A stretch of DNA of 63,818 nt, counting the filler, from Octopus bimaculoides (Eukaryota): the NCBI RefSeq assembly GCF_001194135.2. It is 7 parts of 7 records of this genome, joined end to end, with 100 filler letters (N's around TTAATTAATTAA, not from the genome) between each part and the next. Parts side by side here need not be neighbours in the genome. Positions count along the whole stretch, not along the records: positions 9,627 to 24,734 come from NC_068982.1; 6 more parts are not named here. The stretch is one strand, 5' to 3'. The notes below the pieces were generated by a model. The model was not told where the DNA came from, made no database searches, and saw nothing but the letters and a program-made list of their open reading frames with translations. A program made the translations under genes and the position numbers. Of this stretch, positions 1 through 63,818 are shown piece after piece (the stretch's first letter is position 1; the number at the start of each line of letters is the position of its first letter).

Positions 1-922
1 ATATATATACATATATATATATATGTATGTATGTATGTATTTATGTAGGAATGCTCTAAATATATCGAAGATTGTATCCCTAGTGACGAATGACGTACAT
101 AACAATGTAAAAGTCAGTCAACATGACGACCAAAAAAAAAAAAAGAAGCAAAATACGAACGTCAGCTTTGAGCCACGCCACCCAAACAAAATTGCTTATG
201 AGAGAGGTCAGTTACCTACTCACCTAAATATCACCCAATTAGTTCCTAAACATAGCTATAAACTACTGCTAGCGTTAGAGATTTTGCGGAATATTAAGAT
301 GGAATGATAATGCAGCTAAATGATAGATAGTGCAGGAGAATAGCGGAGGATGTGGAATGGAGGAAAGCAATTAGTTGAATGTCACATGTTGACGATCATC
401 AACAGACAAGTATCTCCTAGCAACTACATTAAAATGGAAAACCCCCAAAACGATGAATATATACAAACACACCACACAAGCCATGCATAGGTGTGTGTGT
501 ATGTGTGTTTGTATGTGTCTATCTGTGTAATGAATTATTTAATAATAGATGCTATTTTAAAGCGGATGAGTTAAAATTTGTAAAATCAGGAAATTATGAG
601 TAAAAAACAACCAGGTCGCAAAACAATCGATAGAACACATAGAGAACGGATCTGATCTGACCGAACAACTGACATATAACCGATGCATCGAAAGTGGAGG
701 AGTACATTAGGCACCAGTTGAAATATGTTATAGGAAGAACATAGTAGGGACGAACAAGAGAGATTTTGATTTTTAGGTATATTGTATTATTAACAAATAT
801 AGTTGATCATGTTATGTATAATTAATTCAGAGTTGTTCGTTGCGCTCCAAGCAGAAGTTAAAACGTCTAATTGTAATGGAGACGTAAACTCAGTCATTTG
901 TAATAAATATGGCTATGGTATA

Positions 923-977
<55 letters not shown>

Positions 978-1466
978 CTTCACTAATATGCGTATTACGC
1001 ATTACACAATACGAATTGCTCTATAAATATATATATATATATATATATAAATACATACATACATATACACTTGACAGAAAACATTCAGTGCAGTGATTGT
1101 TTGGTACTGTAACTAGACATGTTCAGTCAGACGTATCAGTCTTAACCTACGACATCAAACATCGTCACTTGAAACTAACACACGGACGTTACAGGGAACC
1201 TACAAAAGTTTCTAAAACCAGCCATGTGACTATCCTTTAGCAATCAAGCCCTATCCAATACATATACTAATATGAGCCATGACTTTCCTATAGAAATAGA
1301 ACACACTTCAAAGACTAGTCAGGAATAAGACAGTTGCGACATAAGCCAAGTCTTTCTATTTCAACATTTTAATAATCCGTTTAAACTGTGAAACCGATTA
1401 AATCTTTAAATATTGAAGACATTTTTTGACAATTCTCAGCGCTTTTTCAACTACTATTTTTCCTAC

Positions 1467-1500
<34 letters not shown>

Positions 1501-2668
1501 ATATATATATATATATATATACATGTGTGTGTGTGTGTGTGCATGCAGTGAGAGAGGGGAGGATGGAGAGAGTTGAATTGGGTATGGTGTTTGAAAATGC
1601 ACCTGAATCTCAGAACGTGCTGTCGTTCTTAAATTCTGTAACAATTTTATTCACATACCAAACTAGTTTCGGCAATTTTTTCTTCATTCTATTTATTTAT
1701 TCATTTATTTATCTAGCTATTATTGTTCGCTTACCAGTGGTAGAAATATATATATAAAGGGTTTAGGAGAGTTTAAAATTACAAGGCAAAGATTGGACAA
1801 ACATGTTTAAATCAAATGTTGAAAAGCTCACAGAAATTTCAATGAATTTCACAAGGATCTATAGTAATATCAATGTAAATGTTTGGAGATCATAAATATA
1901 CATTATTGAAAGTTCAGTTATTGAGTTTTTATATAAAAAAATGTAGAAAAGAAAGAGAAAATGGTGGAGAGAAAGGAAGAAGTTTTTTTTTTTTTACAAT
2001 TTTTGTTGTGGTGTAGTTCTTTTCCCAATTTCAGTCCAAGTGCACTGGTCTCACCACCTTCACGGCTTGTTGGATTTCGAAGGGTTTTGGGTTCGAATCT
2101 TTTAGTATGTGTATGTTTTTACGGAAGACGATCCAATTTTCGATTGGTTATAATGTCTTATTCTTTTTCTCGTGGATGTTTCGGTCAAAATATTTTTGTT
2201 TTTGACAAAGTGTAATGTTTTGGTTGGCTGGCTTCCTTGTGAAGTTCATTCCTTCTTGATCACAGTCAAGGAAGAAGGCTGGCTGGTTTTAGGATACGCG
2301 ACATCACTTTATTTTGATCCAAAATATTTATGTTTTGGCAAAATCCAACGTTCTGCCTGGTTGACTTCCTGGTAGAGAATCGGTAATTTGTTTTTTGCCT
2401 GATGTACATCTAGCGTTCTGGTTCGTTGGTTCCCTTCAGAAGTCACTATTTTTTTTTTCAGAAAGTCTCGTTTTGACCAGAGAAATATTTCGTTCGTTTC
2501 GTCTGAGGTGACGTCAGTAACTGATGTTTGAGAATATGTATAGCAATCTGGTGTTAGGGTTTCGAATCCTTGAGGAAGCCTGCTATTGAAACTTTTCGAA
2601 TTATATCTGTTGTCTCTGGTAGTTTTTTTTTTTCTGAATAAATTGGGTTTTCACTTTCCGGTGTGTTA

Positions 2669-3300
2669 TTATAGGATATTTAGTTTTGGTTTGTATTTTT
2701 TAATGAACACACCTTTCTTATTCAATCGGAATTGTGTTGAAGTATTTCCGGTGCATTCATAGAGACCGTCAATATGGCATTTTGAATGTATGTTTGCGGA
2801 ACATTGATCTAAGCGTTTACTTACTGGAATTTTATTGGTTGTAGGCCTGGGTATCGTCAATTTGTCACTCGAGATCAAACGCGTTTCATCAATGTAGTCC
2901 CCTCCACATCAAACACATTAGAAAACATAAATAAATTAATTTATTGAATGCAGAGTTGAAATGATTTTTTTATGGTAAATATTGACCTGACTTGAAATCA
3001 TATGTTGAAACTTCCATAAGACTGATGCAGATCCTACAGTTAGGGCGGTTGTATATTTTTTTTAATTAGTGGGGTTGTAGTTTTGCTCGACAATTTGACA
3101 GTAGTTGGTTTTATTATGAAGTATTAGGCAATCATTAACTTCTTTATCAAATAGTTCTTCAGTAACTCGAAATGTACTACAGAATTCCTGGATATCATTC
3201 TGTATCTTATTTAAATTCTATTTTTGTGGTACTGGGTTGAACTTCAGTCCTTTTGAGAGAATTTTGTTTTGTTGACTTGATAAGATTTTAAGAGAGAAAT
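2669..3300 (-). mobile_element. Penelope-like element remnant (N-terminal motif joined to GIY-YIG endonuclease, RT missing)
   Basis: Minus-strand translation gives SQQNKILSKGLKFNPVP..IQNDIQEFCSTFRVTEELF (~3150-3290, typical PLE N-terminus), then NRPNCRIC (~3030), CGGDYIDETR (2881-2908) and RLNKKGVFIKKYKPKLN* (ORF 2669-2878), matching the GIY-YIG C-terminus. Stops and frameshifts are present. Flanks to ~2.0 and ~3.8 kb may belong to it. Confidence 0.75.
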
Positions 3301-4499
3301 TTATAATGTTCAGAACCTAACATTTGGGTGTGGTACCACCGACTGACCCGGTTTCGGCCCAGTTTGCCTAAAAAATGGTTCCTTTGTATTTGATGCATGT
3401 AATTAGTGTTTCTGTTGATTGTCATTTTGCTAACCTTTGACCTTTTGAAGGTTTTCGGTTGTTGTCGGTTCTGTTTCTCATTTGGTCATGTCCGAAATAG
3501 TTATTCCGGAGATGTTATGCCTAGGACGTTGGTGGTTTCTGCGTGTGGAGACGTTTTTGTGTCTTTGAAAAGGGATATTTTGTTTTCTGGGTAAGGAAGC
3601 AATGGAATTTCCCACGTATGATTAGTATTTGGGTTGTTAATCGATGGTACTCTGGGGAGGGTATTGGTTATTTCATGTTTCAGATTGGCGTTGGGAATTC
3701 TTCTTTTTTTTTTTGTTGGTACTGACTTCGTTCCTCTTGTGTGAAATTAGGAAGTTTTAAAATTTTCATTAAGAAAGATTAAATGATTGATATTCTTCTT
3801 TAAACTTTTCTGATAGTGATTAAACCAATCATTGTTGTTACCCATTTTTGAAGAGAAACCAGTTCCTCGTTTGCATAGATTCGTTTCCAGAGTCGGATAT
3901 TGTTATCAAAACATTTCCATTCAGCAATTTCAAACGTTTCTCTCCGTGTATATATATATGGAGAAAAGACTTTGAAATTGCGAGAAACACTGAATCGGAA
4001 CTTCATATGTGTGTGTGTTGTTTGTTGTTATTGTTGTTCTTATTATTGTTGTTGCTGTTTTTGTTCTTGTTGTTGTCATAAAAGAAAGCAAAAACCTTGT
4101 TAAATATAACTACCTAAATTATCCTGGTTGAAACAATAATTTCTTTCGCCATGTTACAGGCTGAAAACAAGACTGTTTGTCAGTTGTCTTTGTGCAGATG
4201 ACGTTTAAACAAGAATTATGGTTAAAGAAGACAGGAAGGAAAACACAAGGGAAATGGTCAACATTGCAATAATTTGATGCTAACAGTTTACTATGTGTCC
4301 GGTGATTCTCGTCTTGTTTAAATGCCATCTGCATAAAAAAAAAGACAAACAGTTTTCTTCTCAGCTTGGAAAATGGCGAATATAATATTTCGACCAGGAA
4401 GATATGTAGATTTTATTATAACATTACCATCATTCTTTTAGCTTATCGATTGCTTTTCTAATTGTTGAAGTTTTACCACAAAATACATATACATATGAG

Positions 4500-5064
4500 A
4501 AGTAATCACTTGCTATATCGCGGCCTCAGTACATCGCGGGATTTTCTGGCTAATATATGTACATTTACATCGCCGACTCCTCAGTATATCGCGGGTATTT
4601 GCGGCTGATAGGTATTTAGATTTTTATAGATATTAATTATTTCTGTGGTGAAATAAGCATTTTCACACCTAAAAATTAATAAATTAATAAATTAAAATAC
4701 AGTAGAGTACTACACTGTATAATACATTAATTAAAGTATTTTTTTTAAAGTACATAGTGTACTGTAGATGAGTTAACAAAGAATCGCACATACTGTATGG
4801 AAAACGAAACTCGGGATGTGTAGTGTTATTTTCTGATTGTGTGGAATTGTTTTGCATTTGTGTGTAAAGTTGTGAATTTATTCCAAGCCCTACGATGTTG
4901 CCCAAACGTTCTGTACCTTGTAAAGCTTCTGGCAGTGGAACCAAGCGCCAGAGGAAGATGATTACTAAAAAACTATACAGTACAGTACTGCTTCTACTTA
5001 GCGGATTTCCACTTATCGGGTAGGGTTTTGAAACGTAACACCCGCGATAGTCGAGGGATTACTG
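4500..5064 (+). mobile_element. Tigger/pogo-type non-autonomous DNA transposon
   Basis: Left end AGTAATCACTTGCTATATCGCGG and right end CCCGCGATAGTCGAGGGATTACTG are imperfect inverted repeats of Tigger type. Internal ATG at 4895 reads MLPKRSVPCKASGSGTKRQRKMIT, like a Tigger transposase start, then is deleted. Confidence 0.75.
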
Positions 5065-5089
5065 TCTGCACACACATACACACTTAAAC

Positions 5090-5146
<57 letters not shown>

Positions 5147-5366
5147 ACATATTGTTACGAAGGAGAAATAATGTTGATGATTGCTGGACTAAACTGAAAC
5201 TTGTTTCACATTTTTCTTTGATTTGGTGGACGATTTGAACTCTAAAGGAACGCACAGTACCCGTTGGTGATGTAAAGATCGCAGAGTATAAACATGGCAG
5301 CATAAACAAACAATAAAAAACACAATCAGTGAGAAGTTGGCTTCGGAAACTGTAAGTGACAATTTA

Positions 5367-5460
5367 GCAACGACCCTGGTGTCGATTTGTTCGACTAAAG
5401 GCGGTGCTCCAGCATGGCCGCAGTCAAATGACCGAAACAAGTAAATGAATAAAAGAATAA
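5367..5460 (+). mobile_element. SINE family B, 3' end
   Basis: GTCGATTTGTTCGACTAAAGGCGGTGCTCCAGCATGGCCGCAGTCAAATGACCGAAACAAGTAAA, near-identical to the tails at ~35960-36020, ~46830-46900 and ~52240-52310. Confidence 0.85.
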
Positions 5461-5468
5461 AATACATA

Positions 5469-5716
5469 TTGGTTGGTGCATAATTACTGCGGCTTATTTT
5501 CAACAAATTTTAATCAACTAAAACAATAACAACATGTAACAAAAACATCTTTGAATGATTATTCCGGAGCATATTCACCCTCTACTTCAATTACTGCTTC
5601 CTATTTGCTTGGCAGACGGCCAGACCGTCATTTAAAGATGTTTTGTTAAATAGTGTTATTGTTTTTGTTGAATAAAATTTGTTGAAAAAAGCCGCAATAA
5701 TTATGCACCAACCAAA
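5469..5716 (-). mobile_element. Mariner-derived MITE (internal deletion derivative)
   Basis: About 60-bp TIRs beginning TTGGTTGGTGCATAATTA with flanking TA. The interior encodes a mariner-like C-terminus VIEVEGEYAPE* on the minus strand. Confidence 0.8.
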
Positions 5717-6011
5717 TATGGTAAAATATTCATCGTAACTTGCAAACCCGTTATTATGCCCAGGCACAAATAACGTTAGTAAGAAATATAAAAACAATTT
5801 TGCTGCTTGGAAGTGATTTGAAATTTCAGTTAAATTTCCCTCAAATTATTTCTAAGCATCTTAACAAATGAAGGACATTTTTCACAATATATCTTTTATT
5901 ATACAGGAAAAAAATTTAACGGTAAGAGATAAAATAATTTTGGCCAAATTTCTGCGGGATTATGCTTCTCCGGCAACCACAGATTTAGGAGTTCATTCTC
6001 TACTATTCATA

Positions 6012-6358
6012 TTCGTGGCACTTCGTCGGTTATGAAATGCTCGTGAAAAGAACGTGCAAGTGGCTGAGCACTCCACAGACGCGTGTACCTTTAACGTAGT
6101 TATCGGAGAGATTCAGCGTGATACAGTGTGTGACAAGTGTGTCTCTTTGAAATACGGGTACAACAGAAGCAGGAAGAAAGTGTCAGAGAATTTTGTGGTG
6201 AAAGAGTACAACAGGGTTCACCACCATCCCCTGCCGGAGCCTCGTGGTGCTTTAGGTGTTTGCGCTCAATAGACAATCGCAACACCCAGTCTAGGAATCG
6301 AAACCGCGATCCTACGACTGCGAGTCCGCTGCCCTAACCGCTGGGCCATTGCGCCTCC
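6012..6358 (-). mobile_element. tRNA-derived SINE family A, full length
   Basis: Reverse complement begins GGAGGCGCAATGGCCCAGCGGTTAGGGCAGCGGACTCG with A/B-box-like motifs. Homologous to 29538-29926. Direct repeat ACTATTCATA at 6002-6011 and 6361-6370 (TSD). Confidence 0.85.
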
Positions 6359-7777
6359 ACACTATTCATATAATGGGAAACACCTAACTCGTATTCATAA
6401 TGCTTATGAAGAGTATACAACAATGCTGCAAAGAACCAGCAGAGTCTACAAATAATCCTGTTTCTCTGGCAATCAATCGTTCAATAGATAGGCACTGCGT
6501 GTATATATTTAAATCTACACACAGACACACATACACAAATATTTGTGTAAAAATACATGTACGTGAATTACTATGCCTGTCTCTATATACAGGTACTAAT
6601 AGTGAGTTTAATCCATGTATGCGTACGTTTGTAGTTGCTAGTTTGTTTAATGGTAAATGTCAATGTTGGCTTTTCAGATTTCCGAAGTAACAGGTTATAT
6701 GTCAGTCAAGGCTTTCACCTTTTCTTCATTTACACTGTTTCAAGTCGTACCACTTCCATACGCCATCAACACTTCTTCAGTGCACACATATATACATATA
6801 TGTGTGTCTGTGTATGTGCGTGAGCTTGGTTGTGGGGGCGGGTATATATATATATANNNNNNNNNNNNNNNNNNNNNNNNNNNNNNNNNNNNNNNNNNNN
6901 NNNNNNNNNNNNNNNNNNNNNNNNNNNNNNNNNNNNNNNNNNNNNNNNNNNNNNNNNNNNNNNNNNNNNNNNNNNNNNNNNNNNNNNNNNNNNNNNNNNN
7001 NNNNNNNNNNNNNNNNNNNNNNNNNNNNNNNNNNNNNNNNNNNNNNNNNNNNNNNNNNNNNNNNNNNNNNNNNNNNNNNNNNNNNNNNNNNNNNNNNNNN
7101 NNNNNNNNNNNNNNNNNNNNNNNNNNNNNNNNNNNNNNNNNNNNNNNNNNNNNNNNNNNNNNNNNNNNNNNNNNNNNNNNNNNNNNNNNNNNNNNNNNNN
7201 NNNNNNNNNNNNNNNNNNNNNNNNNNNNNNNNNNNNNNNNNNNNNNNNNNNNNNNNNNNNNNNNNNNNNNNNNNNNNNNNNNNNNNNNNNNNNNNNNNNN
7301 NNNNNNNNNNNNNNNNNNNNNNNNNNNNNNNNNNNNNNNNNNNNNNNNNNNNNNNNNNNNNNNNNNNNNNNNNNNNNNNNNNNNNNNNNNNNNNNNNNNN
7401 NNNNNNNNNNNNNNNNNNNNNNNNNNNNNNNNNNNNNNNNNNNNNNNNNNNNNNNNNNNNNNNNNNNNNNNNNNNNNNNNNNNNNNNNNNNNNNNNNNNN
7501 NNNNNNNNNNNNNNNNNNNNNNNNNNNNNNNNNNNNNNNNNNNNNNNNNNNNNNNNNNNNNNNNNNNNNNNNNNNNNNNNNNNNNNNNNNNNNNNNNNNN
7601 NNNNNNNNNNNNNNNNNNNNNNNNNNNNNNNNNNNNNNNNNNNNNNNNNNNNNNNNNNNNNNNNNNNNNNNNNNNNNNNNNNNNNNNNNNNNNNNNNNNN
7701 NNNNNNNNNNNNNNNNNNNNNNNNNNNNNNNNNNNNNNNNNNNNNNNNNNNNNNNNNNNNNNNNNNNNNNNNNNNNN

Positions 7778-7835
<58 letters not shown>

Positions 7836-7836
<1 letters not shown>

Positions 7837-8432
7837 GTCACTAAAGTGAAAAGAGTACTAATCAGCACCAGTATTGCTAGAAATAAGAGTCAAAACAACT
7901 CCGTAGCCAAGAAAAACACTACCTTAATGGGCTGATGAGTGAGACAAGATCCTTTTGGTCGCAGATGCAGCCAGATCATCAATGACTTTGCGATTGGATG
8001 CCTAATGCATCCTAACGCTCATCAGTGCCTCTCACAGCGCCTAGGGTTAAATACATCTTGACTTCAATCTTAATGCTGATTTCAATCTTAATGAGAACGC
8101 TCTCCGAAGGAGCTGACAAGGGAGCCACCTATTTTATTCATAATTTTCACTTTATCGTTTTCGAAATCACAGTATGATCTCAACGAAATCTTATAAGATG
8201 ACATGGTGACATGGGTTTAACCCTAGGCGCACTGAGAGCCACTGATGAGCGTTCAGATGCATCAAGTATTTTTACGCGAAATCTTCGATGATCTGGCTGT
8301 GCCTGCGAACATTAGAAGCTTGTTTCGCTTGTCAGCCCATTAAGATAGTGCTTTTGTTGGCTACTGAGTTGTTTTCACTCCTATTTCTAGCAATACTGGT
8401 GCTGATTAGTGCCCTTTATCACTTTACTGACG
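7836..8432. mobile_element. Foldback/MITE with ~215-bp inverted arms
   Basis: 7836-8051 is the reverse complement of 8216-8432 (e.g. CTAATCAGCACCAGTATTGCTAGAAATA / TATTTCTAGCAATACTGGTGCTGATTAG; GCGCCTAGGGTTAAA / TTTAACCCTAGGCGC). TA-rich flanks. Confidence 0.85.
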
Positions 8433-8479
8433 TATATATTGCTGCCTTCAGGGTGTAAAATTGCGGATTAGCCACCAAA

Positions 8480-8520
<41 letters not shown>

Positions 8521-8687
8521 CCTATATTGTTTACATGAACTTATTCGTGTAGAAAACATCTTAAATTACAGTGCTCGCTCTGAATTGTATAGGAAATCTA
8601 TAGTTTATCATTTAACAAGGTAAACAAACAACTTATATTTTACTGTTCGAGACATATAGCCATATTTATTGTTTACAGCATATACAC

Positions 8688-8919
8688 ACACCCGCATCTG
8701 TTGTCAAGCAATGCTAGGGGGACAAACACACATACATAAATATTCATATATACGACGGGCTTCTTTCAGTTTCCGTCTACCAAATTCACTCACAAGGATT
8801 TGGTCGGCCCGAGACTATAAGTAGAAGACACTTGCCCAAGATGCCACGCAGTGGGACTGAACCCGGAACCATGTGGTTGGTAAGCAAGCTACTTACCACA
8901 CACCCACTCCTGCGCCTAT
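8688..8919 (-). mobile_element. SINE family B, head and core
   Basis: Reverse complement of ATAGGCGCAGGAGTGG..GTGGTAAGTAGCTTGCTTACCAACCACATGGTTCCGGGTTCAGTCCCACTGCGTGGCATCTTGGGCAAGTGTCTTCTAC; homologous to 46485-46905. Confidence 0.9.
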
Positions 8920-8959
8920 ATACATATATCTGTGTGTGTGTGTGCGTGTGTTCTTTTGT

Positions 8960-9156
8960 GTCTTTGACTCTGTGTTTAAACTTCCATCACATCTTGACAA
9001 CAAGTGTTGGGGGTGTTTATGTAACCGTAATCTAGCGTTTCGTCAAAATAGAATTAGACTTTAAAAAATATCTACAGGCGTCAATGTATTCGACTAAAAC
9101 GCTTAGAAGTGGTGCTCAAGCATAGCCACAGGGAAATGACTGAAACAAGTGAGAAA
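8960..9156 (+). mobile_element. Diverged SINE family B 3' half
   Basis: CTTGACAACAAGTGTTGG..TTCGACTAAAAC..GGTGCTCAAGCATAGCCACAG..AAATGACTGAAACAAGT matches the family B tail. Confidence 0.7.
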
Positions 9157-9526
9157 ATGGAAATATTGGAAGAATACTCATACATACTCATAAAACTTTT
9201 TGAAACAAAATCGAATGAAGAGGCATTAATCGCTATTCACAGCAATCGTTTCTGTGGATTGGTGACAACAATCAGTCGCTGTTTTTTCCTTATTACACTT
9301 TTACATGAACATTTTTCAAATAAATATAATCGACCAGTGGTAGTGTTTTATAATTCTGTATGTAAATTCTACATGCAGAAACGTATTTCCACATACATAT
9401 ATCCAGTAAATGCTGTAATCCCACTGCATGATAGCATATGTTAACTAATACCCGCAGAGCAGTCTTGAACTACACGTTATGAGGTTATTAACCAGATGAT
9501 ATTAAATATATATATATATATATATA

Positions 9527-9626
9527 NNNNNNNNNNNNNNNNNNNNNNNNNNNNNNNNNNNNNNNNNNNNTTAATTAATTAANNNNNNNNNNNNNNNNNN
9601 NNNNNNNNNNNNNNNNNNNNNNNNNN
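9527..9626. other. Scaffold-join spacer N44-TTAATTAATTAA-N44 (also 24779, 31869, 43134, 59652, 62505)
   Basis: An identical 12-mer centred in six 100-bp gaps; it encodes stops in all six frames. Confidence 0.9.
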
Positions 9627-9963
9627 GGTGTTTTCCCTATCTTCCTGTAGAAACTTTTGGGGTTATTTTTGAACATGTTATTATCTCGGAAAAATCTAAC
9701 ACGCTTTTCATACCTTGCTATGCGGGCAGCTTTAGCACATACCTTTTGCTTGATGGTTTCTATGGTGGCATCAATGTCAACTATGGTTTTCATATTATAT
9801 TTTTTCTTTAATTTATGGGTCTTTGTAGGTTTGATACTCTTGTCAAATTTAAGGTTTTTCAAACATTCTATGTCAGATCTAAGCAGCTTAATTTGGTGTT
9901 GAATGCGTTCTTGCCAAGAAGGTTTTTTGTGGGAGTGTTGTCTTTTTCTACCCTTTTCTTTTC

Positions 9964-9967
<4 letters not shown>
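9627..9967 (-). mobile_element. R4/Dong-type RLE LINE fragment A (pre-RT region)
   Basis: KPSWQERIQHQIKLLRSDI..LKKKYN..IETIKQKVCAKAARIARYEKRVRFFRDNNMFKNNPKSFY, homologous to the pre-RT part of fragment E (ORF 14385-15173). 5' junction abuts (ATT)n 9968-10037. Confidence 0.75.
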
Positions 9968-10039
<72 letters not shown>

Positions 10040-10277
10040 ACTACTACTATTATTATAACTACTACTATTATAACTATATACTATTATATATCTTTGCTTA
10101 CAGTTCCTAATGCACAATTATTATAGCCACAACCTTTACAGTTTTCATATCTCAAATTCTTGCAATTTCAAATTTTAAGGGATTGTATGTTTTTTGTTTT
10201 TCGTCTTTTTTCTTTATGATCCTGGAATCAAACAGACATGATGGATCAGCTAGTAAGCATTTGGTTATGTAAGCATA

Positions 10278-10630
10278 TTCTTATTTTCTAACTTCTTGTT
10301 CGTTTGAATAGGAAAGTCCCACAAAATCTTGCATTTTTCAACTCCAGCACACCTTCAACCCAATGATTGTACCATGTGTCTCCAGCTTCAAATTCTCATT
10401 TAGCTTCCAGTGTAAAACTTTTGCAGCTTTATCATGCCTCCATTTCTTATATTCTTCCTGTGCCAACTTGGAATATCCTGCAACAATGTGTGCCGCTGTC
10501 ACGGTCGAAATTCCACAGATTACATTTTTCTGACACATTTTTCTGACACATTTTCCCTCAAGTTGTTTGTTTTTATCGCTTGAACCTGGGCTGCTACAAT
10601 TAAGCTCTCTGTTTCTTTATTTAATCCCCC
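10278..10630 (-). mobile_element. R4/Dong-type LINE fragment B
   Basis: KETESLIVAAQVQAIKTN..HIVAGYSKLAQEEYKKWRHDKAAKVLHWKL..KILWDFPIQTN (degenerate zinc-knuckle region). Confidence 0.8.
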
Positions 10631-10634
10631 CCCA

Positions 10635-10848
10635 CTTAGCGACATTTCGTCTGTCTTTACGTTCTGAGTTCAGATTCCGCCGAGATCGACTTTGCCTTTC
10701 ATCTTTTCGGGGTCGATAAATTAAGTACCAGTGAAACAGTGGGTCGATGTAATCGACTGGTTCCCCCCACCAACATTTCAGGCCTTGTGCTTTTAGTAGA
10801 AAGGATTATTATTATTAGTATAATAAGGCGGCGAGCTGGCAGAATCGT
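10635..10848 (+). mobile_element. SINE family C body plus second head
   Basis: CATTTCGTCTGTCTTTACGTTCTGAGTTCAGATTCCGCCGAGATCGACTTTGCCTTTCATC..GTCGATAAATTAAGTACCAG..AGTAGAAAGGATTATT, then GGCGGCGAGCTGGCAGAATCGTT. Confidence 0.85.
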
Positions 10849-10849
10849 T

Positions 10850-12172
10850 CGGTCTTGTTTGTTCTGGGTGATTTGGGAGAGCGAACAGTAGCCTACTGTC
10901 AGAGCTCTCACAGGATTTCTTTCCGCACATTATAAGCTTTGATACTTGGTTGTTAACTATCGTGGGAGACATTCAACATCTAAGTACCAATCTCAAAATC
11001 TTAGCTGTTCCCAGTAGAGCAGTTTTTTGGGCTTGCTCTGTCAATTCCGATTTCTTTGACATATTTCTCGAACTTGGCTGTTAGTGCTCCGAGTGCTCCT
11101 ACAACTACTGGAATGACAGACGCTCTATTCATAGTCCACGTTCTTGTAATTTCGTCTTTTAGTAGTCTTTACTTTTCAGTCTTTTCTAGTTCTTTGTCAC
11201 TTATGCGTGCATTCCCAGCTATTGCAAAATCTATAATCTTGGTTTCCTTCTTCGCTTTATCTACCACAACAGTATCTGGTCTCCGATCATCGATTAGAGA
11301 GTCACACTAGATTGTAAAATCCCACAGTATCTTATATTACTTGTTCTCGGTGACTCTTTCTGTTTCATTTTCGTACCATTTCCGTGCTCTGTCTAGGCCG
11401 TACTTTTCACATAGCCTCCAGTGGACGAACTTAGTCACGTTATCGTGCCTCCTTTTGTAGTGCTTTTGGGCCAGATTGCTACACTCACTCACAATGTGTG
11501 AAATTGTTTCGTTTCTGCTGCCACACATCCTACAAAGGGGCGATTCGCTACTCTTATCTCTCTTATCTATTTGGAACTTGGTGTAATTAGTTCTTAGAGC
11601 TTGTTCCTGGGCGATGCATATCAATGCCTTAGTACATCCTTTCAGATCACTTTTTCTTAGCCATCTCCAAGTGTTGATCTTGTTTTTTCCTTCGATTTTT
11701 CTGAGGTATTGCACATGAGGTGGTTTCATTTTCCAGTTGTTTACTCTTTTTTCTTCATCTTGTTTCTTAAATGTTTGTGGGTGCATCACATTTTCGTAGG
11801 TATTGTTAATTCTAACAGCGGCAAGCAAGGACTCACTCTCCTCTTTGATGTACCATCCCAGACTGTTCTTCTCGCTGACAACACAAGTCTTGCATCCTAT
11901 GAGACCTCTTCCACCTCGGTTTCTAGGCACATACAGTCTGTCAGTATCGCTTTTGTGGATGTAGTTCCTTGTTAATTGTCCCCATTTTTCTAGTTTCCAT
12001 GTCTATTTCTTCAAACTCGTTCTTTGCCTACCTAACAACACCTGCGACATATCGCATTAAAGAAACAGCTCATGTGTTCATTGCTCTGGTTTTGCTTGTC
12101 CATTGAATCTACTTCTCATAATTAACTTGGTTCTTCTGAGATATTCTCACCTAATGCTTTCCTTCATTCCAC
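10850..12172 (-). mobile_element. R4/Dong-type LINE fragment C (3' 1.3 kb)
   Basis: ORF 11337-11930 has the CCHC knuckle CRMCGSRNETISHIVSEC. Downstream are the RLE motif RRPDTVVVDKAKKETKIIDFAIAG and the C-terminus ALLGTAKILRLVLRC*. Confidence 0.92.
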
Positions 12173-12198
12173 ATAACAACAACAACAACAACAACAAC

Positions 12199-12233
<35 letters not shown>

Positions 12234-12267
12234 TAGTAATAGTAATAATAATAATAAATATTATTAT

Positions 12268-12550
12268 AAGTTTGACTTGTTTTGTATTTGCACAAGTTGA
12301 ATCCCTGTCTCACCCAGAGATCTCAAGAGACAACAAGTTGGACATTCAAGTTGGTGTTTTGACTAGGGTGTCATATATTTGGTTTTGCACATAGTATTGT
12401 TCTGGAGAATGTTAAAGTAAAACATAAGAACATTTTAAGTTTATTTTAAAATTTGAGATTACACAGACAGTATTTTACGTAGGATATGGGCAGTTCCGAT
12501 GAGCACTATTTTTTGAATTTCTACCATTTTTGGATTTCCTGGTATCTGAG
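12268..12550 (-). mobile_element. R4/Dong-type LINE fragment D (3' end and UTR)
   Basis: QIPGNPKMVEIQKIVLIGTAHILRKILSV*, then a 3' UTR ending AAGTCAAAC(TAA). The same UTR occurs at 15842-15911 and 45881-46049. Confidence 0.85.
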
Positions 12551-12559
12551 CTATTATTA

Positions 12560-12636
<77 letters not shown>

Positions 12637-15420
12637 GCATTTACACAGCTTCTAACGCTGGAGATGTACTACGGTGTCAGCTGTTCACTACCAGTGAAGT
12701 AAAGTAACACCTGTTATTTTTCGAGCACCTTCTGGAGTATTCGAGCGTTTCCAAGCCGTGCTGTTTTCTGCAAGTGCTCCACCCTTATTACAGCTCTTAT
12801 TTGTTTCATGTACTTCTTGAGATTTTTACTCACTGTTCCCAGGGCTCTGACAATTATTGGTACCACTACCACCTTTTTCATCGACCACAACTGCTTTGCC
12901 TCCCAAGCTAACCTGTCAAATCTATCGACTTTTCTTTCTTCCTTATCGCATACCACATGTTCTTTGCATTATCATTTTCGATTATGCCTTCGGGTCGTAC
13001 CAATTTTTTGCTCTGTCAAGACCATACTTGTTGCAAAGCGTCCAATGGACAAGCCCTGCTATATTATCGTGACGTCTCTTATATTCCTTCTGGGCTAGTG
13101 GCATACATTGGCTGGTAATGTGCTATATAGTTTCACCATTTTGTCTACGGATTCTGCACTTATCACTTTCTGATGTGTTATCTACTTTGGATTTTATGTA
13201 GTTTGTTCTTAGTGCTTGCTCTTGGGCAGCACAGATTAGAGCTGCCGTTTCCGGTTATAAATCACTTTTAGTCATCCACAGCCATCTTTTTTCTCTGTCT
13301 TATTTTCAACACCCCTATGAAATTGTCCATGCATTCTTTTCTTTTCCCATCTATTTTCAGTTTCATTCGTTTTCAATTGCTTGTACAGTGTTTTTTTATC
13401 TTTGCAATCTACCATACTACACAAGCCTTACCTTCCCATTTCTAATAATAGCGGTTCTGTGGCATTTTTTACTCACCATGCGATGTTGTTTTCTTCTGCT
13501 CTAATGGTGTGTTCGCATCCAATCAATACTTACCCCACCTCTTTTTCTTGGTAAATATAGTCTGCCTGTGTCACTTTTTGATGGAGTGTTCCATATCTAG
13601 TTAGTAACTTCCCTGTCTTTCTGTCTAAGCTGTTTAGTTCTTCTACTGTCCATGCTCCCCTGCTCCATATCTGATGAGTGAAGCCGCTCAGGTGTTGACA
13701 GCTTCAATCTTATTCCGTCCTTTTAATTTCCACTTAAAGATCAGTCTCAGTCTGCGCAAGTACTTTACCTTAAATTTTTACGTCATTTCTTTCTCCATCA
13801 ATTTATCCATTTCCAAAATCCCCAAGTACTTATAGTCTATCTCTTCTATCTGCTTCATAACCTCCCCCGACGGTATCGGTAGCTCGTCCTTACATTTGAT
13901 TTTACCTCTCTTCAAGACTAACACACCACACTTTCTCAGTCCGAACTCCATTTTGATATCAACACTGAAAATATGCACTATATCAACGCTGGAACTGACT
14001 TGGGCTTCATCTTTACCATAACGTTTGAGGTCATCCATGAATAACAAATGGTTGACTTTTTGTTGGCGGCTTTTGAATACAAACCCAGCTTTTACTTTCC
14101 TCAGAATCAGTGTTAGTGGTATCAAGCACAGTACAAAGATCAGTGGGGACAGGCAGTCCCCTTGGAAGATGCCTCTCCTGATTTCTACTGGCCCTAAACT
14201 TCATCCGTATGCTGTCAGGTCCGTCTTCCAATTCGCCATACTTTTTCCAAGCAACCGCTCAACATTCGATGCAATACCAAATAGATTCATACATTCCATT
14301 ATCCAAGAATGTGGTATCATATCGTACGCCTTACGATAGTCGATCCATGACATGACTAAGTTAGTTTTCCTCCTCTTGCAGTCTCTAAGTACCTCTGCAA
14401 CCTTTCTGTTCATGTGGCAGGACTTTTTCCCCAGATGTTCGTACATTGACTCTGCGACTACTCCAGTCAATAATTTCCACATAAGTGGCAAACAGGATAT
14501 CGGCCTGTAATTGTCTGTGCTTGAAAACATCGAAAAAGGCAATACAGTGTAGTGCCTTTTTCGATGTTTTCAAGCACAGCATTGTCCTACCCAATGTCAA
14601 CCACTCTGGTGTTCCTTGGTCGGCATTTAACAAGGTGTTGAGTTGCGCCGCTATTTGTGCATGACATTCACCAAATCTTTTGATCCAGTAGCCTTGAACT
14701 CCATCGGGTCCTGGGGCCTTCAAGTTGCCCATTCTTTTACTGATTTCCTTCACTCCTCTAACTGAAATGACTAGTTCTGCTTGTTTTAGACAGACTACTG
14801 TATGTTTCAGTTCTTGCAACCATTCAGCATCCTTCTTGTGCTCCTTGTCTTTGCTCCAGATGTCACTCCAAAACCTTTGACCTTCATTGTTATCTGGTAC
14901 CAACTTTTCATCTGTACACTCTCCATATATTTCTTTATAGAATCTCTTCTGATCTACGCTGAATAACCTATTCTGGTGGTAACCCATCATTCTTTGGTCG
15001 TATCTTACCAGCTTTGTTTTCTCTGCAACGAGGCGCTGTTTCAGTTCTTCCATTACCACTTTCAGGCCCTTTCTTTCAATATTATACTTTCTTTTCAGCG
15101 CCCTGTATTTTTGTTCGCTTTTAAGCTCCCCTTTCTCTTTTCGGTCTAACACAGAAATTTCCTTCGAGAGCATATATTCTACCTGTATTCTTTTTTCTCA
15201 CCATTGGTCTTTTCTTTTGTCACTCCCATTATATTTCTTTTTCTTGATATCAACGCCCACATTTTCTGCTACAACAATACTTGCTGCCTTGATCAAATTA
15301 TTTGTTTCTGTGATGTTTGTTCTGATGTATTTCAGAATTTCATTGACATTTTTCGCTTCTTGGTTCAATTTCCACCGGTCAACCATTTTAAGGTTGCAAA
15401 TAATGTCGCTATCGTTCTCC
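12637..15420 (-). mobile_element. R4/Dong-type LINE fragment E (2.8 kb, RT to RLE, decayed)
   Basis: [77 protein letters not shown] (RT); ends LGNARILQKVLEK*. Several frameshifts. 3' end abuts (ATT)n ~12553-12636. Confidence 0.95.
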
Positions 15421-15746
15421 TGTCAAGTCGCAACAAGGACCTCAGGCAGACAGTACTTTACTCAATATGCGTGAAGTTCCAAGTAATGCCGACTTTTGCA
15501 ATACATCGAGATTGTAAGGTATTTCTAAGGCCTTCAGATGTTTTTTCTATCTGGAAGTCAAAGTCCCAGAGGATTTTTGTCTTCCCCTTTTCGTCCATTA
15601 CCTTTTCCAGAGTATGTTGGTACCAAGCACCCGTAAACTCATATCCATTCTTACGGCATAGTAGCCAGTGGAGGTTTTGGGCTACTTTATCGTGTCTACG
15701 CTTGTACTCATTCTGTGCAAGACTTTCACAAGCACTAACAATGTGA
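15415..15746 (-). mobile_element. R4/Dong-type LINE fragment F (internally deleted)
   Basis: THIVSACESLAQNEYKRRHDKVAQNLHWLLC..KILWDFDFQ joined almost directly to LQKSALLGTSRILSKVLSA*. 5' junction abuts (ATT)n 15747-15841. Confidence 0.85.
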
Positions 15747-15839
<93 letters not shown>

Positions 15840-15841
15840 TT

Positions 15842-17002
15842 ATGTTTGACTTTTGTTTTGCATTTGTACAAGTTGGATCCAAGTCTCACCCAGAGACCTC
15901 AAGAGACAACANNNNNNNNNNNNNNNNNNNNNNNNNNNNNNNNNNNNNNNNNNNNNNNNNNNNNNNNNNNNNNNNNNNNNNNNNNNNNNNNNNNNNNNNN
16001 NNNNNNNNNNNNNNNNNNNNNNNNNNNNNNNNNNNNNNNNNNNNNNNNNNNNNNNNNNNNNNNNNNNNNNNNNNNNNNNNNNNNNNNNNNNNNNNNNNNN
16101 NNNNNNNNNNNNNNNNNNNNNNNNNNNNNNNNNNNNNNNNNNNNNNNNNNNNNNNNNNNNNNNNNNNNNNNNNNNNNNNNNNNNNNNNNNNNNNNNNNNN
16201 NNNNNNNNNNNNNNNNNNNNNNNNNNNNNNNNNNNNNNNNNNNNNNNNNNNNNNNNNNNNNNNNNNNNNNNNNNNNNNNNNNNNNNNNNNNNNNNNNNNN
16301 NNNNNNNNNNNNNNNNNNNNNNNNNNNNNNNNNNNNNNNNNNNNNNNNNNNNNNNNNNNNNNNNNNNNNNNNNNNNNNNNNNNNNNNNNNNNNNNNNNNN
16401 NNNNNNNNNNNNNNNNNNNNNNNNNNNNNNNNNNNNNNNNNNNNNNNNNNNNNNNNNNNNNNNNNNNNNNNNNNNNNNNNNNNNNNNNNNNNNNNNNNNN
16501 NNNNNNNNNNNNNNNNNNNNNNNNNNNNNNNNNNNNNNNNNNNNNNNNNNNNNNNNNNNNNNNNNNNNNNNNNNNNNNNNNNNNNNNNNNNNNNNNNNNN
16601 NNNNNNNNNNNNNNNNNNNNNNNNNNNNNNNNNNNNNNNNNNNNNNNNNNNNNNNNNNNNNNNNNNNNNNNNNNNNNNNNNNNNNNNNNNNNNNNNNNNN
16701 NNNNNNNNNNNNNNNNNNNNNNNNNNNNNNNNNNNNNNNNNNNNNNNNNNNNNNNNNNNNNNNNNNNNNNNNNNNNNNNNNNNNNNNNNNNNNNNNNNNN
16801 NNNNNNNNNNNNNNNNNNNNNNNNNNNNNNNNNNNNNNNNNNNNNNTCCTTTGCCTGTTTTGTTACTGAGTAAGATGCTTTCTTGCTTTCATGTTTTGAG
16901 ACAAGTTTTAGCATCCAGTCCTCAGAGTTTTTCAGATAGGTGTCTAGGCCAATTGTGGCTACCTTCATTGTTAATGCCAGCTGTAGAAGTCCTCGGCCTC
17001 CC
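15842..17002 (-). mobile_element. R4/Dong-type LINE fragment G (spans gap)
   Basis: 5' part EGGRGLLQLALTMKVATIGLDTYLKNSEDWMLKLV. 3' UTR (15842-15911) matches fragment D. (ATT)n tracts on both sides. Confidence 0.8.
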
Positions 17003-17030
17003 TCTATTATTATTATTATTATTATTATTA

Positions 17031-17104
<74 letters not shown>

Positions 17105-17105
<1 letters not shown>

Positions 17106-17468
17106 GTCTTTATCTCTCGGTCTTAGGTGTTATACCGGTTTATTCTTCCGGATAGCAAGTCACATCCAGGGGCCCTTGGTACCCAGTACCATTTTTAAGA
17201 TTCTTGTTGTCCTCATTAGACAGACTTTCTGCATAACAGAAAAGTTTCTGTCGCAGCCAAAGTGTTCCTCGAATTTTTCGAAATTTCTGCTTACGGTACC
17301 CAACACATCGATGACAAATAGCATTGCCTTTTTACACTCTTACATTCCCATAACCGCCCAGTTTCGTATCTTATATCAATGTACTTACCAAACTTTTTTC
17401 TTCTCTTTTACTCTTGTATCAATAGGGTATGCTATATCCACTATTATACGTTCACGAGATGTTTTGAG
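17105..17468 (-). mobile_element. R4/Dong-type LINE fragment H (RLE C-terminus)
   Basis: IIVDIAYPIDTRVKEK..KYIDIRYE..RLWECK..MQKVCLMRTTRILKMVLGT. 3' end abuts (ATT)n 17003-17104. Confidence 0.8.
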
Positions 17469-17469
17469 C

Positions 17470-17800
17470 CGGTAGAATCGTTAGAATACCGGGCAAAATG
17501 CTTAGCGGCATTTCGTCCTGCTCGTTACGTTCTGAGTTCAAATATCACCGAGGTCGACTTTGCTTTTCATCCTTACGTGGTCGATGAAACACGTACCAGC
17601 TGAGCACAGTGAGTTGGCAGTACAGCGGCGAGCTGGCAGAAATGTTAGCACGCCGAAAAAAAAAATGCTTAGCGGCGTTTCTTTTGACTCTTTAAGTTCT
17701 GAGTTCAGATTCTGCCGAGGTTAATTTTGTTTGGGGTCAATGTAATTGACTAACTCCCTACTCTGAACTTGCTACCCTTGTGCCAAAATTTGAAACCATT
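17470..17800 (+). mobile_element. Two tandem SINE family C copies
   Basis: GTAGAATCGTTAGAATACCGGGCAAAATGCTTAGCGGCATTTCGTC.. and GCGGCGAGCTGGCAGAAATGTTAGCACGCCG.. with GTTCTGAGTTCA cores. Confidence 0.8.
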
Positions 17801-17824
17801 AGTATTATTATTTGATGAAAATTC

Positions 17825-18010
17825 TTGACTTATTTTGCTGGGTATGATGGAAAGTGTCAGCAGCCCACAGCCAACAGACTAAGGGGACACTTGTCTACTG
17901 GTCATGCTTCAAGAACCCTGCGAAGAATTCTTGTAGTTCCAAGCAATACTGTGTTTTGTAGGTGCTCTACTTTTACATTTGTACTATTCTTTATCAGCCA
18001 TGTCGGTAGC
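17825..18010 (-). mobile_element. R4/Dong-type LINE fragment I (extreme 3' end)
   Basis: Minus strand reads KVEHLQNTVLLGTTRILRRVLEA*. Confidence 0.75.
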
Positions 18011-18285
18011 TGAATGTTGATACGTATGCATTGTCGGAGCATACCAGTACATAGTTTTTACACAATATGTATTTAACTGTTGGTTTGGCAGTACGATTCA
18101 ACCCGATTCGGTTTGGGTACGTGACGTTGATAGACCATTAAAAATGTCGAAATCTCGATGTCCATCACTCGTGAACGGAATTTGGAGTGAGTTGTCTCGC
18201 TGCTTCTATTTCATATTTGAATATGTACACACACACACACGCGCGCGCGCGCGCATACACACGCACACACATACATACACACACA

Positions 18286-18317
<32 letters not shown>

Positions 18318-19497
18318 TATAAAAGGGAACAAAAGCGCAATAGAGGACAATAAAACATTCGGACAGATAGACGATACAAATGTGGACAGGAGAAACAACA
18401 ATTTGAAGGACAGGCAAAAAAAGACGGGTCATTCTTGGCCTTCTTTCTTCAGTGACGAGTTTCGGGCAGTTACACTTGAGACGGTTCGATCTGGTTGCCC
18501 CTCAAAAAGTCTAAGCTAAGGGCATTAAGAAAGCTAGCGAATGTGCACGGCAACAAAGACAAAAAAACGGAGAACATGGTACACAATTACAAACAAAAGG
18601 AAAATAACAACAGGTGTCTTTCGACTGAGAACGAATCAAATTGTGCTGGCGTGTATGAAGTGAAAGCTTAAAGGCAGGAACATAGGAGATGGACATAGGA
18701 GGTGTTGGTGGTCGGCAGTCAGGCCTAGAAGATAAATTTTGATATCAACAGCCGCATGACCTTCACCAAAAGAAAAAACACAAAAAAACTACGGAAGACC
18801 ACCAAGACTGCAACCACGGAAAACTACCAAGAGCCACGTGGAGATGAAATGGTTGTATTTCGACCGGGNNNNNNNNNNNNNNNNNNNNNNNNNNNNNNNN
18901 NNNNNNNNNNNNNNNNNNNNNNNNNNNNNNNNNNNNNNNNNNNNNNNNNNNNNNNNNNNNNNNNNNNNNNNNNNNNNNNNNNNNNNNNNNNNNNNNNNNN
19001 NNNNNNNNNNNNNNNNNNNNNNNNNNNNNNNNNNNNNNNNNNNNNNNNNNNNNNNNNNNNNNNNNNNNNNNNNNNNNNNNNNNNNNNNNNNNNNNNNNNN
19101 NNNNNNNNNNNNNNNNNNNNNNNNNNNNNNNNNNNNNNNNNNNNNNNNNNNNNNNNNNNNNNNNNNNNNNNNNNNNNNNNNNNNNNNNNNNNNNNNNNNN
19201 NNNNNNNNNNNNNNNNNNNNNNNNNNNNNNNNNNNNNNNNNNNNNNNNNNNNNNNNNNNNNNNNNNNNNNNNNNNNNNNNNNNNNNNNNNNNNNNNNNNN
19301 NNNNNNNNNNNNNNNNNNNNNNNNNNNNNNNNNNNNNNNNNNNNNNNNNNNNNNNNNNNNNNNNNNNNNNNNNNNNNNNNNNNNNNNNNNNNNNNNNNNN
19401 NNNNNNNNNNNNNNNNNNNNNNNNNNNNNNNNNNNNNNNNNNNNNNNNNNNNNNNNNNNNNNNNNNNNNNNNNNNNNNNNNNNNNNNNNNNNNNNNN

Positions 19498-19564
<67 letters not shown>

Positions 19565-19566
<2 letters not shown>

Positions 19567-19780
19567 GTACAGCTCTTTGTACTTGTCTCCATACCGCTCG
19601 AAAACCGTTGTTGGTGTGTGTATGTCTCCGTAACATACCATTTTGACACAAGCGTCCGATGGAACAATCACAAGACTTTAAAAAAATAAGTGTTGGGTCA
19701 ATTTGTTTAGCTCAACCTTTATAGGTTGTGCTCCAGCATGGCCCTACTCCAACGACTGAAACAAGCGAAACAATAAATAC
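19565..19780 (+). mobile_element. Diverged SINE family B 3' half after (GT)n
   Basis: GTGTATGTCTCCGTAAC..GTGCTCCAGCATGGCC..ACTGAAACAAG following the (GT)n tract 19498-19563. Confidence 0.7.
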
Positions 19781-20268
19781 GAAGAACGTACTTTGGGTAG
19801 GCCATACTGCCAGTAAAATCACATGCACTGGTTATGCTTCACTAAAGTTTCATTACAATTCAATAAGCTAATTAATCAATTGGTTAATCGATAAGTTTGT
19901 GAAAGTCCTTTCGTTACAGATTTTGATCTTATCACAAGACCAGTGCGATGATCAGTAAACGTGCAATAAATTGCTGAGGAGAAAGAGAAGATTGAAGGAC
20001 ACAATCATTGATAAGGTCCCAAACTGTGACGTAAGGATTTTGGCAGACTAATTGATCAATTAATTGGTCAAATGGTTAAATATTTCACTGATCGGTAATA
20101 AAACTGAAGTGACATATAATCAGTACGTGTGTTTTTATTGGTGCACGACCTTCCCAAAATACATCAATATCAGGTTCGACGCACATTTTCGCATGAAGAA
20201 TATTCTAAAACAAATACAATTAAGTATCTTTAATCTGCTGTGTTTTCTTTTTCTTCTCTCTTTTCTAG

Positions 20269-20411
20269 TGAATAATAATGAATGCCAACAGGCTTCTTGT
20301 ATGTGTGACAAAACAGCAGCGATGTGCTTCCGTGATCATCTGTCTGATTACAAGGAATCGAACCAATCACAATTAGGTAAAATACTAGGTGGCCTTTTCA
20401 AACATCGCTGA
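20269..20411 (+). CDS. Terminal exon of a secreted phospholipase A2 (group I/II-like sPLA2)
   Basis: Strong polypyrimidine acceptor TTTTCTTTTTCTTCTCTCTTTTCTAG (AG at 20267-20268), phase 1. Reads (V)NNNECQQASCMCDKTAAMCFRDHLSDYKESNQSQLGKILGGLFKHR*. The C-xxx-x-C-x-C-D-xx-AA-x-C-F pattern is the sPLA2 helix carrying the catalytic Asp99 equivalent, and vertebrate sPLA2 genes also begin their last exon here in phase 1. Confidence 0.82.
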
Positions 20412-20483
20412 AAATTTATTTTGCTCCGGCCAACTCAGCACTATTTTTTCATCAACTGTTTTTGCAATTTATAGTAAATCGCC

Positions 20484-20489
20484 AATAAA
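20484..20489 (+). terminator. Candidate polyadenylation signal of the PLA2-like gene
   Basis: AATAAA 73 nt after the stop codon, with a second at ~20506. Common by chance in AT-rich DNA. Confidence 0.35.
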
Positions 20490-20679
20490 ACAAGAAACTG
20501 AGAAAAATAAAAAAGCAGTCATCATTGCAACATTTCCTCATGTTGTTGTTGATGTTTTCTGTCAAATTAACCGTCATAGGATATACTTATAATCAAAGGA
20601 AATCCTGCTGTGACAATCCCGTCATTTATTTTTCAGACAAGGGTATTTTTTATCTTTTACTTGTTTATAATCTCAGACA

Positions 20680-21070
20680 TTGAACTGCAGCCATGCTGGA
20701 GTATCGTTTTGATGAGTGTTCATTGAACAAAAACACCCCAGTACATGTTGTTATACCGAACCACAAAGTTACGAGGACGTAAACAAACGAACACCGGTTG
20801 TCAAACGGTTTGGGGAACAAATACGAACACAAAGACACGCACTCATAAATATAAACAAATACATATACTCCCTATGTACAAACATACACACACACATATA
20901 TACATACATATATATGTATATGTATATATATATATATGTTAGGTGTTTTTTAGTTTCCGTCTGCCAAATCCATTTACATGGCTTTTGTCGGCTCGTGCTT
21001 ACTGTAGAAGACACTTGCCCAAGGTGCCACGCTGTGAGACTGAACCTAAAACCATGTGGTCGGGGTTCTT
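20680..21070 (-). mobile_element. SINE family B, near full length, with internal microsatellite
   Basis: Reverse of tail (GCAGCCATGCTGGAG), core (GGACGTAAAC..CCGGTTGTCAA), (CA/TA)n and head (GAAGACACTTGCCCAAGGTGCCACGC). Confidence 0.85.
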
Positions 21071-21164
21071 CCTTTGAGTTGAGAAATTTGGCTGCTATTT
21101 CTAGATGACTGAGCGCCTACGTACAACCACCTTCGTTGAATTATTTTCTTGTTGACGTTAGAAT

Positions 21165-21340
21165 CATTAGCGCGTCGCTGAAAATGGTTAGCAGCATTTT
21201 TTCCGGTTCAGAATTCAAATCTCGTTGAGGTCAACTTTAACCTTTCATCCTTTCAGAGTCGATAAAATGAAGTACAAGTGAAGAACTATGGTCGATATAA
21301 AAGCTCCCATTGAAGCTGCTAGTCCTGTACCAAAATTAAA
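21165..21340 (+). mobile_element. SINE family C, diverged
   Basis: GGTTAGCAGCATTT..GTTCAGAATTCAAATCTCGTTGAGGTCAACTTTAACCTTTCATCCTTTCAGAGTCGATAAAATGAAGTAC. Confidence 0.7.
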
Positions 21341-22574
21341 AGCAATTATCAAATTACATTTGTGCAGTACATCCATCCTTATTTATTACTGTTTCATTCA
21401 AACTCATCTGGGATAACACGGTGCGCTCAATTGTGCCCCATGTTTCACTTATCACGGATTAATCTGTGATAACATGGGTTTGCAATCAGTCATAGCTTCT
21501 ATTTGAACCACAAAAGTGGGGCCCCGCGATCATCCACAATGCGTAGAATTGTTTATCACCCGTGTTTACATCACCGTGCTGCGGAACTGCATACTTTTCT
21601 ATGCGGATTTACGTACACATAGCCATCCACATGAGGAATATAAATAGAAAAAAGTATTTTTCGTCGTTATATTCTTATCATTTACTGACCATATGTTACT
21701 AAATTTTACTCTAAATATCAATCCAACTATGTAACATTATCTATCCATCTGTGTAACATTGTGTATTTAAAAAACTGTTTGGAGGTATTATTTGGTTAAG
21801 TTTCTTGTGGAAGAGCTTGTGGTCTCGTATTGAAACCTACTTTTCCAATGTGCTTGATTCATTTATCAATACTTCATTTAACACGGTGTTATTATTTTGT
21901 TTTAACCAAACACCCGTGGTAAATAAGGATAGAAGTACATTATAGTTTAGGGAACACAACAGTATCATTTGGAGACAGTAGACTAACATTTGAAATATCT
22001 GTTTGTACCTGACCAGGTTGTGTTTATGACCAAGAAACATAACTCATGAATGACTAACTGTTGTCTGTTGTAGTTGTTGTTTAGCCCCAGGTCGGCTCTG
22101 ATCGAGCAAACTTATGATCAAAGTTATTTCACTCGTGACCGTTTTATCAAAGATTACAGTCTTTATTGAGGACAGTAGAATGAGAATTAGCTGCCATTTC
22201 TAGCAGGTCGGGGCTTCTTCCTTTGAAAGTTGGGTAAACCGTATATAGAAATGAATGAATATAGTAAACACCAGCAACAACATGAACGACATGAATAAAC
22301 AATGTCAGTTGAAAAAAAAGGAAAATATCAACATCTCGAGCAAATGCCTTTTTCAAGACAACAAAGAAAGAAATGAGAAAATACGAAGAAAAATTTCTGT
22401 TACTTAAGAACAACAGATGACTGCTTTGAGGACCCCCACCCCTGCCCCGCCTATCCCGTTGAGATCATGTAAAATGGACGAGTAAAGAGGAAGAGTGCCG
22501 ACTTCAGCTAATCATCCTTTCTGCCAAAGAACCAGAGACAAAGATAAGTAATTTCAATGTTTAGCATCGTATAA

Positions 22575-22775
22575 GGCGGCTAGCTGGCAGACTCGTTTGT
22601 AAGCCGGGCAAAATGCTTAGCAACATTTCATCCTGCTCTTTACGTTCTGAGTTCAAATTCCGCCGGGGTTGACTTTGCATTTCATCTTTTCGGGGTCAAT
22701 AAAATAAGTACCAGTTGAGCGCTGGAGTCAATGTAATCGAAACTGCTGGCCTTGTATCAAAATTTGAAATCATTA
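22575..22775 (+). mobile_element. SINE family C
   Basis: AAGGCGGCTAGCTGGCAGACTCGTT..GGGCAAAATGCTTAGC..GTTCTGAGTTCAAATTCCGCCGGGGTTGACTTTGC. Confidence 0.85.
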
Positions 22776-23201
22776 TGCCTTGTAAATAGTCTATCAACCT
22801 GCCTCACATCAAACTTGCTACCTACAACTATCATTCGAATGCAAAGTTTATCACATTCGGTGATGAGACGGCGACGGTGCATAGTATTAAAGTAGGCTGG
22901 TTATGGTTTGGTGTAGTGCAGTAGGGTGTATTTAATTAATTGAATTTATTTCATCACTTTAAACGTCTGTATAGAGCTGGTAAGATTGAAAGAAGGTATG
23001 TAGTAACCGTTAGACAAATAAACTATAAGTAAAAACCACGATAATTAGAAAGAAAATAAAGGAGAAACGTTTCTACATTGTTAAATATTTATGCGGTTTC
23101 CGTCAAATGGAAGATCTTATTTAAGGCTAGAAATTCATTAGAAACAACTTACACCTTCGGCTTTGGAAGGCTTTTAAAGACCATTTAAAAAAATGTCCCC
23201 A

Positions 23202-23262
<61 letters not shown>

Positions 23263-23839
23263 ACTGGTAATTTCTGCACTGGAGCAAATGAAGTGTAACG
23301 TGTAGTGACCTGTAATGTAGAGACGCAAACTGCAACGTGGCGGTGAGACGTGAACTGAAACGTTGCGGTGATATTTAATGCGGTATATTGCCATATGAAA
23401 TGCAGTAAAATATATATTATAATAAATTGTAGTGAAAATGGTTGTTGTGGTTTAACAGGGCAATCTCGATCGCACACAACTATTGTCAAAATGGCATTCT
23501 AGCCTTGACCATTCCATCTTTTAAGGAGTATCGAAGACTAAGTGATCCAACGAATCCTTTTCTTAGCTGAGATTTGGGTTCTACTTTTAGAAAGTCGAGC
23601 GCCGGTGAAGAGGATCTCTGTCGTGTTAAATAGTGAACTGGGAAATGACTGGCAAATGCTGTAGAAGAGTGTAGAATAATATATAGAGTAATGTAGACTA
23701 GTGAGGTATAGGGCAATGTAAAATAGTGTAGTATGATGAATTATTCAATACTTCATAGTACACTCCAATACAGTAGAATGACATGTAGCGCGCATGCTTG
23801 ACTCTAGACGACCTAAATAGGTTTTTTGTTTTGTTAAAC

Positions 23840-49349: not shown

Positions 49350-49532
49350 AATACAATGTACATTTAAATACATAAGAGGCGTCCATCATAGGATTCCTTG
49401 CAAAAATGTTTTTATTTTTCATTCTCTTCGAAGTTTTATCCCTAAATAGAGGTTTGGAATTTAGCTGTTCTTTCTAGCATGCAAGGAATCCTATGATGGA
49501 TACCTCCTATGTGTTTAAATGTACATCGTATT
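49350..49532. repeat. 183-bp inverted repeat with 53-bp arms (probable MITE)
   Basis: AATACAATGTACATTTAAATACATAAGAGGCGTCCATCATAGGATTCCTTGCA (49350-49402) pairs with TGCAAGGAATCCTATGATGGATACCTCCTATGTGTTTAAATGTACATCGTATT (49480-49532), about 5 mismatches. Confidence 0.85.
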
Positions 49533-49680
49533 GAAATGAATAATATATAGTCTATGGACTAAATTATTACACGCTAGGCCACTGGTAGTAGAAATTTCTA
49601 ATATTTCTCTTTACCCTTGATATTATTAATTATATATATATATACATACATACGCTATATATATATATATATATATATAC

Positions 49681-50955
49681 GCTTGTCTGTGATAAAAAAT
49701 ACTCCTCCAGTACAGTTCTGACCTCATCTACAGAATTCATATCTTTTCCGTCCAAATGATTTTGAAGACTGCAGAATGAATGATAATCAGATGGGGAAAT
49801 GTCCGGCAAATATGGTGAGTGGGGCACCGTTTCTCATTCAAACTGTTCCAGCCTTTGGAATGTCATCCTTGCTGTATGTGGCTGAGTATTATCCTGATGG
49901 TAGAACACCTTTCGTCTTGAAACCAAANNNNNNNNNNNNNNNNNNNNNNNNNNNNNNNNNNNNNNNNNNNNNNNNNNNNNNNNNNNNNNNNNNNNNNNNN
50001 NNNNNNNNNNNNNNNNNNNNNNNNNNNNNNNNNNNNNNNNNNNNNNNNNNNNNNNNNNNNNNNNNNNNNNNNNNNNNNNNNNNNNNNNNNNNNNNNNNNN
50101 NNNNNNNNNNNNNNNNNNNNNNNNNNNNNNNNNNNNNNNNNNNNNNNNNNNNNNNNNNNNNNNNNNNNNNNNNNNNNNNNNNNNNNNNNNNNNNNNNNNN
50201 NNNNNNNNNNNNNNNNNNNNNNNNNNNNNNNNNNNNNNNNNNNNNNNNNNNNNNNNNNNNNNNNNNNNNNNNNNNNNNNNNNNNNNNNNNNNNNNNNNNN
50301 NNNNNNNNNNNNNNNNNNNNNNNNNNNNNNNNNNNNNNNNNNNNNNNNNNNNNNNNNNNNNNNNNNNNNNNNNNNNNNNNNNNNNNNNNNNNNNNNNNNN
50401 NNNNNNNTTCATATCCCACCAAACAGATAACAACACCTTATGTGGGTGAAGACCTTCTTTAGCCTGTGGTGCCGATGTTTCTCCTTTCCCTACCGACTGT
50501 CTTCGGCGCTTGACATTTTCATAGAGAACCCATTTCTTGTCACCAGTCACTCTTCGGTCCAAAAAGGGTTCATTCGTGAGATGTGACAGCAAAGAAGAGC
50601 ATACATTCACTCTCGGCATTTAGTTTTGAAAAGTTTGTGAGGAATCCATTGACTCAATTTACTGACTTTTCTGATGGCACACAGGTGTTGATGAATGTTG
50701 GATGACCAAATCCAAGTTTCTCTGCTAGTTCCTCAACAGTTATAATGGGATTTTGTTCCACTAAGGTTTGCAGGACTTCCTCATTGAGCTCTACAGATCT
50801 TCCAGGACAAGGATTCTCTTCTAGGCTGTAGCTTTCGGCTTGGAATTTCTGCACCTACCACTGACACTGGCTTACACTTATTGTCCAGTCGCCATATACC
50901 ATATTAATATTCCTTGCACTTTCCATTGTATTCATACAGCAAAATATGCTCCTTT
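49681..50955 (-). mobile_element. Mariner (D,D34D) transposase pseudogene, both ends truncated
   Basis: MESARNINMVYG..PGRSVELNEEVLQ..VSKLSQWIPHKL..VTGDKKWVLY..KVLLSVWWDM..YHQDNTQPHTA..HSPYLPDISPSDYHSFCSLQNHL..EEYFLSQTS; WVPHEL-like and YSPDLAPSD-like motifs present. Confidence 0.93.
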
Positions 50956-51029
50956 TGTTAAATATTGTTATTGCTTTTATTGAATAAAATTTGTTGAATA
51001 TAGGCCTGCACCTATATTGTATATATAAT

Positions 51030-51440
51030 ATGTGTGTGTGTGTGTGAGTATATATGTATATATATATAGCGATTTATTTATGTATATGTATATATATATG
51101 TGCGTGTGTGTGTGTATGTGTGTGTGTGTGTGTGCGAGTATGTATGTATATATAGCGATTTATTCATGCATATGTATATATGTGTGTGTGTATGTGTATG
51201 TGTGTGTGCGAGTATGTATGTATATATAGCGATTTATTTATGTATATGTATATATATGGGTGTGTGTGTGTGTGTGTGCGAGTATGTATGTATATATAAC
51301 GATTTATTCATGCATATGTATATATGTGTGTGTGTATGTGTATGTGTGTGTATGTGTATGTGTGTGTGCGAGTATGTATGTATATATATAGCGATTTATT
51401 TATGTATATGTATATGTGTGTGTGTGTGTGTGTGTATGTG
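51030..51440. repeat. Minisatellite built from GT/AT microsatellite with a fixed anchor
   Basis: Five units of ~70-90 bp, each containing (C)GAGTAT..GTATATATA(G/A)CGATTTATT(T/C)ATG(T/C)ATATG. Confidence 0.8.
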
Positions 51441-51894
51441 TGTGTATACATATACTACATCAAAGATACATATATATATACATGCTACAAATGCCCTACC
51501 TCAGGGCTGCAATATAATAGACACCTTACTTCAATTATACAGTTTTGCGTCTTTTTAAAAATTACATCATCTGGCTTAAATTATTAAGAACCACCTTCGG
51601 ACTTGATTAATTAAAATTAGCATAATCACCCAGATAAATATGTTTGTAATTACTACTCAGAGTTTCCTCTTAGCCATGTATTTGCGTGCGTGTATAATGC
51701 GCATATTTTTTCGTTTAACTTGGGACAGGGAAAAATGTGTGCACATGAGTTTTTCAAGATGAAATCGTATTTCTTTCTTAATTGAATAAATTCTAGTGAA
51801 GCTTCTTAACATGGATGCTCATACTCTATTTTCTGGCAAATAGATGAACACAGAATATAATGCAAATATTGCTCAGCATAAAAATTAATGTATT

Positions 51895-52325
51895 ATAGGT
51901 GCAGGAGTAGCTGTGTGGTAAGTAGCTTGCTTACCAACCACATGCTTCCGAGTTCAGTCCCACTGCATGGTACCTTGGGTAAGTATCTTCTACTATAGCC
52001 TCGGGCTGACCAAAGCCTTGTGAGTGGATTTGGTAGACGGAAACTGAAAGAAGCCTGTCGTGTATATGCACATATATATATATATGTATGTATGTATATA
52101 TGTGTGTGTGTGTGTCTATGTTTGTCCCCCCCACCATCGCTTGACAACCGATGCTGATGTGTTTACATCCCCGTAACTTAGCGGTTCGGCAAAAGAGAAC
52201 GGTAGAATAAGTACTAGGTTTACAAAAGAATAAGTCCTGGGGTCGATTTGCTCGACTAAAGGCGGTGCTCCAGCATGGCCGTAGTCAAATGACTGAAACA
52301 AGTAAAAGAATAAAAGAATAAGAGA
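51895..52325 (+). mobile_element. SINE family B, full length, partly CpG-decayed
   Basis: ATAGGTGCAGGAGTAGCTGTGTGGTAAGTAGCTTGCTTACC..internal microsatellite..GACTGAAACAAGTAAAAGAATAAAAG. Confidence 0.92.
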
Positions 52326-52669
52326 ATATGGTGTTTTCTTTTCGTTTTATGCCAACTGTTGAAGTCAGCCTGAACATTTTGTATACATAGCAACTGTGTT
52401 GTATGATGTTAGGACAAACTGAAGTATCACATATTTAGAATGCTAGATTAAGGGATTAACTGATTAATTCTAGGATCAATTCGTTGTCAACTTCCTTGAT
52501 CACAGGAGATTGTTTTTGTTTAGATTTTTTCTTTTTTCATTCAATGGTGATACCTTAACAGTATAGCGATGATGATGATGGTAACGGGCACGAGAGAGTG
52601 GACGCAGGCGAGCTATCAGGCGATGACGAGGGCGGGTGAGTGGAAGCAGCGGCATCTGCCGGCCGCAGC

Positions 52670-52875
52670 GGAGATCATGATTGTAAGATTGTGGTTTCAA
52701 TCCCTGGACTGGGCAATGAATTGTGTTCTTGAGCAAAACACTTCATTTCACATTGCTCCAGTTCACTCAGCTGGGAAAAATGAGTAATCCTGTGACAGAT
52801 CGATGTCCCATTCAGGTGGGGAATTTACAAGCCCCTGAAACTGGGAAACCGGCCATTATGAGCCTGACATGGCTT
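52670..52875 (+). mobile_element. tRNA-derived SINE related to 41815-42120, CpG-decayed
   Basis: GTGGTTTCAATCCCTGGACTGGG..TTGAGCAAAACACTTCATTTCACATTGCTCCAGTTCACTCAGCTG. Confidence 0.7.
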
Positions 52876-53829
52876 CTAATAATTAAAAGGTTGTTAGTTA
52901 TGGCTGGTCCGTTAGTGATCATTGGTTTCATACCTGTAATATTCTTAGCAGTATAGATAACTCATCAAACACATTGGCCAGAGGCATATAAGCCCTCTAT
53001 GATAGGAGGTGGAAATATAGTCTTGGTCAAGTAACCCCAAAACAAAATGCTACTGAATCACTATTCTTCTGGAAAAGATGGAGTTATCTCCCCTCGATCA
53101 GCTCCAGTTGCATCTGAAAAGGGTCAGTACATGGACGATTACCATTCACTAGTTGAGAAGTAAGGAGTTCTATGTTTCCAACACAAATTTCATCCATGTT
53201 TTCAACAAGAATTTCCTCTGATGAGAGAGAGCATTGTCTAAATACTTCACTTCTGGAGTTTAAGAAGGTCCCAGGGTCAAACAAGTTATTCAGGATCGTT
53301 GCTCTCTTATTAAGGATCTGCTCCTATTAAGGTATGGTCTGGGTTGTTTCAGAAGAAGTTTGGTGTTTAAAAGACGGGGGTACGCCATACAAAATTAATT
53401 GGAAGCATCTACTCACACACACGCACAAGCACACATACACACACACACACATGATTAATTAAAATCACAGAGAGCCTGGCAGGAATATTAAATTTATTTT
53501 GCCATTTCTCAAGCAGGTAATATCAATATGATTAATGAGTAACACTTCATACAGAGTTGCTAACCTACAATATCGACATTACCTACTTGAAAAGTGGTGA
53601 AATAAATTTTGTATTCCTGCCAGAAAACCCTGGGTAGTTGAATACCACAAGGCTCTCCCTTCCTCTCTCTCTCTCTCTCTGGTTTTTACTTATATCTTCC
53701 CTTGTTTAACTGATCAAGTGCTCTACAACTTGATGAACTTTATAACAAGCGTACACACACACACACATGCACACACACATGCACACACACACACACATAC
53801 ACAAACACGCAATTACATTCATACACAGA

Positions 53830-53844
53830 GATAGATAGAAAGAT

Positions 53845-53907
<63 letters not shown>

Positions 53908-54160
53908 CAGACAGATGGACGGACAGACAGACAGACAGATGGATAGATATATAGATAGATGGGTAGATAGATAAATAGATAGATAGATGGACTGATAGAC
54001 AGACAGATAGATAGATAGACAGAGGGATAGATAGATAGATAGATAATTAGATAGATAGATAGATAGATAGATAGAGAGATAGATAGAGAGATAGAGAGAT
54101 AGAGAGATAGATAGATAGATAGAGAGATAGATGGATAGATAGATAGATATAGATAGCTCA
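53830..54160. repeat. (GATA)n/(GACA)n tetranucleotide tract
   Basis: About 330 bp of degenerate GATA repeats. Confidence 0.95.
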
Positions 54161-54426
54161 AAAGAGAGAGTGAGAGAGAGAGAGAAAGAGATAACTAGAT
54201 AGATGTATGTGTATATATGTGTATATATCGGTGTGTGTGTGTGTGAGTGAATATTTGTTTTATTCTGGTCTGATGTTCAATTCAGAAAAGCACTCAATAC
54301 CCTTGCTAAGATTTTATTCAAAATTACTTCTGAGTAACAAGTTATAACATGAAATTTCTTATCCCCGAGGCCTTGGCGTCATTGAATTTGGTTGACGGAA
54401 ATTTCCGTCATGTGTGTGTATACATG

Positions 54427-54583
54427 AAGTGAATTTTGGAAGAGGGGCTTTGCAAGTCTACCAGACAGATGAAAGAGCATTGTAGAAAATGAAGGAGAAT
54501 ATATTTTAGATTAGAAAAGAACTTTATCTTAATTTTGAAAAATAAAAGAAATATTAAAAAATCCACATTATTTATGGGATGAC

Positions 54584-54589
<6 letters not shown>
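54427..54589 (+). mobile_element. Mariner 3' end with TIR
   Basis: Frameshifted SEFWKRGFASLPDR..KSIVENEGEYILD*, followed by the TIR-like ..CCACATTATTTATGGGATGACCCAA and TA. Confidence 0.85.
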
Positions 54590-54621
<32 letters not shown>

Positions 54622-55441
54622 NNNNNNNNNNNNNNNNNNNNNNNNNNNNNNNNNNNNNNNNNNNNNNNNNNNNNNNNNNNNNNNNNNNNNNNNNNNNNNN
54701 NNNNNNNNNNNNNNNNNNNNNNNNNNNNNNNNNNNNNNNNNNNNNNNNNNNNNNNNNNNNNNNNNNNNNNNNNNNNNNNNNNNNNNNNNNNNNNNNNNNN
54801 NNNNNNNNNNNNNNNNNNNNNNNNNNNNNNNNNNNNNNNNNNNNNNNNNNNNNNNNNNNNNNNNNNNNNNNNNNNNNNNNNNNNNNNNNNNNNNNNNNNN
54901 NNNNNNNNNNNNNNNNNNNNNNNNNNNNNNNNNNNNNNNNNNNNNNNNNNNNNNNNNNNNNNNNNNNNNNNNNNNNNNNNNNNNNNNNNNNNNNNNNNNN
55001 NNNNNNNNNNNNNNNNNNNNNNNNNNNNNNNNNNNNNNNNNNNNNNNNNNNNNNNNNNNNNNNNNNNNNNNNNNNNNNNNNNNNNNNNNNNNNNNNNNNN
55101 NNNNNNNNNNNNNNNNNNNNNNNNNNNNNNNNNNNNNNNNNNNNNNNNNNNNNNNNNNNNNNNNNNNNNNNNNNNNNNNNNNNNNNNNNNNNNNNNNNNN
55201 NNNNNNNNNNNNNNNNNNNNNNNNNNNNNNNNNNNNNNNNNNNNNNNNNNNNNNNNNNNNNNNNNNNNNNNNNNNNNNNNNNNNNNNNNNNNNNNNNNNN
55301 NNNNNNNNNNNNNNNNNNNNNNNNNNNNNNNNNNNNNNNNNNNNNNNNNNNNNNNNNNNNNNNNNNNNNNNNNNNNNNNNNNNNNNNNNNNNNNNNNNNN
55401 NNNNNNNNNNNNNNNNNNNNNNNNNNNNNNNNNNNNNNNNN

Positions 55442-55472
<31 letters not shown>

Positions 55473-56704
55473 ATATATACATACACATGTATATTTCTAT
55501 TATATCATGTTACACTGCATTATATCATATCATATTGTATTATATCACATACGTAAATATAACTACGAAATCTCTTAAATCACACCCCACCTAACTACAC
55601 CCCCATCCACCACGACCCCCATGCGAAACAATAACAATAAAAATAGAAAAGAAAATATAGATAAAAAAATAAAAACCATATCTGGAAATAGGTAAAATAT
55701 AAAAGAAAAGGAGAGAAAGAAAGAAAGAAAAAGAGAGAGAGAAAGGAAGAAAGAAAGAATGGAAGAATGAAAGGAGACATTATAATAGGGTAATCCTAGG
55801 TGGACTATTGTATGCAAAATAGTAAAAACAGGGTGTGTTATGGTTGACCGGAATAACTTTGAACATCGTTCCGCTTTGTGGTCAGCGTTCACCTGGAGCC
55901 TAAACTGACAATATCAAACAGGCTTGTGTATGGATGGAGGTGGTGGTCGTGGTTGGAGCACTTTTGGTCTTGGGTTTGGTTTGTTAGATTAGAGTTGGTG
56001 TGGTCTGGGGATTATTGGGGGTGGGGTGTGGTTGGCGGGACGGAATGTCAGGTGAGGGGGACTGTCAGTGGTGGGGGATTGTGGACNNNNNNNNNNNNNN
56101 NNNNNNNNNNNNNNNNNNNNNNNNNNNNNNNNNNNNNNNNNNNNNNNNNNNNNNNNNNNNNNNNNNNNNNNNNNNNNNNNNNNNNNNNNNNNNNNNNNNN
56201 NNNNNNNNNNNNNNNNNNNNNNNNNNNNNNNNNNNNNNNNNNNNNNNNNNNNNNNNNNNNNNNNNNNNNNNNNNNNNNNNNNNNNNNNNNNNNNNNNNNN
56301 NNNNNNNNNNNNNNNNNNNNNNNNNNNNNNNNNNNNNNNNNNNNNNNNNNNNNNNNNNNNNNNNNNNNNNNNNNNNNNNNNNNNNNNNNNNNNNNNNNNN
56401 NNNNNNNNNNNNNNNNNNNNNNNNNNNNNNNNNNNNNNNNNNNNNNNNNNNNNNNNNNNNNNNNNNNNNNNNNNNNNNNNNNNNNNNNNNNNNNNNNNNN
56501 NNNNNNNNNNNNNNNNNNNNNNNNNNNNNNNNNNNNNNNNNNNNNNNNNNNNNNNNNNNNNNNNNNNNNNNNNNNNNNNNNNNNNNNNNNNNNNNNNNNN
56601 NNNNNNNNNNNNNNNNNNNNNNNNNNNNNNNNNNNNNNNNNNNNNNNNNNNNNNNNNNNNNNNNNNNNNNNNNNNNNNNNNNNNNNNNNNNNNNNNNNNN
56701 NNNN

Positions 56705-57028
56705 TGTGTTGAGAGGAATTCTTTGGGGTTTGGATAATTCACCTTTGGAAACATGGATGTTTTGCTCAACACCCTTAAACAAACCTTATTCAGGGAACTT
56801 TTGAGCAGGATGGGCTACTCAACCTGAAGAAAATTCTAACTGGGCCCCACCTGCAAAGTCATGCACTGTTTATCTTGATATGAGATCACCATGTTGCACA
56901 CATATGGTTGTGATGTATGTACCTGGTGTACCCTTATCAGACGGGTAGACATAATGGGTATACTGGGCTTCATATATTTGTACCCCAGTGTCATTTTGAT
57001 GGCATGCACTGCTCTCTCACTCAATAAT
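56705..57028 (+). mobile_element. Interspersed retroposon family D
   Basis: Continuous into GGGCCCCACCTGCAAAGTCATG..GCACTGCTCTCTCACTCAATAAT, matching 45395-45585. Confidence 0.8.
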
Positions 57029-58269
57029 ATCACAAATACCCCGCCTCCTCTGACAATCAATGCTACCACCGCCACCGCCACCACCACTATCACCACTACA
57101 ATTACCCCTACCTATGTCAGCCAATCTCCACCACTAACTCCACCATCACTACTACAACCTCTGCCACAACTGCCACCAATACCAGATGCAGCAGCAGTAC
57201 CACCACCACCATTGCAACCACGATTATGACCACCACCCTTCAAGATAAGCCAGGTGGGTCAGTTTTGACCTGAGAGTATAGTGGTGAGGGTGGTGGCGGC
57301 GGCAGTGGCAGCAGTGGTGGTGGTGGTGATGGTGGTGGGGGTGATGGTGGTGGTGGTGGTGGTGGAAGGGCCAAGAAAATCACCAAAATAACAATTACTG
57401 CCACAACTAGAACAGCAACAGCAACAACAACATCAAGAATACTCAAATGACAGAAAGAAAACAACAACAACAACAATAACAATAACAGCAACCATGGTGA
57501 TATCACCTCCCCTCCCCTCCGCCAACCACCACCACCACCTCCACCATGACTATCACCACCAACATTAAATGCTCCTAGNNNNNNNNNNNNNNNNNNNNNN
57601 NNNNNNNNNNNNNNNNNNNNNNNNNNNNNNNNNNNNNNNNNNNNNNNNNNNNNNNNNNNNNNNNNNNNNNNNNNNNNNNNNNNNNNNNNNNNNNNNNNNN
57701 NNNNNNNNNNNNNNNNNNNNNNNNNNNNNNNNNNNNNNNNNNNNNNNNNNNNNNNNNNNNNNNNNNNNNNNNNNNNNNNNNNNNNNNNNNNNNNNNNNNN
57801 NNNNNNNNNNNNNNNNNNNNNNNNNNNNNNNNNNNNNNNNNNNNNNNNNNNNNNNNNNNNNNNNNNNNNNNNNNNNNNNNNNNNNNNNNNNNNNNNNNNN
57901 NNNNNNNNNNNNNNNNNNNNNNNNNNNNNNNNNNNNNNNNNNNNNNNNNNNNNNNNNNNNNNNNNNNNNNNNNNNNNNNNNNNNNNNNNNNNNNNNNNNN
58001 NNNNNNNNNNNNNNNNNNNNNNNNNNNNNNNNNNNNNNNNNNNNNNNNNNNNNNNNNNNNNNNNNNNNNNNNNNNNNNNNNNNNNNNNNNNNNNNNNNNN
58101 NNNNNNNNNNNNNNNNNNNNNNNNNNNNNNNNNNNNNNNNNNNNNNNNNNNNNNNNNNNNNNNNNNNNNNNNNNNNNNNNNNNNNNNNNGTGGTGGCCAA
58201 GGCAGGAAGCTTTTAAAGAAAGAAAATAACATTAAAAAAAAACAAGAAACACTAACAAAAAAAAAAAAA

Positions 58270-58395
58270 ATATTGGTCTTGAATTTTAGCACAGGGCCAG
58301 CAATTTTGAGGGGAGGGGGGTAAGTTGATTACATCAACCCCCAGGGATCAACCGGTATTTTTTTTTGATGACCCTGAAAGGATGAAAGGCAAAGT
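58270..58395 (-). mobile_element. SINE family C 3' part, CpG-decayed
   Basis: GTTGATTACATCAACCCC..GACCCTGAAAGGATGAAAGGCAAAG versus intact GTCGATTACATCGACCCC at 62009-62026. Confidence 0.75.
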
Positions 58396-59707
58396 AGTGG
58401 TGGCAGTAGTAGTGGTGGCAGTAGTAGTGGTGGTAGTAGTAGTGGTGGCAGTAGTAGTGGTTGTTGTATTGGTGGTGGTGGTGGTGGTGGTGTTAGTCAT
58501 TGCGATGGTAGTAGTAGCAGTTGGAAAAAAAAATGGAAAAAACCGAAACACGAGGCATGGTGGTCACAGGTGGAAAGCCGTTGATCCCAAGTATACGGAA
58601 GTGCACTGGATCAGGACTGACCTTGGGGCAATGATAAACAACACCAATGCCAAAAACATCAACAACAACAACAACAACAACAATCATATCACAAACACGT
58701 CCACGACCACCACCCCTGAAATCAGACAACCACCCTTCAAAGTAGCCCATGTGGTGGTGGTGGTGGTGGCGGTGATCTTTCTTTTATCTTGGTCATTGCA
58801 CCTCCTTATTCTTTCTCTTTCTTTCTCTCTCTCTCTCTCACACACAAGCACCCACACAAAGACACACACACACACACACACACGCAAACATAAATGCATA
58901 AACACAAACATATACAGACACACACACACACGAACGTAAACACATACACACAGAAACCTAAACGCACACACACAAACAAACATATGCACTTAAACACACA
59001 GACACAGACAAGTGTAAACATATACATGCAGACACTAATATATGCACACACAAACACACATACACACAAAAAGACATAAAGACACACACACAGACATATA
59101 GACACACACACAGCCATACACACACACACACACACACACACCAAATATGAAGACATACAAACATAAACATGCTTACACACAAACACACATATACATTCAT
59201 CAATCCACATGCATACATTTGTCTACTCACACACACATATATACAACCAGCCATACACACATACATTCACACACACTTACACATTCATCCGTTCACACAC
59301 GAAGTCATCAACAACCGCACACACACACACACATAACAACCATCAAAACACACATGTCAAAACACACATACACACACACACAAATACAGCCATTCAGACA
59401 CACACACATGCAACTGTAAAAACACGCACACTACTACACATAAAAATACATCAACCCACACATACATACATCTGTCCATGCACACACACACGTCTACCCA
59501 CACACGCATCTGTTTACCCACTCACCGACACACACACACACACACACACATCCGTCCACACACATACTACACACACACATACAGCCCTCCATGCTGGTCA
59601 CTTACCGNNNNNNNNNNNNNNNNNNNNNNNNNNNNNNNNNNNNNNNNNNNNTTAATTAATTAANNNNNNNNNNNNNNNNNNNNNNNNNNNNNNNNNNNNN
59701 NNNNNNN

Positions 59708-59750
<43 letters not shown>

Positions 59751-61138
59751 TTATGTATGTATGTATGTATGTATGTATGTATATACGTATATTTATGGAT
59801 ATTTTTATTTATATATATATATGTATGTGTGTATTATTATACGTGTATATATATATATGTGTGTGTGCGTATATGTATACATATGTGTGTATTTATTTAT
59901 AGGATGAAAGACAGGCGTATAGATAGATAGATAGTTAGATAGATAGATAGATAGATGGATAGATAGATAGATGGATAGATAGATGGATAGATGGATACAG
60001 ACGCATGTATGAGCATACAAGACATTGGTTTACGTATGTATGAGAGTGTTGCATCGGTCTATTGTATTCTGAATTGTGCGCGCGCGTGTGTGTGCGTGTG
60101 CGTGTGTGTGTGTTCATCACTTTAATTTGGTGAAATGGCAAAAGTGTTGGAAAGTTGAAAGGGAGGCTGGCGATGGATGGGAGGAAGAATTAGAGAAAAA
60201 TAGTGAAAGGGAATGGCATTTTGGAAAATGATGGAGGAGGAGGAGGAGGAGGAGGGAGGGCAGAGGAAGGGTATGGGGGACGGGTAAGGAGAAGTGGGAG
60301 AAGAAAAAAGACGGAGGGAGAGTGGAGGGAAAAGAGAAAGGGAAGAAGAAGAAGAAGAAGAAGAAGAAGAAGAAGAAGAAGNNNNNNNNNNNNNNNNNNN
60401 NNNNNNNNNNNNNNNNNNNNNNNNNNNNNNNNNNNNNNNNNNNNNNNNNNNNNNNNNNNNNNNNNNNNNNNNNNNNNNNNNNNNNNNNNNNNNNNNNNNN
60501 NNNNNNNNNNNNNNNNNNNNNNNNNNNNNNNNNNNNNNNNNNNNNNNNNNNNNNNNNNNNNNNNNNNNNNNNNNNNNNNNNNNNNNNNNNNNNNNNNNNN
60601 NNNNNNNNNNNNNNNNNNNNNNNNNNNNNNNNNNNNNNNNNNNNNNNNNNNNNNNNNNNNNNNNNNNNNNNNNNNNNNNNNNNNNNNNNNNNNNNNNNNN
60701 NNNNNNNNNNNNNNNNNNNNNNNNNNNNNNNNNNNNNNNNNNNNNNNNNNNNNNNNNNNNNNNNNNNNNNNNNNNNNNNNNNNNNNNNNNNNNNNNNNNN
60801 NNNNNNNNNNNNNNNNNNNNNNNNNNNNNNNNNNNNNNNNNNNNNNNNNNNNNNNNNNNNNNNNNNNNNNNNNNNNNNNNNNNNNNNNNNNNNNNNNNNN
60901 NNNNNNNNNNNNNNNNNNNNNNNNNNNNNNNNNNNNNNNNNNNNNNNNNNNNNNNNNNNNNNNNNNNNNNNNNNNNNNNNNNNNNNNNNNNNNNNNNNNN
61001 NNNNNNNNNNNNNNNNNNNNNNNNNNNNNNNNNNNNNNNNNNNNNNNNNNNNNNNNNNNNNNNNNNNNNNNNNNNNNNNNNNNNNNNNNNNNNNNNNNNN
61101 NNNNNNNNNNNNATATTTATATATGTATGTATATATGC

Positions 61139-61234
<96 letters not shown>

Positions 61235-61744
61235 ATATGCATATATATATATATGCATATGCAAACGTACATATATACGTATATACCTACCTACCTACAT
61301 ACATACATACATACATACATACATGCATGCATACATCTCAACCAGGATTAACCATCAATCACACTACGACAGAGATTCGCTGTCCATTTATTTATCTGGA
61401 AATTATATTAATCCATCTTCGTGATGTGATACTGAGATAAAAACAAAGTGAAAAATATGTATTTCAGATAATTCTTGAATTATCCACAGTGGGTTTATAT
61501 TAACGCTTCTGTGCAAAAGCAAAATATATATTTAAATGAAACCCTTAAAAGGACGAAGTTTATACCAACATATACCCATAAGCAGTTAAAGTCATAAGTT
61601 TTTATTTGAAATTAAAATCGTAGAACCGCCATCTGCAAGAAAAACTAATAGTTAAGTTAGTGTTAGAATATCTAATAAAGTGTATATCAAAAGCTACTAA
61701 AAAATATTTCTGGGCTGAGATAAAACTAATTTTAATCTCAAAAT

Positions 61745-62175
61745 TTGGTACAAGGACAGCAATTTCAGGAGGAAATATGATATTGAGCCAAGTGTTTGAC
61801 TGGTACTTAATTTATCGACTCCGAAAGGATGAAAGGCAAAGCCGACCTCGGAGGAATTTGAACTCAGAACGTAACGAGAGACGAAATACTGCTAGGCATT
61901 TCGCCCGGCGTGCTAACGATTCCCCCAAGTCGTCGCCTCACGTATTATTATACATAATAATCCTTTCTACTAAAGGCACAAGGCCTGAAATTTGGTGGGA
62001 GGGGACTAGTCGATTACATCGACCCCAGTGTTTCACTGGTACTTAATTTCTCGATCCCGAGAGGAGGAAAGACAAGGCCTACCTCGGCGGAATTTGAACT
62101 CAGAACGTGACAACGGATGAAATGCCGTTAAGCATTCTGCACCGGCGTGCTAACGCTTCTGCCCGCTTGTCACCT
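61745..62175 (-). mobile_element. Two tandem SINE family C copies
   Basis: Two copies of ACTGGTACTTAATTT(A/C)TCGA..CTCGG(A/C)GGAATTTGAACTCAGAACGT..CGGCGTGCTAACG at ~61798-61920 and ~62036-62160. Confidence 0.88.
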
Positions 62176-62219
62176 TAGGTAAAGCTAATATTAGTAATTC
62201 ACTAAATATCACTGCAATT

Positions 62220-62460
62220 CAGTGATTCCCAAAGTGGGCAGCATTGCCCCCTGGTGGCAGTGGAAAGTTCTAAGGTGGCCTTGGAGAAAAGTAGAGCGAT
62301 AATAGGGGAGTGATTCCTGTAAAAATTGGGGCGAAAATAGAGGAGTGATGCATGTAAAAACTACAAAATAATGGGTTCACTAGGTTAAGTTTTATTTGTG
62401 AAATACAGTTGCTTTGAATTTGCTTCAGAAAGAGGTCTATGTTTGTGATGGTTAGTTGGG
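62220..62460. mobile_element. hAT-like MITE, left part
   Basis: CAGTGATTCCCAAAGTGGGC..CCCCCTGGTGGCAGTGG, similar in layout to 42152-42488; runs into a gap. Confidence 0.55.
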
Positions 62461-63584
62461 NNNNNNNNNNNNNNNNNNNNNNNNNNNNNNNNNNNNNNNN
62501 NNNNTTAATTAATTAANNNNNNNNNNNNNNNNNNNNNNNNNNNNNNNNNNNNNNNNNNNNGCTCTGACATTTCCGATTAACTAGACTGTTCGTAAACACG
62601 TGTGTTGCTTATTTTTTCAATTAGCGAAAAATTGTTACAAACACAGATACGCACAGTGTAATTTATTATATAAACAATATATGCGTATGAATTACCATTT
62701 TTCAGTAATTTTGTCTGCTTCAAAAGAAAACAAACCAAAAAACCGGATGAAATATGTCAACAGGGAATAACATTTTTCTCACAGGCAAAAAATTATTGTT
62801 TACAAAACAGCAGTAACTGTATTCAGCTGAATAGACGTCAGTGATTGGTTGAAATTACAGAAATACGACAACTTTAACATGAAATAACTTGCGATGTACA
62901 ATGTTTTGTTAAGAAGGCTAAGAGAAGAAGTTGTTTTATATGACACATTCTACCAGTGTCCCAAGTTTGAAAGTGTTTCGTTAAGAAAACAAGTGTTGCC
63001 CGTCAAACCAAAAAGATCCCTTTTTTCTTCTCCCATTTCGTCAACTGACAGCCACGGAAGGAGCCGGTTACAATGTTTTGGCCGATCGAGTTATATCGAA
63101 ATGATGCCTGTGGATTTCCCAAAACTCCTCTCCCCATCCCCTCGGAAACATATTTCCAACAAATCTTTAGGTACACTCTATCGACAGGATCTAAGAGATT
63201 ATGTGTTGACAGTTTCGATACAATTCATCCATTTTTCTGGAAGTTATGAGGCAACAAAGCCAGTGGCTTGGGGTATACATCTGTAGTTATGCCTTCTTTT
63301 ACACACACACAAAAACGCAAGTGTGAAACCCGTTTCCTTGGAACGTTGTTCCTCACTCCTTTATGACAGACATCGCCATTGCAATTCTTTTCTCCACTTT
63401 GTCTTTTCAGCCTAAAATGAAACGTAGATCTTCCTTTTCCAAACTTGGCAGCGATGGACAGTGCAGAAGGAAGCTTCCATAGCTAGAAATAGCAGCCAAA
63501 TCCCGCAGAAATCGTAGACATCTCTCTTCCATAGTTAGAAATAGCAGCCAAATCCCACACAATACAGGTACTACTCAAGCAGAG

Positions 63585-63690
63585 CGGACCCGAACGCGCA
63601 GTCGCGCGTCCGCGCTAGCTAGTCGTGAGTGGTCGATCCTACGAAAAGTGCGCGCGTGCAAATGAATACATGTGTGCGCGTGCGCACGTA
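63585..63690. promoter_or_regulatory. Short CpG-dense patch (possible promoter-proximal DNA)
   Basis: GCGGACCCGAACGCGCAGTCGCGCGTCCGCGCTAGCTAGTCGTG..GTGCGCGCGTGC; compositional evidence only. Confidence 0.25.
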
Positions 63691-63818
63691 TGCAAATTAG
63701 TAAATAATTTCTTTTAAACAAAGTAAATAATTTTTTAAAAATTACTTTTTCTTTTCTAAACAACGTAGATAGGTAGAAGGAATAAAAATAACACACTATC
63801 TGTTTTTGTTAACTTCAT

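Follow-up and report, generated by a model that had tools for sequence, protein, structure and literature searches.

Among the closest described relatives of the octopus gene analyzed here are those that encode the secreted phospholipases A2 (sPLA2s) of groups I, II and V from vertebrates and snake venoms. The octopus protein has the same fold as these enzymes, the same Ca2+ loop, the His48-Asp49 pair, Asp99 and, as predicted from its cysteines, the five core disulfides; its N-terminal helix likewise follows directly after a KR site, and its C-terminal extension of about 7 residues is similar in length to that of group II sPLA2s. It differs from the vertebrate and snake venom proteins in that the Cys27-Cys126 disulfide kept by these groups is absent, as are the disulfides of group I (11-77) and group II (50-C-terminus), and in that its last exon is present in two alternative copies. 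Snake venom PLA2 coding exons evolve faster than introns and UTRs, and one of the two octopus last exons, exon 4b, is likewise more divergent than its flanks (89.3% vs. 94.7% identity between species); the octopus effect, however, concerns one exon of one gene in one species pair.

sPLA2s are known cephalopod proteins and have been reported from the posterior salivary glands of coleoids (PMC7693380; bioRxiv 10.64898/2026.04.09.716377). The window that we analyzed, a stretch of 63,818 nucleotides of Octopus bimaculoides DNA including filler, holds an exon that an earlier note had described as the orphan terminal exon of such an enzyme. Our analysis indicates that it is very probably the distal one of two tandem-duplicated alternative last exons in a four-exon, Ca2+-dependent sPLA2 gene of the group I/II type. 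This exon is already part of RefSeq models in three Octopus species, and as a gene the locus offers nothing new; it does provide modest points for research on cephalopod venoms or on how sPLA2s evolved, among them two small features that have gone undiscussed, the conserved duplication of the last exon and the faster evolution of exon 4b. Three aspects are of interest: the two conserved last exons would give the protein a different helix 3, a different interfacial C-terminal surface and charge, and a glycosylation sequon at another position; Octopus and Lingula have in common a predicted five-disulfide framework from which both sides of the Cys27-Cys126 pair have been lost; and the sPLA2 reported from salivary proteomics is a neighboring paralogue and not the product of the window gene.

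The window exon belongs to an intact four-exon sPLA2 gene

When the exon 4b peptide was run exhaustively with HMMER against 1.84 billion representative proteins, three matches emerged: a 155-residue Octopus PLA2 (P0001; E=1e-15, 78% identity over the whole exon, tail included), an Octopus paralogue (P0002; 47% identity to the peptide), and a reptile double-domain PLA2 (P0003). P0001 shares its 90% cluster with two O. bimaculoides proteins, XP_014780847.1 (isoform X1, P0008) and XP_014780878.1 (isoform X3, P0010), both of which end in exactly the 46 residues of the exon 4b peptide; these are products of the same gene as the window exon, with no difference between them and it. Their orthologues, XP_029658029.1 of O. 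sinensis and CAI9717503.1 of O. vulgaris, are 76-78% identical over the exon, again including the tail. By a word-indexed search, no homologue was found for the 46-residue peptide, and full-length P0008 retrieved its own cluster only. The RefSeq name of these proteins, basic phospholipase A2 Ts-G6D49 isoform X1/X3, is an automatic snake-toxin best-match label and is functionally uninformative.

In a blastn comparison, the window piece from 9627 to 24734 corresponded with 100% identity, N gaps included, to positions 30504-45611 of L001 (CM046602.1:78,915,534-78,966,821 of assembly GCA_001194135.2), the genomic record of P0008. Since the piece equals O. bimaculoides chromosome CM046602.1 and the peptide equals a RefSeq C-terminus, exon 4b is already annotated. 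The exon map in Table 1 was obtained by tblastn of the isoforms onto L001. It places exons 1-3, which include the Ca2+ loop YGKWCGFGG (exon 2) and the catalytic CCRNHDHCY (exon 3), 21.9-31 kb upstream of exon 4b and more than 11 kb past the left edge of the piece. Within the readable part of the piece, neither a motif scan nor tblastn with full-length relatives revealed a further PLA2 exon (best, spurious, E=0.03). The earlier note had remarked that no YGCxCG or CCxxHDxCY exon is visible upstream and had considered that the missing exons might lie beyond the window. Both observations proved right: the piece contains no such exon because exons 1-3 lie outside it, further upstream on the same chromosome. 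The label "orphan", in contrast, has to be given up, since the exon is part of an intact, RefSeq-annotated gene; its isolated appearance in a piece of 15 kb is expected because the preceding intron is 22 kb long.

Table 1. Features of the window gene, its two last exons and its surroundings
Feature	Window position	Position in other record	Strand	Remarks
Exon 1		L001 10001-10048		Signal peptide
Exon 2		L001 about 17578-17730		Propeptide ending KR, N-terminal helix, Ca2+ loop YGKWCGFGGSG
Exon 3		L001 19127-19253		CCRNHDHCY active site and beta-wing; ends TGT T/gtaagt
Exon 4a		L001 22159-22301		Alternative last exon
Exon 4b	20269-20411	L001 41146-41288	+	Distal alternative last exon; phase 1, 46 codons, TGA
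Distal intron 3 (X1/X3 transcript)	9627-20268		+	No PLA2 coding sequence; N gaps 15912-16846 and 18869-19497
3' splice site of exon 4b	20230-20268		+	Read from the sequence; AG at 20267-20268
Short 3' UTR	20412-20510		+	AATAAA 20484-20489, 73 nt past the stop
Duplication block 1	20147-20645	L001 22040-22569	+	blastn, 79% over 535 columns
Duplication block 2, downstream of the exon	21317-22104	L001 22812-23581	+	blastn, 78.5% over 808 columns
Exon 4a, O. vulgaris		L002 22431-22573		
Exon 4b, O. vulgaris		L002 33793-33941		
Paralogue gene (XP_014780833.1)		L003, CM046602.1:78,970,488-78,985,940	reverse	Tail-to-tail with the window gene
Degenerate LINE remnants	11340-15173		minus	In the intron
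RVT_1 reverse-transcriptase fragment	14204-14542		minus	Pfam E=5.5e-9, stop-broken
zf-RVT-like fragment	11340-11930		minus	Stop-broken
Second retrotransposon copy		L001 14435-15867		87-89% identical
SINE-like dispersed repeat	10654-10732, 17467-17605, 17662-17732, 22582-22720			About 80-140 nt, 76-91%
Microsatellites	9966-10087, 12175-12257, 12552-12636, 15748-15843			
Microsatellites	17005-17105, 18227-18317, 19498-19564, 24680-24734			

Use of the acceptor at 20268/20269 is predicted by the NCBI Gnomon models of O. bimaculoides and O. sinensis and by the O. vulgaris annotation; a search of a contig index for transcripts encoding the exact protein returned the genome record alone. Judged by its complete set of catalytic residues, the octopus PLA2 would be a catalytically active sPLA2. 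A further predicted isoform, X4 (XP_052834342.1, 111 residues), terminates in a mini exon outside the window (L001 20819-20835; ...FYTFI-stop); without helix 3, it is probably non-functional or splicing noise.

Exon 4b supplies helix 3 and the C-terminal end of a secreted PLA2

Exon 4b opens with the remainder of a split codon, TG at 20269-20270, and is then translated from 20271 as NNNECQQASCMCDKTAAMCFRDHLSDYKESNQSQLGKILGGLFKHR, followed by the TGA at 20409-20411. It is in phase 1, since the frame from 20269 runs into stops; the earlier note had given both ends of the exon exactly, but 20269 itself is out of frame. The polypyrimidine tract (20240-20266) lies directly before the acceptor AG, and together with the TGA it supports the description of acceptor and stop as clean. 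The A at 20233, in the context TTAAT, is a candidate branch point.

Pfam profile PF00068 matches the exon 4b peptide alone with E=1.3e-4 (22.8 bits). This score falls under the curated gathering cut-off of 32.1 bits because the fragment spans no more than positions 82-108 of the 110 in the profile; full-length P0008, exon 4b included, passes the cut-off with 103 bits (E=1.7e-29). The peptide also matches 140 solved PLA2 chains (best E=1.6e-5), and its likeness to PLA2s is well beyond chance. The earlier note had named the absence of a PLA2 profile match among the findings that would speak against a terminal exon of an sPLA2; instead, this proposal is borne out by PF00068, by the solved chains and by the identity with the RefSeq C-terminus.

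Specifically, exon 4b contributes helix 3 and the C-terminal segment to a group I/II-type sPLA2, and with them, in the standard numbering, Cys91, Cys96, Cys98, Asp99, and Cys105. The helix 3 motif C-x-C-D (Asp99), followed by A-A-x-C-F, is present as SCMCDKTAAMCF (window 20298-20333), and the motif column is invariant across 63 aligned PLA2s.

A cysteine framework without Cys27 and Cys126

The translation of exon 4b contains no cysteine after the Cys105 of its CF motif, in agreement with the Cys-free tail that the earlier note had described. Cys27, the partner of Cys126 in the Ca2+ loop, is a Lys in the octopus protein (YGKWCG, exon 2), which consequently does not possess the Cys27-Cys126 disulfide of groups I, II, V, and X. 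We surveyed the cysteines of 149 PLA2 domains from 129 retrieved proteins. Cys27 was missing from 11 of these domains, which are exactly those of Octopus (both paralogous genes) and of two Lingula anatina proteins; all 11 were also devoid of any tail cysteine, as compared to a single one of the 138 domains with Cys27. The tail is hence Cys-free because its disulfide partner has been lost as well, a paired loss of 27-126.

Ten cysteines remain in the protein, four of them supplied by exon 4b, and, when aligned to the standard numbering, these would be expected to form the five core disulfides 29-45, 44-105, 51-98, 61-91, and 84-96. To our knowledge, this five-disulfide framework is found in no numbered vertebrate sPLA2 group, and the paired loss of 27-126 makes the octopus protein a member of the PLA2 superfamily that fits none of these groups. 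With Cys27-Cys126 lost on both sides, the C-terminal segment is untethered from the Ca2+ loop. Neither a review of centipede venom PLA2s nor a paper on coleoid venom evolution offered details of the cysteine framework.

L. anatina XP_013415887.1 (42-45% identical) resembles the octopus protein in its YGNWCG loop without Cys27 and in its Cys-free tail, NQGLLSNLFGK, but this tail is shorter and has no extension of the GGLFKHR type. Two brachiopod sPLA2s, the L. anatina proteins P0035 and P0129, have lost Cys27 together with Cys126 as in Octopus, and the shared loss suggests an old lophotrochozoan lineage of five-disulfide sPLA2s and not an octopus novelty. The list from our profile search was biased to vertebrates, P0003 having been included; PLA2s of squid and cuttlefish were not recovered by it, and the informative invertebrate additions were Lingula and one ENA protein.

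The C-terminal tail and the question of a salivary function

In an alignment with other sPLA2s, the stretch that follows Cys105 can be matched residue by residue to the canonical C-terminal segment of PLA2s. The usual Cys126 aligns at about the Leu of KIL, and the extension beyond it consists of the 7 residues GGLFKHR. An AlphaFold2 model computed with a 63-sequence alignment has a confident PLA2 core (mean pLDDT 84.6, pTM 0.77) and matches the structures of human group IIE, V, and IIA, snake, and pancreatic PLA2s (TM to target 0.80-0.89); it contains a short helix at 141-149 (pLDDT about 75), and its last three residues fall below 50. A C-terminus rich in Leu/Ile/Phe and Lys would aid membrane docking, and by comparison with the known interfacial surfaces of sPLA2s, a role in interfacial binding may reasonably be supposed for this hydrophobic-basic end. 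O. bimaculoides exons 4a and 4b both end ...HR; in O. vulgaris, the stop of exon 4b is shifted and the tail is 2 residues longer. Several related proteins end in Gly, namely P0001 (exon 4b of O. vulgaris and O. sinensis; ...KHHHG), P0002 (...KFASG), and P0015 (...HKITG), and this residue could be a donor for C-terminal amidation.

The earlier note had interpreted the tail as a cationic amphipathic helix and had raised the possibility of a salivary (venom) or digestive PLA2, a reading under which the C-terminal peptide might disrupt membranes in the manner of the snake Lys49 myotoxins. We regard this as quite doubtful. The last 12 residues of the tail do carry a charge of +3 with no acidic residue, AlphaFold2 places its short helix at 141-149, the 11-residue window QLGKILGGLFK reaches a helical moment of 0.59, and exon 4b outdiverges its flanks (see below), as is common in venom genes. 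These features are set against a net charge of +2 over the 26 residues past Cys105, a slightly acidic predicted mature protein (pI 6.35; 5.92 for the exon 4a isoform), and a Gly-Gly pair in the middle of the proposed helix. Moreover, shuffled sequences do as well in helical moment as the 12- and 14-residue tails: the Eisenberg moment of LGKILGGLFKHR is 0.30, a value reached by 55% of the shuffles, and that of SQLGKILGGLFKHR is 0.295, reached by 46%. What stands of the proposed helix is thus the basic character of the last 12 residues and the helical prediction for 141-149, but not a cationic and amphipathic peptide in terms of net charge and of a moment above that given by composition.

The reports of sPLA2s from coleoid posterior salivary glands are the remaining point in favor of a salivary role, and the O. 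vulgaris data bear on it directly. The only sPLA2 in the salivary proteome of this species ("same and unique", group 434) has XP_014780833.1 as its best match, with 73.7% identity (PMC7693380, supplement file 4). XP_014780833.1 is the paralogue P0015. It shares 72% identity with its orthologue in O. sinensis and O. vulgaris, P0002, whereas the orthologue of the window gene would be expected to match XP_014780847.1 at about 87%. Because group 434 at 73.7% fits XP_014780833.1, the published salivary evidence concerns the neighboring paralogue; the O. vulgaris proteome entry is of the paralogue type and does not amount to a salivary gland detection of the window gene, to which the earlier idea had been applied.

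The gene for this paralogue is convergent with the window gene, its 3' end lying 15.7 kb past that of the latter. Its product (XP_036356061.1 in O. sinensis, CAI9717501.1 in O. vulgaris) is 46-48% identical to that of the window gene, with which it shares the four-exon layout, a YG[KR]WCG loop without Cys27, and a Cys-free HQSF-GKL tail. It differs from the window gene in having a single last exon and a shorter tail ending in Gly, and in the proteomic evidence for salivary gland expression that exists for its type.

Two alternative last exons conserved between octopus species

Isoform X2 of O. bimaculoides (XP_014780854.1, P0009) ends in a homologous but different set of 46 residues, NSDECQQATCMCDKKASICFYNHLIEYNESNQLPFSKLIGGLFNHR, which is encoded by exon 4a. 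The predicted isoforms of both O. bimaculoides (X1/X3 with exon 4b, X2 with exon 4a) and O. sinensis (X1/X2 with exon 4b, X3 with exon 4a) fall into the same two types. Exon 4b is located about 19 kb (18.9 kb) downstream of exon 4a, and in the predicted isoforms both are joined to the common donor of exon 3. They have equal phase, the same acceptor context, and each its own stop and AATAAA, as alternative last exons should. The 40 nt upstream of the exon are near-identical at 4a, at 4b, and in O. vulgaris. Two blocks of similarity (Table 1) show that exons 4a and 4b lie in a stretch of at least 2 kb that has been duplicated in tandem; the first block takes in the exon, its UTR, and about 120 nt of intron.

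In O. vulgaris, the locus is free of gaps (L002, OX597815.1) and has the same five coding exons, and exons 4a and 4b are intact in both species, with AATAAA conserved at both last exons. Exon 4a of O. bimaculoides is 95% identical to its O. vulgaris orthologue and exon 4b is 89% identical to its own, as compared to 78-80% for the paralogous pair 4a/4b; since orthologous exons are closer than paralogous ones, the duplication is older than the split of these two species. An N-glycosylation sequon is present in each exon, N-Q-S in 4b and, three residues earlier, N-E-S in 4a, and each of them is conserved in both species. Depending on which last exon is chosen, helix 3 would present a different surface, the interfacial binding face would differ in its C-terminal part, and the charge (exon pI 7.9 for 4b vs. 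6.0 for 4a) and the placement of the N-glycosylation sequon would change as well.

Exon 4b appears to evolve faster than its flanks

We estimated substitution rates between O. bimaculoides and O. vulgaris by the method of Nei and Gojobori. Exons 2 and 3 together gave a dN of 0.025 and a dS of 0.161 (dN/dS 0.16), exon 4a a dN of 0.060 and a dS of 0.021 (dN/dS 2.88, from 7 substitutions in total), and exon 4b a dN of 0.111 and a dS of 0.146 (dN/dS 0.76). Identity between the species is 89.3% in the coding part of exon 4b and 94.7% over about 680 nt of its intron, UTR, and downstream flanks, a difference for which Fisher's exact test gives weak evidence (p=0.02) from 15 substitutions in one species pair. 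No excess divergence over the flanks was found for exon 4a (p=0.84), and exons 2-3 did not show the effect either. A similar pattern is seen between the paralogous exons 4a and 4b, in which the 100 nt of preceding intron are 85.6% and the UTR 89% identical, with a lower value of 80% for the coding part; their dN/dS is about 0.5, and all cysteines as well as Asp99 are retained. The divergence of exon 4b is suggestive of diversifying selection, with few substitutions from a single species pair to go by, and its interspecies dN/dS of 0.76 could partly reflect relaxed constraint.

It is possible, albeit in our judgment unlikely, that this sPLA2 gene varies the membrane-facing C-terminal half of its product by means of duplicated last exons and not by duplicating the whole gene, with exon 4b under positive selection and the untethered C-terminus permitting the swap. 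If true, this would be an exon-level counterpart to the accelerated evolution of venom PLA2 gene families.

The same rates could be read as decay. Exon 4b would then be a decaying copy of exon 4a that is not used, a pseudo-exon attached to the gene by prediction programs only because its frame is still open. It evolves about twice as fast as the non-coding flanks and outpaces exons 2-3 in both dN and dN/dS, and the original gene model of 2015 (UniProt A0A0L8IC38, P0009) had exon 4a only. Neutral decay, however, predicts a divergence equal to that of the flanks and not above it. The frame, the four cysteines, Asp99, the acceptor, the stop region, and the AATAAA are intact in two species, and this despite a duplication so old that nucleotide divergence has reached 20%; the N-Q-S sequon has been kept, the dN/dS between the paralogous exons is about one half, and independent annotations in three Octopus species put exon 4b into the main isoform. 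We therefore consider decay of exon 4b very improbable. The chance that the exon is a true orphan, i.e., all that is left of a separate PLA2 gene after the loss of its other exons, is practically nil: its sole support is that the 15 kb piece holds no other PLA2 exon, and it is ruled out by exons 1-3 upstream on the same strand, by an exon 3 donor whose phase fits exactly, its last T and the TG at 20269-20270 restoring the Leu codon that precedes NNN in the annotated protein, and by the same layout in O. vulgaris.

Repeats in the intron and the flanks

The distal intron 3 of the window gene contains degenerate remnants of non-LTR retrotransposons (LINEs), including fragments of reverse-transcriptase and zf-RVT-like domains, and a second copy of the retrotransposon resides further upstream in the same gene. 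A SINE-like dispersed repeat occurs at four places in the piece (Table 1). Scans of the piece from 9627 to 24734 for tRNAs and Rfam families gave no match. Long trinucleotide (TTA/TAT/AAT) and dinucleotide (AC/TG) microsatellites adjoin most of the gap edges, the right edge of the piece among them, and the assembly gaps are probably unresolved microsatellites.
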